Positions 1 through 64,000 of a stretch of 64,000 nucleotides of DNA are shown here, piece by piece. Under the pieces are notes generated by a model. That model saw nothing but the letters and a program-made list of their open reading frames with translations, ran no database searches and was not told the DNA's origin. The DNA is from an uncultured bacterium (GTDB lineage Bacteria > Acidobacteriota > HRBIN11 > JAKEFK01): NCBI GenBank assembly GCA_963777505.1, contig CAVZQN010000004.1, positions 1,472,001-1,536,000 on the forward strand, given 5' to 3'. Every line of letters begins with the position of its first letter. Position 1 is the first letter of the stretch. The translations under genes and the position numbers were made by a program.

Positions 1-825
1 ATCAAAAATATTCTTCATCGATCTATCCCATTTTTTGAATGGATGTCGTACGCGTTTCCCATTTCGGTCTTGATATTTTTGGCAATTTACTTCTGCATGC
101 GAATGTTTTTGGCGCACCCTTGCATGAATGCGCCTATGAGCCACATCGAACTCCCACCCGATGAACCTCATTTACGCAAAGCTCAAAAGAATGTGATGAT
201 TGCTTTTCTGGTTACAGTATTTTTGTGGTTGCTTCCCGGGTTTGTCTTAATTTTTGGCGGAGATTCAAAATGGTGGGAGAATCATCTGCCTGAATCTGTT
301 GCTGCCTTGATTGGCGCAATTTTACTTTTCGTCTTGCCAGTAGATTGGGCGAACCGCAAATTTACGATCACCTGGAAACAAGCGGAAGGGATTAATTGGG
401 GAATTATCCTGCTATTCGGGGGCGGATTAATTCTCGGTAAATTTCTGTTTAAGACAGGCGTTGCTCAATACTTTGGGGATTCGATTGCCGCGGTATATCC
501 GTTTAGATCGGAATTCAGTTTTATACTTTTGTTTACGTTACTTGCGGTGTTTGTTTCAGAATTCACTTCAAATACAGCATCGGCAAATATGATTCTTCCA
601 GTCAGTATTGCTGTGTGTCAATCAGCCGGAATTGATCCTTATAAAACAGCGGTGGCAGCTACACTGGCTTCAAGTCTTGGTTTTATGCTTCCAATTTCAA
701 CTGCGCCGAATGCAATCGTTTTCTCTTCTGGACTCATTCCTATCCGGTCGATGATCCGCTACGGAATTGTTCTGGATATCGTTGGCGCTGTGTTAGTCGC
801 AGTCGGGATGTATCTACTTGCTTAA
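1..825 (+). CDS. DASS/SLC13 family Na+:dicarboxylate/sulfate symporter, 5'-truncated by the window edge
   Basis: Frame is open from base 1. Multi-TM protein with INWGIILLFGGG, SEFTSNTASA and FMLPISTAPNAIVF motifs typical of DASS transporters. Confidence 0.9.
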   Translation: MKNILHRSIPFFEWMSYAFPISVLIFLAIYFCMRMFLAHPCMNAPMSHIELPPDEPHLRKAQKNVMIAFLVTVFLWLLPGFVLIFGGDSKWWENHLPESVAALIGAILLFVLPVDWANRKFTITWKQAEGINWGIILLFGGGLILGKFLFKTGVAQYFGDSIAAVYPFRSEFSFILLFTLLAVFVSEFTSNTASANMILPVSIAVCQSAGIDPYKTAVAATLASSLGFMLPISTAPNAIVFSSGLIPIRSMIRYGIVLDIVGAVLVAVGMYLLA

Positions 826-827
826 GG

Positions 828-853
828 CGGGCGGGTCTAAGACCCGCCCCTAC
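828..853 (-). repeat. GTAG-type REP palindrome (GTAGGGGCGGGTCTTAGACCCGCCCG) between convergent genes
   Basis: 9-bp GC-rich stem with a GTAG foot. Matches the arms at 58462-58533 with one loop mismatch. Confidence 0.85.
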
Positions 854-1448
854 GTTTGATCTTCCGTTTTACCCACCTGAAAAATACAAACAGCGTATAG
901 AAATATGGAAACAGCAGGATTCCTCCCACTACAGCCACACCTGCACCGATCGTAATTTTTCCGCTTGTGCTTTTCAGCCTACGATTCCACGTATCTTCAT
1001 CCATTCGTGGTGCAACATCTGCGAAAACGTTGTGTGCTTTCTGGATCGAAGCACGAAAACCTTTTCTGGGTTGAGGCGCTGGTTTATCAGGGCCATGACA
1101 GGTATTACACAGTAGCACTTTTGCTTTTACCGGATTATGCGGATCATGACAGACAATGCAATAGTAATCGCTTGTGTCTCCTTCAACTCGATAATCTTTA
1201 ACAAACTGCCAATTCTCATAGTTCACTTTGTGTTCGCCTGTATGACAAATCGTGCAGCCATTGAGTGTTCCTGAATGAAACTCGCCATGACATGCGCCAC
1301 ATAAGACGCCGCGCTTGTTGTGTGTTGCATCTAACCATGTCTTAAATTGACTTTCATGACAGGATCCGCAATCTGCCGCAGGCATATCTTGAGAACTGGA
1401 AATGGCAGGTGTCAAAAATAAAATCAGTGTTAGTAGAAAGGCACGCAG
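837..1448 (-). CDS. Pentaheme cytochrome c with C-terminal membrane anchor
   Basis: Five CxxCH motifs (CGSCH, CGACH, CTICH, CIVCH, CNTCH) and a C-terminal TM helix plus basic tail. Extending the ORF from 1415 to the in-frame CTG at 1448 gives a signal peptide (MRAFLLTLILFLTPAISSS); the start is uncertain. Confidence 0.85.
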   Translation of the reverse strand: MRAFLLTLILFLTPAISSSQDMPAADCGSCHESQFKTWLDATHNKRGVLCGACHGEFHSGTLNGCTICHTGEHKVNYENWQFVKDYRVEGDTSDYYCIVCHDPHNPVKAKVLLCNTCHGPDKPAPQPRKGFRASIQKAHNVFADVAPRMDEDTWNRRLKSTSGKITIGAGVAVVGGILLFPYFYTLFVFFRWVKRKIKRRGGS

Positions 1449-1532
1449 TCGAAGCGCGCGAAGCGGGTAAGACAGTGCCGTAACAGTTTAAACGGCATTG
1501 CCTCGCATTCGCTCGGCTGCGTGCCTTACTAC
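1433..1532. repeat. Inverted pair of GTAG-footed REP-like arms (REPIN-like)
   Basis: GTAGAAAGGCACGCAGTCGA on the left versus reverse complement of the right arm GTAGTAAGGCACGCAGCCGA. Confidence 0.7.
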
Positions 1533-1542
1533 AAAGACGCAT

Positions 1543-3000
1543 CTATATTTTTACGGAATGAGGCGAAAGAACTTCATCGCTGAAGTTAGATGGAGGAATG
1601 TAATATTTCGAAAAGGCAGGACTCTTTAAATCAATTCCAATCAAATGTTCTTCAATTTTCCGCAGTGAACCAACTCTATACTGTTCAACTTCATTTATAT
1701 TTTTGACAAGACGCACACGTTCATAATTCCAATTCATCATCTTCAAACAAACGCCGTCTACTGCGACTGGATCAAAGCCGGCGATGATAGCATTACTTTC
1801 AACGGTACTCGGGCTAACCGGTCCACCGCGATCCGTTCCAATTATTGCATCGACAACTACAGCATAACGGCGCTGTGGATCGACATGCATTTTTCCGTTT
1901 TTATCTGTGTAACGGATCAACTTGTTTAGATCACATAACGATCGCCAAAGGATATCGTTTTCATAGCCTATTAACTTGCGGCTGACAAATCCTTTCCCGC
2001 TCCATGAAGCTTTACTGTAGTGTGGAACATCGCGAAGAGGGGATTCACGATACAGCTTGAAGTCTGGATTCTTTTGATACTCCGTCATGACTTCGCCTGA
2101 CATGTAATGACTGGTAGTGCGTAAGTTCAACCCCATTAGATTTTTTAGTGCGGCTGTAATTCCACTCCAACCGTGAGTCTTCAGTTTTGGTACTCCGATA
2201 AAAACATCGGCTTCGAGATAGGATTTTGCGATGGCATAGATTCCAAGTTTGTACTTGCCAGGAGAGTATCCGGCCGCATCATGAGCACTAAAAAATAGAT
2301 CTCGCACAAAACCTGTATGTCCATCATGATCTAGATCGGGGATTCCATATGTATCATGGAACGTTGACGCATCTCCAAGTTCTACCCAATAAAACTGATC
2401 ATCATTTGCATCCTGGAAATGGAATTCTACTCCCGGATGGCGTTTTTGGAATTCCTTGATCATTCCAATTGCATTTACAAACGCAGGACCCCAAAAGTAT
2501 TTTTGGCTTCTATATAAAGTCATCGGGCCTTCAACAATCGTAATTTTGGAAGCTCCCGCTTTTACGGCATATTCGACAACTGGTACCACAACGCTTGGAT
2601 GCGTAACTGGCTTTGGAAACAGATATTGCGTTCCCCAATTTGGTTTGATTACAACTGTATCGCCGGGTCGAATGATTTTGCTGAACGGATTTTCTGGATT
2701 TTCTTTGTTTAGCAACATCATGGCTTTTTCAACCAGCGGATAAACGTTGCTATTTTCGCGGAACCAACCGGTCACTTCCCGCAATCTCGGATATGAATTC
2801 ACATTTGGATCCCATGCGACAGCTACAGGAATTTCAGGGAAAGCAGAAAGTGAGCTGTGAATTTTCTTGACTTCGGAAAGAAGATCAGACGATGAAATGT
2901 TTCGAAACGATTTGCCGCAGGATGCAAGGAACGGAGCGCTGCTAAGGAGTGCAGCTCCGCCCATGAACCGTAAAAATTCTCGACGATCAAATGGATCCAT
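1543..3000 (-). CDS. DUF362-family protein with Tat lipoprotein signal
   Basis: DRREFLR twin-arginine motif followed by LASC lipobox. VVIKPN, VTHP, PKLKTH..GIT.ALKNLMG, DAIIG..GP and DPVAVD motifs of DUF362. Confidence 0.8.
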   Translation of the reverse strand: MDPFDRREFLRFMGGAALLSSAPFLASCGKSFRNISSSDLLSEVKKIHSSLSAFPEIPVAVAWDPNVNSYPRLREVTGWFRENSNVYPLVEKAMMLLNKENPENPFSKIIRPGDTVVIKPNWGTQYLFPKPVTHPSVVVPVVEYAVKAGASKITIVEGPMTLYRSQKYFWGPAFVNAIGMIKEFQKRHPGVEFHFQDANDDQFYWVELGDASTFHDTYGIPDLDHDGHTGFVRDLFFSAHDAAGYSPGKYKLGIYAIAKSYLEADVFIGVPKLKTHGWSGITAALKNLMGLNLRTTSHYMSGEVMTEYQKNPDFKLYRESPLRDVPHYSKASWSGKGFVSRKLIGYENDILWRSLCDLNKLIRYTDKNGKMHVDPQRRYAVVVDAIIGTDRGGPVSPSTVESNAIIAGFDPVAVDGVCLKMMNWNYERVRLVKNINEVEQYRVGSLRKIEEHLIGIDLKSPAFSKYYIPPSNFSDEVLSPHSVKI

Positions 3001-3027
3001 AATTCTATTTTACCGCAGAGTCCGAGA

Positions 3028-4827
3028 TCATTCCCACGAAGTGGGGCGGCCTGCGTTTTCTTTTTGAAGATATTGCATTAATGGTTGAAAATATTCAACC
3101 ATTGCACGTGTGCTCAGTTCTTCTCCAGTTTTTTCTTTAATGACTTCCCGCCAGTCACGAGTGGCTCCCTGTTTCAAAATATCCCACAAAAATGTTCCAA
3201 CTTCTTTATTTCCATAATAGTTACACGAATGTGGATCCTGTTTCAGGATTTTTCTTGCAATGTAATCATGGAGTTGATATTGGACCACAAATGAGAGTGC
3301 ATAGTCATAATACTGTGCCGCGTCGTTATTAATATGTGTTTTTGTGGCCGGGTCGCAATATTTTTCATCTCGCGGAGACGGTGGTTCCACGCCTTGAAAT
3401 TTTGCGGCATATTCCCACCACCGCTTATTGTATTGATCTACCGGGAGGTTTTTTTCATAAAAATCGTGCTCCCAGTGGGTCATCGTACCGGCTGAAAATG
3501 ACTGAAATATGACTGCATTATCCAATGCTTCGTTCAACAGCCATTGAGTTTGATCTATTTTCGTATCTTGCGGCATTAATTTGATTTCCTTCAAATAAGG
3601 AATCTGGCGCGAGGCGCCGGCAATCAGGTAACCGATCCCTTCATGAAATGCGCGATTTGCGCCGCCGCGAAGAACAATCGGGACTTCAGGATTCGTATAA
3701 GCAAGATAATAATAAATATGTCCAAGCTCGTGATGAGTCGTCTCAAACCATCTGAAATTAGGCTTCACACTCATTAATGAGCGAACATCATTTTCTAAAT
3801 CGACATGCCATGCGCTTGCGTGTGTGTTCTTTTTTCGCGGCGAATCAGGGGGTAGTTCGTATAAATCAGATTTGGTCCAGAATGTTTCCGGCATTGCGGG
3901 CATGCCCAACGATATGTAGAACTTCTCCGCTTGCTTAATAATCCATTCAGAAGATTTATCCTTAACAAGGGGATCCAGGTTCACACCTTCTGCCAGGCCG
4001 GGCCATCCTTGACTCCAACGATTTCCGAGCCAATGTGCCGGAATCATTTTCGGTACAGGCTTTTTATATCGAGCGGCAAGTTTGTATTTTGCCCACGTAT
4101 GAAGTTGTTGGTATAACGGTCTCAGATCTGAAAGTATTTTTCCATTCAAATCCATCATTTCTTTTACAGTCATGCCGTAATCAGAAACTTCAAGTGCGAA
4201 GTATGAACTGAATCCTGTAGCTTGCGCAATTTTATTTCGCTGTTGCTGCAATTCAATCAAGCCGGGTTTGAGATCAATCCCAATCTCCTTCGAAACTTCC
4301 CATGACTTTTTCCGCTCATTCAAATCGGTTGAAGTAACCAGCACTTCATCGATCATGTTTGGCGTAACAGGCTTCAGACATTCACTATCCTTGTGCTCGA
4401 AACAGAATTGATATCCATCCATAGAAGCATCTTGATTTGCTTCAGTTTCAACTCTCTTTTTAACGAGGTCCGGCACGGTTCCAGGCGAATGGGCAGCGAT
4501 GTACAGGATCTTATTTAGCTGGCGGATTGTAATTGGATTCAACTGATCTTTGTGCTTCAGTAACTCTTGAGATTGTTCGATAATATAAGGGTCACCACTA
4601 AAAACTGAAAATGCCTTACCCGCTCCGATGCGCTCTCCTGTGTTTTCATTTTTCACATCAGTAACTGCTTTCCACTCAGCCTCGCCAGCAACAGTATAGA
4701 GGCGCTGATACATAGGATTGAAGAATTTTAAGAAAGCCTCGGCGCGTTTTTGAATCGTTTGATCTTGTGTCTGCCCAATTGAATAGAAAATGATCGCAAG
4801 CAGAGTAAGCGTATAGAGTTTCTTCAT
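3028..4827 (-). CDS. Secreted M2-family zinc peptidyl-dipeptidase (ACE-like)
   Basis: Signal peptide; HASAW, HHELGH (HExxH), GANRAFHEGIG and YQLHDYI motifs. Confidence 0.92.
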   Translation of the reverse strand: MKKLYTLTLLAIIFYSIGQTQDQTIQKRAEAFLKFFNPMYQRLYTVAGEAEWKAVTDVKNENTGERIGAGKAFSVFSGDPYIIEQSQELLKHKDQLNPITIRQLNKILYIAAHSPGTVPDLVKKRVETEANQDASMDGYQFCFEHKDSECLKPVTPNMIDEVLVTSTDLNERKKSWEVSKEIGIDLKPGLIELQQQRNKIAQATGFSSYFALEVSDYGMTVKEMMDLNGKILSDLRPLYQQLHTWAKYKLAARYKKPVPKMIPAHWLGNRWSQGWPGLAEGVNLDPLVKDKSSEWIIKQAEKFYISLGMPAMPETFWTKSDLYELPPDSPRKKNTHASAWHVDLENDVRSLMSVKPNFRWFETTHHELGHIYYYLAYTNPEVPIVLRGGANRAFHEGIGYLIAGASRQIPYLKEIKLMPQDTKIDQTQWLLNEALDNAVIFQSFSAGTMTHWEHDFYEKNLPVDQYNKRWWEYAAKFQGVEPPSPRDEKYCDPATKTHINNDAAQYYDYALSFVVQYQLHDYIARKILKQDPHSCNYYGNKEVGTFLWDILKQGATRDWREVIKEKTGEELSTRAMVEYFQPLMQYLQKENAGRPTSWE

Positions 4828-4837
4828 TTCTGTGTCG

Positions 4838-4920
4838 TAATCCTGATCTTGCTCGTGATCATGATCGAGTTTTAGCGTTTAGCTCGATCACGATTACGAT
4901 CATGAGCAAGATTAAGATTA
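4838..4920. repeat. Inverted repeat built from degenerate hexamer units (GATTAC/GAGCAA-like)
   Basis: Left arm 4838-4869 TAATCCTGATCTTGCTCGTGATCATGATCGAG pairs with right arm 4883-4920; the arms differ by one hexamer unit. Confidence 0.8.
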
Positions 4921-4921
4921 A

Positions 4922-7900
4922 CTAATTTATGACAATGCTATTGAAAAGCCCAGTTGAGCCTTTAACTCGAAAGCCGAAGGTTCCTGAAGGCACTCCTACC
5001 GCTGACATTGTAATTACCGAGACATTGTCGATAAATACTTCAAAAGTCGTTCCATTAAAGGTGATACGGGCTGTGTAATTCGTTCCTGGAATGATTGTGC
5101 TATTTGCCTTGCTCTTTGCAACTACAGTTTTATTGACACGCTGGCGTAGAGTCCACGAATCTTTATCTTCTCGCATCATCAATTCTACAAAGGTTCCGTT
5201 ATCAACGTGCCAGCCAAGAATATAAACACGACTTCCTGCTCCGCCAGCGCTTTGAAGAACGACTTCTACGGTGCAGGTACTGCAGCCAGAAGCAAATATA
5301 GGAGTGGCTAAAATTTCTGCTTTTTTGTTGCCTGGTGTTCCGCTCATAGCTCCGGCAGTCTCAACCCATGCAGGTTTCATGATGGTCCAATCTGCAGGGA
5401 AGACGCCATCATTGAAATCGTCACACAAAAGGCATGCACTTGGGTCCTGAACTTGTGTCGTTTCAGAATCTGAATTGTTACCCGGAATTGGATCCGTTTC
5501 GTTTGCGGTTACGCTCGCACTATTACTAATGCTGCCTGCAGCCGTTGTGGTTACCACGATTTGTACACTTGTATTTGCACTCGCACCTAAATTGCCGATT
5601 GTGCATGTCACAATGCCACTTGTGTGTGAACATCCAGGGCTAGCAGATACAAAAGTCACGGATACAGGCAAAGTATCGGTGACTGTAACTCCGGTCGCAT
5701 CTTCAGGGCCATTGTTTGTGACCTGTAGTGTGTACGTGACGTTATTTCCAATTTCTACTGGATCCGCGCTATCCGACTTGACCAGTGAAAGATTGCTTCC
5801 CGTTAATGGTGAGACGACTGTCGATTCAATATCTGTATTGTTATTGGAGTTGAGATCATTTTGATTTGCACTTGCAGTGATGTAATTTGTGATGTTTCCG
5901 GCTGTGGTTGGCATGACAACAATTGTGAATTGAACGTTTGCTCCATTGTTCATGTTATTTAAATTGCACGTAACAATCCCACTGTTGTGGGTACAGCCTG
6001 GATGCGAAGCAGAGATAAATGTCGCTCCCGCAGGTAGTTCATCGATAACTCTGACACCGGATGCCTGGTTGGGGCCCATGTTTGTGACGTTAACGGTGTA
6101 TGTTAACGAAGTGTTCTGCAAAACAGGATCAGGGCTGTCCGTGACAGTCAGTGCAAGATCTGAATTCGTGGCTGTAAACCGATAAACGGCTCCATTGTGA
6201 TTGAGTATATAGAGTTCACCATTTTCATCTTCACCGAAACCAGAGATCAAAAATGTCGTTCCGATCGATGAACCTTTAGTCCAGTCTCCGTTCGATGATT
6301 GCGTCCCTCCCCAAACGGTTCCGACACAATAGTCACCGAACCAATAACGGCCATAAATTTGTGGAACATTATTTCCACGGTATCGGTATCCACCACTAAC
6401 TGAACATCCGGTACCATGATCGTAATCCATAATTGGAAGTTTTCTGTTGGCAGTCTGGCAGCCTGGATTCGGTTCATGGCAAAATCTTCCTTCCATATCA
6501 TCCCAACCCCAATTGATACCACCAGGAGTTCCCGCTGCTTGAAGATCAATTTCTTCCCATTGATTCTGTCCAACATCACCAATAAACATGTCACCGGTGA
6601 CACGATCAAAACTATAACGCCAGGGATTTCGCATGCCGTACGCCCAAATTTCATCTCTCCCAGGAATTGAACCAGCGAACGGATTGTCAGGTGGAATTGT
6701 GTATGTGCCTGTACCATTGCCTACATCGATACGAAGTATCTTGCCAAGCAATTCATTAATATCCTGACCATTTTCACCAGGATCTCCAGCGCCACCGCCA
6801 TCACCCGTTCCAATATATAAATTATCATCCGGACCGAATTGAAGTTGTCCTCCGTTATGATTGAGTTGGTTCGGATGGGGAATGGTGAGAATCGGTAATC
6901 CAGAATTTGGATTGCCCTGGTTCGCATTCAATCTTGAGTATCGTGAGACTACGTTGTCGCCATTATTATTTGTGTAATAAACATAAAAAAATCCATTGTT
7001 CACATAATTCGGATGGAAAGCGACACTTAATAATCCTTCTTCATTTCCAGAATCGCGAACAACATCTTGAATGTCCATGAATTCCGAAAGTGTTGTTCCG
7101 TTCCAAACACTAATAACACCTGGTTGTTCTGTGATAAAAAGACGACCGGAGCCGTCACCTGCATGAGTGAGTGCAACTGGCTTGGTCAAATTTGAAGTTA
7201 TGATTGATTGGAAGCTCAGCGTAAATGGTCCGATCGGAGCTTTATCAGGTGACCAAATCGGACCTGCAGGATTCCCTCCAAAATTGCGTATTCCATCGCT
7301 ATTTCCGGGACTAGCATCCATGATTGTGTTTCCACTTCCTTCATCAAAATGGTAGACCGCTGCTGTATTTGCATCAGAATTCGGAAACGTCGCAGAGGGA
7401 CGAGTAAAATTTGCCGTATAACGGAGGTTCGTAGAAAGTCTAACTTCATCGATCCATCCGTTGTATGAAGGGAATTGCGGACCTGCATCATGTTTTTCAG
7501 CGCCAATTACAAGGAATGGATCGTTTGGAAATGTAGTCGGACGATTGTTTTGATAACTGATGTCGCCAATCGGTCCAGTTGCAAGATGAGCATCCAGAAC
7601 TCCATCAACATAAAGTTGGAGTCTGCCATCGGAAAAACGCCGGGTCACAGCAATATGATGCCATTGGCTATCGGCAACATTTGTGCCTCCGCAGATTCCA
7701 TGTCCGGCTCCGGCTGATTCACTAAAAATCCCAAACGCAATCCCATCACTAAAGAGAGAAATTCCGTAATCGCCATTTTCTCCAGGTCCGAAAATATCTC
7801 GATCAAAAATAATGTTGCCGTTAATCCACCCATCATTTCCACCGATGCAATTACCGGCTCCGTTATCACCGGGGTTCGCTTTCATCCAAAATTCGATTGT

Positions 7901-8089
7901 GAAATCACCGGAACCAATGTCTGCTGGAACCGCAGGATTGTCGATCCGGATTTTTACTCGATCAATGTCATTGGTTCCATTTCCAAAGAAGCGCAATGAA
8001 TAACCCGCACTCCATAGCGGCCCGCCATAAAGTAAGAATGCAGCTATAGCGAACAAACTAAAGTAACTTTTGATTTTGGGTTGCTTCAC
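4922..8089 (-). CDS. Secreted multidomain protein: LamG-like domain, PQQ-dependent glucose/sorbosone dehydrogenase propeller, 2x DUF11, C-terminal beta-sandwich
   Basis: FTIEFW/WHHIAV/IDEVRL (LamG); NHNGG.L.FGPD..LYIG.GDGG and YGMRNPWR (GSDH); two DSPDPV...TYT..VTN.GP..A.GV.V.D.LP repeats (DUF11). Confidence 0.88.
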   Translation of the reverse strand: MKQPKIKSYFSLFAIAAFLLYGGPLWSAGYSLRFFGNGTNDIDRVKIRIDNPAVPADIGSGDFTIEFWMKANPGDNGAGNCIGGNDGWINGNIIFDRDIFGPGENGDYGISLFSDGIAFGIFSESAGAGHGICGGTNVADSQWHHIAVTRRFSDGRLQLYVDGVLDAHLATGPIGDISYQNNRPTTFPNDPFLVIGAEKHDAGPQFPSYNGWIDEVRLSTNLRYTANFTRPSATFPNSDANTAAVYHFDEGSGNTIMDASPGNSDGIRNFGGNPAGPIWSPDKAPIGPFTLSFQSIITSNLTKPVALTHAGDGSGRLFITEQPGVISVWNGTTLSEFMDIQDVVRDSGNEEGLLSVAFHPNYVNNGFFYVYYTNNNGDNVVSRYSRLNANQGNPNSGLPILTIPHPNQLNHNGGQLQFGPDDNLYIGTGDGGGAGDPGENGQDINELLGKILRIDVGNGTGTYTIPPDNPFAGSIPGRDEIWAYGMRNPWRYSFDRVTGDMFIGDVGQNQWEEIDLQAAGTPGGINWGWDDMEGRFCHEPNPGCQTANRKLPIMDYDHGTGCSVSGGYRYRGNNVPQIYGRYWFGDYCVGTVWGGTQSSNGDWTKGSSIGTTFLISGFGEDENGELYILNHNGAVYRFTATNSDLALTVTDSPDPVLQNTSLTYTVNVTNMGPNQASGVRVIDELPAGATFISASHPGCTHNSGIVTCNLNNMNNGANVQFTIVVMPTTAGNITNYITASANQNDLNSNNNTDIESTVVSPLTGSNLSLVKSDSADPVEIGNNVTYTLQVTNNGPEDATGVTVTDTLPVSVTFVSASPGCSHTSGIVTCTIGNLGASANTSVQIVVTTTAAGSISNSASVTANETDPIPGNNSDSETTQVQDPSACLLCDDFNDGVFPADWTIMKPAWVETAGAMSGTPGNKKAEILATPIFASGCSTCTVEVVLQSAGGAGSRVYILGWHVDNGTFVELMMREDKDSWTLRQRVNKTVVAKSKANSTIIPGTNYTARITFNGTTFEVFIDNVSVITMSAVGVPSGTFGFRVKGSTGLFNSIVIN

Positions 8090-8137
8090 TTGGAATGGAC
8101 CTCCGATAATAGTGGGGGCTCTGGCGTTCAGAGTGTA

Positions 8138-8512
8138 TCAAAGGACAGCGATTGCGTCTATTTCCAAACGTGCTCCCTTCGGAAGGCGTGCTGCTTCAAC
8201 GGTTGATCTCGCAGGATAAGGTTCTTTAAAATATTCAGCATAAACCTGGTTCACTGCTTCAAAGTCGCCTAGGTCGGCTAGAAAAATTGTAGTTTTTACA
8301 ACGTGATCGAAAGTAACGCCAGCTTTTTCAAGAACATGTTTCAGATTGCTCATGACCTGGCGGGTTTGAGTCGCAATATCACCTTCATTCATTTTGCCTT
8401 CTGGTGACAGTGGAATTTGTCCGGCAAGAAATAAAAAGCCTCCAGCCTGTGTAACTTGAGAATAAGGACCTACAGGTTTTGGCGCTTGATCTGTCATATA
8501 TGCCTTCTTCAT
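8138..8512 (-). CDS. ridA: RidA/YjgF reactive intermediate deaminase
   Basis: GPYSQ, FLAGQIP, VNQVYAEYF, PARSTVE..LPKG..EID motifs. Confidence 0.92.
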   Translation of the reverse strand: MKKAYMTDQAPKPVGPYSQVTQAGGFLFLAGQIPLSPEGKMNEGDIATQTRQVMSNLKHVLEKAGVTFDHVVKTTIFLADLGDFEAVNQVYAEYFKEPYPARSTVEAARLPKGARLEIDAIAVL

Positions 8513-8548
8513 GATTCCTCCTAGTTGAATGCTATTTAATCATCTTTT

Positions 8549-8608
8549 TTAACGCAGAGAACGCCGAGTCAATGTTTAAAAATTTTTTCTCGGCGTACTC
8601 GGCGTTAA
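8549..8608. repeat. Inverted repeat of the ACGCAGAG/ACGCCGAG family
   Basis: TTAACGCAGAGAACGCCGAG versus reverse complement of the right arm TTAACGCCGAGTACGCCGAG (18/20). Confidence 0.8.
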
Positions 8609-8617
8609 TAGAGCCCA

Positions 8618-10357
8618 TTAAATTCGTTTGAAGTTTTTTGCAATTTCGTAATGGCTGATTCGCAGAATGATTGGTCGTCCATGAGGGCAAACCTGGGGAG
8701 TTGCCGTTTGAAGCAATCCGTCAACAAGGTATTCCATTTTCTCGCGCGTGAGAGGCATATTAATTTTGATTGCTGCCTGGCATGCCATCGATTTTCTCAT
8801 TTCATCTGCAAAGGATTCCAAAAGTCCATCTCGATATAAGCGTTCCATTTCGTTTAGAAAACGTTGTACTGCATTTGAATAGTTTGAATCCAGTAACAGT
8901 TCAGGTATTTCTTTTACTGCTACTGTGTTATTTCCAAAAACTTCCATTTCAATTCCGAGTTCACGAAAACGGTCCATGTATTCTTCGAGTAGCATCATTT
9001 GGGCAGGATTCACATCCAGGATCAATGGAATCAAAAGAGCCTGTGTGCGGATTTGACTTTGTTCGTGTTGTTCCAAAATTCTTTCATATAAGATTCGTTC
9101 GTGTGCGACATGTTGATCGATCAAGATGAGTCCGCCTTCATCCGACATAACTACATAGGTATTGTCGTATTGTCCGATAATTTTATATTCGCCCTGTGAA
9201 GGCATTTTCCGCGCAGGAGGGGAGGGCATCTGCATAGGAGGTCCGGATGGTACTTCATCCATTGAGTTAGAAAACGGAGAAGGTAACGATTGCGAATCCG
9301 AAAGTCTTAGTTCGGGGCCCGAATACCGCGGAAGGGTTTCAGATTGAAATTGAAAACTTGGCAGTGGGCGTGCCGTATTCAATAATTTCTGAATCGAATC
9401 GATGATTCCTTTTTGAACGAGAACTTGCTGTAGAAACCGGACTTCATATTTTGCAGGATGCACGTTCACATCCACCATTGTGGATGGCATATCAAGAAAC
9501 AGAAATGCAACCGGATATTGTCCCGTTTGTGCATATACGCGATATGCAATATAGATGGAATTTGCAAGAACTTTGTCTTTTACATACCTTCGATTAATAA
9601 AGAAATATTGATAATTCCGGCTTGTTTTTAATGAGTCGGGGCTGCTGACAAATCCTCGCAATCTGTAATGAAAGAGTGTTTCATCGAGTTCCAAAACATT
9701 TTCCAGTAATTCCGCTCCGAAGACTTGAAAGAAACGCTCACGCAAAGAAGCAGTAGCAGGGCAGTTTAGGATTTCTCTGCCATCGAGTGTGTAGTTGAAT
9801 GAAATTTCCGGATATGCAAGTGCAAAAGCATTCATGATGTGTGTAATAGTTCCGGCTTCAACATGATCGCTTTTTAAGAATTTTTTGCGCGCTGGTGTGT
9901 TGTAAAAAAGATTTCGCGCTTCAAGAGTCGTACCCGGCGGCATTGCGATAGGCTGTTTGTTCTGACATCTTCCATTGACAAGGAAGAGCGAAATTCCTGC
10001 ATCTTGATCGGAACGACGCGTACGCAAACTCACTTGTGCAACCGCTGCAATAGAGGCTAATGCTTCGCCACGAAATCCCATTGTTCCGATTTGATGCAAA
10101 TCATCAGAGGAATTTATCTTGCTCGTCGCATGGCGTTCAAATGCAAGAATCGCATCTTCTTCTGACATCCCTTTGCCATTATCAGAGACCCGAATCAGTT
10201 GTTTTCCACCTCTCTCAATATCAACCCTGATATCTGTCGAACCAGCATCAAGTGAGTTCTCAACAACTTCTTTCACGATGGAAACCGGACGTTCTATGAT
10301 TTCTCCGGCTGCGATTTGATTTACGACAGAATCGGGAAGTACGTGAATTTCACCCAT
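8618..10357 (-). CDS. mutL: DNA mismatch repair endonuclease MutL
   Basis: NQIAAGEIIERP, GFRGEALASI, DQHVAHERILYE endonuclease motif, ACQ, CPHGRP. Confidence 0.97.
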   Translation of the reverse strand: MGEIHVLPDSVVNQIAAGEIIERPVSIVKEVVENSLDAGSTDIRVDIERGGKQLIRVSDNGKGMSEEDAILAFERHATSKINSSDDLHQIGTMGFRGEALASIAAVAQVSLRTRRSDQDAGISLFLVNGRCQNKQPIAMPPGTTLEARNLFYNTPARKKFLKSDHVEAGTITHIMNAFALAYPEISFNYTLDGREILNCPATASLRERFFQVFGAELLENVLELDETLFHYRLRGFVSSPDSLKTSRNYQYFFINRRYVKDKVLANSIYIAYRVYAQTGQYPVAFLFLDMPSTMVDVNVHPAKYEVRFLQQVLVQKGIIDSIQKLLNTARPLPSFQFQSETLPRYSGPELRLSDSQSLPSPFSNSMDEVPSGPPMQMPSPPARKMPSQGEYKIIGQYDNTYVVMSDEGGLILIDQHVAHERILYERILEQHEQSQIRTQALLIPLILDVNPAQMMLLEEYMDRFRELGIEMEVFGNNTVAVKEIPELLLDSNYSNAVQRFLNEMERLYRDGLLESFADEMRKSMACQAAIKINMPLTREKMEYLVDGLLQTATPQVCPHGRPIILRISHYEIAKNFKRI

Positions 10358-10445
10358 TGATTAAAACAATATCATGTTAACCGTAGAGACACCGAGTGCA
10401 AATGGCCTTGTTGATTTTCGGAAGTCAGTCAATTATGTTCTAGTA

Positions 10446-10868
10446 ATGCGTAATGTGATTTCACTACTTCTTTTTATAATTCTCCTGGTGGGATGCTCTT
10501 CTCACCAACCACAAACGGAACAATCTAGCGGAGATGGTCCACGTTTGAAATTAAGCGCTTTCCCGCGTCAAGGATTTGCACCGATGCGAGTTTCATTAAA
10601 TGCGAGTCTGGAAGGTGTTTCAAAAACGGATGCAGAACATTATTGTCTGCAGGAAGAGTGGGAATTTGGAGACGGTGCAGTATCAAGTGAGCAACCGGAT
10701 TGTGCACCAATCGGTGAAGATGGCAATGAAGTTAAGATCGAGTTTTTCGCTGAGCATGTTTATTCAGAAGCGGGGAATTACACAATTTGGTTCACTCTGG
10801 GTGACAAAAAACTCAAATCCAATCAGATCGCAGTCGTTGTTCTGGAAAGCGACATCGGCCCTAATTAA
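10446..10868 (+). CDS. PKD-domain lipoprotein
   Basis: Start moved to ATG 10446 gives a signal peptide with LVGC lipobox; WEFGDG and HVYSEAGNY PKD-like motifs. Confidence 0.75.
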   Translation: MRNVISLLLFIILLVGCSSHQPQTEQSSGDGPRLKLSAFPRQGFAPMRVSLNASLEGVSKTDAEHYCLQEEWEFGDGAVSSEQPDCAPIGEDGNEVKIEFFAEHVYSEAGNYTIWFTLGDKKLKSNQIAVVVLESDIGPN

Positions 10869-10874
10869 TATCGG

Positions 10875-12200
10875 ATGAGTTTGCGCAGGAAATTGCCGCT
10901 CATCGCCATTGTCGGACGTCCCAACGTCGGAAAATCAACGCTCTTTAATCGCATCAGTGGAAAACACCGCGCTCTGGTTTCGAAAGAACCAGGAATGACG
11001 CGTGACAGACGTTTTGAACTTGCGGATTGGACCGGCCGATATTTCGAAATAGTTGATACCGGTGGAATGCAAGGTGAGCAAGATGTGATCTCCCTCCAAA
11101 TTTCAATACAAGTAAAAAAAGCAATTCAAGCTTCAGACCTTGTGCTTTTTGTTGTTGATGGAAGGGAAGGTTTGACTGCTCGCGATGAAGATATTGCAAG
11201 CTTTCTCAGACGTACAGGTTTACCTGTTTTGCTCCTTGTTAATAAAGTAGATGTGCCTGCACGGGATGATCTTGCTGCAGAATTTCATAAGCTGGGTTTT
11301 CCTGAAGTTTTTCCCGTATCTGCTGAACATGGTTACAGTGTTGATGAAGTTCTGGATCGTGCAATTGAACTGCTTGAAATAAAACAAACCGATCGACCGC
11401 CACGTGATGAATCAATTTCTGTTGCTATTTTAGGCAAACCAAATGCTGGCAAATCGACGTTCCTGAATCATTTGCTCGGTGAAGAACGCCTCGTTACGAG
11501 TGAAATTCCAGGGACCACCCGCGACACGATCGATCTCGATGTAATGTATGGCGAAACCCATTACAAGTTCATTGATACGGCAGGAATTCGAAAAAAAGGC
11601 CAAACGAAGACTCTTCCTGACAAACTCGCAGTCATTCATGCACGTCAATCGTTGGGACGCGCTGAAATTGCCTGCATCATGATTGATTCAAAAGAAGGGA
11701 TTACCCATCAGGATGCAGTCGTAGCCGGTTATGCCCTGGAAGAAGGAAAAGCCATGGTTTTGCTCTTCAATAAAATAGATCTTTTAGACGCTGAGCAAAG
11801 AAAGGCTCTTGAAAAAGAGGCGGATTCCAAACTACAATTCATTCGTTTTGTACCACGTCTCTATGTTTCGGCAAAGACAGGATTGAATATTCGCAAAGTA
11901 TTTCCTGTTTTGCAGAAAGTATCTGAGTCGTATACAAAGAGGGTGACTACGGGGCAGTTGAATTCGTTTTTTGATAGTGTTCTCACGAACCGTTATCTGG
12001 GAAGTTACAGGGGAAAGCCGATTAAACTTAAGTACATAACACAGGCCACCGTAAAGCCACCCACATTTATTCTTTTCACAAACGCATCATCACAGCTTCA
12101 TTTCTCTCATCGCCGCTATCTCGAAAATCAACTGAGAAGTTATTTCGGCTTTGAAGGATCTCCGCTGCGAATCCGTGTGCGCGCAGGAAAAAGGAAGTAG
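10875..12200 (+). CDS. der: Ribosome biogenesis GTPase Der/EngA
   Basis: Two tandem G domains (GRPNVGKS, GKPNAGKS; DTGG/DTAG; NKVD/NKID) and KH-like C-terminus. Confidence 0.97.
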   Translation: MSLRRKLPLIAIVGRPNVGKSTLFNRISGKHRALVSKEPGMTRDRRFELADWTGRYFEIVDTGGMQGEQDVISLQISIQVKKAIQASDLVLFVVDGREGLTARDEDIASFLRRTGLPVLLLVNKVDVPARDDLAAEFHKLGFPEVFPVSAEHGYSVDEVLDRAIELLEIKQTDRPPRDESISVAILGKPNAGKSTFLNHLLGEERLVTSEIPGTTRDTIDLDVMYGETHYKFIDTAGIRKKGQTKTLPDKLAVIHARQSLGRAEIACIMIDSKEGITHQDAVVAGYALEEGKAMVLLFNKIDLLDAEQRKALEKEADSKLQFIRFVPRLYVSAKTGLNIRKVFPVLQKVSESYTKRVTTGQLNSFFDSVLTNRYLGSYRGKPIKLKYITQATVKPPTFILFTNASSQLHFSHRRYLENQLRSYFGFEGSPLRIRVRAGKRK

Positions 12201-12206
12201 GGGGAT

Positions 12207-13331
12207 ATGGTTTTATTTAATTACGGCACTCGAGAGCTTACGGCAAAGATTGTGTATTACGGGCCCGGTTTATGCGGAAAGACGACGAATCTGGAATTTA
12301 TTCACAAAACAATTCCGCAAAAAACGCGCGGCAAAATGTTATCACTTGCAACCAAAACAGATCGCACATTGTTTTTTGACTTTCTTCCAATCGAATTGGG
12401 TGCGATCCGTGGTATGAAAACAAAAATCCAGCTTTACACAGTTCCAGGTCAAGTCTTTTACGATGCCACTCGTAAACTTGTTTTAAAAGGTGCTGATGGC
12501 GTTGTATTTGTTGCGGATTCACAAAAAGAAATGATGGATTCAAATCTGGACAGCTGGGAAAATTTCAAAACAAATCTCAAAGAAAACGGGATAGACATTC
12601 GCACAATCCCTCTTGTCATTCAGTACAACAAAAGGGATCTTCCGAATGTCTTGTCTGTCAAAGAACTAAATGGAAAACTCAATGAATTTAATTCTCCATT
12701 TTTTGAAGCGGTCGCTCTTAGCGGCCAGGGGGTACAGGATACGTTAAAAGGAATTACAAAATTTGTCATGGAATCGCTTACGAAACGCTACAAGGCAAAA
12801 AAACCTTTGGAAGAACCTGCTCCGGCACCCGCGCCGAAAGTAGAAAAAGGACTGCCAAGCGTAGAGGAGGTTGTTCAAGAGGCAATGAAGCAAGTGAAAG
12901 CTTCAGCGCAAGCTCCAGTTGCTGCCCCTGTTTCTGCTCCGGTTCAAATTCCAGTTCAAGTTCCTGTTACAGAAATTGAAAGTAAACCGGTGGCTGCTGA
13001 TCTAGTGGCATTAGATGTTTCTGCAGAGGAATATGAAGAGCTGGAAGAGATCAGCGAATTGGCATCCGAGCCGGAACCTGCTGCGAAAAGGCAGCAAGGG
13101 GCTGTTGCAATTTCTCCAGAACCTGAACTGTCTGATGCGGAATTGCTGGATAGTTCGCAAGAGATTTTTCCGGATGACTCCGGAGCTCAGGAGAAAGTGA
13201 TTCAATTTGAATCTGCATCAGGCCGTTCGCAAGATGTAAGCGTTCCGATCGAAATTCGTGTTGGCCCGCCGGGTGAAGAAGTTAAACTTCAGATAGTTTT
13301 CGAACTCAAAATAAAAATACTGCCGAAGTAA
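12207..13331 (+). CDS. mglA: MglA-family small GTPase with long C-terminal extension
   Basis: KIVYYGPGLCGKTTNL, DRTLFFDFLP, TVPGQVFY, NKRDL are MglA signatures; followed by about 180 aa of Pro/Ala/Glu-rich tail. Confidence 0.85.
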   Translation: MVLFNYGTRELTAKIVYYGPGLCGKTTNLEFIHKTIPQKTRGKMLSLATKTDRTLFFDFLPIELGAIRGMKTKIQLYTVPGQVFYDATRKLVLKGADGVVFVADSQKEMMDSNLDSWENFKTNLKENGIDIRTIPLVIQYNKRDLPNVLSVKELNGKLNEFNSPFFEAVALSGQGVQDTLKGITKFVMESLTKRYKAKKPLEEPAPAPAPKVEKGLPSVEEVVQEAMKQVKASAQAPVAAPVSAPVQIPVQVPVTEIESKPVAADLVALDVSAEEYEELEEISELASEPEPAAKRQQGAVAISPEPELSDAELLDSSQEIFPDDSGAQEKVIQFESASGRSQDVSVPIEIRVGPPGEEVKLQIVFELKIKILPK

Positions 13332-13458
13332 TTTTACTTCCAGTGTGTGAGTTTGAAGACAGGCGAGTCTCTGGCATGATTGTATACTCATTGATCGAAA
13401 CCTGACGGCAAAACTATTCCTTTCCTAATCGATCTGTTTTAATGCAAAATAGTCGGCC

Positions 13459-14229
13459 ATGAAGTGGACCGTTCCGATCTTTATCGCTGTACTTTGCATA
13501 TCTCTCATTCTTTTTACCTTCTTCATTGATTCCGAAATCCTCATTTACTTTGGTAATGCTGTTCAAATCGGCTCATTAATCCTTGCTGCATTGAATGTGA
13601 GCATGGTTCGCAAGTTGTATGCAGCTGGAGATGAGCCGCGAAAAGCATGGGGCTGGCTTTCGACTGGACTCTTTCTATGGATCATTGCGCAGCTCATTGG
13701 ATCTTATCGTGAAATGGTGTTGGAAGAACTTCCGTATGGCGATTTTTCCGATGTGTTCTGGGTACTTGGTTATGTTCCGTTTTTTATCGGCCTGATTATT
13801 TTGATTCAAAGTTTTTCAAAAACAGGACTCCCTATTGTAAACAGGAAAAGTTACATGTGGATCGCAATCATCAGCATTTTCGTTTTCGTGGGGCTTTTTC
13901 TTTGGGTAATATGGCCCGAGTTAAAGGACCCAGAACGACCAGTTCCAACAAAACTGCTTGATGTTGCATACCCTGCGTTGGACATTTTGCTTCTAGCACT
14001 TTCTGCGGTTTTGCTTCAAATTTCATGGACTCTACGCGGTGGAAGTTTGGCTAATGCATGGCTGATGCTATGCATCGGATTTGCAATGTCAGCGATCGCT
14101 GATCTTCTTCTCATTCACATTTCAGAAATATCAACAGCATACCGGTATCTGGACGTACTCTATTTTTCTTCGTATTTTTCTATTGCAATTGCGGGGAGTA
14201 TTCAGGTTCGAACTTTGCGTTCATCCTGA
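13459..14229 (+). CDS. Polytopic membrane protein resembling a standalone membrane sensor module
   Basis: About 7-8 hydrophobic helices; AW..L..G..LW, DVFWVLGY and YPALDILL resemble N-terminal membrane sensors of GGDEF/HK proteins. Confidence 0.6.
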   Translation: MKWTVPIFIAVLCISLILFTFFIDSEILIYFGNAVQIGSLILAALNVSMVRKLYAAGDEPRKAWGWLSTGLFLWIIAQLIGSYREMVLEELPYGDFSDVFWVLGYVPFFIGLIILIQSFSKTGLPIVNRKSYMWIAIISIFVFVGLFLWVIWPELKDPERPVPTKLLDVAYPALDILLLALSAVLLQISWTLRGGSLANAWLMLCIGFAMSAIADLLLIHISEISTAYRYLDVLYFSSYFSIAIAGSIQVRTLRSS

Positions 14230-14266
14230 AATACTGCCTAAAATAACCTGCATCCATAAAAAAATC

Positions 14267-15718
14267 ATGAATGAGCTTCGTTTGTTTTATTGGAACCAAA
14301 AAAAGATGAATGAAAATGGAAGCTACGTTTTGTATTGGATGCAAATTAATCGAAGGTTCGAATTCAATTACGCGCTCGAATACGCAGTTGAAAAAGCAAA
14401 TGAGTTAAAGAAGCCACTCTTAATTTATGAAGGATTAAAATGCACATACTCATGGGCAAGTGATCGCTTCCATAAGTTCATTTTGGAAGGGATGCTTGAA
14501 AATAAGCAAATCGCACGAAAAAACGGTTGGAACTACTACTGTTTCGTTGAAGAAAATCCTCATGAAGGAAGTGGACTTGTGAACAGTCTGGCAAAAAGCT
14601 CTTGTCTTGTGGTTACAGATGATTTTCCTGTGTTTGTAATTCGTGAGCATAATGAAAAAGTCGGACCTGAAGTGCCCGTGACTTATATTTCGGTAGATTC
14701 CAATGGAATCATTCCTTTGGGTTTATCAAAAAAAGCGCCATATTCGGCCTATCAATTTCGCAGGTTGATGCAAAAGAACTTTCTCAGTGAATTCAGTAAG
14801 CCCCCTTTGCGAAATCCTATGCGCAAGTTAAAGGTTCAAGTGACTTTGGATTTGTCGGACTTTACAAATCATTGGTCCGATTCTGCGGAAAAACTTGAAG
14901 AAGTTGATACTTTAATAGAGGCAATTGCAATTGATCACTCCGTCAAACCCATTCCGCTGAAAGGCACTCGAGAAACCGGCCTAAAACGATTGAAGGCTTT
15001 CTTAGCGAAAGAAATTAGCAGATATGCTGAACTCAGAAATCATCCTGACTTGCAGGTCACCAGCGGTTTGAGCCCTTATCTACATTTTGGAAAGATTTCG
15101 GCCTATGAAGTTGTTCAAATGGTTTTAAGACAGCAACCAAAAGGCTGGAATGTAAGTAAGATCCATTACAGTCATGGTTCGCGCCAGGGTTTTTTTAGCG
15201 GACATTCATTTGTAGATTCCTTTCTGGAGGAATTCATTACTTGGCGTGAGACCGGATATCACTTTTGTCATCATGTGCGAAATTATGATTCATATAAAAC
15301 GCTGCCTGAATGGGCGAAAAAGACGTTAGAAAAACATGCAAGCGATCCGCGTGACCACGTCTATTCACTAGAAGAATTTGAAACAGCATCTACACATGAT
15401 CCGTTATGGAATGCTGCTCAAAGACAGCTTTTGCTGGAAGGAACTATTCATAATTATTTAAGAATGTTGTGGGGCAAGAAAATTCTAGAATGGTCAAAGA
15501 ATCCGAAAATGGCTTTAAGCTATTTGATCCATCTAAATAACAAATACGCCATCGATGGAAGAAATCCAAACAGTTACACAGGAATTTTCTGGATTTTAGG
15601 ACGATTCGATCGACCATGGGCGCCGGAACGCGAAATTTTTGGAAGTGTGCGCTATATGAGCAGTAAGAATACCCAGCGAAAAGTTAAGGTGAAAAAATAC
15701 CTGGAAACATTTGGATAA
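14267..15718 (+). CDS. phrB: Class II CPD DNA photolyase
   Basis: VLYWMQ..RR..N.AL, SGLSPYLHFG, HDPLWNAAQ, HNYLRMLWGKKILEW, DGRNPNSY. Start moved to ATG 14267 to avoid overlap with the upstream gene. Confidence 0.92.
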   Translation: MNELRLFYWNQKKMNENGSYVLYWMQINRRFEFNYALEYAVEKANELKKPLLIYEGLKCTYSWASDRFHKFILEGMLENKQIARKNGWNYYCFVEENPHEGSGLVNSLAKSSCLVVTDDFPVFVIREHNEKVGPEVPVTYISVDSNGIIPLGLSKKAPYSAYQFRRLMQKNFLSEFSKPPLRNPMRKLKVQVTLDLSDFTNHWSDSAEKLEEVDTLIEAIAIDHSVKPIPLKGTRETGLKRLKAFLAKEISRYAELRNHPDLQVTSGLSPYLHFGKISAYEVVQMVLRQQPKGWNVSKIHYSHGSRQGFFSGHSFVDSFLEEFITWRETGYHFCHHVRNYDSYKTLPEWAKKTLEKHASDPRDHVYSLEEFETASTHDPLWNAAQRQLLLEGTIHNYLRMLWGKKILEWSKNPKMALSYLIHLNNKYAIDGRNPNSYTGIFWILGRFDRPWAPEREIFGSVRYMSSKNTQRKVKVKKYLETFG

Positions 15719-15749
15719 GATTTTGTTGCCGCTGCTTCAAGCCGGATCC

Positions 15750-16268
15750 TTAAGGCTTTTTCTTTCGATTAATCGACTCGCGCATATTCTTGGCAATCTT
15801 TTCCGGCATATAAACAGCATTCACAATCATAGAAGAGCTTGACGGCTTCAAGAATACAGTGCCATGTCTGTGCTTATCGATTGGATCCTTATATTGAAAC
15901 TGATATGTGACGATATTGTCTGCTTTATCTTTCCAATTTCCCGACCATTCGTAAATCATGTAAGCGGGCCGCTTTGGAGGGTCTTCATAAATAGTCCATC
16001 CTGAAACGAGTGAAGTAGAATTCTCCGGATGCAAATAATCTTCTTTCAACGGGATCCAGCCTTCCGACTCAAGTTTTTTACTGACCTGGTTAATTGTGGA
16101 TTCAGCGGGAAATTTTGCTTCAAGTTTATAGAACATTCTATTTATTCCGCCCGTGTAAAATTGCTTCAGATTAGTGGCATCCTTCAAAATAATGAACGAA
16201 TTCGGGTACGTTTGATTACAGGAAATCGTCAGTACGACAGAACAAAGAATCAATATTTTTTTAAACAT
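15750..16268 (-). CDS. Hypothetical lipoprotein
   Basis: MFKKILILCSVVLTISC lipobox-like signal; no recognised domain. Confidence 0.65.
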   Translation of the reverse strand: MFKKILILCSVVLTISCNQTYPNSFIILKDATNLKQFYTGGINRMFYKLEAKFPAESTINQVSKKLESEGWIPLKEDYLHPENSTSLVSGWTIYEDPPKRPAYMIYEWSGNWKDKADNIVTYQFQYKDPIDKHRHGTVFLKPSSSSMIVNAVYMPEKIAKNMRESINRKKKP

Positions 16269-16302
16269 TTTGTTGTTTTGAAGGGTAAATAGACTCGCAA
16301 GT

Positions 16303-17214
16303 CTACATTATTTTCTTTCCAAGTGAAGAAAGTATGAATTCAACGGCAAATTGCGCGGTCTGATTTGCTGTGTCGTACAAAGGATTTACTTCAGTTACTT
16401 CAACCGAAAGCATTTTTCCTGAATCAGAGATCTTCTCCATTGCAAGATGTGTTTCACGATATGTAGCGCCGCCCATTTCACGGGTCCCTACACCTGGGGC
16501 ATAAAAGGGATCCAGGAAATCCATATCCAGAGTCGCATGAAATCCACGTGTATTTTGTGACGCAATTTTGATCGCTTCTTGGATGACGATTCCAATCCCA
16601 CGTTCGTCAATTTCACTCATTGTAAAAACTCGAATACCCAGCTTACGAATTAATTCAGTTTCTCCAGGATCGACGCTTCGAGCACCCAGAATTACGGTGT
16701 TTTCAGGAAGGACTTTCGGCGCAAATCCTGCAACGTGAGTAAATTCGCGAGCCCCATGTCCTAAAAGTGCAGCCAGAGGCATTCCATGAACGTTGCCTGA
16801 CGGAGTCGAATCTGGAGTGTTGATATCAGTGTGAGCATCCAGCCAGATAATTCCGATCCGCTCATTCCTTTTTTTATAAAACGACGCAACGCCTGCGGCG
16901 CTTCCGATCGCAATGGAGTGATCTCCGCCAAGGACCACGGGAATTGAATCATTCTGTAATGAGTCTTCAACTACAATCGCAAGCTTTTCACACGCAGAAG
17001 CAATTTCCGGCAGGTAATGAGCGCGTAAATTCGACCGGGCTATCGATTCGGGTGGCTGTACATTAATATTCCCTGTGTCGTGAACTTCATAACCGAGCCG
17101 ATTGGCCGATTGATTCAGTCCGGCAATCCGGATTACGGACGGGCCCATATCGACTCCACGTCGGCCTGCCCCTAAATCCATCGGAACACCAATAATTGTG
17201 ATTTTTTTCGTCAT
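16303..17214 (-). CDS. rocF: Arginase
   Basis: [36 protein letters not shown] ureohydrolase/arginase motifs. Confidence 0.95.
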
Positions 17215-17262
17215 TATTAAACTTGTAACGGGCGCGTCAAGACTCGCACAGTACCAATATTA

Positions 17263-19635
17263 TTACTTCTCTTTTAAGCGCACCATCGAGGCAGGAATTA
17301 TATCTAGAATTGGCTGATTATTCCTTCCAAATCGTCCAAAACTAAGAGTTCCTGTTGGGCATTGCTGAACACATGCAGAACATCGGACACACTGAGGATC
17401 ATTCATAGGCAAGCCTTTGTTTGCGAAGCTCATAATATCAATTCCTTGATGGCAAACCGAAGTACACACATTGCATGATATGCATTTTGATTTCTCGGCA
17501 AAAATTCTAAACCGTGAAAATCGCGTATATATATGCATTAACGCTGCTAAGGGACACGCAAAACGGCACCAAACTCTTCCGCTGAACCAAAAATACATTC
17601 CAACACCGATGATCCCTGCAAGAAAAATATCAACAACGTAGTAGTAATTCAGTTTGACGCCAAACAGGCTCCACCCGCTCAAGAGTCCTGAATACAATTT
17701 ACGGAACATGATTCCCAATTCAGTTTGCGGCCATGTCCAGCTGAATATTCTTGCAGCGAGCAAAACAAACGCCGCCACCAAAATGACCTGTCCTACCATA
17801 TTCATGCGATTCCAGAATGGTCCGTGCGGCATTTTCTGTCTGTACGAATCTCCAAGCGTTTCTGACAGAGCGCCGCATGAACAAATCCATCCGCAATAGG
17901 CGCCTTTGCCCCAACGAAAAATAATCAGCGGGATGATGATGAATGTTTGTGCAAATGAAATTCCTAGCCACCACCATAAGGGCTGTCCTGTAAAAACATT
18001 CCAGATAAATAATGGCCAGGCTAGAATCAGCCCACTCGCTCTCCAATATTCCCTGCCATGTCCATATTGAACCGCCGGAAACAGCGCATCTGCAAAGGAT
18101 TTTCCTGCAGCATGATCGAACCATCCGTTATAACCCATCCAGGGAAGAACAATTTGAGGCAGCACAAAGAGAGGAATGACTTGAATCGCCATCAATGCAA
18201 AGGTCTGCATTTTTACATATGGAGTTTTGCGCCTTTGAATTCTTCGAATTCCGAAAATGACAACGCACAAACAGTAGGCCATCGAATAATAAAAAGAAGG
18301 ATCTCGACTCGCCCTAACGATCGTGCCTAACAAATTGGAAGGTTCCGCTGCTAATGTTGAAAACAGGCCAGGCACATTATAAGGAAACCAATTGTTTGCT
18401 TGAAACCATTTATTAAGGGAACCACCGGCCTTCCAATTGTAAAGAAACACACAAAATAATAAGAAGGTGATAAAGCCGAACCAGGTTGCAGCTTTCCACT
18501 CCCCACGAATGGAGATTCCGGAACGTCTAAAAAAATCCAATGGCGCTTCCCGGCCAATCATCGTGAACACCACATCGTTCTTAAGGAGACTTTCTTGATT
18601 TTGGTCATCGATAAGAATTACGCGATCATTCTGAATCTCCTTCACGCGAGTTCCTAAAGCAAGATGCAGACTTCCTTGCTCATTTTTTTTCCGCATTCCT
18701 GAAGTAATCGATGTTGTAACGCGCTCGGATGATGGTTTTTCGATTGAAACATTTGCTGCTGGATCTTTTTGCAGCATCGATACTTTTTCGATATTTTCCG
18801 GCTTGGGACGCGAGAAATTCTTTTTTTCGATAACTTAAAGTAACATCAGCGCCGCTCATCGTGAGTGCGATTGCAGTCTCAAGGGCCGAATCGCCACCAC
18901 CAACGACAAGCGCCTGTTTTCCATGAAAATCTTTCGGATCGTAAAGCCTGTTAAAAACCTTATCCAGATTTTCTCCAGGTATATTCAGTTTTCGATGATT
19001 TCCGCTTCTTCCAATCGCAACGATGACTCTTCTTGCCCGAGTGACAGTCTTTTTATCGTCATGATGCAGCGATAAGCTCGGACCCTTTTCGCTCAACGCT
19101 TTCAATCCTTGCGAACGTAACCTCCACACCTGCTTTTTTCCTGTAGTGCTTCCATTTCTTCAAGCAAAGTTTCTTTGACTACGTAGCAGTGAATTGCAGG
19201 CGGCCTGCAGGCGTCATGTCTGTACGGATACGTGTAGATCGGCTTAGCCTTCGGAAAGTTAACAACAGTCGAGAAGATTTCGCTCGCTTCAAAAATTTTG
19301 TAGCTTAGGTTTGCGGATTTAGCTTCCATCGCGGCAGCAATTCCGGAAACACCTGCGCCTATGATTGCAATGTCGATCAGTTCGGGATCGGAGGACTTAC
19401 TTGAAGCAAAATTTGGCTCAGCCATAATCGCCTGAACTGCTTTAGCGCCTGTATCTGATGAGAATTTCAGAAGTGGGATCCCTGTTAGATCACCCACGAT
19501 ACGAACACCCTCAACAGAAGTCTTGCCATTTTCATCAACTTCAGGAAGTCTTTCGACAGTTCCGGCAGGCCATTGAGTATGAAGCCAGTGAGTATATGCA
19601 GTAACCGGCTTAAGGAACGATAGGATCTTTTTCAT
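17263..19635 (-). pseudogene. Frameshifted single gene (about 790 aa): thioredoxin-reductase-like FAD/NAD(P) domain fused to a polytopic membrane 4Fe-4S (NapH/YccM-like) domain
   Basis: Three ORF-track pieces join into one protein: IIGAGVSG, VVGGGDSA, YCGWICSCG, WCRFACP, CISCNVCTSVC and CVRCSACVQQCP. Frame breaks near 19224, 19180, 19135, 19070 and 18814; may be sequencing error rather than true decay. Confidence 0.75.
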
Positions 19636-19780
19636 GGTTCAAAGCTTAAGTAGTTGCCATGCTACTATGATTTCTTCCTGCGATATATCTTTTAGGTGCA
19701 AGCAGGCATTGAATTCTTAAATTATAATTCTTACCTCGGCGGTATGTTCGGATATCTGTCTTTTCAGGAGTAAGGAAATA

Positions 19781-21310
19781 ATGTCGCAACAAGATAATCC
19801 TTTGCGGGTAGGACTTCGCATTCAAAAAGCAGCAGATCCTTGCACGATCATCATTTTTGGCGCCACGGGTGACTTAACGCGGAGGAAGCTCATTCCTGCA
19901 CTTTACAGTCTTGCACGCCAGAATCTATTAGGCGCGGGCTGCGCAATCATCGGAGCCTCCCGGACACAAATGTCTCATGAGGATTTTCGCAAGAGCATGC
20001 GGGAAGCCATTCAGGAATTTTCTGATGAAAAGCCAGACGAAGCGGAATGGCAAACATTTGCTTCCATGTTGTTTTACAACCATACCGACACTAAAGATCC
20101 ATCGACGGTTCTAAAATTGAAAGAACTGCTGAACCAAACGGATAAAGAACACGGAACTTCCGGTAACAGGCTTTTTTACCTTGCTACTCCTCCGTCCTCT
20201 TATAGCGAAGTCGTACAAGCGCTTGGAAAAGCGGAGTTGAGCCGTCCAGGTGAAGGAGGAATATGGGTAAGGATTATTGTAGAAAAACCGTTTGGCCGCG
20301 ATGCGCAAAGCGCCCGAGAGCTCAATCGTCAGATCCATGAAGTCTTCAGCGAAGATCAAGTTTATAGAATCGATCATTATCTTGGAAAAGAAACCGTTCA
20401 AAACATCGCGGTTCTGCGTTTTGCAAATGGAATTTTCGAACCGTTATGGAATCGAAATTATGTTGATCATGTACAAATCACGGCTTCAGAAAGTATCGGG
20501 GTTGAAAATCGCGGCAGTTACTACGAACAAGCCGGCGCTCTGAGAGATATGATTCAAAATCACATGCTTCAACTTCTCACGTTAATTGCAATGGAACCTC
20601 CAGTCGCTATTGAAGCAGGTTCAGTGAGAGACGAAAAAGTAAAAGTGATTCGTGCGATGCGATCATTCAATGTAGCCGATCTTAAAGAGATTGCAGTTCG
20701 AGCCCAATATGGAAGTGGAATGGTAACTGGAAAGGAGGTTCCTGCATACAAGCAAGAAGAAGGCGTGAATCCAAATTCGAAAACAGAAACTTTTGCGGCA
20801 ATTGTTTTCCGTGTAGATAACTGGCGTTGGGCAGGCGTGCCTTTCTACGTGCGATCCGGCAAAAGATTACCCAAACGTGTTAGTGAAGTTGCAATTCAAT
20901 TCAAACGTGTCCCTCATCTTCTTTTCCCGGAGGGTTCTTCTGGATATCTTGATCCAAATTGGTTGATCATTCGCATTCAGCCGGATGAAGGAATTTCTAT
21001 AAAGTTTGGTGCAAAACTTCCAGGTCAGATGATTCAGATCAGGCCTGTAAGCATGGATTTTCAATATGGAACATCGTTTGGAAAGAAATCGCCAGAAGCG
21101 TACGAACGCCTGCTGCTTGATGCAATGATTGGGGATGCGACGTTGTATGCGCGTGCTGATATGGTTGAGTTATGTTGGGATCTTGTCATGCCTGTTCTAA
21201 ATTCTTGGGAAAAAGATGAGCCTGTTCCAAATTATCCGGCAGGGACGTGGGGTCCTGAAGAGGCTGAAGCGTTAATTGAAAAAGATGGAAGAAAATGGCG
21301 CCGTCCTTAA
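19781..21310 (+). CDS. zwf: Glucose-6-phosphate 1-dehydrogenase
   Basis: GATGDLT, EKPFG, RIDHYLGKE, RDMIQNH. Confidence 0.97.
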   Translation: MSQQDNPLRVGLRIQKAADPCTIIIFGATGDLTRRKLIPALYSLARQNLLGAGCAIIGASRTQMSHEDFRKSMREAIQEFSDEKPDEAEWQTFASMLFYNHTDTKDPSTVLKLKELLNQTDKEHGTSGNRLFYLATPPSSYSEVVQALGKAELSRPGEGGIWVRIIVEKPFGRDAQSARELNRQIHEVFSEDQVYRIDHYLGKETVQNIAVLRFANGIFEPLWNRNYVDHVQITASESIGVENRGSYYEQAGALRDMIQNHMLQLLTLIAMEPPVAIEAGSVRDEKVKVIRAMRSFNVADLKEIAVRAQYGSGMVTGKEVPAYKQEEGVNPNSKTETFAAIVFRVDNWRWAGVPFYVRSGKRLPKRVSEVAIQFKRVPHLLFPEGSSGYLDPNWLIIRIQPDEGISIKFGAKLPGQMIQIRPVSMDFQYGTSFGKKSPEAYERLLLDAMIGDATLYARADMVELCWDLVMPVLNSWEKDEPVPNYPAGTWGPEEAEALIEKDGRKWRRP

Positions 21311-21322
21311 TAGGGTGAAGTT

Positions 21323-22402
21323 ATGAATGAAGGATTTGTTGATGTTGCCGCAATTGAAAAAGAATTACAGAAACTCTGGGCAGATATGGGAGCCATGAAG
21401 GATGGTGAAAGAGAAGCAATCACTCGCGCATGCGTTCACAATTTAGTTGTCTATGCCCCTGGAGAGAACAGTGACGCCGAAGTCAATGCAATCATTGGTG
21501 AGGTAACGGTTCAGAATCCCGGACGCGTTGTTATTCTGTTGCCTGATCCTTCTAAAAAAGAGAAAAAAGCGAATGCCTTTGTTTCTGCGCAATGTTATCG
21601 TACTGCCGGAAAGCGTCAGCAAGTTTGTTGTGAACAAATTATAGTTCGTGCGGACGGAGAAGCCATTCTTGAGCTGCCTTCACTTCTTGCCCCTTTAGTA
21701 ATTCCTGATCTTCCCGTGTTTGTGTGGTGGCGAACACCGTTAGAGAAAGGAATCGTATTTGATGAATTGTTGGAATTTGCAGATCGCGCAATTATTGACA
21801 CTGCAATCGACGATCAAACTCAGAATATTCAAGACATCACACAAATACTTCTTCAGAACAAGCATCTTTGCGCGTTCAGCGATTTGAATTGGGCGCGATT
21901 AACGATCTGGCGCGAACTGATTGCGAAATTGTTTGACGCACCGGATGCGCGTCACCAATTGAATGAGATTATCCGGCTCGAGGTTTTGTCCGAACGTCCT
22001 TTTTCTCTTCAGCCTTTGTTTTTGGTCTCATGGCTTGGAAGCCGGCTGAGTTGGAAAATTGATTCAAAGATTAAAACAGAAAATGGAACGATCAGTTTCA
22101 AAGGGACGAACGGCAGCAAGAAAAACGTCGAAATTGTTATCTCAAAATCTGATAGTTCTACAGGCAACAAGAATTTAGAGAGTGTGCGCTTGCAGTCTGA
22201 AAGCAATTCCTTTTCCGTGTCTCGTAAAAAGGAATTGTTCCACCTTGAAGTTACTTCACATGCTGCAGAAAAGGTTACGTTTTCTCAAGATCAAAAATTG
22301 GCTTCGCTTAGTGAAGCCGATTTGCTTAGAAAAGAGCTTCAAATTCTGGGCCATGATTTCCCTTATGAACAAGCGATCCAATTTTTAGATACTCTTTTCT
22401 AG
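21323..22402 (+). CDS. opcA: G6PDH assembly protein OpcA
   Basis: Directly after zwf; CCEQI, PDLPVFVWW, DLNWARLT.WR motifs. Confidence 0.9.
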   Translation: MNEGFVDVAAIEKELQKLWADMGAMKDGEREAITRACVHNLVVYAPGENSDAEVNAIIGEVTVQNPGRVVILLPDPSKKEKKANAFVSAQCYRTAGKRQQVCCEQIIVRADGEAILELPSLLAPLVIPDLPVFVWWRTPLEKGIVFDELLEFADRAIIDTAIDDQTQNIQDITQILLQNKHLCAFSDLNWARLTIWRELIAKLFDAPDARHQLNEIIRLEVLSERPFSLQPLFLVSWLGSRLSWKIDSKIKTENGTISFKGTNGSKKNVEIVISKSDSSTGNKNLESVRLQSESNSFSVSRKKELFHLEVTSHAAEKVTFSQDQKLASLSEADLLRKELQILGHDFPYEQAIQFLDTLF

Positions 22403-22434
22403 AATTTTTCTTACCGCTGTGCCGCAAAGTTCAC

Positions 22435-22479
22435 TTGACTTTTATCCTGCTTTTAGGTAATTTCTGTAGTGACAGAAAT
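22435..22479 (+). promoter_or_regulatory. Sigma70-like promoter with overlapping palindromic operator
   Basis: TTGACT-N17-TAATTT (22435-22463) overlapped by the perfect inverted repeat ATTTCTGT-AGTG-ACAGAAAT (22460-22479). Confidence 0.7.
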
Positions 22480-22495
22480 AAAAGGAATAAAGTAA

Positions 22496-23029
22496 ATGAA
22501 ACGAACTCCACTTGTAGAAAAGTTCATTTTGCATTGGGGTGAGATGGGCGCCCGATGGGGAATCAATCGTACAGTCGCCCAAATTCATGCGCTTCTGTAC
22601 ATCTCACCGAAACCATTGAATGCCGAAGAGATCGCTGAAACTCTCGGAGTAGCTCGTTCAAATGTCAGCAACAGTCTGAAGGAATTGCAAGGCTGGGGGA
22701 TCGTTAAAATTGTTCACATAATGGGTGATCGACGCGATCACTTTGAAACGATGAAAGATGTATGGGAAATGCTGAGAACTGTAATTGAAGAAAGAAAGAA
22801 ACGTGAAATCGATCCAACCGCAGCGTTCCTTCATGAATGTGTATCTGAAGCGTCAAAGAGTGGCGCATCAGACAGTTACACAAAGGAAAGACTGACGGAA
22901 TTAAGCGAGTTTTTCGATTCTTTGATTGAAGCTTACGAACAGGTCAGCAAAGTCCAAACTCCTGCTTTGATACGAATACTTCGGATGGGCGATCGAGTGC
23001 GCAAGGTGCTAGAGACACCGTTACGCTGA
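22496..23029 (+). CDS. GbsR/MarR-family transcriptional regulator
   Basis: WGEMG.RWGINRTVAQIHALL and HTH ARSNVSNSLKELQGWG. Confidence 0.88.
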   Translation: MKRTPLVEKFILHWGEMGARWGINRTVAQIHALLYISPKPLNAEEIAETLGVARSNVSNSLKELQGWGIVKIVHIMGDRRDHFETMKDVWEMLRTVIEERKKREIDPTAAFLHECVSEASKSGASDSYTKERLTELSEFFDSLIEAYEQVSKVQTPALIRILRMGDRVRKVLETPLR

Positions 23030-23102
23030 TCAGAGTTTGCAGAAATTTTTACAGAATTTCAGGCCAGGCCTAGCGTGTCGGGGCGCAGGTGAGGCCTTTA
23101 GT

Positions 23103-23126
23103 GGCGTCCGCCTTCGGGCGGACGCC
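23103..23126. repeat. Perfect GC-rich hairpin with C(UUCG)G loop (REP-like or RNA-stabilising element)
   Basis: GGCGTCCGCC-TTCG-GGCGGACGCC; no strong U-tract follows. Confidence 0.6.
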
Positions 23127-23159
23127 TCTTAAATCGTACTTTGAAAAGGATAACATAAA

Positions 23160-23879
23160 ATGCATCTGGAGCTTGCGGGAAAATGGAAACCGGCATTTTC
23201 AATTTGGTATAGTTGCCGGCCGGAAATTCTCAATCCCTTTCTTCCATCAGGCTTCAAAGTCCACAGTCGTAAATCGCGAGCGTTCTGCAACATCCTTATC
23301 AGCCAAATGGAATCTGCACGGCCGGTGGGTCTTCCTGTTTGGTGTGGAATTCAAGGCTGGCAAATTAATTACTGCATTTATGTGACATCCACAGCGGAAG
23401 CTTCCGGCGAAATAGCAGGGCTTTATGTGTTACGAAGCCTGATTGATCAAAAACATTTTTCAAAACTAATCAGTATGATGCCTTATTTTCATTATCAACC
23501 TGCAACAATTCGGGTTAGCGAAAATCAATCTAAGTTCAACATTCAGATTGATCATTGCAAGATATCATTCATATTAGATGCAAGTCCTCTGGATCCATCT
23601 GGCGCGTCATCGCTGAATGAAGCAATGAATTTTTTTCAACATCGAAACACGTTTGTTCTAACATCTGGTGATTTTTTGGAGTTCGCTGATTTGCATTTCG
23701 CCGGGAATGAAGAACGGATCACAGGACCAATTGATACTTTGGAATTTCATCCCGACCTGGATCAAAGTGAACTGACCTTTGAATTCGCAACATGGATAGA
23801 ATGTGCGGATTTTCACTTAATACTTGGGAGACGCGAACGCCCTGTATTTCTTGCAGAGTACGCCGAAATTGAACAGTAA
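23160..23879 (+). CDS. Divergent DUF2071/YqjF-like protein
   Basis: PEIL.PFLP.G, RPVGLP...G, INY..YV, GLYVLRS resemble DUF2071; this family often neighbours GbsR-type regulators. Confidence 0.55.
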   Translation: MHLELAGKWKPAFSIWYSCRPEILNPFLPSGFKVHSRKSRAFCNILISQMESARPVGLPVWCGIQGWQINYCIYVTSTAEASGEIAGLYVLRSLIDQKHFSKLISMMPYFHYQPATIRVSENQSKFNIQIDHCKISFILDASPLDPSGASSLNEAMNFFQHRNTFVLTSGDFLEFADLHFAGNEERITGPIDTLEFHPDLDQSELTFEFATWIECADFHLILGRRERPVFLAEYAEIEQ

Positions 23880-23974
23880 CTCCTGAATGAGTAGGTATTC
23901 TTTTACCGCAGAGTACGCTGAGGAGGAAAATGGGATATATTTGAGTCAAGAGGGAGGGAAGTGTTAAAAAGTAC

Positions 23975-25861
23975 GTGATGGGAAAGGTACGACGGGGGAG
24001 TTCTCGGTCAACGAATCTACGATCGAGTCCAGTTTTCGCAGAAATTCTGGATGGAACTAGAAAGAGTTATGGGCATCTGGCCACAATCATTCATGATCTA
24101 CCAGATTGTATATTTGTTGTTGATACGAATAAAAATTTGCTATGGTGGAACAAGAAAGTTGAGATTCTAAGCAAACTTTCTCCCACTGAACTAAAATCAA
24201 AACAAATCCTGGATTTCTTTTCTGAAAAAGATCATCCCGTAATTCTTCAAGCCTTCGAACATACCTTGCTGGAAGGCGAATCTGAAATTGAAGTCGATGT
24301 CGCTGCAGAGGATGGCCCTATTCCGTTCATGTTTCGCGCGATCGCATTAAAAGACCCCAGCGACAAAGTTGTTGGAATTGCGGGAGTAGGCCGCGATATT
24401 ACTGCGAAGGTTCGTGCTGCAGCATCGCTTCGTGTATCAGAGAACCGCTTTCGCGAAATGCTCGAAAATGTTCACCTGCTTTCTGTGATTCTTGATGTAA
24501 ATGGTTCGATCCGATTCTGTAATGAGTATCTTTTGAAATTAACCGGATACGCCCGCGACGAAGTCCTGGGCAAGAATTGGTTTGATTTGTTTATTCCTGA
24601 AAAGGGCCGGACTCAATTTCGTGAAAAATTCGCAAATGATTTACGCGAAAAGATTCTTGCTTCCCATCACGAGTGCGAAATCGTATCGCGTTCAGGAAAC
24701 CTCAGGCTTATTTCGTGGAGCAGTACAACTTTACGGGAAACGGATGGAACCATTTCGGGCGAAGCTTGTATCGGCGTTGACATTACGGATCAACTGAACT
24801 CAATGCGTGAATTGATGAACAGTGAAGAGCGATATCGCGCGGTCGTCCAACAGGCTTCCGAAGGAATCATGCTAATCGATGCTGATACGCGTCAGATCTT
24901 AGATGGCAATCCTGCGATTTGTAAATTTCTCGGCTATGAAGCTTCAGAACTCAGAAAAAAGAATTTGTACGATCTTGTCGTGCTTGACCCTGCAATTATC
25001 GATGGCAATATTGCCCGAATTCTGAACGAAAATTTAGGTTTTCTTGGAAGGAGACAATATCGTCACAAGGAAGGGCACATGATTGAAGTCGAAGTAAATG
25101 TAGCCCTTGTTACCTATGGTGGTAAGAGAGTTTTTTGCGCAATGATTCGTGACATAACGGAACGATTGAAATCGGAAGAAGAATTGCGTAAAGCTCGTGA
25201 GATGGAAACTCTCGGCAGTTTAGTTTCGGGTGTCGCTCACGAAGTACGAAGTCCATTATTTGTAATCAGCACTTCAGCGGAAACGCTTTTCAAGAAAGTC
25301 GGAAACATGCATGAAGTGCAGGCGATTCTGGATCAAGTTGAAAGACTAAGCAAATTGATGAAAGACTTACTGACATTGAAGCCGGTGACACTACCGGAAA
25401 AGTCTCCACAAGATTTTCATGAAATCATTCGAACTACAGTGAAACACCTTGACGCCTCGCACTCCGGATGTGGAGAACGCATACAGATTCTTACTCCATC
25501 GGAATTACCAAAACTTCTTGGAGATCGTGATCAAATAATTCAAGTCTTTTACAATCTTTTGCAAAATGCGTTGCAGCATTCCTCGCAGCTTGAAGAATCG
25601 ATTGAGGTTCGGGCAGAATCTTTCAATGGTGGAATTCTTGCGCATGTCCGTGATTGGGGGCCTGGGATTCCTGCGGATTTTCATCAAAGAGTTTTTGAAC
25701 CATTTGTAACAATGCGAAAAGGTGGAGTTGGTTTAGGTTTGCATATTGCCAAACGCATAGTAGAAAGCCACAACGGAACAATCCATGTCATTAACAACAA
25801 TCCAGGACCAGGATGCTGTTTTGAAGTCTTTTTACCCGGTTCAGGCGAAAAAACAGAATGA
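23975..25861 (+). CDS. Cytoplasmic sensor histidine kinase with three PAS/PAC domains
   Basis: Three PAS units ending RDIT/DIT; H-box AHEVRSPL, N-box NLLQNA, DWGPGI, GVGLGL. Confidence 0.92.
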   Translation: MMGKVRRGSSRSTNLRSSPVFAEILDGTRKSYGHLATIIHDLPDCIFVVDTNKNLLWWNKKVEILSKLSPTELKSKQILDFFSEKDHPVILQAFEHTLLEGESEIEVDVAAEDGPIPFMFRAIALKDPSDKVVGIAGVGRDITAKVRAAASLRVSENRFREMLENVHLLSVILDVNGSIRFCNEYLLKLTGYARDEVLGKNWFDLFIPEKGRTQFREKFANDLREKILASHHECEIVSRSGNLRLISWSSTTLRETDGTISGEACIGVDITDQLNSMRELMNSEERYRAVVQQASEGIMLIDADTRQILDGNPAICKFLGYEASELRKKNLYDLVVLDPAIIDGNIARILNENLGFLGRRQYRHKEGHMIEVEVNVALVTYGGKRVFCAMIRDITERLKSEEELRKAREMETLGSLVSGVAHEVRSPLFVISTSAETLFKKVGNMHEVQAILDQVERLSKLMKDLLTLKPVTLPEKSPQDFHEIIRTTVKHLDASHSGCGERIQILTPSELPKLLGDRDQIIQVFYNLLQNALQHSSQLEESIEVRAESFNGGILAHVRDWGPGIPADFHQRVFEPFVTMRKGGVGLGLHIAKRIVESHNGTIHVINNNPGPGCCFEVFLPGSGEKTE

Positions 25862-27165
25862 AGCATCTTCTTGTGGTCGATGATGATAAAGCGGTTTGCT
25901 CCGCTCTAAAGGGGCATCTCGAAAGCGAAGGATATCGAGCTTTTGAAGCCTATTCACTTGAAGCTGCGCGAGAAGTTCTTTCAGCCAGCCGAATTCATGC
26001 AGTTTTGTTAGATCAAAATTTACCTGACGGCAATGGTCTGGATTTTATTACCGAAATAAAAGAAGAGTGGCCGCAAGTCTCAATCATTGTAATTACGGGT
26101 TACGGCGATATACCGGTTGCGGTAGAGGCAATGCGCAGAGGTGCCGATTATTTTGCGACGAAACCCGTATACATGAAAGATTTGAAAGTCATTTTGGAAA
26201 AGTGTTTAGAAATTCGATCTTTGCAGAAGATTGCTGATCTTCGTTCCAGACGGACAAGAGATGAACTTTTTATCGGAGATTATTTTCGGACTCATTGCTT
26301 GCGAGAAGCTGAAATTGCTGCAAAATCAGAAAGCCCTGTTTTAATTCAAGGTGAAACAGGAACTGGAAAGAGTTTGCTCGCAACCTGGATTAACAGAGGC
26401 AGCGGAAGAGTGAATGGTCCTTTTGTTCATCTTAATTGCGCGGTTTTGAAGGGCGACTTGCTGGTCTCAGAATTATTTGGGCATGCCCGGGGAGCCTTCA
26501 CCGGTGCAATCCATCGTAAAGCTGGATTGCTCGAAATTGCTGATGGCGGCACGCTGTTTCTTGATGAAATCGGTGACCTGACACCGGAGGTTCAATCTCA
26601 GCTTTTGCACGTGCTGGAAACCAAAACATTCCGGCGTCTGGGTGAAACACGCGATCATTACAGTGATTTCCGTCTTATCTGTGCGACAAATCGAAATTTG
26701 AAGAAAGAGGTAACGGAAGGCATATTTCGTCAGGATCTTTTTTACAGGATCAGTGTCCTAAATGTTTCTCTGCCGCCGCTAAGAGAGTATTTGCCTGAAC
26801 TTCCCAGACTCTGCGATCACTTGCTCACATTGTTACAATGTCCGCATATTCAAGTTTCTGAAAAAGCGATTCAGGTGCTTTCTTCATATTCATGGCCAGG
26901 GAACGTTCGTGAGTTACGGAATGTATTGGAACGAGCGTCACTTCTTTGTGAAAACGAAGCGATTCAACCGTCACATTTACCATTCGGCAATAGAGTTTCG
27001 GCCGAAATTCCAGCAATCTCCATCGAAAAACAGATTAGTCAAATGGAAGTGGACCATATTCGTGATGTAATCGCTCGATGCGAAGGAAATATGACTCGTG
27101 CTGCAAAATTGCTCGGCATTTCCAGAGCAACTTTGTACCGCAGATTGACGCGCAAATACCCTTAA
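25858..27165 (+). CDS. NtrC-family sigma54-dependent response regulator
   Basis: REC domain (DQNLPD), GETGTGKS, intact [21 protein letters not shown]-terminal Fis HTH. Confidence 0.95.
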
Positions 27166-27167
27166 TC

Positions 27168-27205
27168 TGGTCAGTTGATGCAACAGCTGTATCACAGATG
27201 AAACA
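27168..27205 (+). promoter_or_regulatory. Tandem enhancer (UAS) sites for a sigma54 activator
   Basis: TGTATCA-CAGA-TGAAACA (27188-27205) plus weaker TGGTCAGTTGATGCAACA (27168-27185), about 87 and 107 bp upstream of the predicted start site. Confidence 0.6.
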
Positions 27206-27257
27206 CTAAGAAGTCGAATACTAAATTAGAATCGTCGAGCGTTCATTTTTTGGGTTA

Positions 27258-27273
27258 TGGTATAAGAGTTGCT
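27258..27273 (+). promoter_or_regulatory. Sigma54 (-24/-12) promoter
   Basis: TGGTATAAGAGTTGCT: GG-N10-GC spacing, matching TGGCAC-N5-TTGCW. Confidence 0.72.
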
Positions 27274-27283
27274 GAGAAGTAGT

Positions 27284-27380
27284 TCAGGTATGCGTTCAAC
27301 CGCAGAACCGGAGAGGGAAGTTCGGTTTAGTAGGGTTTAAGGGCCATGGCACGGACGGCCACTTAGACCTATCTTTTCTT
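27284..27380 (+). ncRNA. Candidate sigma54-dependent small RNA or structured leader
   Basis: Two hairpins (27298-27327, 27331-27371) with GGA-containing loops, followed by TCTTTTCTT. Confidence 0.4.
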
Positions 27381-27481
27381 GGAAGTGGCAGGCTTATTCG
27401 TCGCTTAAAATTCGCTACTACATCTAAAATTCTTCTGAAAATCTAACGGCTGCAAGTACTTCTTATTGGAGGAGTTACTCG

Positions 27482-27862
27482 GTGGCATATGCACGTGTGC
27501 TTTTGGTTGATGATGATTCTCAAATCCGTATTTCACTAAAAACTTTGCTATCTTCCGCAGGTTTGGAAGTAGATACCTGTGGAACTTTGGAAGATGCGTT
27601 TACATATTTAGATAGGAAACCTTATCGGGTTGTGATTTCAGATGTTCAGTTGACGGGCAATCGAATGAATGAAGGCTTGCAAGTTCTTCAATATGTAAAA
27701 AATCACACAGTGGATACAGCTTGTATCTTGATCAGTGGAGGTGCCGATACTGAATTGCGAATGCAATTGATAGAGTCCGGTGCAGCATTTTATTTTGATA
27801 AACCTGTTAAAGCTTCAACCTTGCTAGATGCGTTAAATACATTGGGGTGTGATTTAAAATGA
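27482..27862 (+). CDS. Single-domain response regulator (REC)
   Basis: VLLVDDD, ISDVQL, ISG, DKP; GGAGGAG RBS before the GTG start. Confidence 0.9.
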   Translation: MAYARVLLVDDDSQIRISLKTLLSSAGLEVDTCGTLEDAFTYLDRKPYRVVISDVQLTGNRMNEGLQVLQYVKNHTVDTACILISGGADTELRMQLIESGAAFYFDKPVKASTLLDALNTLGCDLK

Positions 27863-29403
27863 GTTCAGGTTCTTTTCGTTACGGATCACTCGAAGGAATT
27901 ATTGATCAGTATGGAATTATAGGAACTCCGCCTGAGCGTATTTTCGATGACTTAACTTCCACTGCAGCATGTCTTTGTCGAACTCCTATTGCTGTTCTTT
28001 CACTGGTGGATCATAGACGTGCCTGGTTCAAATCCAAAGTTGGATTGAATCTCGACCAGGTACCACTTGAACATTCATTTTTCAGTCAGCCTTTTCAATT
28101 GGGGAATGTATTTATTGTTCCCGACACGTTGGCCGATCCGCGGTTTCATCAAAATCCAATGGTTATTGGACCATCCGAAATCCGCTTTTTCGCGGGATGC
28201 TCTTTAGTTCGGCCGGATGGAATCTCGATTGGGACATTGTGTGTTATGGATCGAATTCCAAGACAACTCACGCAGGATCAAGTAGAAGCTATTCGTTCCC
28301 TTGCGCGACATGCATCCAGGTTGTTGGAACTCCGGCGTTCTACTCTACAAGCTTCAAGAAGGGAAGAGCCATCATTAGCCGATAATAATATCTCTTCGAT
28401 TCTGTTTGATTTTGCGCCTGCATCTTTGATGGTCTGTAGTGCATCAACACTGAGTATTCTTGAAGCAAATATTTCTGCGCTCAATTTATATGGTTATGCG
28501 CGCGAAGAAATTTTAGGGATGCCGATTCGGGATCTCTTTTTATCGGACGAAGAGTTCCGTCTTCCTGAAGACAATCAATCCGCACTAGTTCTTCATCGAA
28601 CAAAAAATGGCGAAGTTCTGAAAGTTGAGATTTCTTCGCGGCGTCTTGTGCAATCAGGGCAAGTTGTTTACTTAATTTCCATTCAGGAACAGGATTTTGA
28701 ACAAAACGTACAGAAGACACACAAGATTGAACTCCCATTAGTGTGTCATGAATTGCGGCAGCCACTTACATCGATACACAGTTCGCTCGGTTATTTAGCA
28801 TCTGAAACTGTGACCGACTCAGTTCCTGATTCGCGAAGGATTCTTGAAATTGCATATCGAAATACTCAAAGGATGATGAGGCTTGTGAATGATCTGCAAG
28901 AGACGAGTGCTTTATCGCTTGGTATTACTAGAATGGTGAGCGAAGATCTGAATTTGAATGATGTAATTCGAGAAGCGATTGAATCCAGCCAGTCAAAAGC
29001 ATTTGAATCTGAATCAAGAGTTGTATTTGATGGTGCCCTGCCGGGTGCAATGGTACGCGCAGATCGTGATCGTTTGATTCAGGTGTTTAGCAATCTTTTT
29101 AGCAATGCTTTGCGGTTTAGTCCGCCTGGTAAACCGGTTGTTGTCTCAGTCTTGCAGCACGAAAACAATTATGAAGTGCGAGTAAAAGATCAGGGTCCAG
29201 GAATTGTCGAAGAAATCAGGCTCCAGCTATTTGAAGGAATGGTACGGGGAGATCGTCGCAGGACGAAGCAAAATTCAGGACTCGGGTTATACATCTGCAA
29301 ATTGATCCTTGATGCCATGGGCGGAACAATTCATTTTGAGACTAACGAAAACACAGGAACTTCATTTTACGTGACAATTCCCTCCCTCGAAACCTGCTCG
29401 TAA
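27859..29403 (+). CDS. GAF-PAS sensor histidine kinase
   Basis: GAF (WFKSKVGL, DPRF..NP.V, GTLCVMD), PAS, HELRQPL, NLFSNA, DQGPGI, GLGL. Confidence 0.9.
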   Translation: MSSGSFRYGSLEGIIDQYGIIGTPPERIFDDLTSTAACLCRTPIAVLSLVDHRRAWFKSKVGLNLDQVPLEHSFFSQPFQLGNVFIVPDTLADPRFHQNPMVIGPSEIRFFAGCSLVRPDGISIGTLCVMDRIPRQLTQDQVEAIRSLARHASRLLELRRSTLQASRREEPSLADNNISSILFDFAPASLMVCSASTLSILEANISALNLYGYAREEILGMPIRDLFLSDEEFRLPEDNQSALVLHRTKNGEVLKVEISSRRLVQSGQVVYLISIQEQDFEQNVQKTHKIELPLVCHELRQPLTSIHSSLGYLASETVTDSVPDSRRILEIAYRNTQRMMRLVNDLQETSALSLGITRMVSEDLNLNDVIREAIESSQSKAFESESRVVFDGALPGAMVRADRDRLIQVFSNLFSNALRFSPPGKPVVVSVLQHENNYEVRVKDQGPGIVEEIRLQLFEGMVRGDRRRTKQNSGLGLYICKLILDAMGGTIHFETNENTGTSFYVTIPSLETCS

Positions 29404-29472
29404 TTCGTTCCATCTATCCAACGAAACAAAACCCAGACAAAGCCGATAACTCTGTTGAAAGGAGTTAAGAAT

Positions 29473-29685
29473 ATGGGACCAAGATATGGAAAAACTGAAT
29501 GTATAAAATTGAATCAAAATCATGAAATTCGCGATTTGATTACTGGAGTTGCCGTTGAAATTTCCAATCCAGAGTCCTATGAGCTCGATACAGTTCTTTT
29601 GAACTCTGCGTATTACAAATTTCGCGACAAAGAATATCGATTCTTGTTGAGTGAGGCTCGCGAATCCGGTCTTAAAATCGCTTAA
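29473..29685 (+). CDS. Small hypothetical protein (70 aa)
   Basis: AAGGAG RBS upstream of ATG 29473; stop overlaps the stop of the convergent glucosidase. Confidence 0.5.
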
Positions 29686-32330
29686 TATTCACCACTTTGT
29701 TGCAATAGTTTCGCAACCAGGCCTGTCCATCCTGTTTGGTGGCTTGCGCCGATTCCAGCTCCATTGTCGCCATGGAAATATTCATAAAACAAAATGTAAT
29801 CGCGCCAGTGGGGGTCTTCTTGAAATTTTTTCGCATCTCCAAACACCGGACGCCTCTGATTTTCATTTAACAAAAAGATATTGATTAACCGGTGTGATAA
29901 ATCACGTGCAATTTCCGAAAGGTCGCGATATTTTCCAGAACCCTTTGGGAATTCAACTTTGTATGAATCTCCAAGATAAAAATGAAATTTCTGCAGCGAC
30001 TCAATAATCAGGTAGTTCAAAGGAAACCAGATAGGGCCTCGCCAATTGGAATTTCCACCAAACAAAGCTGTAGCAGATTCTGCCGGTTCGTAATCCACAC
30101 GATGTTCATTTCCATTCACGTGCAGAATATATGGACGATCTTTATGGATTCTGGAAAGCGCTCGAATGCCATAAGGCGATAAAAATTCAGCCTCATCAAG
30201 CATGTAATTCAATACGCGTTTTAATCGGTGGGGGTTTACAAGTGAAAGAAATCGCCGGAAACCTTTTTCCCCCGTTTGTGTTTCGATGTAATCGCCTAAA
30301 TCTGGTCGATTTTCTATAAACCAGTGCATTCGACGCTTAAAGCCTGGAAGATGATCGATTTCCTCCGGGTCCAGAGTTTGAACAGCAAATAATGGAATTA
30401 AACCCACCATCGAACGAATCTTCATCGGAAAGTCTCCGCCTCCCGGAAGATGAAGTACGTCATAATAAAATCCGTCTTCTTCGTTCCATAATTCAATTCC
30501 ACCAGCAATGTTGTTCATGGCGTTGCATATAAATACAAAGTGTTCGAAGAATTTACTGGCTACATCTTCGTATGCTGAATCTACCCGTGCGAGTTCAAGT
30601 GCAATGCTGAGCATATTCAGACAATACATGCCCATCCAGCTTGTACCATCGGATTGTTCAATAAAGCCTCCCGTAGGAAGCGGAGCGCTGCGATCGAATA
30701 CGCCTATGTTATCGAGACCGAGAAAGCCGCCCTGAAAAACATTTCTGCCTTCAGTGTCCTTGCGGTTGATCCACCAGGTAAAATTCAACAAAAGTTTATG
30801 GAAAACGCGTTCAAGAAATTTAAGGTCACCGGTTCCTTTACGTTTCTTTTCAATTTTGTACACACGCCATGCAGCCCATGCATGAACCGGCGGATTCACA
30901 TCACCCAGCTTCCATTCATAAGCGGGAAGTTGTCCATTCGGATGCATATACCATTCACGCAAGAGCAAGACTAATTGTTCTTTCGCGAAATCGGGATCCA
31001 TGATTGCAAGCGGGATGCAATGAAATGCAAGATCCCATGCGGCATACCATGGATATTCCCATTTATCAGGCATCGAAATAACATCTGCGTTATATAGATG
31101 ATTCCATTGAGAATTTCGTCCCTTTTTTCGTTCTTGCGGTGGACGAGGTTGAGCGGGATCGCCTTTAAGCCAGCGATTCACATCATAGTGATAGAACTGT
31201 TTGCTCCATAACATTCCAGCAAGTGACTGACGCAGCACATTCTTTTTGTCTCCACTGAGTTTGTTTGGAATCACAGTTTCATAAAATTGATCTGCCTCTA
31301 ATTTGCGAAGTTGAAATGTTTTCTCGAATTCCGAGAACGGATTTTCAGTCTCTTTATCCGTGAAGGCTAACCGTATTTCTGATTGTTTCCCAGCTGCGAT
31401 TCGTAATTTGTACCATGCGGCTGCTTTTGTCCCTTTTTGTTTTGGATTTATAGCATCGTGTTTGTTGTGAATTACATAGTCATTGATTCCATCTTTGAAA
31501 TACTTTGATCCGTTTTCAGCGCCAAACAATCTCAGTGTGTTTGTTTCGTTTTCTGTATACAGAACTTCGGGAGAGCCCTCACAATAAAGCCATCGATAAC
31601 CGTAGGTGTCGCTGTTTAATCGAATTCCTTCACAGTTTGAAATTGGATTCGATTTGCGCAATCCAGGGCGACGTTCATCCAGTCCCGTATTCCAGGTATT
31701 CCTGAACCAGATAGTTGGTAATAAATGAAGATCCGCATCTTCCGCTCCGCGGTTAATGGCGCGAATTCGGATAAAAATTGTTTCTGGGTCGGCTTTCGCA
31801 TAATCCACAAAAATGTCGAAATAGCGGTCGTCATCAAAAATGCCTGTATCGATTAGTTCGAATTCAAGATCTTTCCGTCCGCGTATTTTGTTTTCTTCTA
31901 CCAGCCGGTGGTAAGGGAATTCTCGTTGTGCGTATTTGTAAAGAAACTCCATATAGGAGTGACTTGGAGTCGAATCCAGATAATAGTAATACTCTTTAAC
32001 ATCTTCTCCGTGATTTCCTTCAGTACCCGAGAGGCCGAAAATGCGTTCCTTTAGAATTGCATCGCGCCCATTCCAAAGTGATAATGCAAAACAAATTTTT
32101 TGATGACGATCTGATAAGCCTGCAATTCCATCTTCATTCCAGCGGTAGCTACGCGAACGTGCATGATCATGCGGAAAATAATTCCATACGATTCCTTCAG
32201 CGCTGTAATCCTCGCGAACTGTTCCCCATGCGCGCTCACTGAGATAAGGTCCCCAGCGTTTCCAATGCTCCTTTCGGTTTTCAGATGCTTCCAGTCTTCT
32301 TTCTTCTTCCGTTAGTTTTCGTTCAATCAT
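29682..32330 (-). CDS. GH63/MGH1-like glucosidase
   Basis: [59 protein letters not shown]. Confidence 0.92.
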
Positions 32331-32397
32331 TTTTTACCGATCCGTCATAATTTTCAGCGAGGCTCAGCCGGCCAGTGGCCAGCGTTACAAAACCGAT

Positions 32398-32937
32398 TCA
32401 GTACGTTACGCCGCCTGAAACAACAAACGCCATTACTTTTGCGCTTTCAGCATTTAGGGAGCGTACAGAACTTTTTGGATACAAAATCAGATTTCCCGCA
32501 AAATTGTAGGATTGCGGAAAATAAATGGCGACTTCATTTTGGAGATCGAATTGTTCAAGCGATTCCCGCGTCATAAAACCAATTGCCATAACACCGCTGC
32601 CAGGAATCAGTTCGACAACGACTGGCCTATCGAATCTTTTCCGTTCGCCAACAAAAGCAGTCATGATGTCTTTTACCGATGAATGAAGGAGCTTAACGAA
32701 CGGTAAGCGGTTCAGAATAGACTCAAGAAATCGAAGCAAGCTTCGTGTTAGGAAATTTGAAGCGAGAAAGCCAACGAGTGTTATTCCGGTCAGAATAACA
32801 AGGAATCCTGCGCCTGCCCAAGGGAGGGGTAACCAGTTGTCTACTATTACGAAAGCCTTGTAAATTACATACACCGTTATGGCAACAGGGACGACAAAAA
32901 TGAGACCTTCGAAAAAGTACCGTACAATCCGCTTCAT
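32398..32937 (-). CDS. DUF502 membrane protein
   Basis: Two N-terminal TMs, LPFVK.L.SS.KD, IGFMT, YFPQS, VVSGG. Confidence 0.88.
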   Translation of the reverse strand: MKRIVRYFFEGLIFVVPVAITVYVIYKAFVIVDNWLPLPWAGAGFLVILTGITLVGFLASNFLTRSLLRFLESILNRLPFVKLLHSSVKDIMTAFVGERKRFDRPVVVELIPGSGVMAIGFMTRESLEQFDLQNEVAIYFPQSYNFAGNLILYPKSSVRSLNAESAKVMAFVVSGGVTY

Positions 32938-33014
32938 GCTTCCTCCATCAAATATCGTCCTCGCAAACTACTCACGAGGCGCCGAATAACTGCTATAATA
33001 AGGAATTTTGAGGG

Positions 33015-34178
33015 GTGACCATGAGGCTCCATAACTTATTAGCAGCAGCCGTAATAACTCTCGTTTTCTGTCAGCTAGCCTATTCAAAAGAATGGTATCA
33101 GTTTTATGAAGATGGGAAAAAGGCCGTTGAAAAGAACAATTGTGCCGAAGGAACCAAGGCGCTTAAGGAAGCTATTCAGAAAAATCCCAAAGCAGATTTA
33201 AAAGCCAGACCCTATGGAACGATTCCATGGGAATATATTCCGCATTTTTATCTTGCAAAATGTGCTGTCCAAAGTGGCGACTACGCGGCTGCTGAAATGT
33301 ACATTGAAGAAGCGAAGAAAATCGACATGTTCTCTTCGTCAAAAGCCACGGAATTTCGAACGATGGTTAAAACTGTTCAAGATAATCTCAAGTCGCGTCC
33401 AACTGGAAATCAAATAGCACAGAACCAAAATCAAAATACAAATCCCAATCCCAATCCACCCGTGACTCAACCAAACATCACGAAACCGCCTGTAACCACA
33501 AACCCTTCGGTCGCTCCGAATGCTGAAGCCACAAAATTGGCAGCGATTAATCGAACTTTAGATGAGGCTCAATCAGCGTATGCGTCGGGTGATTATGATG
33601 AAGCACGAAATGCAGCGAATCGTGTGTTGATGCTAGATCGAAATAATCGTGAAGCTAATAGATTATTGTCACAGATTTCAAGCAAGGAAGGCGCAGAATT
33701 AGCGTCGCAGGCAAAAAAGCAAAAAATTGATGAAGTCAGACGCGCTATGAATCGTGGAGATCTGAGTGTTGCGGAAAGTTCGATCATTCAATTGCGCTCC
33801 GAATATCCAGGGGATCGTACAATTGAATCATTGGCGAATGAAATTCAACAAAAACGCTCATCACAAATGCAGAGTATGGGTGAAGCGGCAAAGCGTAAAG
33901 ATAATGAACGTCAGGTAATTCGAGCCTACTTCGAAGGTAAATATGTAGCCGCTGAACAATTTGCAGATACGTATCTATCCGAATATCCGAATAGCTGGAG
34001 GCTTCATTTCTATAAGGGATGTGCTCTTGCTGCACAAGGACTTACGGATCAAAATAATAAAGAATCCAGATTGGCACTGGCGCGTGCAGCGTTTCGTAAA
34101 GCACGCCAGAGCGGAGGGGATATCAAACAGCCACCTGAGGTTTCACCAAAAATTTGGGACATTTATAGAAATTCGTAA
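33015..34178 (+). CDS. Secreted TPR-repeat protein with Pro/Asn/Gln-rich linker
   Basis: Signal peptide ending AYS; helical TPR-like repeats; QNQNQNTNPNPNPP linker. Confidence 0.75.
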   Translation: MTMRLHNLLAAAVITLVFCQLAYSKEWYQFYEDGKKAVEKNNCAEGTKALKEAIQKNPKADLKARPYGTIPWEYIPHFYLAKCAVQSGDYAAAEMYIEEAKKIDMFSSSKATEFRTMVKTVQDNLKSRPTGNQIAQNQNQNTNPNPNPPVTQPNITKPPVTTNPSVAPNAEATKLAAINRTLDEAQSAYASGDYDEARNAANRVLMLDRNNREANRLLSQISSKEGAELASQAKKQKIDEVRRAMNRGDLSVAESSIIQLRSEYPGDRTIESLANEIQQKRSSQMQSMGEAAKRKDNERQVIRAYFEGKYVAAEQFADTYLSEYPNSWRLHFYKGCALAAQGLTDQNNKESRLALARAAFRKARQSGGDIKQPPEVSPKIWDIYRNS

Positions 34179-34190
34179 GAGGGGAACTGA

Positions 34191-36983
34191 ATGATCTGTC
34201 AGAAATGCGGAACTTCGATCCGTGAGGATGCGAAATTCTGTGCCAATTGTGGAACACCTGCAGGCCAGCCTGAAGTCGACCCTCGTCTATATGGAATTGA
34301 GAAAGCTCTCAATTTCAAATACAAAATCATCAAAAAAATTGGTGTTGGTGGATTTGCCGAAGTCTATCTCGGTGAACATACACAACTCGGACGACAAGTT
34401 GCGATCAAAATTCTAAGGCATGGTTTTGCCGGCGAAGATGAAATGATCGAACGATTTCGCCGTGAATCAAAATCTGCTGCAAAACTCTCCCATCCAAACA
34501 TCATCGACATTTATGATGTCGGCGAGAATGACGGTACTTATTACTTCGTTATGAAGTATGTTGAAGGCGAAACCCTGGGAAAGAAGATGCAGCGCGATCG
34601 TAAAGTCGCACCGCAAGAAGCTGTCTCTATCATTAAACAAGTTGCGGATGCGCTTGCATATGCACACGATCATGATGTTATTCATCGTGACATTAAGCCA
34701 GCGAATGTAATGCTGGATCAATACAAGAAACCAATATTAATGGATTTTGGAATCGCTCGCGTTCAATTCGAAGGCAATCTTACAAAAACGGGCACACTGA
34801 TGGGCACGCCTCATTACTTGCCGCCCGAACAACCATTAGGACGTCCTGTGGATGGGCGCAGTGATACGTATAGTCTCGGCATCATGTTTTATGAAATGCT
34901 GGCTGGAAGACCGCCATTTCATGATGAAAATTCCGTAACGCTGATTTTCAAGCATATCAACGAAGCCCCTCCTCCGCTCATTGATGCAAATCCAGAGCTG
35001 GCTCCGGAATTGTGCAGCGTCGTTCATAAGATGATTGAAAAGCTTCCAGAGAATCGCCATCAAACTGCGTCTGAAGTTGTCGATGCATTGGATGCATTAT
35101 CAGATTTGTATCCAATGAACACTCCAACATCAGGACGTGGTGGTCGTACAAGTGGAGGATCCACACGCAATACAGACCAGCTTTTGCAGCTTGCAAAAGA
35201 CAATTTGGAACTGCAGAAATTTGATAAGGCGATTGAGATTTATGCAACGATCGTCAAACGTGATCCTGAAAATCCTGTCGCAAAACAGGCAGTAGACGAT
35301 ATGTCATCGATTCTGGTCGATAGAATGCAAAAACATGTCGATGGTCACCAGTTTACTGAAGCAAGAATGATGTTAACGCAGCTCACAAAATTGCCGGGCG
35401 GTTCAGATGCAGCTTCTGAAATGAGAGTAGCTCTTGAGAGTGCTGAGCAAAGTCATGCAAAGGAATCCGAATTTCGAAATCATTTGAATGCTGCAAAAGT
35501 AGCTTTAGATCACGAAAATGCATCGGGCGCAATCGATAAACTTACGAAGGCATTGATCGTTGATCCTGCGAATCATGAAGCGCAAACAATGCTGAAACAT
35601 GCGCGAGCGCTGTATGAGTCCAATCGACAGAAAGCTGAATATGCTAATGCGTATTCCGAAGCGGAATATTACTTCGAGAAAAGTTCCTATGATCAAGCTC
35701 TCATTGCCGTCCGCAAGGCACTCGACATTGAAAATGATCCACAAGCAGTCGAAATGCATGACAGGATTCAGGCTGCCCAAAAAGAAAAAGCCTACAAGCA
35801 ATCTGAACAAGAAAGAATTCTTGCCGATGTCGATCAATTGTGTGAAAGCTTGGATTTTGACGGCGCACTGGATGTTTTGAACAAAGCCAAACAGGATTTA
35901 CCGGTTTTTGTTGAATCCAAGACTCGTGTTGTGGATCGCAACCACAATTTGTACCTGCAATTTGCACGAGCCAAAGAGAGTTTTCAATCGCGGTCCTGGG
36001 TAGATGCTGTAGAGCTATTCAGTGAATTTTTGGAGAAAAAACCTCCATATGATTTCCAGGTCTTTTATGGTTTACGCAAGGAAGCCGAAGAATCATTGAA
36101 GCTTGCTGAAAAAGAATCATCAATGGTAGATGCCGGCACTGAAAAGCGTAACAAACAAGCGATCAGTGCGCGTTTGAAAAGTGTAGATACTTTTCTGCGC
36201 ATGGGACAGTATGAACAAGCAAAACAGGAGTGTTTAGGGATCTTAAAAACATATCCTGGAGATGCTGAAGCCGAAAAGAAGTTGAAAGAGATTGAAGCAG
36301 TTCTCGCGCCGGCAAAAATTGATACAGATGAAATAAAAAAGATGGCGAAGGGTACTCCGGAGTATTCAAGCCAGACAGTTCAAGTGCCTGTACCTTCCGG
36401 ACGCGTACCGGTGGTGCCTCCAGCTCCTCCACCTCCACCTCGGCGCGCCGAACGGAAAACTCCAGCACCACAAGCTCCCGTGCCGGCCACAAAACCTGTT
36501 CCACCATCTCCAAAAGTTGCAGATCCCGTTCAACGATCAGTAGAAGCAACCGAGCCACGTTCCTTCCCGTTGAATTTTGTTCTCGGTGGTGTTGGTGTGC
36601 TGCTGTTAGTTGGCTTTCTCGCAATTTTTCTCTGGCCCCGCGATAAGGATGTGCCAGAAAATACAACGACAACCGTACCGACCGGACCTCCGAAAACTGA
36701 CCCAACAACCAATGTTCCGCCTGTGATTCCTACAATCAGTGTATCCATTGATGTCCTTCCATGGGCAAAGGTAAATATTTCAGGCGGAGGGTTAAAGGAA
36801 AGTATTACAGATACAACTCCAGCCATCATTTCACTGCCTCCAGGAAGATACGTTTTTGTATTTGAAAATCCGGATCTTCGAACATTTAAAGAAGAAGTCG
36901 ACGTCAATGAAAACAGCCGCAGCTTCAACTTCGCATTTCGTGACTTTGATGCTGGAAAAGTTGCTGACTCCCTCGTAGAATAG
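34191..36983 (+). CDS. Membrane Hanks-type Ser/Thr kinase (zinc ribbon, kinase, TPRs, Pro-rich linker, TM, PEGA-like)
   Basis: CxxC..CxxCG, GVGGFAEVY, VAIK, HRDIKPAN, DFG, GTPHYLPPE. Confidence 0.93.
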   Translation: MICQKCGTSIREDAKFCANCGTPAGQPEVDPRLYGIEKALNFKYKIIKKIGVGGFAEVYLGEHTQLGRQVAIKILRHGFAGEDEMIERFRRESKSAAKLSHPNIIDIYDVGENDGTYYFVMKYVEGETLGKKMQRDRKVAPQEAVSIIKQVADALAYAHDHDVIHRDIKPANVMLDQYKKPILMDFGIARVQFEGNLTKTGTLMGTPHYLPPEQPLGRPVDGRSDTYSLGIMFYEMLAGRPPFHDENSVTLIFKHINEAPPPLIDANPELAPELCSVVHKMIEKLPENRHQTASEVVDALDALSDLYPMNTPTSGRGGRTSGGSTRNTDQLLQLAKDNLELQKFDKAIEIYATIVKRDPENPVAKQAVDDMSSILVDRMQKHVDGHQFTEARMMLTQLTKLPGGSDAASEMRVALESAEQSHAKESEFRNHLNAAKVALDHENASGAIDKLTKALIVDPANHEAQTMLKHARALYESNRQKAEYANAYSEAEYYFEKSSYDQALIAVRKALDIENDPQAVEMHDRIQAAQKEKAYKQSEQERILADVDQLCESLDFDGALDVLNKAKQDLPVFVESKTRVVDRNHNLYLQFARAKESFQSRSWVDAVELFSEFLEKKPPYDFQVFYGLRKEAEESLKLAEKESSMVDAGTEKRNKQAISARLKSVDTFLRMGQYEQAKQECLGILKTYPGDAEAEKKLKEIEAVLAPAKIDTDEIKKMAKGTPEYSSQTVQVPVPSGRVPVVPPAPPPPPRRAERKTPAPQAPVPATKPVPPSPKVADPVQRSVEATEPRSFPLNFVLGGVGVLLLVGFLAIFLWPRDKDVPENTTTTVPTGPPKTDPTTNVPPVIPTISVSIDVLPWAKVNISGGGLKESITDTTPAIISLPPGRYVFVFENPDLRTFKEEVDVNENSRSFNFAFRDFDAGKVADSLVE

Positions 36984-37004
36984 TCGTAACAGTTTTGCAA
37001 ACCT

Positions 37005-37475
37005 ATGAATCGTTTCACGTTCTTTTTGTTGTGTCTTTTTCTTTCTGTAACAGCTTCTGTATTCGGAATTGAATCTGGTATCAACGTTTATGGCTTTTCG
37101 TATCATCCGGAACGAACCGATTCACAAGGAAATGGATTTCAAGAATGGAATCCAGGTGTGGGTTATCATGCAACATTACGAGAAACACATCACTCCATTC
37201 TTTTTGCGGATGCGGGAGTATTTTTAAATTCGCTGAGCAGTCCCACTTTGTTTTCCGCGGCGGGGGCTGAGTTAAAAATTCATAACGGAATAAGCGCTGG
37301 ACTATTTGGCGCTCTTATTTACAGCCGTGCTTACAATTTCGGAAAGCCTATCGTGGCTCCGCTCCCATCTTTATCGTTTCGGCACGGTCAATTCAGATTT
37401 AATGCGACATACTTTCCAAAGTACAAGCAGAATGAAAATGCAGCATTCGGCTTTTCGTTCACCTGGTTTCCATAA
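37005..37475 (+). CDS. Small outer-membrane beta-barrel, PagP-like
   Basis: Signal peptide, SYH, EWNPGVG, FLNS, alternating beta strands, aromatic C-terminus. Confidence 0.55.
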   Translation: MNRFTFFLLCLFLSVTASVFGIESGINVYGFSYHPERTDSQGNGFQEWNPGVGYHATLRETHHSILFADAGVFLNSLSSPTLFSAAGAELKIHNGISAGLFGALIYSRAYNFGKPIVAPLPSLSFRHGQFRFNATYFPKYKQNENAAFGFSFTWFP

Positions 37476-37496
37476 CACTACTCTGCTGTCCAAGGA

Positions 37497-38315
37497 GTGA
37501 AGATGAAGTTCTATGTGAGTCTCATAGCGTTCCTATTCATCCATTCGTCTGCTTTTGCGGAAGTTTCTTCATCCGTTTCGATGTTTCAATATCACCCTGA
37601 ACGGATCAAGGTAGGTACCGTGTATCACTATACAAAATCAAATTTGGATGGAACAAAGCCGGCAACAGTTTCGATATACATCAAAGCAGCTGATACTCTT
37701 GAAGTCTATAAAGCCGAAGAGGAAGTCATCGATGCGGCTCACATCATCGCAAAAATGGACTGGACATCATTTTCAGCGTCTGAGTTAGATTCAGGTCATC
37801 TACTTAAAGATGGAACTCGCAAGCCTGTAGCAACTCTGACACTTTCAAAGGCAGACAATACGCTTCAAGTCCGGATCAAGGATCAAAATGGCAGCACAGC
37901 AATCAATCATTATCCGGTACACATCTACAACTTTGATTTCATCAGCTTCAATTACATACTCCGCCATCTAAAGGATCCAACAAAAACTTTTGAGATTGGG
38001 ATCGCTGATCCGATTTTTCAAGGCGAAGGATTGATCAAATACAAAGGGAAAGTAAAAATTGAATTCGCCGGCGAAGCTCCGTGTCATCAAACAACATGCC
38101 GCAAATACAGAATTACCGGCGAACCATTTGGTGACAAAGAAGGTTTCATGTGGGTAAATAAAAAGGAAGGCTATGCTGAGAACATAGAAGTCCCCGTTCC
38201 GGACAATCCTGATTGGAACAGTTTTAAGTTTGAATTGAAAAAGGTTGAGCAAATGACGCCGGCACAATGGGAGACTTATAAGAAAAACAACATTGGCCGA
38301 AAACCGTATCCTTAG
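37497..38315 (+). CDS. Secreted hypothetical protein
   Basis: Signal peptide ending AFA; beta-rich; AAGGAG RBS. Confidence 0.7.
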   Translation: MKMKFYVSLIAFLFIHSSAFAEVSSSVSMFQYHPERIKVGTVYHYTKSNLDGTKPATVSIYIKAADTLEVYKAEEEVIDAAHIIAKMDWTSFSASELDSGHLLKDGTRKPVATLTLSKADNTLQVRIKDQNGSTAINHYPVHIYNFDFISFNYILRHLKDPTKTFEIGIADPIFQGEGLIKYKGKVKIEFAGEAPCHQTTCRKYRITGEPFGDKEGFMWVNKKEGYAENIEVPVPDNPDWNSFKFELKKVEQMTPAQWETYKKNNIGRKPYP

Positions 38316-38326
38316 TGTCTTTGCGG

Positions 38327-39671
38327 TTAAAACAAAAATAGATACGCAAGGAGCATTGCGGCAGCGGCACCAACGAGTGTGTTCATAAAGTTAATAATTT
38401 CATTATCAACAATCTTCATTTGTTCCAACGTTGCGCCAAGATAACTTTCAACAGTCGTCCCGATAAATCCAGCAACAACACAGATCCATCCGATCGTAAT
38501 ATTAATGGAGCCTAGCAAGATTCCGATACCGCATAGCACTGCGGATGCAACGATTCCTGCGAAGGTTCCTTCAAGCGAAACTGCACCTTCAGTTCCCACC
38601 GGAACGGGACGCAAAGTTGTAATCAGGATTGGATGTTTGCCAAGCACCTGACCAATTTCGCTGCTGACCGTATCTGCAGCTGCAGTAGCGAACGCTCCGA
38701 AAAATCCAGCAATAAAAATCAGTCCCTTATTTTCGGGAGAGAGCATCGCCAGAATCGCCAGGAATGCTCCCACAGAACAATTTGCCACTGCATTTTTCCA
38801 GCCTCTCGCGCCGCCTTTCTCTTGTGCAACTCCCATCGCTTTTTTGCGGGAGTATCCAAACTTGGTTGATGCTGATCCAAGAAAAAAGAACGTGAACAGA
38901 ATTATGAAAAGTTGATAACCACCAAATGTGTAAATTGTTGTTCCGATTAGTAACCCGCTAGCAAAGCCTGAAAAATTTACCATTCGTGCCGCGAAGGATG
39001 CGCCTGCCAAAGCTAGATTGATTGCAAAGCCCCACATGAAATTATGCAAAATTTGATCTTGATTTATGAAAACCAAGCTCGGATCGATTTGATTCAAGGC
39101 CAGCATAAAGAAGCCGGCGGAAATAGGAACTGTGAGATTATCGTTTAATCCGGAAGGAACTGTTTCAATCAGCGCTGCAAGTAATGTTGCAAGTACAGGG
39201 AATCATGATTCCATACCAAATCAAAGGTTCCGGGATCGTCTTCCTGATCCAGAATGTAAAGAACACAGCAGCTGCGCTGCCGAAAATAAAAAAAGCAATC
39301 GAACCTGCATAACTCCGCTCTGTGTTCCAGGGAATTTTTGCCGTTCCATACTTCTTTCCAACAAGCGATGCCATGCCGTCACCCCATGCCATGATTCCCC
39401 AGGCAGCGCCAACAATGTAAAGGTGATGTGGAAGTAATAAAATCAGAACTAAAACCGAAAAGGGATATAAAAGGATTCCAATTGGATAGCCACGCTGATG
39501 ATCATCATCTCGATATAAATGTTTTCCCCCAACTCGCGGCAAAATCAGAAAATTAAAGATGAATGCACAAAGAGCAATCAGGGCGCTCTGCCACCAGTTC
39601 AACCATCGTAAAAGAAATGCAAAGCCACTGGATCCAATGTGAACAGCCTTCCTCTTCAGTTCCGAATTCAT
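38327..39671 (-). CDS. Phytol/farnesol/dolichol-kinase-like domain fused to DUF92 (TMEM19/VTE6-like), split by a 1-nt insertion at 39198-39200
   Basis: N-half: ELKRKAVH, WGDGMASLVGKKYG, RSYAGS; after removing one base: IETVPSGLNDNLTVP; C-half: GGARGWKNAVAN, ADTVSSEIG, GTEGAVSLEGT, ESYLGA. Corrected ORF is 447 aa. Confidence 0.8.
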
Positions 39672-39705
39672 GGAATTATTTTCACCACAAAGACGCAAAG
39701 ATTAC

Positions 39706-40695
39706 TTAATTTTTTACGTAGCCTTCGTTCTTGAGCCAGCCGATCATTTCGATTAAGCCATCTTTTAAAGATGTGATTGAGTAACCCAATTCATTAATTG
39801 CACGACTACTGTCATAAGCCCAGCTCAGTTTATAAATTTCGACAACTTCGTGAGTCAAGAGTGAAGGCTCGCGTCCGAATATTTTCGCAAGCAAATATTC
39901 TCCGTAACCTGCCATCTTGGCCATGCTGAATGGCATGTTCATCGCTGGCGGTTTTTTCCCCGTTACTTCGTGCACAGTCTTGTAAAAGGATTCACCTGTA
40001 TGATTCTCGCCCCCAAGAATATAACGATTTGAAGGCGGAGTGTTTTCGATGACTTTAACAAAACCATTGACAACATCCTGAACAAAAACGTAAGACCATG
40101 CTTTGAGCGGCAATCCAAAAGGCATCTTTCCATTCAAGAAAGGAATGAGATTTTTTGCAACAATATTTCCATACGTTAAATTTCCGGGTCCATAAATAAC
40201 GGCTGGATACAATATGTATAACGGAAATCCTTCTTGTTGAAGTTTCCTCGCTTTTTGATCGGCCAGATATTTTGTTCGCTCATAATCATTGTGCAAAACA
40301 TTGCTGCGGCGCGCATCATCTTCTTTCAACAGTGTTCCATTGGAAGGTCCAAGCGCGATAAATGAAGATGCGTAAATGAATTTCTGGATGCCTGCGTCGG
40401 CTGACATACGGATCGCCTTTTCAGTTGCATCCACATTGACACGGTCGAATTGCGCGCTGTCACGTGCCCACATCTTTACAAGTGCGGCAATATGAACAAA
40501 TACATCTTGATCTCGCAGTGCTGACTGATACGTTACAGGGGATTCAATTTCGCCTTTGACAATCTTCACACCTTCGGGAAAGGAAAGTTTTTCCGGTGAA
40601 CGAACAAGTGTAGTAATTGCATGTCCGCGTTGGTGAAGTGTTTTTAGTAGTTCGTTGCCAAGGAAGCCGGTAGCGCCCGTCATGAAAATATTCAT
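39706..40695 (-). CDS. Extended SDR, farnesol dehydrogenase (FLDH)/HpnA-like
   Basis: TGATGFLG, HIAALVKMW, IYASSFIALG, YERTK, YPAVIYGPG.LT, RYILGGEN. Confidence 0.8.
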   Translation of the reverse strand: MNIFMTGATGFLGNELLKTLHQRGHAITTLVRSPEKLSFPEGVKIVKGEIESPVTYQSALRDQDVFVHIAALVKMWARDSAQFDRVNVDATEKAIRMSADAGIQKFIYASSFIALGPSNGTLLKEDDARRSNVLHNDYERTKYLADQKARKLQQEGFPLYILYPAVIYGPGNLTYGNIVAKNLIPFLNGKMPFGLPLKAWSYVFVQDVVNGFVKVIENTPPSNRYILGGENHTGESFYKTVHEVTGKKPPAMNMPFSMAKMAGYGEYLLAKIFGREPSLLTHEVVEIYKLSWAYDSSRAINELGYSITSLKDGLIEMIGWLKNEGYVKN

Positions 40696-41663
40696 GAAAC
40701 GGAAACTCCTTGAACTTTCATTTGCCAGTATTCAAATAAATCCTTCAAAGTGGTCCGCAAATCATACATGGGCCTCCAACCTGTTTGAGTTGTCAGTTTT
40801 TCGTGGCTTCCCAGGATGAGCGGCATGTCTACCGGACGAAATAAAGCGGAGTCTATTTCTACTTGAAAAGGTTTTCCGGAAAGGTCAATCAAGAGATGGA
40901 GAACTTCTTCAATTGATGGCGCTTTTCCTGAACAGACATTGTAAGGCTCACCAGGTTCACCGCTGTTTAGGATCGTGCTATAGGCTCTCACGACATCACG
41001 GACATCAGTGAAATCGCGGCGTGCTGATAGGTTTCCAACATGAATGCGATGAGGAGGTGGCTGGCCTGTCGCTATTGCGATCTGATAGGCAAAAGCGGAA
41101 CAAACAAAAGTCTCTTTTTGCCTCGGACCTGTGTGATTAAAAGCCCTGCAAATGTATACAGGTAGTTTTTCCGCACGCGCATACTGCATACCAAGAATTT
41201 CCTGAGCGATTTTACTTACCGCATAGGGCGAAGCGGGGGAGAGTGGAAAATCTTCTTTAATCGGTTGCTTTTCAGTGGGAACAATACCGTAAGCTTCGGC
41301 GGATCCTACCAACAGAACTTTAGGAAAGGCAGTCAATGAACGGCATGCTTCAAGCAAGTTAAAAGAACCAATAAAATTTGTCTCCATCGTCGCTCTACGA
41401 TGCGTCCACGATTCATGCACATGGGCAAGCCCTGCAAGATGATAAACAACTTCAGGTTTCACCAGCCTTAGAATCTTCTTTAAACGTGAAGCCTTAAGAA
41501 TATCTTCGCGATAAATCTGAATGCGCGGATGATCTTCAAGATGTTGAACTGCATGAGTAGGATGGATGATTCCTACAATCTGCACATCCGGATCTTTCAT
41601 CAGAAGATCGACTAGGTGGCTGCCAACAAAACCAGCAAGACCCGTGATAACAACTGTTTTCAT
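40692..41663 (-). CDS. GDP-sugar SDR (Gmd/Rmd-like)
   Basis: TGLAGFVG, SPYAVSK, RAFNHTGP, GNLSARRDFTDVRD. Confidence 0.85.
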   Translation of the reverse strand: MKTVVITGLAGFVGSHLVDLLMKDPDVQIVGIIHPTHAVQHLEDHPRIQIYREDILKASRLKKILRLVKPEVVYHLAGLAHVHESWTHRRATMETNFIGSFNLLEACRSLTAFPKVLLVGSAEAYGIVPTEKQPIKEDFPLSPASPYAVSKIAQEILGMQYARAEKLPVYICRAFNHTGPRQKETFVCSAFAYQIAIATGQPPPHRIHVGNLSARRDFTDVRDVVRAYSTILNSGEPGEPYNVCSGKAPSIEEVLHLLIDLSGKPFQVEIDSALFRPVDMPLILGSHEKLTTQTGWRPMYDLRTTLKDLFEYWQMKVQGVSVS

Positions 41664-41678
41664 AATCTCTGTCTCTTA

Positions 41679-41728
41679 GTAGGGGCCGCCCTTGTGGCGG
41701 CCCGGGCGACCACAAGGGTCGCCCCTAC
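41679..41728. repeat. Inverted doublet of a second GTAG-REP family
   Basis: GTAGGGGCCGCCCTTGTGGCGGCCC abutting the inverted copy GTAGGGGCGACCCTTGTGGTCGCCC. Confidence 0.85.
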
Positions 41729-41747
41729 AAACTCTGCGGTTATAGAG

Positions 41748-42710
41748 TTAGCGGATTTGTTCGCGCCAGTAATCTACGATATCACCAAGAGTCTTTTTGA
41801 AAGGAATTTGTGGTTTCCAACCAGTTGCTTTGTGAAACTTTGAAAAATCGCCTTTCAAAAGTGGAACATCGGAAGGACGCAAACGTGCAGGATCCTGTTT
41901 CACTTCGATTTGTAATCCTGTATGTCCGATTACCATACTGAGTAGATCGCGAATCGAAATCGCGTCTCCTGTGCAAATGTTGTAGACCTCACCTGGTTCG
42001 CATTTTTCCAGCGAAAGCCAATAGGCCTTCACCATGTCACGAACATCCGTAAAGTCGCGCTCTGCATCCAGATTCCCAACATAGATCACCGGCGGACGTT
42101 TCTTTCTCTCAATTTCAACAGCCTGTTTACTGAAGTTGGAGCAAACAAAAACTTCGCCGCGCCGAGGTCCTGTATGGTTAAAGCCTCGCGTACGAACTGC
42201 TTTAATTCCGTAAGACATGAAATACTGATATGCCAGATAGTCCTGTCCGACTTTGCTGACTGCATAAGGGCTCAGTGGCCGCAAGGGATTGTTTTCAGTA
42301 ATCGGAACTTCATCGGGATGCACCATTCCATATTCTTCACTCGAACACGCAATCTGCACCCAGCAATCCAGAAGTTTCGATTCGCGCAATGCCTCAAAAA
42401 TGTTTAATTGTCCAATGATATTTGTGCTTAACGATTCCGCAGGAGCGTTCCATGAACTTGGCACAAAACTTTGGGCTGCAAGATGGAAAATTTTGTCAGG
42501 CCGCACATCGGCAATCAGTGCTTTTACAGAAGATGCATCTACGAGATTGCATTCCATCACATTTACTTTATCCAGTAGATGTTCGATGTTTTCCATTCTG
42601 CTGCGCCATCTTCGGATCCCAAAAATTTCGACTCCGGGATGTTCTCGTAAGATGTATTCAGCGAGATGGCTGCCGGCAAAGCCGGTAATTCCTGTTATTA
42701 AGACTCTCAA
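41748..42710 (-). CDS. GDP-mannose 4,6-dehydratase / Rmd-like SDR
   Basis: ITGITGFAG, HLAAQSFV, SSEEYG, SPYAVSK, FNHTGPRRG. Confidence 0.88.
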   Translation of the reverse strand: MRVLITGITGFAGSHLAEYILREHPGVEIFGIRRWRSRMENIEHLLDKVNVMECNLVDASSVKALIADVRPDKIFHLAAQSFVPSSWNAPAESLSTNIIGQLNIFEALRESKLLDCWVQIACSSEEYGMVHPDEVPITENNPLRPLSPYAVSKVGQDYLAYQYFMSYGIKAVRTRGFNHTGPRRGEVFVCSNFSKQAVEIERKKRPPVIYVGNLDAERDFTDVRDMVKAYWLSLEKCEPGEVYNICTGDAISIRDLLSMVIGHTGLQIEVKQDPARLRPSDVPLLKGDFSKFHKATGWKPQIPFKKTLGDIVDYWREQIR

Positions 42711-42751
42711 TGAAATCCTCCAGATCTACCTCAACCAGAAAGACGCAGGAG

Positions 42752-43636
42752 CTATGATCGCAATTCGTATTCGTTGGCTTTCAGGTATGCAATGTATTCC
42801 GCTGTACTCTGTTGCCAGGTACGCGGTGTCTGACCTGTGGTTCGAATGTAATGCGAACAGCTCAAAACCGAGTAATTCGGCCGCTTTGCCGGCGTAGGCA
42901 AACTGTCATTTTTAACAGGTTCTACAGAATTGTTCAAGCCATACAATCTCAAAATTGTTTCAGCTTGCTCATGACGGCTGCATTCACCGGTATTGGAGAA
43001 GTGGTAAGTGCCTGTGCATTTGAGGGATAGAAGCTTCAGAACGGCAGCCGCAACATCGCCGGCGTAAGTCGGTGCGCCTATTTGATCTATCGGCGCTTGA
43101 ACTTTTCCCCCGGCAAAAGCTCGTTTCAGTATCTTTTTGGCGAAGTTGTCACCATTTCTGCCGAAAATCCAGGAAGTTCGTATGATCAGAAACGAACCGC
43201 CGCCAGCAAGGATTTGTTTTTCGCCTTCCAGCTTCGTGACTCCGTAATAATTGACTGGATTTGGTGGATGATTTTCCACGTATGGAGTGCTGTTACTGCC
43301 TTCAAAAATATAATCGGTGGAAAAATGAACCAGAAGTGAAGAATATTTTTTGCAAAGCGCAGAAAGGTGGCCGGGTGCTTGCGCATTTACAACGAAAGCG
43401 GTTTCCCGAAATTTTTCACAATCATCAACACGAGTGAATGCGGCTGCATTCAATACAAATTCGGGTTTATGTCTTAAGAATACTTTTTCAACTTCAAGAT
43501 AATCCGTAATATCGAGTTCTTGATGCTGAAATTCAGCAAGTTGCGCTCCGGAACAAGCGCGTGATAAGGCACTTCCAATCATGCCGCCGGCGCCCAGCAG
43601 CAAAATACGACGCCCTAGCGTGGGCGAATCTGCCAT
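42752..43636 (-). CDS. rfbD: dTDP-4-dehydrorhamnose reductase
   Basis: GAGGMIG, AAFTRVD, STDYIF, YGVTKLEGE, DQIGAPT. Confidence 0.92.
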   Translation of the reverse strand: MADSPTLGRRILLLGAGGMIGSALSRACSGAQLAEFQHQELDITDYLEVEKVFLRHKPEFVLNAAAFTRVDDCEKFRETAFVVNAQAPGHLSALCKKYSSLLVHFSTDYIFEGSNSTPYVENHPPNPVNYYGVTKLEGEKQILAGGGSFLIIRTSWIFGRNGDNFAKKILKRAFAGGKVQAPIDQIGAPTYAGDVAAAVLKLLSLKCTGTYHFSNTGECSRHEQAETILRLYGLNNSVEPVKNDSLPTPAKRPNYSVLSCSHYIRTTGQTPRTWQQSTAEYIAYLKANEYELRS

Positions 43637-44649
43637 GCTCCCTCCGTAATGGTTCCATAATGTTTCGTGTAAAAGTCGTTAAAATCCTTTTGCCGTTCGC
43701 GAATTCTCTTCCACCAACCTTCGTTTGCTGCATACCAGTCAACTGTTGATTTCAATCCATTTTCGAGCGACCAATCAGGCTTCCATCCAAGGGCGCGAAG
43801 CCGCGAACTATCCAGTGAATACCTGCGATCATGTCCCGGACGATCCGCTACATGTTGAATCAAAGAATCCGGCTTTCCAAGTAAGTTCAGGATTTCTGTT
43901 GTAATTTCCATGTTGGTGCATTCCTGATTTGCACTGACGTTATAAACTTCACCGGCCATTCCATGTTCCAACAAGAATAACAATGCGGAACAATGATCGC
44001 GGACATATAGCCAATCGCGAACTTGTTTTCCATCTCCATAAACGGGAACGTTCATGTTTTGAATCGCGTTCGTTATGAAAAGCGGAATTAACTTTTCAGG
44101 ATATTGATTTGGACCATAGTTATTGCAAGATCGTGTGATAACAACAGGCAAGTCATAAGTCTTAAAGTAAGAATATGCGAGCCGGTCCGCTCCCGCTTTA
44201 CTCGCAGAATAGGGATTAGCGGGCATCAAGTTATCATCTTCGGTAAATGAGCCCTGTTCACGGCTGCCGTAGACTTCATCCGTAGAAATGTGAATGAACT
44301 TTTTAATGTTGTATTTGCGTGCAGCTTCAAGCAAAACATACGTGCCATAAACATCCGTTCGGATAAATGCTTCGGCGCCATAGATGGATCGATCTACAAA
44401 TGATTCAGCTGCAAAATGAACGACAACGTCGCATGCCGACATAGCATGATCTACAGCTTTTGCATCGCAGATGTCACCCTGAATGAAGCTATAACGCGAA
44501 TCAGATTTAAGATCTTCAAGGTTTTCGAGATTGCCTGCGTACGTCAGCAAATCAAGATTTGTAACTTCGGCGGTTTTATCAGCTTCAAGGAGAGCATGCA
44601 CAAAATGGCTGCCAATGAACCCCGCCCCGCCTGTAACCAGATATTTCAT
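43615..44649 (-). CDS. rfbB: dTDP-glucose 4,6-dehydratase
   Basis: TGGAGFIG, LTYAGN, AAESFVDRSI, STDEVYG, YSASK, DRPGHDRRY. Confidence 0.95.
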   Translation of the reverse strand: MKYLVTGGAGFIGSHFVHALLEADKTAEVTNLDLLTYAGNLENLEDLKSDSRYSFIQGDICDAKAVDHAMSACDVVVHFAAESFVDRSIYGAEAFIRTDVYGTYVLLEAARKYNIKKFIHISTDEVYGSREQGSFTEDDNLMPANPYSASKAGADRLAYSYFKTYDLPVVITRSCNNYGPNQYPEKLIPLFITNAIQNMNVPVYGDGKQVRDWLYVRDHCSALLFLLEHGMAGEVYNVSANQECTNMEITTEILNLLGKPDSLIQHVADRPGHDRRYSLDSSRLRALGWKPDWSLENGLKSTVDWYAANEGWWKRIRERQKDFNDFYTKHYGTITEGAWQIRPR

Positions 44650-44733
44650 AAAATTAAAAATGAAAAATCAAAAATAAAAAATGAGGAACTCTTCTCTCTG
44701 TTTTTGATCTTTTATTTTTCATTTTTAATTTTA
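44649..44733. repeat. Inverted A/T-rich heptamer-repeat element
   Basis: TAAAATTAAAAATGAAAAAT.. on the left and its reverse complement on the right; related element at 51483-51555. Confidence 0.8.
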
Positions 44734-45804
44734 GTAAATATCAATCAGACTGTTATCTCCCACCAGAAATCGATAGACCTGCGGTGGACGATCGCTTCGT
44801 GCAATGCGCGTATTCATGCCTATCAGACTATCCTCTACACGCCGGTTGAGATGCAAGAGCTTGCTGCCACGAAGAACGATGCTATGTTGAAGTTCACTTC
44901 CACGAATCTCACATTGATCCTGAATCGAAGTAAATGGACCTACGAATGAATTTTCAATAACTGTATTTTCTCCAACGATTGCCGGACCTCGAATAGTACT
45001 TCCAATAATTTTTGCGCCCTTTCCGATTTCAACACGGCCATCAATCCGTGAAGCTGAATCAACTTCACCGTGAATTCCGCGTTGCAATGTTTCCAGGATC
45101 AATCGATTCGCTTCAAGCATATCGTCCAGCTTTCCTGTATCTTTCCACCATCCATCTACAATGTGCGGCTCAACACGATAACCTTTATCGATCAAATATT
45201 GAATTGCATCTGTAATTTCAAGTTCGCCGCGCCATGAAGGTTTCAAAATTTTCTCAGTTTCAAAAATATGATGATCAAACATGTACACACCGACAAGCGC
45301 CCAATTGCTACGTGGAGCTTTCGGTTTTTCTTCCAAACGGATAACGCGATTTTCCTCTAATTCCGCAACACCAAATTGTTCAGGATTCGGAACTGAAGCA
45401 AGCAAGATCTGAGAATTCGGCTTCGACTTCCGAAAATCATCGATTAATGATTCAATTCCATTTTTAAGAAGGTTATCACCGAGATACATAACAAAAGGAG
45501 ATTCTTTTAAGAATTTCTTTGCTGTAAAAACTGCATGTGCCAGACCGAGAGGTTCAGGTTGATCGATGTATGTGATCTTTGCACCCCAGCGGCTGCCATC
45601 ACCGACGGCTTCAACAACTTCATCTTTCGTTTCACCAACAATAATTCCGATATCGCGAATTCCTGCATTTGTTAACGCTTCAATCCCATAAAAAAGGATC
45701 GGTTTATTCGCCACTGGCATGAGTTGTTTTGCGCGGGTGTAAGTGAGAGGGCGGAGTCTTGTGCCTTTTCCTCCGCTTAAAATGAGTCCTTTCAGTTCCA
45801 TCAT
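44731..45804 (-). CDS. rfbA: Glucose-1-phosphate thymidylyltransferase, long form
   Basis: GGKGTRLRPLT..AKQL, WWKDTG, C-terminal hexapeptide repeats. Confidence 0.93.
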   Translation of the reverse strand: MMELKGLILSGGKGTRLRPLTYTRAKQLMPVANKPILFYGIEALTNAGIRDIGIIVGETKDEVVEAVGDGSRWGAKITYIDQPEPLGLAHAVFTAKKFLKESPFVMYLGDNLLKNGIESLIDDFRKSKPNSQILLASVPNPEQFGVAELEENRVIRLEEKPKAPRSNWALVGVYMFDHHIFETEKILKPSWRGELEITDAIQYLIDKGYRVEPHIVDGWWKDTGKLDDMLEANRLILETLQRGIHGEVDSASRIDGRVEIGKGAKIIGSTIRGPAIVGENTVIENSFVGPFTSIQDQCEIRGSELQHSIVLRGSKLLHLNRRVEDSLIGMNTRIARSDRPPQVYRFLVGDNSLIDIY

Positions 45805-45810
45805 CAGGCG

Positions 45811-48165
45811 CTAGAATCGGCGCGGAGGGGTGCCACTGCGGAAATCAACGAGACTCCCAAGATTCGGAAGGCTAACTGTAAACGTAAATTGGTTCTCATC
45901 GCGTCGGAAAGAATCATCCCCAAAATCAAATCGTCTCCACTCCATGCCTACGGTAAAACAATCATCATTGTAAAGGAAGCCGGCTGAATTGCGATACACT
46001 TTCTTCTCCAAGAAATCGTAATCAAACTCACCCGTAAATACAAATCTGTTCTTTAGAATGCCAAAGCCCCCATTTAAACGAACCTGGTGAGCATCCGCGC
46101 GGGTTCGGATTCCTTCGATACGAACTCGATTCGAATAGTTGTAGCTGACATTTGCATACCAACGTTCCTGATCCCTCAATGTCGAGCCAACATTGATATT
46201 TGTGATCTGTTTTTCGTAAACATCGTAGTCAATTCCAAAATCGATGTTGTAATTAACGCTTGGGTTTATCCGTAAATCTGAGCTAATGGGTGACATGGGT
46301 CGAAGCTCTGGAAACCTCTCTACATCAAAACGATCCGATTGCATCGAATAACTTTGTGATAGCCGCCATGAAATTAATTCCCATGGAGATTCAATCTCTT
46401 CTTCATAGGGTGTTGGATTGTAATATTGATATTCGTCTGGGTCATATTCTTCTGGTTCTTTGATTGGACGTTTTGAATAAAGTAAGTTTGTGATCCCAAA
46501 TGTAACTACATTCAAACCAAAAATATCATCGACATCATCAATTCTCAGTATGTTTGCAATTTCTTCGATATCCTGAATGTAACGATACGTAACCTGAGGC
46601 TCAATCGCGTGCTTCCATTTCTTGGAATAGGCCATATTTGGAGTGTCAAAGATTTTCGAAAAATTTGGACCGCGTAAATCTAATGCCATGTCCATATATT
46701 TTCGCGTCACGGCATCGTCTAGAATAACAGGAACATCACGTGATCCCGTCGCTTCTTGCTGTTGAGCGCTATAGTGCGTTACGCGATAGCCGAACCCTGG
46801 TGTAAGTGTCAGCCAGGATAGATATGTCATCGGAAATGAAATACCTGGAAACATATCGTAACGCTGATACTTGGAACTTAACTCGGAGCTGCCAAGTAGA
46901 TCGCTTCTACCAAGGTAGCTTGCCGATCCAGTGAAAGTCCAGAATAGACCAGTCGGCCCGATTTCCTGACTGCGTGCTTGAAATTCGAGTTCAGGCAAAT
47001 GAAAAAGTTGAACTTCGCGGGATCTTGAAAATTGCGTTTCAGAAAAGTCACCTAACAGGTTCATACTGTAATAAGACCAGTTACGCGTAAGAAATCCTTG
47101 TGCGCGCTGCTGTCTGCGCGCGGACCCCGCAAAACTGTTGTCTGCATCTTGAATGTATTCGAAACTGCTGAATACATCTGCCACACCAGCTACACGAAAA
47201 TCTTTTGGAAGATCATGTTTTACGTCTGCGTTTAATGTCCACTGTGGCCCTAATTCCTGATCGTCGGCATAATAGTATCTGGTAGAGCCTCCCGATTTTT
47301 CTCCTGTTGCATAACGGTATTCCGCGCCGCCAGCCCAGCCGCGAATTGCCCAATGATCGACCCAATATGTGCTATCCATCGAACGGCCCATCGCCCAGAA
47401 AAAAGAACCACCAACCCAGAATCCTTTACTGTCGTTGGGTCCAAATCCTGGAAACAGAAAACCAGTCGCTCGGTCACGTTTAATCGGCCAGATCATGTAA
47501 GGTGAATAAAAAATCGGAACTGTCTTTGCCTTTAAAGTAAAGTTCTTAAAGTGAGCATACTCGTTGAACGTTAAGCGTGTTGTGGTTGTTTTTAATTGCC
47601 AGTGCGGGAGAATCTGCGAACATTCGGTAAAGACCCCATCGTAAATCTTGTATTCATCTTCACCTAGCTTATCTAGCTTGGTGCCCCAGAAGAAAAATTG
47701 GGGAGGAACATAGCCAAAAACGTTATACATGGTTCCAGTCTGGTCCTCCATGTTCATTTCGAGCTTTTCACCCGTAATCCGTTGTCCTTCTTGATCCAAC
47801 ACTACATTTCCTGTAGCAATCAATTGCTTCGTAGCGGTGTCATACTCGGCTCGATCGGATTGAAGGCGGACCCCTTTGTACGCGATGTCGACGTAGCCTT
47901 CTAAGATGAAATAATTCGGCCTTACTTCATCCTGTGTTTGTGATGAAATGTGGAGTTGTTCTGTAAAATCAGATTTGGGAAGGGTTCCATAGCTCCCAAG
48001 TTCTTCACGGTTAGGATCGATGCTGTTTGTACCCGTGCCTTGAGATTCAGTTGGATAGACTCCGCCTGTCTCTTCCTCATCTTCTTCATCGCTTTGGGAG
48101 AAAACAAGATTGAAAAACAGGAGAGAAAATATTGTTATAAGAAGTGCCACCCGTGCAAGCTTCAT
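45811..48165 (-). CDS. lptD: LPS-assembly protein LptD
   Basis: Signal peptide from ATG 48165, OstA-like N-domain, FTEC...PHW, RATGFLFP, long beta-barrel with KHAIEP and NDDCF. Confidence 0.85.
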   Translation of the reverse strand: MKLARVALLITIFSLLFFNLVFSQSDEEDEEETGGVYPTESQGTGTNSIDPNREELGSYGTLPKSDFTEQLHISSQTQDEVRPNYFILEGYVDIAYKGVRLQSDRAEYDTATKQLIATGNVVLDQEGQRITGEKLEMNMEDQTGTMYNVFGYVPPQFFFWGTKLDKLGEDEYKIYDGVFTECSQILPHWQLKTTTTRLTFNEYAHFKNFTLKAKTVPIFYSPYMIWPIKRDRATGFLFPGFGPNDSKGFWVGGSFFWAMGRSMDSTYWVDHWAIRGWAGGAEYRYATGEKSGGSTRYYYADDQELGPQWTLNADVKHDLPKDFRVAGVADVFSSFEYIQDADNSFAGSARRQQRAQGFLTRNWSYYSMNLLGDFSETQFSRSREVQLFHLPELEFQARSQEIGPTGLFWTFTGSASYLGRSDLLGSSELSSKYQRYDMFPGISFPMTYLSWLTLTPGFGYRVTHYSAQQQEATGSRDVPVILDDAVTRKYMDMALDLRGPNFSKIFDTPNMAYSKKWKHAIEPQVTYRYIQDIEEIANILRIDDVDDIFGLNVVTFGITNLLYSKRPIKEPEEYDPDEYQYYNPTPYEEEIESPWELISWRLSQSYSMQSDRFDVERFPELRPMSPISSDLRINPSVNYNIDFGIDYDVYEKQITNINVGSTLRDQERWYANVSYNYSNRVRIEGIRTRADAHQVRLNGGFGILKNRFVFTGEFDYDFLEKKVYRNSAGFLYNDDCFTVGMEWRRFDFGDDSFRRDENQFTFTVSLPNLGSLVDFRSGTPPRRF

Positions 48166-48253
48166 GTCAAACAATTCACACCTTACCACGTGAGCTATTC
48201 TTTTTCAATGAAATCTCAGCGGCTCAGCGCTGGAAATTCAAGTACAATTTCAG

Positions 48254-49033
48254 TTGATGGAATGGATCGACGCGCATACTCATCTTGATTCTGACGATTT
48301 ATATATTCAAAAAGACGCAGTGATGGAGCGAGCTCTGACTGCTGGCATCGAAGGAGTGCTTCAAGTGAATAGTGAAGCAACTCCAGTAAGCATGCAGCGT
48401 TCAGCGGAAATTCTTAATGCTGATTCAAAGTTAAAACGATGGGGCGCATTTGGGATTCATCCGCATCAGGCGAGTCAGTACAGCGAATCACTCGAAGAAG
48501 AGTTGATGAAGTTCTTGCGCCTTCCAAATGTAATTGCACTTGGCGAAATTGGATTGGATTTTTATTACGATCATTCACCGCGCGAAGTACAGGAGCAAGT
48601 ATTTCAAAAACAATTACAACTTTCTTTGAAACTGAATTTGCCTGTTGTGATTCATTGCAGAGATGCGTACCCACGGTTAGCTCAGCTTTTGAAAATGGAA
48701 CAACCCAATTGGAGCGGAATGATTCATTGTTTTACAGGAAACCAGGAGGAAATGGAGCCGTTGCTGGAACTCGGTTTTCATATTTCATTCTCTGGAATTC
48801 TGACATTTCGAAGTGCTGGAGAATTACAGAAAGCAGCAGCGGCCGCACCACTCAATCGAATTCTCGTTGAAACTGATGCACCGTTTCTTGCGCCAGTGCC
48901 AAAACGGGGAAAAACGAACGAACCAGCATTCGTTGTAAATACAGGAAGCTTTCTCGCAAGCCTCCGAGGTATTTCAGCGGTGGAAATCGCAGAACAAACT
49001 TCTAAGAATTTCCGAAGCCTATTCCGTATTTAG
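48254..49033 (+). CDS. tatD: TatD-family nuclease
   Basis: DAHTH, GIHPH, GEIGLD, IHCRDA, HCFTG, ETDAPFLAP. Confidence 0.95.
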   Translation: MMEWIDAHTHLDSDDLYIQKDAVMERALTAGIEGVLQVNSEATPVSMQRSAEILNADSKLKRWGAFGIHPHQASQYSESLEEELMKFLRLPNVIALGEIGLDFYYDHSPREVQEQVFQKQLQLSLKLNLPVVIHCRDAYPRLAQLLKMEQPNWSGMIHCFTGNQEEMEPLLELGFHISFSGILTFRSAGELQKAAAAAPLNRILVETDAPFLAPVPKRGKTNEPAFVVNTGSFLASLRGISAVEIAEQTSKNFRSLFRI

Positions 49034-49155
49034 AACCACGGATACACACTGATGCACACGGATGTTTTATAAGTTCAAATCCGTGTTTATCTGTGTTTGT
49101 GGTTAAGAAAATCCGTGTTTATCTGTGTATCTGGTTAAATTAAGATCCGCGGTTA
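49034..49155. repeat. AACCACGGAT..ACACGGAT inverted-repeat element with duplicated right arm
   Basis: AACCACGGATACACACTGATGCACACGGAT followed by two ATCCGTGTTTATCTGTGT..GGTT copies and a remnant ATCCGCGGTT. Confidence 0.75.
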
Positions 49156-49165
49156 AATCTCCAAC

Positions 49166-49209
49166 TTGACGTAGACGGCGTCTCCCATTATATTGAAAAT
49201 GATTTTCAA
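49166..49209 (+). promoter_or_regulatory. fur promoter with autoregulatory Fur box
   Basis: TTGACG-N17-TATATT (49166-49194) overlapped by the palindrome TTGAAAAT-G-ATTTTCAA (49193-49209). Confidence 0.8.
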
Positions 49210-49218
49210 GAATTTATC

Positions 49219-49677
49219 ATGGAAGAAGAAATACAGGTATTACGAGATCATTTAAATAAGAAGCGGCTGAAAAAAACATCGCAGCGCGAAACGATCCTTG
49301 AAGTTTTTCTGCAGGCCAAGCGGCATGTAACAGTTGAAGAACTTCACAACCTTGTAAGGTATCGCGATCCCAGCATCGGGCTAACGACTGTTTATCGGAC
49401 GATGAAACTTTTTTGCGAATGTAATCTTGCACGCGCGAATTATTTCCAGGAAGGTCGCGTTCGATATGAACCGCAGCATAAAACTGCACATCATGATCAC
49501 ATGATTTGTTTGAATTGCGGCGAAGCTCTGGAATTTGTAAACGATCAAATCGAACGCTTGCAAGAAAAGATGGCAGCTAAATATGGTTTCCATATGACGA
49601 ACCATCGAATGGAAATCTTTGGCTACTGTAAAGATTGCAGAAGAACCTCCAAACGCGCCGAAACTGAGCTTTTGTAA
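49219..49677 (+). CDS. fur: Ferric uptake regulator family protein
   Basis: TSQRETIL, TTVYRT, HHDHMICLNCG, GYCKDC. Confidence 0.93.
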   Translation: MEEEIQVLRDHLNKKRLKKTSQRETILEVFLQAKRHVTVEELHNLVRYRDPSIGLTTVYRTMKLFCECNLARANYFQEGRVRYEPQHKTAHHDHMICLNCGEALEFVNDQIERLQEKMAAKYGFHMTNHRMEIFGYCKDCRRTSKRAETELL

Positions 49678-49688
49678 TTTAGCTCACT

Positions 49689-49709
49689 TTGAAAATGATA
49701 ATCATTTGC
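49689..49709. promoter_or_regulatory. Second Fur box immediately downstream of fur
   Basis: GAAAATGATAATCATTTGC (49691-49709), 16/19 identical to GATAATGATAATCATTATC. Confidence 0.75.
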
Positions 49710-49915
49710 AACGTAAACTCTTGAATTCAAACGGTTTATATTCGCGATACGCTTATTCCTTCATTATAAAACCAGCTGCAACTCTGAGGAAAAACGACTC
49801 GTGCGCCTCATTCGATGGTCCGGTCGATGTGATTTTGACCTAGCAATGAACTCAAAGATAGAAACAGAAATCCTAAATTTTGCATTCACGATTCCGCATT
49901 CCGAATTTTAAAAAG

Positions 49916-49945
49916 TTGACAGTTTAAAATCTGCCTCGTTATAAT
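49916..49945 (+). promoter_or_regulatory. Consensus sigma70 promoter
   Basis: TTGACA-N18-TATAAT. Confidence 0.85.
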
Positions 49946-49955
49946 GATCAGTCGT

Positions 49956-50048
49956 ATGTTGAGCTTGAAGTTGAAGCGATCGAAACGAACTAATCCGTTC
50001 CGATTTCTCAGTATAAGCAGCAGCAATAATTCTCCCACTATCAGGTGA
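49956..50048 (+). CDS. Putative leader peptide (30 aa, MLSLKLKRSKRTNPFRFLSISSSNNSPTIR)
   Basis: ATG about 5 nt after the predicted start site, no Shine-Dalgarno; stop codon lies inside the terminator hairpin. Confidence 0.55.
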   Translation: MLSLKLKRSKRTNPFRFLSISSSNNSPTIR

Positions 50049-50065
50049 TGGTGGGATTTTTTTTT
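50033..50065 (+). terminator. Intrinsic terminator (attenuator) upstream of the HNH gene
   Basis: TCCCACTATC-AGGT-GATGGTGGGA followed by T9. Confidence 0.85.
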
Positions 50066-50076
50066 GGTTTACAAAG

Positions 50077-50649
50077 ATGATTACTCAACATAACTTGAAG
50101 GAAACAATACCGGCTCCATTCACCTCTGCGAGCCGATTGAGTTCTCGTGTACTCGTTCTTAATTCAACATATGAACCAGTTCATATCTGCAATGTAAGGC
50201 GAGCTGTCGTAATGATCTTTAAGGGAGTTGCAGTACTTCAAGAATCAGCACACTTCAATTTGCGATCGATCAGCGCATCGATTCCTGCTCCATCTGTAAT
50301 CAGATTGCTGCAGTTTATTCACATTCCTTATAAAAGGAAGCTCGCATCAAAAAATAATATTCTGATTCGCGATCGTTACGTTTGTCAGTATTGTGGCAAG
50401 ACTCTGAAATCTCAAGAAGTAACGCTGGATCATATCCTTCCGAAATCCCGTGGAGGAGTATCAAGCTGGGAAAATCTTGCCGCTTGTTGTTCGCGCTGCA
50501 ATGTAAAGAAGGGGAGCCGACTGCCCGAAGAAGCAGGCCTCACACTCCTTCGCGATCCGCGGAATGGATCTTCTTTTCACTTTCTTCATTTACTTCGTCA
50601 TTATGGTAGCGTTGATGAAAAGTGGAGAAAGTACCTGTTCTATTCCTGA
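50077..50649 (+). CDS. McrA-like HNH endonuclease
   Basis: VLVLN.TYEP, PSVIRL, RDRYVCQYCG, TLDHILPKSRGG..WEN...CSRCNVKKG. Confidence 0.92.
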   Translation: MITQHNLKETIPAPFTSASRLSSRVLVLNSTYEPVHICNVRRAVVMIFKGVAVLQESAHFNLRSISASIPAPSVIRLLQFIHIPYKRKLASKNNILIRDRYVCQYCGKTLKSQEVTLDHILPKSRGGVSSWENLAACCSRCNVKKGSRLPEEAGLTLLRDPRNGSSFHFLHLLRHYGSVDEKWRKYLFYS

Positions 50650-50674
50650 CGATTCCCTAAATTAGGAGCACCTC

Positions 50675-51415
50675 ATGTCTACAGGCATAAAAGTTCTTTT
50701 GATTGGATGCATTTCTGTTGTTGTGGTTACTGTGCTTGCGCTCGGAGTTGGTGGATATTTCGTTCAAAACTGGTGGTCAGAAAAAAGTAAAACAATCGAA
50801 AACGTTATTGGAACTGAAGATAGTGAATACGGAAAAAAAGTAGCAGAGCTCAATCAAAAATATCCATTTAAGGAACCCGCCGATAACATTGTTCGCGAAG
50901 AAAGACTTCAACGCTTTTTAGCCGTGCGGAAAGATATGGATGTCATATACAAGCAACATGAAGCTGAAATAAAACAGATCGGTGACAACACTAATACACC
51001 TTCGGATGCTCTTAAAGGCGTGGCTTTTTTAAACGATTTACGACTCGCACAAGTTAAAGCCTTGCAGGCTCAAAGTATGAGCAAAGATGAATACACATAC
51101 TTAACTCAGATGGTGTACGTAAACTGGCTTGCAATGATGGCCAATGAAGCTCTTCAAGGACAAAAGTCAGCGGTTGACCAGCTCAAATCTTCGATCGAGC
51201 AAATCGATCAACAATTAAAAGATCCTAACCTTACAGAAGATCAACGGCAGCAGCTTCAATTAACGAAAGATTCTCTTCAGGCGCAACTTGAAACGCTTGG
51301 ACAAGTAGAACAAGGGCTGAAAACCATACCGAAAGAAAATATCGCGCTGTTCAAGAAATACGATCAAGAAATCAGGCAGAACGAGATGACGGGACTAGAA
51401 TTTTTGGGATTCTAG
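50675..51415 (+). CDS. Membrane-anchored helical hypothetical protein
   Basis: N-terminal TM (IGC...GGYF), coiled-coil C-terminus, AGGAG RBS. Confidence 0.7.
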   Translation: MSTGIKVLLIGCISVVVVTVLALGVGGYFVQNWWSEKSKTIENVIGTEDSEYGKKVAELNQKYPFKEPADNIVREERLQRFLAVRKDMDVIYKQHEAEIKQIGDNTNTPSDALKGVAFLNDLRLAQVKALQAQSMSKDEYTYLTQMVYVNWLAMMANEALQGQKSAVDQLKSSIEQIDQQLKDPNLTEDQRQQLQLTKDSLQAQLETLGQVEQGLKTIPKENIALFKKYDQEIRQNEMTGLEFLGF

Positions 51416-51450
51416 ATCTACAAAGGGAAAAGTTTTTCTGCTTGGACAAG

Positions 51451-51555
51451 GCAGGGGAGCAGGGGAGCAGGGGAGCAGGGAGAAAATAAAAAATAAAAAT
51501 CAAAGATCAAAAATGAGAGCTTGGTTTTTGATTTTTTATTTTTCATTTTTTATTT
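51451..51555. repeat. (GCAGGGGA)n tandem octamer followed by an inverted A/T-rich heptamer element
   Basis: About 3.9 octamer copies at 51451-51481; A-rich arm 51483-51515, T-rich arm 51525-51555, between convergent genes. Confidence 0.8.
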
Positions 51556-52168
51556 GTAATAGTTTGCCGCCGCGATAAAGCAAATACATAGCAATTATTT
51601 GGATCACATGATACAGATCATTGTGATTGAAATGCTGATGCAGCGTAAATCCCGAAAGTTGAATTCCTGCCGCAACAAACGACACTAAAATCCCCGCACT
51701 GATCCATGCCGAAAAAGGCGCATGCCACCGGAAGATACACAGCGCCAGTATGAGAATCATAGCCGGAACATAGTCATAGATGACATATTTGAAGTCACTT
51801 GTTCGGGCTATGAAAATAATAAATACAGAGAATTGAATCCATGCCAGTACAAGCAAGATACGCCGCGGCAAGTCTTTCAACGTCGCATAGGCGGTTGATG
51901 AAAGCATGAACAAGGTTGAAACGCCAACTGCGTAGAGTGTGATCTTCCAAAGAAGTTTGTAAATAGATTCCGGTAAAGAACGAATAAATCCATGACAGGT
52001 GCCGCCAGTAATTGCAGCAATAGCTATCACAAAAAAGGCGAGCGCCCAGAACTTAATCGTAATTTCGCGATCGCGCGCTGCCTGTCTGCTGAGAAGTACG
52101 GCAAACACAAAAGTTTCTATTGCAAGAATGTAATCAGTGAGGACTGTTACGGGTTCTGTGATTGCCAC
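51536..52168 (-). CDS. Polytopic membrane protein (DUF6962-like) with conserved His residues
   Basis: About 7 TMs; EPVT..TD, GGTCHG, HFNHNDLYHVIQ. Confidence 0.65.
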   Translation of the reverse strand: MAITEPVTVLTDYILAIETFVFAVLLSRQAARDREITIKFWALAFFVIAIAAITGGTCHGFIRSLPESIYKLLWKITLYAVGVSTLFMLSSTAYATLKDLPRRILLVLAWIQFSVFIIFIARTSDFKYVIYDYVPAMILILALCIFRWHAPFSAWISAGILVSFVAAGIQLSGFTLHQHFNHNDLYHVIQIIAMYLLYRGGKLLQIKNEK

Positions 52169-52183
52169 AACCTTGCGTTGGAT

Positions 52184-52687
52184 TTATGCCTGGCGGAATT
52201 CAGAACTGCCGCACTCCTGGCATGCAGAAAGTTTTCGCCGGCGTTTTATCTCTTGAATCTTACTGCAACTGTTACACAGAAATACGCCACGATCTACGAT
52301 TTGTCCGGAATGATACGTGACTTTATCTGAAAAAGATGCTTCGAGATTTTCTGCTGCTTTTTTGATTCCTGCAGCTAGATTTTCAAGAATTTGTACGCCA
52401 ATTTCTCTCCCTTTCTTAAATGAATTATCAACCTTAATACGCTCTTTTGCGCTGTTGAGAGAATCAACCGTTTGTTGCCAGTTAGCCTGGATTCTTGAAT
52501 GAAATTGGTCGACTTTTTCTTTGCCGTATTTCTTTTCAAGCCTTGCTCGCACTGCTTCCGACACACGATCAAATTCACGCTTTGTTACACGTCCAGCGGT
52601 ACGAAGTCCCTCTTCAAGCAAAATCAGGAATTCATCCTGAACGCTACGAGATGATCTTTTCTTTTCTTTCTTCTCTTTCGTCGGCAT
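52184..52687 (-). CDS. Helical protein with C-terminal zinc ribbon
   Basis: YHSGQ...G.FLCNSC..CQECGS..F; AAGGAGGAG RBS before ATG 52687. Confidence 0.75.
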   Translation of the reverse strand: MPTKEKKEKKRSSRSVQDEFLILLEEGLRTAGRVTKREFDRVSEAVRARLEKKYGKEKVDQFHSRIQANWQQTVDSLNSAKERIKVDNSFKKGREIGVQILENLAAGIKKAAENLEASFSDKVTYHSGQIVDRGVFLCNSCSKIQEIKRRRKLSACQECGSSEFRQA

Positions 52688-53252
52688 ATTCAATCTCCTC
52701 CTTCCCGTTTGTGAGCGTCCTGCTGCTCCCGATCCTCAGGAATATCTTTAGATAGTTCGCAGCGGAAATAAGGGAGATCGCTACAGTCACCCATAATAAG
52801 AAACGTCCGAAACGCTCCCAGGGTTCAATGTAAGTATCTGCGACAATTAAAACGACAATTGTGCAGACCTGACAAACTGTCTTTAGCTTACCGAGCATAT
52901 TGGCAGGCATCAGGTAGCCTTTTGATAGTGCAATACTTCGAATTCCACTAACGGCAAACTCGCGACCGACAATAATGACAACCATCCATGCGGGAGCCAG
53001 ATTTAGCTCTACCAGAGAAATGAAGGCTGAAGATACGAGCAATTTATCAGCAATTGGATCAAGAAGCTTTCCGAATGCAGTTACTTGATTCCTTTTGCGG
53101 GCAAAATATCCATCGAAGAAATCGGTTAATGCCGCTATAACAAAAATGCAGACGCCATAAATCTCTTTTCCATCAATCTTGGTAAGTAAGATGACAACGA
53201 GAAAAGGGGTTAAGAAGATTCGGCTTAAAGTGAGTGTATTTGGGAGATTCAA
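52644..53252 (-). CDS. pgsA: CDP-diacylglycerol--glycerol-3-phosphate 3-phosphatidyltransferase
   Basis: NLPNTLT..RI, TDFFDGYFAR..GKLLDPIADK, GKLKT. Confidence 0.95.
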   Translation of the reverse strand: MNLPNTLTLSRIFLTPFLVVILLTKIDGKEIYGVCIFVIAALTDFFDGYFARKRNQVTAFGKLLDPIADKLLVSSAFISLVELNLAPAWMVVIIVGREFAVSGIRSIALSKGYLMPANMLGKLKTVCQVCTIVVLIVADTYIEPWERFGRFLLWVTVAISLISAANYLKIFLRIGSSRTLTNGKEEIEYADEREERKEKIIS

Positions 53253-53382
53253 ATTGAAGGCCTCAAGACAAATCTATAATACATCAAGGCACAATAGAAA
53301 GTTGATTTAGGGGGGAATTGTTTTTTAAGACCAAGTTCTTTATTCTAGAAATAATAGACCGGAAATCCGTGTCCGGGCGGAG

Positions 53383-53925
53383 GTGATTGTGTACCAGGAA
53401 AGCATTGATTTATCACATCTTCCGGCGGAGGGGCTAAATATTGACAGGCAAGTTCATTTGAATGCCTGGAGAATTAAAGAGCCTGATTGGGAAAGCCGAT
53501 CTGATCTGGTTTTTGATCTATTTATCAGTGGGAATCAAAGAAAAGCACTGGTTCGTGGAAAGTTTACTGCAGGAATCACAGCCCATTGTGATCGATGTTT
53601 GCAGTCATTTGATGTCGACTTGAGCCGTAGTTTTCGAGTGACCTATCTTGAGCCTGATGCTGAGCGCTTTGCACGTGAAGAAGTAGAATTATCGGATAGT
53701 GAACTCGAAGTTTCTTACATGGATAAATCCTATTTGCCATTGCATGATATGCTTCGGGAGCAGATTTATCTGTCACTGCCGATGAAGTTTTTATGTTCGG
53801 TAGATTGTAAGGGACTGTGTCCACATTGCGGTGCAAATTTGAATGAAGTAGAATGTGACTGCGATCAGGACCAGATGGATCCTCGCTGGGCTTCGTTAAA
53901 GGCGATAGCGAACGATCCTAACTAA
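53383..53925 (+). CDS. yceD: YceD/DUF177 protein
   Basis: CDRCL, LPMKFLC..CKGLCPHCG, DPRWASL; upstream of rpmF. Confidence 0.92.
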   Translation: MIVYQESIDLSHLPAEGLNIDRQVHLNAWRIKEPDWESRSDLVFDLFISGNQRKALVRGKFTAGITAHCDRCLQSFDVDLSRSFRVTYLEPDAERFAREEVELSDSELEVSYMDKSYLPLHDMLREQIYLSLPMKFLCSVDCKGLCPHCGANLNEVECDCDQDQMDPRWASLKAIANDPN

Positions 53926-53996
53926 TCCAATCCCCAGAGACGCAGTAAGGCGCACCGTATGAGGTGCGCATTCTTATTCTAGAGGTAATTACAGAT

Positions 53997-54185
53997 ATGC
54001 CAAATCCAAAACGGAGACATTCAAAAACACGCGGTCGAAAGAGAAGGACGCATGACGCTTTAACTGCTGCTCGTCTTTCGGAATGTCCAAATTGTCATGA
54101 ATTGAGAGTTGCACACCGGATTTGTCCGCATTGTGGGCATTTTGCCGGGCGTGAATATATTCCTGAAAAACAGGCCGAAAAATAG
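53997..54185 (+). CDS. rpmF: 50S ribosomal protein L32 (zinc-binding form)
   Basis: MPNPKRRHSK..RRTH, CPNC, HRICPHCG; start at ATG 53997 after a GAGGT RBS. Confidence 0.96.
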   Translation: MPNPKRRHSKTRGRKRRTHDALTAARLSECPNCHELRVAHRICPHCGHFAGREYIPEKQAEK

Positions 54186-54191
54186 ACGTCA

Positions 54192-55169
54192 ATGCCTGAT
54201 GATGTAACGATTTCTGTGGATGGGATGGGAGGCGATTTTGCGCCACAGAACATTGTTTCTGGTTGTGTTCAGGCAGTTAACGAAACGGGGATCCGGGTTC
54301 TCCTAACCGGCCCCGAAGATCGGATGAAGGAAGAGTTAGCCCACCATCAATATCCTGTCGAACGGATTTCAGTGGTTCATGCTCCTGAAGTTGTCACAAT
54401 GGATGATCAACCTACAACCGCAGTTCGCAAGAAACGCAATTCCTCAATGCGAGTTGCAGTAGATTTAGCGGCTGAAGGTAAAACAGATGGGATTATTAGC
54501 GCCGGTAATACTGGCGCTATGTATGCAACGGTTAAATTCATTATTGGAGCCTTGCCTGGAATTGATAGACTTCCTTTAGCGGCATGGTTTCCGCATCCAA
54601 CCGGACGTTCCATCGTTTTAGATGTAGGCGCCAATGTGGATTGCAAACCGCGTCATCTTCTGGAATTTGCTTTAATGGGCTCAATCTTCGCTCAGGAAAT
54701 TTTTAACATTCCTTCACCCCGCATCGGATTACTCAACATCGGCCATGAAGATGCAAAAGGGAATGATCTGACTCGCGAAACTTTTCCATTGCTTAAGCAA
54801 AGCGATCTTAATTTCATTGGTAATGTTGAAGGAAATGATGTTTTTAAAGGTACAGCTGACGTTTACGTTTGTGATGGCTTCATCGGCAATGTGGCTTTGA
54901 AGGTCAGCGAAAGCTTGATAGAAACTATTTTTCATTTGTTACAGGACGAAATTCAGCAACAACCTAAAATTGGTAAAGTATTAACACGTTATTTTGATTA
55001 TTCTGAATATGGTGGAGCTCCTTTGCTTGGAGCGCGGATTCCAAGTTTCGTATGCCATGGCAAATCGAGTTCTAAAGCAATTAAGAATGCAATTCGAGTT
55101 GCGGAAGAATTTTGCAGTCATAAAGTAAATGAAAGAATTGACCGCAAGATTTCCCGGCTGAATTCGTGA
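54192..55169 (+). CDS. plsX: Phosphate acyltransferase PlsX
   Basis: DGMGGDFAP, SAGNTGA, LDVGAN, DGFIGNVALK, HGKS. Confidence 0.95.
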   Translation: MPDDVTISVDGMGGDFAPQNIVSGCVQAVNETGIRVLLTGPEDRMKEELAHHQYPVERISVVHAPEVVTMDDQPTTAVRKKRNSSMRVAVDLAAEGKTDGIISAGNTGAMYATVKFIIGALPGIDRLPLAAWFPHPTGRSIVLDVGANVDCKPRHLLEFALMGSIFAQEIFNIPSPRIGLLNIGHEDAKGNDLTRETFPLLKQSDLNFIGNVEGNDVFKGTADVYVCDGFIGNVALKVSESLIETIFHLLQDEIQQQPKIGKVLTRYFDYSEYGGAPLLGARIPSFVCHGKSSSKAIKNAIRVAEEFCSHKVNERIDRKISRLNS

Positions 55170-55212
55170 AGCCGGGTTCCGAATTTTGACTCATGAAATG
55201 GATTGATGAATT

Positions 55213-56145
55213 ATGGCAAAAATTGCAGTTGTATTTCCCGGCCAGGGATCTCAAAACGTTGGGATGGGACGGGATTTCTATGATCGATATCCGCGAGCAC
55301 GCGGTGTATTTGAAGAAGCGGATCGTGCTTTAAAACGTCCCTTGAGCAAACTGTGTTTTGAAGGTCCGCAAGAAGAATTACAGCTTACGGAAAATACTCA
55401 ACCAGGATTATTAACAGTAAGTATCGCGATTTGGTCGCTGCTCAATGAGGTACTTCAGCCTGATTTTGTAGCAGGACACAGTCTTGGCGAATACACAGCA
55501 CTAACAGCAGCGGGTGCTTTGCGGTTTTCAGATGCGGTCAGATTAGTTCGCCGGCGTGGTGAATTTATGCAGCAGGCAGTGCCTGTTGGTCAGGGTGCGA
55601 TGCTTGCAGTCCTCGGCGCAGAGCCAGAAAAAGTCGAAGCACTCTGTAATGAAGCAGCGCAAGGACAGATCCTTTCCCCTGCGAATTTTAATTGCCCTGG
55701 ACAAATTGTTATTGCTGGTCATTCTGAAGCCATTCGCCGCGCCGCAGAAATGGCTCAAGCGATGGGAATCAAACGAACAATTCCGCTTGCAGTCAGTGCA
55801 CCCTTTCATTGTGCTTTAATGAAGCCAGCACAAGAAAACATGATGCCCGTAATCCAAGAACAGACATTCTATCCACTTAAATTTCCGCTCGTTACAAATG
55901 TTGATGCGTCCGTCGCTCAACTTCCGGAAAGAGTGCGCGATGCTTTGATCCGCCAGATCCCAAATCCTGTACTATGGTGGCAATCGATTGATTTACTGAT
56001 CCGCGAAGGAGTCAATACGTTTATCGAAGTAGGTGCCGGAAAAGTATTGACCGGAATGATCCGAAAAGTTTCGCGCGATGTTCAAACATTCAATGTTGAA
56101 AATGTAGACGACTATGAACAACTTCGCGCAAAATATCAAAGTTAA
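55213..56145 (+). CDS. fabD: Malonyl-CoA:ACP transacylase
   Basis: FPGQGSQ, GHSLGE, SAPFH. Confidence 0.96.
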   Translation: MAKIAVVFPGQGSQNVGMGRDFYDRYPRARGVFEEADRALKRPLSKLCFEGPQEELQLTENTQPGLLTVSIAIWSLLNEVLQPDFVAGHSLGEYTALTAAGALRFSDAVRLVRRRGEFMQQAVPVGQGAMLAVLGAEPEKVEALCNEAAQGQILSPANFNCPGQIVIAGHSEAIRRAAEMAQAMGIKRTIPLAVSAPFHCALMKPAQENMMPVIQEQTFYPLKFPLVTNVDASVAQLPERVRDALIRQIPNPVLWWQSIDLLIREGVNTFIEVGAGKVLTGMIRKVSRDVQTFNVENVDDYEQLRAKYQS

Positions 56146-56171
56146 ATTCTGCATCTCTGTGGTTTAATTCA

Positions 56172-56912
56172 ATGATGCTTAAAGAACGTTTAACAGTCGT
56201 AACTGGAGCAACTCGTGGAATCGGCCGCGCGATCGCATTGGAAGCTGCACGAAATGGCTCCGATGTAGTCTTATTTGGCCGGAACGAAGATCTTCTCGCC
56301 AGTGCAAAAGCCGAAATTGAAAGCATTGGACGAAGAGCTCTATCTCTTCCCGTTAATGTTGCAAAACAAAATGAGGTTGATGAAGTCTTTAAAACCGTTC
56401 TGAAAGAATTTCCTAAAATTGATTTCCTGGTAAATAATGCCGGTGTGACCCGCGATAATCTCTTACTGACTATGAAGCCGGAAGAATGGAATGATGTCCT
56501 TGAAACCAACCTGAACGGAGTTTATCACTGTAGTAAGGCCGTTCTCAGATCTATGATGAAGCAAAAATATGGAAAGATTGTTAACATAACTTCGATTGCC
56601 GGAATTACAGGAAATCCAGGTCAAACGAATTATTCGGCTTCAAAAGCCGGAGTGATCGGATTTACTAAAGCGTTGGCGAAAGAAATGGGAAAGCGTAATA
56701 TCTGTGTGAATGCAATTGCGCCTGGAATGATCGAAACCGATATGACTGTTTCACTCCCTGAAGAGCTGAAGAAACAGTATATGGAATCGATTCCTCTTGG
56801 ACGGTTCGGAAGAGCTGAAGAAGTAGCAGCACTCACAATCTTTTTGCTTTCTTCAGCAGCCGACTATATTACAGGGCAGACCTTCGCTATTGACGGCGGC
56901 CTTCAAATGTAA
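56172..56912 (+). CDS. fabG: 3-oxoacyl-ACP reductase
   Basis: TGATRGIG, NNAGVTRD, YSASKAG. Confidence 0.96.
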   Translation: MMLKERLTVVTGATRGIGRAIALEAARNGSDVVLFGRNEDLLASAKAEIESIGRRALSLPVNVAKQNEVDEVFKTVLKEFPKIDFLVNNAGVTRDNLLLTMKPEEWNDVLETNLNGVYHCSKAVLRSMMKQKYGKIVNITSIAGITGNPGQTNYSASKAGVIGFTKALAKEMGKRNICVNAIAPGMIETDMTVSLPEELKKQYMESIPLGRFGRAEEVAALTIFLLSSAADYITGQTFAIDGGLQM

Positions 56913-56979
56913 TATTTAAGTTTTTGGATTTTTACATCCGCTCTACGCGGACAATCCGCACAAACGACGGAGGACAAGA

Positions 56980-57210
56980 ATGGAAATCGCTGAAAAGGTA
57001 AAAGGTATCGTTACAGAACAATTAGGTGTGGATGCAGAGGAAGTAACACCAGAAGCAGCATTTATTGAGGACTTAGGGGCGGACTCTCTCGACACCGTTG
57101 AACTTGTAATGGCTTTTGAGGAAGAATTCGGAATTGTAATTCCGGATGAAGAGGCTGACAAGATTCGTACCGTAGGCCAGGCAATAAAATATATTGAAGA
57201 GCATAGTTAG
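56980..57210 (+). CDS. acpP: Acyl carrier protein
   Basis: [12 protein letters not shown]. Confidence 0.97.
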
Positions 57211-57218
57211 GAGGCCTT

Positions 57219-58460
57219 TTGGACCGCAGAGTTGTAATTACCGGAGTGGGGATGGTCTCTCCAATTGGGATTGGTACTGCAGCAAATTGGAATGGGCTGG
57301 TTGAAGGAAGATGCGGAATTTCAACAATTACGCGTTTTGATACGACTGACTACACCACTACGATTGCTGGTGAAATAAAAAATTTTGATCCTGCCGATTA
57401 CATTCCCAAAAAAGAAATTAAGAAAATGGATCTTTTTATCCATTACGCAATCGCAGCTTCAGATTTTGCTTTTCAAGATTCGGGCTTAAAAGTCGATTCC
57501 ACGAACGCTCCGCGCATTGGTGTTTATATCGGATCCGGTATTGGAGGATTCGGTGTCATTGAAGCGACACACAAAGCCCTTTTGGAAGGTGGTCCGCGAA
57601 AGATCTCTCCGTTTTTTATTCCTGCTTCCATTGTAAATCTTGCATCAGGCTGGGTTTCGATCCGGATTGGTGCGAAAGGTCCCAACTCAGCCACCTGTAC
57701 CGCTTGCACAACCGGTGCGCATGCAATTGGCGATGCATTTAAGATCGTTGCGCGTGGTGATGCAGATGTCATGATTGCCGGAGGATCAGAAGGCTGCATT
57801 ACACCTTTAGGAATCGGTGGATTTTGCGCAATGCGTGCTTTGTCTACACGAAATGATGAACCAGAAAAGGCAAGCCGTCCATTTGATAAAGATCGTGACG
57901 GATTTGTAATGGGCGAAGGCGCCGGAATTCTAATTTTGGAATCTCTTGAAAGTGCTCAAAAACGGAATGCACGCATCTATGCAGAAGTCGTTGGATACGG
58001 AATGTCCGGGGATGCTTTTCATATTACAGCACCATCTGAAGATGGTGATGGTGCGATTCGTGTTATGCAATTAACTATAAAAGATGCGGGAATTTCACCG
58101 CGTGAAGTGGATTACATTAATGCGCATGGAACATCGACACCATTTAATGATCGCGCGGAAACAATGGCAATAAAAAAAGTATTTGGAGATCATGCCAAAA
58201 AATTAGCCATAAGTTCAACGAAATCGATGACCGGCCATTTGCTTGGAGCTGCTGGAGGGTTGGAGAGCGCAATTATGGCTTTAGCGATTCACCATCAGAC
58301 TGCGCCGCCTACCATAAATCTTGATAACCCTGATCCGGATTGCGATCTTGATTATGTTCCTCATCACAGCCGGAAAATGGAAATTCGATACGCCCTATCC
58401 AATTCTTTTGGTTTCGGCGGCACCAATGGCGCCTTATTATTTAAAAGATATCCTGACTAA
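57219..58460 (+). CDS. fabF: 3-oxoacyl-ACP synthase II
   Basis: TACTTG, NAHGTST, GHLLGA, SFGFGG. Confidence 0.97.
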   Translation: MDRRVVITGVGMVSPIGIGTAANWNGLVEGRCGISTITRFDTTDYTTTIAGEIKNFDPADYIPKKEIKKMDLFIHYAIAASDFAFQDSGLKVDSTNAPRIGVYIGSGIGGFGVIEATHKALLEGGPRKISPFFIPASIVNLASGWVSIRIGAKGPNSATCTACTTGAHAIGDAFKIVARGDADVMIAGGSEGCITPLGIGGFCAMRALSTRNDEPEKASRPFDKDRDGFVMGEGAGILILESLESAQKRNARIYAEVVGYGMSGDAFHITAPSEDGDGAIRVMQLTIKDAGISPREVDYINAHGTSTPFNDRAETMAIKKVFGDHAKKLAISSTKSMTGHLLGAAGGLESAIMALAIHHQTAPPTINLDNPDPDCDLDYVPHHSRKMEIRYALSNSFGFGGTNGALLFKRYPD

Positions 58461-58461
58461 A

Positions 58462-58533
58462 GTAGGGGCGGGTCTAAGACCCGCCCGCCAGCCCTTATAA
58501 AAACACACGGGCGGGTCTTAGACCCGCCCCTAC
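58462..58533. repeat. REPIN-like perfect 26-bp inverted pair of GTAG-REPs
   Basis: GTAGGGGCGGGTCTAAGACCCGCCCG, 20-nt spacer, exact reverse complement. Confidence 0.9.
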
Positions 58534-58545
58534 GTAGGAAAACTG

Positions 58546-59319
58546 ATGAATATCATTGTTTTTGTTAAACAAGTACCAGATACGGCCACGCGAATTAAGA
58601 TCGGTGCAGGTGGAAAAAATATTGATGAGGCGGATGTCACATGGATTATTTCACCCTATGATGACTTTGCGCTTGAAGAAGCGCTTAAGATCAAAGAAAG
58701 CAAGGGTTCAGGAAAGGTAACTGTAGTGAGTCTGGGGCCTGAAAGAGCCTCAACATCTTTGCGCAATGCACTTGCGATGGGAGCCGATGAGGCAGTTCAT
58801 GTCAACGATCCGGCTGTTGATGGAAGTGATGCATTTGTCACCGCTCAAGTTCTTGCGGCTGTTGCAAAAGCACGACCGTTCGACATTTTATTCTTTGGAA
58901 AAATGGGCGTCGGAATGGATCAATCCCAGGTTCCTTCAATGGTCGCAGAAATATTGAATCTTCCGCAGGTGACTCAGATTGCTAAACTTGAAGTAGGCGA
59001 TGGTACTGTCACAGCCCATCGTGAAGTCGAAGGAGCAACCGAAACCGTAGAATCCCCTCTCCCTGTTGTTTTAGCGGCAGAGAAGGGTTTGAATGAGCCT
59101 CGTTATCCTAGCTTGAAAGGGATCATGGCCGCAAAAAAGAAACCAGTGGAAACGGTTACGCTTGCCTCATTAGGCGTGGCTGTTGCGAATCCTTCAGTGA
59201 CAGTCTTAAACATTTCACTTCCTCCCGAGCGGCAGGGGGGTAAAATTCTGACGGGTGATCCGCAGGATACCGTAAAAGAGTTAGTAAACCTTCTTCATAA
59301 CGAAGCAAAAGTAATATGA
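58546..59319 (+). CDS. etfB: Electron transfer flavoprotein beta subunit
   Basis: KQVPD, ALAMGAD, NEPRYPSL. Confidence 0.95.
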   Translation: MNIIVFVKQVPDTATRIKIGAGGKNIDEADVTWIISPYDDFALEEALKIKESKGSGKVTVVSLGPERASTSLRNALAMGADEAVHVNDPAVDGSDAFVTAQVLAAVAKARPFDILFFGKMGVGMDQSQVPSMVAEILNLPQVTQIAKLEVGDGTVTAHREVEGATETVESPLPVVLAAEKGLNEPRYPSLKGIMAAKKKPVETVTLASLGVAVANPSVTVLNISLPPERQGGKILTGDPQDTVKELVNLLHNEAKVI

Positions 59320-59329
59320 GAATAGTACT

Positions 59330-60313
59330 ATGAGTATAGTAACATTTATTGAAGTACGGGACGGACAGGCAAAGAAGGCTTCGTTAGAAGCGCTTTCCGA
59401 AGCAAGGAGACAGGCCGATCAAAAAGGCTTGAAATCAATCGCTGTCGTTGTTGGTTCGCCGGCGGAGTTAGCGGTTCAAAAGGTATCAGGTTACAAGCCT
59501 GATAAAATTCTTGTTGCAGATGACCCTTTATTTAGTTCCTATTCGGCCGAGAGTTATTCCGCGGCTCTAGCTGCTGCCGTTAAGCAGGAAAATGCCCGCG
59601 CGATTTTTGTATCTGCTACTTCGATGGGCAAAGAAGTAGTAGCACGGACAGCCGCGAAGTTTCAGACAAGCGTACTGTCTGATATTGTCGCGCTTGAATG
59701 GGGTGATTCAATCAAAGCACGGCGTCCAGTTTATTCAGGCAAAGCCTATGCCGAAGTTGAGTCAAAAGGTGATAAACCTGTATTCATTTCTTTAAGGCCC
59801 AATGTATTTCCCGCTGCTTCACCGGATTCATCACACAAACCGGAAACCGCTAAGTTGGATGCTGGGATTACTCCGGATCAGGTCCGCGCTAAAGTGAAAG
59901 AAGTACACAAAACAGTGAATGATACTGTTGAACTCACTGAAGCTGAAATTATTGTTTCGGGAGGGCGTGGTTTGAAGGGTCCTGAAAATTTTCATCTCAT
60001 TAACGAACTTGCAAGCGTTTTAAATGCAGCTGTCGGTGCCTCGCGTGCAATTGTTGATGCTGGATGGGTGGATCATCAACTTCAGGTCGGCCAGACTGGA
60101 AAAGTTGTTTCGCCAACGTTATATATTGCTGCAGGTATCTCAGGTGCAATTCAACATCTCGCAGGCATGTCCTCTTCTAAGTATATTGTGGCGATTAACA
60201 AGGACCCTGATGCACCGATTTTCAAACTTGCAAATTACGGAATCGTGGGAGATGTTTTTCAGATCCTTCCGGCTTTGACTGAGGAAATCAGGAAGTTAAA
60301 GAGCGAAAGTTAA
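59330..60313 (+). CDS. etfA: Electron transfer flavoprotein alpha subunit
   Basis: GGRG, GASRA, QVGQTGK, GISGAIQHLAGM. Confidence 0.95.
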   Translation: MSIVTFIEVRDGQAKKASLEALSEARRQADQKGLKSIAVVVGSPAELAVQKVSGYKPDKILVADDPLFSSYSAESYSAALAAAVKQENARAIFVSATSMGKEVVARTAAKFQTSVLSDIVALEWGDSIKARRPVYSGKAYAEVESKGDKPVFISLRPNVFPAASPDSSHKPETAKLDAGITPDQVRAKVKEVHKTVNDTVELTEAEIIVSGGRGLKGPENFHLINELASVLNAAVGASRAIVDAGWVDHQLQVGQTGKVVSPTLYIAAGISGAIQHLAGMSSSKYIVAINKDPDAPIFKLANYGIVGDVFQILPALTEEIRKLKSES

Positions 60314-60329
60314 CACCCAGGTAAAAACT

Positions 60330-60677
60330 GTGTTAGAGATTGAAACGAAAGTCATCAATCCCGATGAAAATGTCGTATTGATTCAGGTGAAAGGCAGAAT
60401 CGCTTCAGGCGGTGTTGGCAAACTTGAGCAACAACTTGATGATTATGGAAGCGGCAAACCTATCAAATTAATTCTTGATCTTCATGAAGCCGAAGCCATC
60501 GACAGTCAGGGTGTAGGAATGCTGATTAAGGCTCGTTTCGATATCGTTAACAACGGCGGGAAGATTGTTTTACTAGGGCTTACTGACCGTGTTCGTGCTG
60601 TGCTTCGCATCTCTGGGTTAGAAGAATATTTTCTGATTGCACCGGATGAAGCGAAAGCCCTTGAGTTAATCAAATAA
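60330..60677 (+). CDS. STAS-domain anti-sigma factor antagonist
   Basis: GRI, LILDL, IDSQGVG phosphoserine motif. Confidence 0.85.
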   Translation: MLEIETKVINPDENVVLIQVKGRIASGGVGKLEQQLDDYGSGKPIKLILDLHEAEAIDSQGVGMLIKARFDIVNNGGKIVLLGLTDRVRAVLRISGLEEYFLIAPDEAKALELIK

Positions 60678-60710
60678 ATCCTTAACCGCAAAGACTCAAA
60701 GGGCCAGTTC

Positions 60711-61334
60711 TTAACTCTTCACATAAATTGAGGCTTCTTTCTTGAGCTCGGCCAGCCATTCTTTTGTTCTTTCTTGAACGCGCGATTCAGCCAGCTTTGA
60801 TTGAATCAATTCAAAAGCTTCCGCAAAGGGGGGCACTTTTTCTCCTTTGAGTTCCAATTCCGGCTTAAGAACTTCATTGTAGTGAGCTTCAGCATCTTCA
60901 ATTCTGACATTTACGAAGGGACGGAAGCGAATGTTTATGAATTCACGAATGCTGAGTTGTTCGCGAACTTCACGATCAAAATCTTCATAATTCATTCCAA
61001 TCGAATTCAGGAACAGGAGGAATTCTTCCGGGCCGCCTAATTTTCTGGTAAAAGATTCCACGACTTCCTGAATCATTTCACGAGAAACAGTTGGCGGTGG
61101 CTGTCGTTCAATCTGTTGAATGACAAGATGATGATTGATTCTCTGCTCAAGTGGAGTTGGCGCGGGAGGAAGTCCAGAAACATTAAGTGCTAGCTTTTCC
61201 GTTGCGCTTACTTCACTGTGTGTGATGATTTGTTCGTCAACAATGGCTGAGATCTGATCAAGAATCACTGCTGAAGAAAGCGCAGGCGTTGTAAGAATAA
61301 AAGTAAAAATTGAAAGTACAATCTTAAAAAGCAT
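60711..61334 (-). CDS. SurA N-domain-like periplasmic chaperone without PPIase domain
   Basis: Signal peptide, ILDQISAIVDEQIIT.SE, WLAELKKEA.I; coupled to the Omp85 gene. Confidence 0.75.
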   Translation of the reverse strand: MLFKIVLSIFTFILTTPALSSAVILDQISAIVDEQIITHSEVSATEKLALNVSGLPPAPTPLEQRINHHLVIQQIERQPPPTVSREMIQEVVESFTRKLGGPEEFLLFLNSIGMNYEDFDREVREQLSIREFINIRFRPFVNVRIEDAEAHYNEVLKPELELKGEKVPPFAEAFELIQSKLAESRVQERTKEWLAELKKEASIYVKS

Positions 61335-64000
61335 GTCCTACCGACAAAAAGAATTCTGATGCGCTTTCACGTATGGGTGTAAAACGCCGATCCAATTTAT
61401 ATCCCCAATCCAATGTCAGCGGTCCAATTGGTGTTTGATATCGCAAGCCTAAACCCGCAGTCTCTCTCATCCCATCAAAACTGACATCCTCAATCAATTC
61501 GAATGCTGAACCATAATCTATGAAAACAATACCAGCTAGAGATTTAAACAGCGGAAAGCGATATTCAAGGTTTGCGATGACGACTGCATTTCCGCCAAGA
61601 GGCTCTCCATTTTCATCGAGCGGTCCTGCCGTATCGAGTTCAAAGCCGCGAATAGTTCTCCCGCCGCCTGCAAAAAAGCGCCGCGAAAGAGGCAGCTCTA
61701 CAGTTTCGCGGAAACCATGCGCAAGCCCGATACGAAGTGATGAGGCAATTACAGAAGTGTCTCGCACTGTCAAAAAATATTGAAGTTGATTGAACGATTT
61801 CAGGAAATCTGTTTCGGAACCAAGTACATTGGTTGACCATTCTAAACTGGTACTGAAGAATGTGCCGTGATACGGATCGATCTGATTGTCTCGCGAGTCG
61901 CGAACATAGGATCCTGTAACGCTGGAGATATGAATATCTAAAAAGCGCCGTTCCTCCGGTGTCAGTTCGGGTGTGCCTTTGTTATTAATATCTTCAAAGG
62001 CATATGTGAAGAAAAGCGAACTCAGTGGAGGTGGTTTTTGACCCACTTCACGAAATGTGGGATCGATTGATAATTTCTTTTCGATCAAAAGGGTTGTACC
62101 AAAAAGACTGTATGAGAACGTATCTCTGGGTGAACGATTCTCATAGATGCCTGAGACAACTAAAGGTGTTCTTTCACCGAGTAAATGCGGATCATTTAAA
62201 GTCAGCAATCCACGGCCTTCGTTAAAACCTCCGCGAGCTTGAAGCGCAATAATTCGATCCAATCCGAGCCAATTTCGATTCGAAATTGAAAACACGCCAT
62301 TCAGTTTGTTGTATGATTCGAATCCACCTCCGTAGGTAATCGTATATGGCCTTGATTCAACTAACCGGATTCGAAGAGGTTGATGAGGTCTCAAGTTATC
62401 CGGACGTGGTATTTCGATATCAACACGATCAAATATTTCCAGCGCATAAAGTTTGCTTTGACTCGCCGCAATTTTTCGAAGGCTTAAAGGATCGTCTTCC
62501 TGAAAAAGAAGTGTCTTCTGGACAATCCCTAATTTTGTACGGTAATTCCCGCTGACTACGATACGATCTACAAAAATCTGTTCGCCTTCAGTAATGTTGT
62601 ATTCAATGATCGCTCGTGTTTTATCGCGCGAAAGTAATATCCGGTTAACTGCCTGCATCTGCGGATATCCGCGCTCAGAATAAAGGGCTACAATGAAGCG
62701 CGAATCATTTTTGATTTCCGATTCGCTGACAGGATTTCCAACTTTTTGCGAAAGCCGCTCCATCAACTCTTCGGACGAAATCACTTCATTACCTATAAAC
62801 CTGTATTCAGCAAGCAGAACCTGTGGTCCTTCATCAATTGCAAGCGCAACGTCTATTTTTCGATCTGTGGCCCGCCGGATAACTTCGGTTCTTGCAAATC
62901 GAGCAAACAAGAATCCACGTTCCCGGTAGGCTGCAAGTATTTTTGATTGGTCTGTTTCAAAATCCCTTTGAACAAGATGCTTTGAACGTAGCCCGCTTTC
63001 CTTTGTTGAAATCAAATCCAAAATTTCCTCTTCAGAAAGATTTTGGTTACCTGAAATAGAAATGTCTGCAACTTCATATTTTGGACCCGGCTCAATTTCA
63101 TAACGAATGAGGATGCTTTCATTTGTCAGAATTTTCTTGTATTCGATTTCTGCATCGTAATATCCTTTCCGTTGAAGAAGCGGTGTCAGATTCCGCTTTC
63201 CTTCTTCAAGAGTATCGTCGTTATAACTATGTTCAACGCGTATTGGAATATTTTCATTAATTTCATTCTGGGAAAGTTTTAAGCCTTCAACTTCCAACGT
63301 AAGCGGCTTTCCTGCATTGATTTCAATTTCAATATGAATCCGATTCGACGCATCGACTTCCTTTTTCTTTTCAATGATTTCATGTTCAAGAAATCCGCGT
63401 TTGTCATACAACTCTTCAATGCGTTCCAGATCGCGCTTAAATTTGTGGGGCCGAAAACGGTGTCCTGGAGTTGACTTCATTAAAGAGCTGAGAGTGTGAT
63501 GAGGGAAGTGGGGAGATCCTGAAAAGACAAGTTCACTAACATATATCGGCTGACCTGGATTGACGAAATATGTAACCTCTGTTCGCTTCTCCGAACGCAA
63601 CAAAAGTACGTCCGGTGTAACTCGCGCTTGAAGATAACCATCGTTTTGAAGGGCTTCCAGAAGTTGTTCTCTTCCTTTTAAGACTTTTTCAGGAAGATAT
63701 GGTTCAAACTTTCTCAACGTTAAAGCCTTTTTGATTTTCCTATAAGATGGTCCGCCCTCGCCTTTTACTTTGATGGATTGAAAACGATAAATCAGTCTGA
63801 GGATAAACGTGAGTTCTACGCGGTCCTCTTTCTTTTGAGCATCAACAAGAATGTTGGAAAAGTTTCCAGTTGCGTATAGAAGTTCAATTGATTTCCGTAC
63901 CTTGGATGTAGTGAGAATGTCAACGTTCGGAGTGAATTCAATCAAATCCAACAAAACCTGTTTGTTGATTGGTCCATCAGCTTGAACGTGAATTGCCCCT
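61324..64000 (-). CDS. Omp85-family (BamA/TamA-like) protein with many POTRA domains, 5'-truncated
   Basis: Repeated Y...GF/GY and I.EG POTRA motifs, FFAGG..IRGF, TPIGP, C-terminal GHAF; frame stays open to the window end. Confidence 0.92.
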   Translation of the reverse strand, partial: GAIHVQADGPINKQVLLDLIEFTPNVDILTTSKVRKSIELLYATGNFSNILVDAQKKEDRVELTFILRLIYRFQSIKVKGEGGPSYRKIKKALTLRKFEPYLPEKVLKGREQLLEALQNDGYLQARVTPDVLLLRSEKRTEVTYFVNPGQPIYVSELVFSGSPHFPHHTLSSLMKSTPGHRFRPHKFKRDLERIEELYDKRGFLEHEIIEKKKEVDASNRIHIEIEINAGKPLTLEVEGLKLSQNEINENIPIRVEHSYNDDTLEEGKRNLTPLLQRKGYYDAEIEYKKILTNESILIRYEIEPGPKYEVADISISGNQNLSEEEILDLISTKESGLRSKHLVQRDFETDQSKILAAYRERGFLFARFARTEVIRRATDRKIDVALAIDEGPQVLLAEYRFIGNEVISSEELMERLSQKVGNPVSESEIKNDSRFIVALYSERGYPQMQAVNRILLSRDKTRAIIEYNITEGEQIFVDRIVVSGNYRTKLGIVQKTLLFQEDDPLSLRKIAASQSKLYALEIFDRVDIEIPRPDNLRPHQPLRIRLVESRPYTITYGGGFESYNKLNGVFSISNRNWLGLDRIIALQARGGFNEGRGLLTLNDPHLLGERTPLVVSGIYENRSPRDTFSYSLFGTTLLIEKKLSIDPTFREVGQKPPPLSSLFFTYAFEDINNKGTPELTPEERRFLDIHISSVTGSYVRDSRDNQIDPYHGTFFSTSLEWSTNVLGSETDFLKSFNQLQYFLTVRDTSVIASSLRIGLAHGFRETVELPLSRRFFAGGGRTIRGFELDTAGPLDENGEPLGGNAVVIANLEYRFPLFKSLAGIVFIDYGSAFELIEDVSFDGMRETAGLGLRYQTPIGPLTLDWGYKLDRRFTPIRESASEFFLSVGHAF

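Follow-up and report, generated by a model that had tools for sequence, protein, structure and literature searches.

Two adjacent open reading frames in the window (the whole 64,000-nucleotide stretch of DNA that was analysed) belong to a single gene that one extra base interrupts. It encodes a protein in which an N-terminal domain, assigned by profile comparison to the CdsA/Sec59 superfamily, is fused to a DUF92 domain, and it lies directly downstream of a short-chain dehydrogenase/reductase (SDR) gene of the plant farnesol dehydrogenase (FLDH) family, in an order conserved across related genomes. We infer both kinase activities, the use of CTP, the chain length, the substrate and direction of the SDR, and the hand-over to a UbiA protein. 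With slightly better than even confidence we favour a scheme that joins the fused kinase, the SDR and a UbiA prenyltransferase, with C15-C20 prenols as the preferred substrates, and a route from prenal or prenol to prenyl diphosphate is plausible. The product of the fused gene would be a two-domain membrane enzyme, with a Sec59/VTE5-type domain that would phosphorylate a free isoprenoid alcohol with CTP and a DUF92/VTE6-type domain that would add the second phosphate. The NAD(P)-dependent SDR, predicted to be co-transcribed with the kinase gene, would interconvert the matching prenal and prenol, and in most Acidobacteriota the product may then be handed on to a ChlG/DGGGPS/HPT-like UbiA prenyltransferase whose gene comes next downstream. 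The relevant features of the window are as follows, where counts out of 61 refer to loci with at least 4 kb of upstream sequence:

38327..39202, minus strand: 3' piece of the fused kinase gene, with the end of the kinase domain (E..P.GL.DNLTVP) and the VTE6-like DUF92 domain (PF01940, 197.7 bits)
39165..39671, minus strand: 5' piece of the fused kinase gene, with most of the predicted Sec59/VTE5-like domain of the CTP-transferase superfamily
39197..39200, minus strand: site of the surplus base that splits the kinase gene (coding strand CCCT)
39706..40695, minus strand: extended SDR of the FLDH/HpnA-like family, 329 aa, with GATGFLG at residues 7-13 and YERTK at 138-142
40692..41663, minus strand: GDP-mannose-dehydratase-family SDR (GMD-like A), upstream in 40 of 61 loci
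41748..42710, minus strand: GDP-mannose 4,6-dehydratase-like SDR (GMD-like B), in 35 of 61 loci
42752..43636, minus strand: RmlD-family dTDP-4-dehydrorhamnose reductase, in 34 of 61 loci
43615..44649, minus strand: RmlB, dTDP-glucose 4,6-dehydratase (TIGR01181, 452 bits, above the cut-off of 365)
44731..45804, minus strand: RmlA, glucose-1-phosphate thymidylyltransferase, long form (TIGR01208, 491 bits, above the cut-off of 320)
45811..48189, minus strand: LptD-family outer-membrane protein, the first gene of the same-strand run

All three open reading frames of the module are present on the minus strand as laid out in a preliminary description of this DNA, and the motifs quoted there all occur in the translations. 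The kinase gene is divided between 39165-39698 (177 aa) and 38327-39106 (259 aa). The former is listed from a TTG at 39698, but the gene likely starts at the ATG at 39671, about 34 nt past the SDR stop, and its 5' piece ends in an out-of-frame stretch closed by a TGA at 39165-39167. Because the 259-aa ORF can be extended upstream in frame to 39202 and the 177-aa ORF stops at 39165, skipping one base anywhere in 39168-39202 joins the two. The 447-aa fusion that had been proposed on removal of one base is obtained when the four-letter step TGTA is read as V, and protein P0002 is an intact, near-identical counterpart of 447 aa with two substitutions relative to the read-through. In a DNA-level alignment four relatives have one base fewer, exactly at ATT CCC TGT. 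Among assembled metagenome contigs a single one of 151 nt (depth 2, 5 mismatches in 140 nt) covers the break and reads ATT CCC GTA CTT. By this reading the extra letter could be the T at 39197 and not a C at 39198-39200; removal of either gives the same protein.

A protein search with the fusion returned 2591 matches at E<=0.001, the best of which are 445-470 aa long and all contain PF01940, and the interruption is absent from every full-length relative found. In a tally of 41 related genomes, including the unpublished genome G035, a match was present in 27, of which 23 give one uninterrupted full-length or nearly full-length match and only G000 is split. A programmed frameshift was rejected because the extra base occurs in no relative. 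The fraction of the sampled words present in any sequencing run was 0.11 at most, and none of the runs listed as containing them was of RNA. We consider an assembly error somewhat more likely than a real lesion. The alternative, to which we assign a little less than an even chance, is that the frameshift is real and the kinase was recently inactivated in this lineage after its UbiA partner moved away, leaving a young pseudogene. This would account for the assembly as given, which is split and has a 168-aa gene call (P0122) on the window's own contig, and for a UbiA gene that is unlinked in the family and absent from all three family-level loci with downstream sequence; moreover, according to the short contig the surplus base lies outside any long homopolymer. 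Such decay is harder to reconcile with a single lesion, with two pieces that match intact P0002 at 97% and 99% identity, with intact copies in five of six same-family genomes and with an intact UbiA ortholog.

The identity of the C-terminal half, named earlier as DUF92, was confirmed by profile search as a member of the VTE6 family: PF01940 matched at E 2.8e-58 and 197.7 bits, against a cut-off of 27.5, over model positions 2-251 of 251, and was matched by all 26 aligned relatives. For TIGR00297 the 259-aa piece scored 194 bits, below the equivalog cut-off of 205.85. The N-terminal half gave no match to Pfam or NCBIfam models when the 177-aa ORF was searched, nor to Pfam models in the read-through, and a limit relaxed to E<=10 still left it without a match to PF01148; this model was matched by one of 26 relatives (E 9.5e-4) and by P0123 at E 0.0096. 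Comparison of an alignment of the domain (A2, 44 sequences) with a 24-sequence CdsA alignment gave an hhalign value of 94.4% (E 9e-8, 163 columns), with GDGxAxxxG and KSxAG opposite GDxxAYxxG and KTxEG of the catalytic segment of CdsA, while the controls, made up of a CdsA alignment in reverse, 15 column-shuffled alignments and one of unrelated UbiA proteins, did not exceed 2.8%. Residues D98, E169 and D177 are invariant across the 44 sequences. At the level of sequence profiles, this places the N-terminal half in the CdsA/Sec59 cytidylyltransferase (CTP-transferase) superfamily, the home of Sec59/VTE5-type kinases, in agreement with passages of a published study that give HHpred results for archaeal homologues (PMC5898192). 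The CTP-dependent kinase domain of the preliminary description thus stands as a superfamily assignment and falls as a match to PF01148; for the narrower Sec59/VTE5-type label, the only pointers are the archaeal HHpred results and the source name 'dolichol kinase' on P0126.

Structural comparison of the N-terminal model (pLDDT 93.5) gave Z 6.3 with both CdsA (4q2e; rmsd 6.2 over 164 residues) and CarS (5guf; rmsd 2.7 over 103 residues), which rank second and third among 48,161 chains, yet score level with a TRIC channel (Z 6.5). Both are among the top fold matches of each half at Z 6.3-7.9, a range that is common for helical bundles. Foldseek searches of the PDB with the whole model and the N-terminal model found nothing at E<=0.001, and profile searches of PDB sequences with alignments A1 and A2 gave no relevant match. 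For the N-terminal part the ESM Atlas returned unnamed clusters and one with 16% PF01148 (score 0.91), which is a lead only. Twelve short stand-alone relatives of the domain were found, mostly fragments, and hhalign detected no homology of one half of the fusion to the other (0.8%).

The first 4 nt of the SDR gene overlap the end of the gene before it. The proposal that its product tracks plant FLDH along its length was borne out in BLASTP by a full-length alignment to the plant protein P0175 (query 2-327 on 3-340, 35% identity, 215 bits), which ranked 42nd for the SDR among 1.84 billion representatives; proteins 71-75% identical to P0175 carry the name farnesol dehydrogenase in their source records, as automatic annotations. 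With P0175, which stood in for plant FLDH together with P0320, P0357 and P0391, the SDR shares GxxGxxG, YE(R)(T/S)K, GPG(N/K)(L/V)T and GEN, as well as the C-terminal LGY..SLK(D/E)GL.E...WLK. Its alignment to a true HpnA is weaker (29% identity, 159 bits). Ranking of named families placed HpnA (1.5e-56) ahead of SdmB (1e-36), thioester reductase and OleD (about 1e-20) and sugar enzymes (1e-12 or weaker). The best NCBIfam model is the HpnA model TIGR03466, matched end-to-end at 191.7 bits, below its cut-off of 367.65.

In a quick maximum-likelihood tree of 86 rows with sugar SDRs as the outgroup, 29 module SDRs form one clade (SH-aLRT 95) that falls with the plant clade in a 59-row group (support 92), with true HpnA outside the group and the operon's own sugar-type SDRs far from the module SDR. 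The SDR belongs to the same sub-group as plant FLDH and is not its direct sister, the nearest row to the plant clade being the bacterial representative P0164. Alignment and tree together make the SDR a relative of the plant FLDH family over its whole length, nearer to that family than to true HpnA or to sugar epimerases. The substrate of the SDR is not fixed by 35% identity. Plant FLDH, which in Arabidopsis we take to be At4g33360, works in the oxidising direction and would drain a prenol pool rather than feed one. A role in hopanoid-precursor recycling, also raised earlier, was rejected because the genome, estimated to be 95.9% complete, contains no match to squalene-hopene cyclase (PF13243) or squalene/phytoene synthase (PF00494).

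Pairing of the SDR with the fusion, predicted to be conserved elsewhere, was found in 64 of 79 related loci, each with an SDR ortholog as the gene immediately before the fusion; in eight loci that place next to the fusion is taken by a GMD-like or RmlD-type gene, and in four by neither. A ChlG/DGGGPS-like UbiA prenyltransferase is encoded directly downstream in 48 of the 70 ORFs scanned. All 48 proteins match one place in the window's own genome, at up to 61% identity, where an intact UbiA gene resides on another contig (C1), unlinked to the fusion. The best NCBIfam matches of its product, all sub-threshold, are PRK12884 prenyltransferase, ChlG, BchG, DGGGP synthase and homogentisate phytyltransferase.

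The position of the cluster inside a 6-deoxyhexose/LptD operon fits a carrier-lipid role equally well. Under such a role, which we regard as unlikely overall, the Sec59-like domain would phosphorylate a C55-type polyprenol in the manner of a dolichol kinase, and so provide the glycosyl carrier for envelope glycans built from the upstream rhamnose and 6-deoxyhexose precursors, and the SDR would act on polyprenol or polyprenal. The operon context (LptD-RmlA-RmlB-RmlD-GMD-GMD), the RmlD and GMD-like genes upstream in 34-40 of 61 loci and the Sec59-like character of the N-terminal domain are consistent with this idea, as is uppS, described in passages of PMC5898192 as the sole conserved neighbour of archaeal DUF92 genes. 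However, a carrier needs a monophosphate, which leaves the second kinase domain without an evident function; the gene most often found downstream encodes a UbiA protein most like C20-using enzymes; no glycosyltransferase was seen in the cluster; and at least eight loci have the SDR and the fusion but no sugar gene within about 5 kb upstream.

Least probable, at well under that level, is the reading of the SDR as another nucleotide-sugar ketoreductase or epimerase of the 6-deoxyhexose pathway, adjacent to the kinase through operon packing: its Pfam assignment is Epimerase (PF01370), three to four further sugar-type extended SDRs precede it and a sugar-type SDR directly abuts the fusion in eight loci, but sugar models score far below the HpnA-like match, the operon's GMD-like proteins are a distant outgroup to its FLDH/HpnA-like family, the module SDR clade travels with the fusion even where sugar genes are lacking, and the other HpnA-like paralog in the genome adjoins a lipid-type megaenzyme of 1471 aa, whose domains include reductase, adenylation, carrier and acyltransferase.

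A broader proposal, which is possible but doubtful on present comparisons, is that the favoured prenol-activation scheme extends through the Acidobacteriota as the first pathway for salvaging and activating prenols in non-phototrophic bacteria, and would build a C15-C20 isoprenoid envelope lipid. Its four linked activities would be those of an FLDH-type prenal/prenol oxidoreductase, a prenol kinase dependent on CTP, a kinase for prenyl phosphates and a ChlG/DGGGPS-like prenyltransferase, and the genes would often share a transcript with 6-deoxyhexose genes. If true, the lipid could be an ether lipid or a glycolipid, and these bacteria would provide tractable models for the farnesol and geranylgeraniol kinases still unidentified in animals. 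A phylum-wide cluster with both kinase types in one chain would offer an expressible system for defining which substrates and nucleotides are used and what DUF92 does, and points to a further isoprenoid lipid in abundant soil and sediment bacteria. The value of the window alone is lower: its copy has a one-base break, the partner UbiA gene lies in another part of the genome, and the fusion architecture has been published for archaea.

The view that the module is undescribed in bacteria needs qualification. In 2015 Makarova, Galperin and Koonin reported an archaeal fusion of Sec59-like and DUF92 domains, as well as the relationship of DUF92 to PF01148, and in passages of that paper they predict 'a step requiring kinase activity' in isoprenoid metabolism for arCOG02245 proteins (PMC5898192). 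A link between Acidobacteria and prenol, phytol or farnesol kinases was not found in our literature search. According to passages of reviews from 2022 and 2026, prenol and prenyl-phosphate kinases have been genetically identified in plants, cyanobacteria and Plasmodium only, and the kinase activities themselves were observed decades ago in bacteria and animals (PMC9782597, PMC13022625).

Compared by description in the same 2015 passages, archaeal proteins such as Mbar_A3310 of Methanosarcina barkeri have the same order of Sec59/COG0170-like and COG1836/PF01940 domains, both distant relatives of PF01148, whereas the host here is a bacterium of the Acidobacteriota and the conserved neighbours are an FLDH-like SDR and UbiA, not uppS (PMC5898192). 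Plant and cyanobacterial phytol salvage (VTE5 or FOLK with VTE6) uses the same two families in the same reaction order, as outlined in parts of the two reviews, and a consumer like the UbiA-type phytyl/geranylgeranyl transferases is likely in both systems (PMC9782597, PMC13022625). The system described here differs in its single fused chain and its non-phototrophic hosts, which lack a chlorophyll source, and its N-terminal domain is too diverged for PF01148, with a likeness to VTE5/FOLK that holds at the superfamily level through the CdsA profile. Both halves align to that profile (94.4% and, for the DUF92 half, 83.7% by hhalign), but phosphate transfer would be expected here rather than the CMP transfer of CdsA and CarS. 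The genome also encodes a separate bona fide CdsA.

The SDR, an extended reductase resembling HpnA and the plant farnesol dehydrogenase FLDH, lies directly upstream of a two-domain fusion (N-terminal Sec59/VTE5-like, C-terminal VTE6-like DUF92) that appears in the ORF list as two frames:

39706-40695, minus strand, SDR ORF, 329 aa
39165-39698, minus strand, 5' ORF of the fusion, 177 aa
38327-39106, minus strand, 3' ORF of the fusion, 259 aa

The 177-aa ORF terminates at a TGA (39165-39167) and the frame of the 259-aa ORF is open upstream as far as 39202, so skipping one base anywhere in 39168-39202 joins both. When TGTA (39194-39197) is taken as a single step, a stop-free fusion protein results with the junction ...GIMIPVLATLLAALIETVPSGLNDNLTVP..., exactly the one-base repair proposed in the preliminary description. 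DNA alignment with four relatives places the extra base at ATT CCC TGT, and the break is spanned by one metagenome contig of 151 nt with the sequence ATT CCC GTA CTT; its depth is 2, and it has 5 mismatches over 140 nt. The read-through gave 2591 protein matches at E<=0.001; the top matches have 445-470 aa and all contain PF01940, and those with names are 'DUF92' or 'TIGR00297 family' proteins from Acidobacteriota MAGs. P0002 (447 aa) is uninterrupted and differs from the read-through at two residues; P0122 (168 aa) is the truncated gene call from the window's own 1.9-Mb contig. A fusion match was present in 27 of 41 related genomes, a tally that counts the own genome and the unpublished G035: in 23 the match is single, uninterrupted and (near) full-length, in three it is partial or limited to DUF92, and the window's genome alone is split (residues 1-162 and 156-447). 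The intact fusion is the normal state. The extra base may be an assembly error or a real mutation, both compatible with the data because no sequencing run contains the organism itself (highest share of sampled words in the screen, 0.11). A programmed frameshift is unlikely, since the extra base is found in no relative.

Profile searches bore out the proposed DUF92 half (PF01940, 197.7 bits), whereas the expected CTP-transferase match did not appear: neither Pfam nor NCBIfam matched the N-terminal half, and PF01148 was reached by only one of 26 relatives (E 9.5e-4). In hhalign, 44 aligned N-terminal domains of related loci nevertheless matched a CdsA alignment (24 sequences, from the own genome and 23 relatives) at 94.4% (E 9e-8, 163 columns), with the GDGxAxxxG and KSxAG motifs paired with the CdsA catalytic segment. 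DUF92 matched CdsA at 83.7%, similarity between the fusion's two halves was undetectable by hhalign (0.8%), and controls (reversed CdsA alignment, 15 column shuffles, an unrelated UbiA alignment) gave <=2.8%. AlphaFold models of the entire protein (pLDDT 87.4) and of the N-terminal domain (93.5) are confident. Foldseek returned no match for either model. In an exhaustive structural comparison, whose Z values are too low to be decisive, CdsA 4q2e and CarS 5guf ranked 2-3 against the N-terminal half (both Z 6.3), and the DUF92 half gave Z 7.9 (5guf) and 6.9 (4q2e). CarS and CdsA are the top family-coherent fold matches of the latter (window 38327-39050; model mcfb9c41ad427 residues 242-447), and both halves give the CdsA profile alignment and the CarS/CdsA fold matches.

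A Sec59-like plus DUF92 fusion has been in print for archaea since 2015. That study (Makarova, Galperin and Koonin 2015, PMC5898192) used HHpred to connect COG1836 with PF01148 (97.6%), reported a Sec59/COG0170-like domain (99.85%) at the N terminus of two-domain proteins such as Mbar_A3310, and proposed a kinase step in isoprenoid synthesis; our domain results, with CdsA-profile kinship of both halves, repeat theirs. COG1836 had been linked to phytol-phosphate metabolism through comparative genomics in 2011 (PMC3223725), and reviews from 2022 and 2026 (PMC9782597, PMC13022625) list characterised prenol kinases from plants, cyanobacteria and Plasmodium only. Our literature search found no paper on the SDR-fusion module in Acidobacteria. 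The window contributes an explicit assignment of the SDR to the FLDH family, the module's connection with a 6-deoxyhexose operon, and an example of a lineage in which UbiA is unlinked and the putative kinase gene has a one-base break.

We scanned one genome per species and obtained 79 fusion loci, nearly all from Acidobacteriota MAGs (Thermoanaerobaculia, Holophagales, Vicinamibacteria, Polarisedimenticolia) and a few from Omnitrophota or unclassified. The SDR-fusion pairing is kept elsewhere: with the window's proteins as tblastn queries, an SDR ortholog was located immediately upstream of the fusion in 64 loci, complete in 59 and truncated by a contig end in 5. Upstream sequence was too short in two loci, and five had no upstream SDR by the threshold used, one of which (L004) has a fragmented SDR. 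In the other eight (L005, L025, L041, L042, L048, L061, L070, L077) a GMD-like or RmlD-type SDR abuts the fusion with no FLDH-like SDR between; the sugar-gene link can therefore occur without the latter. In the window LptD, RmlA, RmlB, RmlD, two GMD-family SDRs, the SDR and finally the fusion run on one strand, and of the 61 loci whose upstream sequence reaches 4 kb or more, RmlD was found in 34, GMD-like B in 35 and GMD-like A in 40. Convergent genes follow the fusion; two of these (window 37005-38315, plus strand) have weak sub-threshold Pfam matches (PagP E 8.8e-5, DUF3108 E 5.9e-4) and look like exported envelope proteins.

A first downstream ORF was available at 70 loci (none at the other nine), and in 48 it is a UbiA prenyltransferase, often overlapping the fusion stop. 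All 48 match one site in the window's genome (C1:198707-199615; identity up to 61%), an intact 333-aa gene (L129:6627-7628; G000:C1:198626-199627) on a different contig from the window, beside unrelated genes, with a MoaC/MoCF gene on one side and small unknown ORFs on the other. The linkage of the putative kinase with UbiA is lost in the window organism's family. Best NCBIfam matches of this UbiA, all sub-threshold, are PRK12884 prenyltransferase, ChlG, BchG, DGGGP synthase and homogentisate phytyltransferase. Both the assigned families and the order of the genes are compatible with a route from prenal/prenol to prenyl diphosphate and prenyl transfer, in which the SDR would act at the prenal/prenol step, the N-terminal domain would form prenyl phosphate, the DUF92 domain would form the diphosphate, and UbiA would perform the final transfer. 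A carrier-lipid role for the module is kept alive by its sugar-operon context.

The SDR itself could serve sugar metabolism, a reading opposed by both profile ranking and phylogeny. Pfam assigns it to Epimerase, and NCBIfam places HpnA first (191.7 bits, under the 367.65 cut-off), followed by SdmB, thioester reductases and OleD, with sugar enzymes far lower. Among solved relatives the best match is 3wj7 (E 7.6e-40), listed as a 'putative oxidoreductase', and ESM Atlas ranked a Streptophyta cluster first (score 0.99; a lead only). Searched exhaustively, 1.84 billion representatives yielded 346 matches at E<=1e-30, the 42nd being the Morus protein P0175 (38% identity, 205.8 bits), whose relatives at 71-75% identity include proteins named farnesol dehydrogenase (NAD+) at source (Lupinus, Helianthus, Bertholletia). 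The proposed full-length likeness to the plant FLDH family held in BLASTP, at 35% identity and 215 bits to P0175 vs 29% and 159 bits to P0263, a representative above the HpnA cut-off. That cut-off was passed by 4 of 123 representatives scanned (of 150 listed, 27 short or multi-domain rows being left out), and plant FLDH-family proteins likewise fall under it (238-250 bits). The tree of 86 rows, chosen among best matches, comprised the window SDR, 28 fusion-adjoining SDRs, 45 chosen representatives, 4 true HpnA, 5 plant proteins, the genome's paralog and 2 GMD-like outgroups, and was a quick maximum-likelihood reconstruction (LG+G4 without mixture model, short search). All 29 module SDRs form a single clade (SH-aLRT 95), and the plant clade (support 100) shares a 59-row group with them (support 92, not starred), outside which the true HpnA rows fall. 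The paralog, a second HpnA-like SDR (344 aa, 222 bits on TIGR03466; L130:5869-11315; G000:C4:1677870-1683314), adjoins a 1471-aa protein that combines fatty-acyl-reductase (NAD_binding_4), AMP-binding, PP-binding and acyltransferase domains and which we take to resemble the myxobacterial ether-lipid enzyme ElbD.

The recycling of hopanoid precursors suggested in the preliminary description is unsupported, because neither squalene-hopene cyclase nor squalene/phytoene synthase was found in the 95.9%-complete genome. The genome contains one CdsA, four UbiA-family and three polyprenyl synthase genes, and one geranylgeranyl-reductase-family gene exceeds the NCBIfam cut-off (192 bits vs 158.8; G000:C1:158466-159323). 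This last gene occurs in a non-phototrophic host and lies ~40 kb from the UbiA gene. On the UbiA locus, a Ser/Thr kinase domain (L129:10054-11560) ends after 148 of 263 model positions and is directly followed by ORFs in the same and another frame; it may be another broken gene of the assembly.
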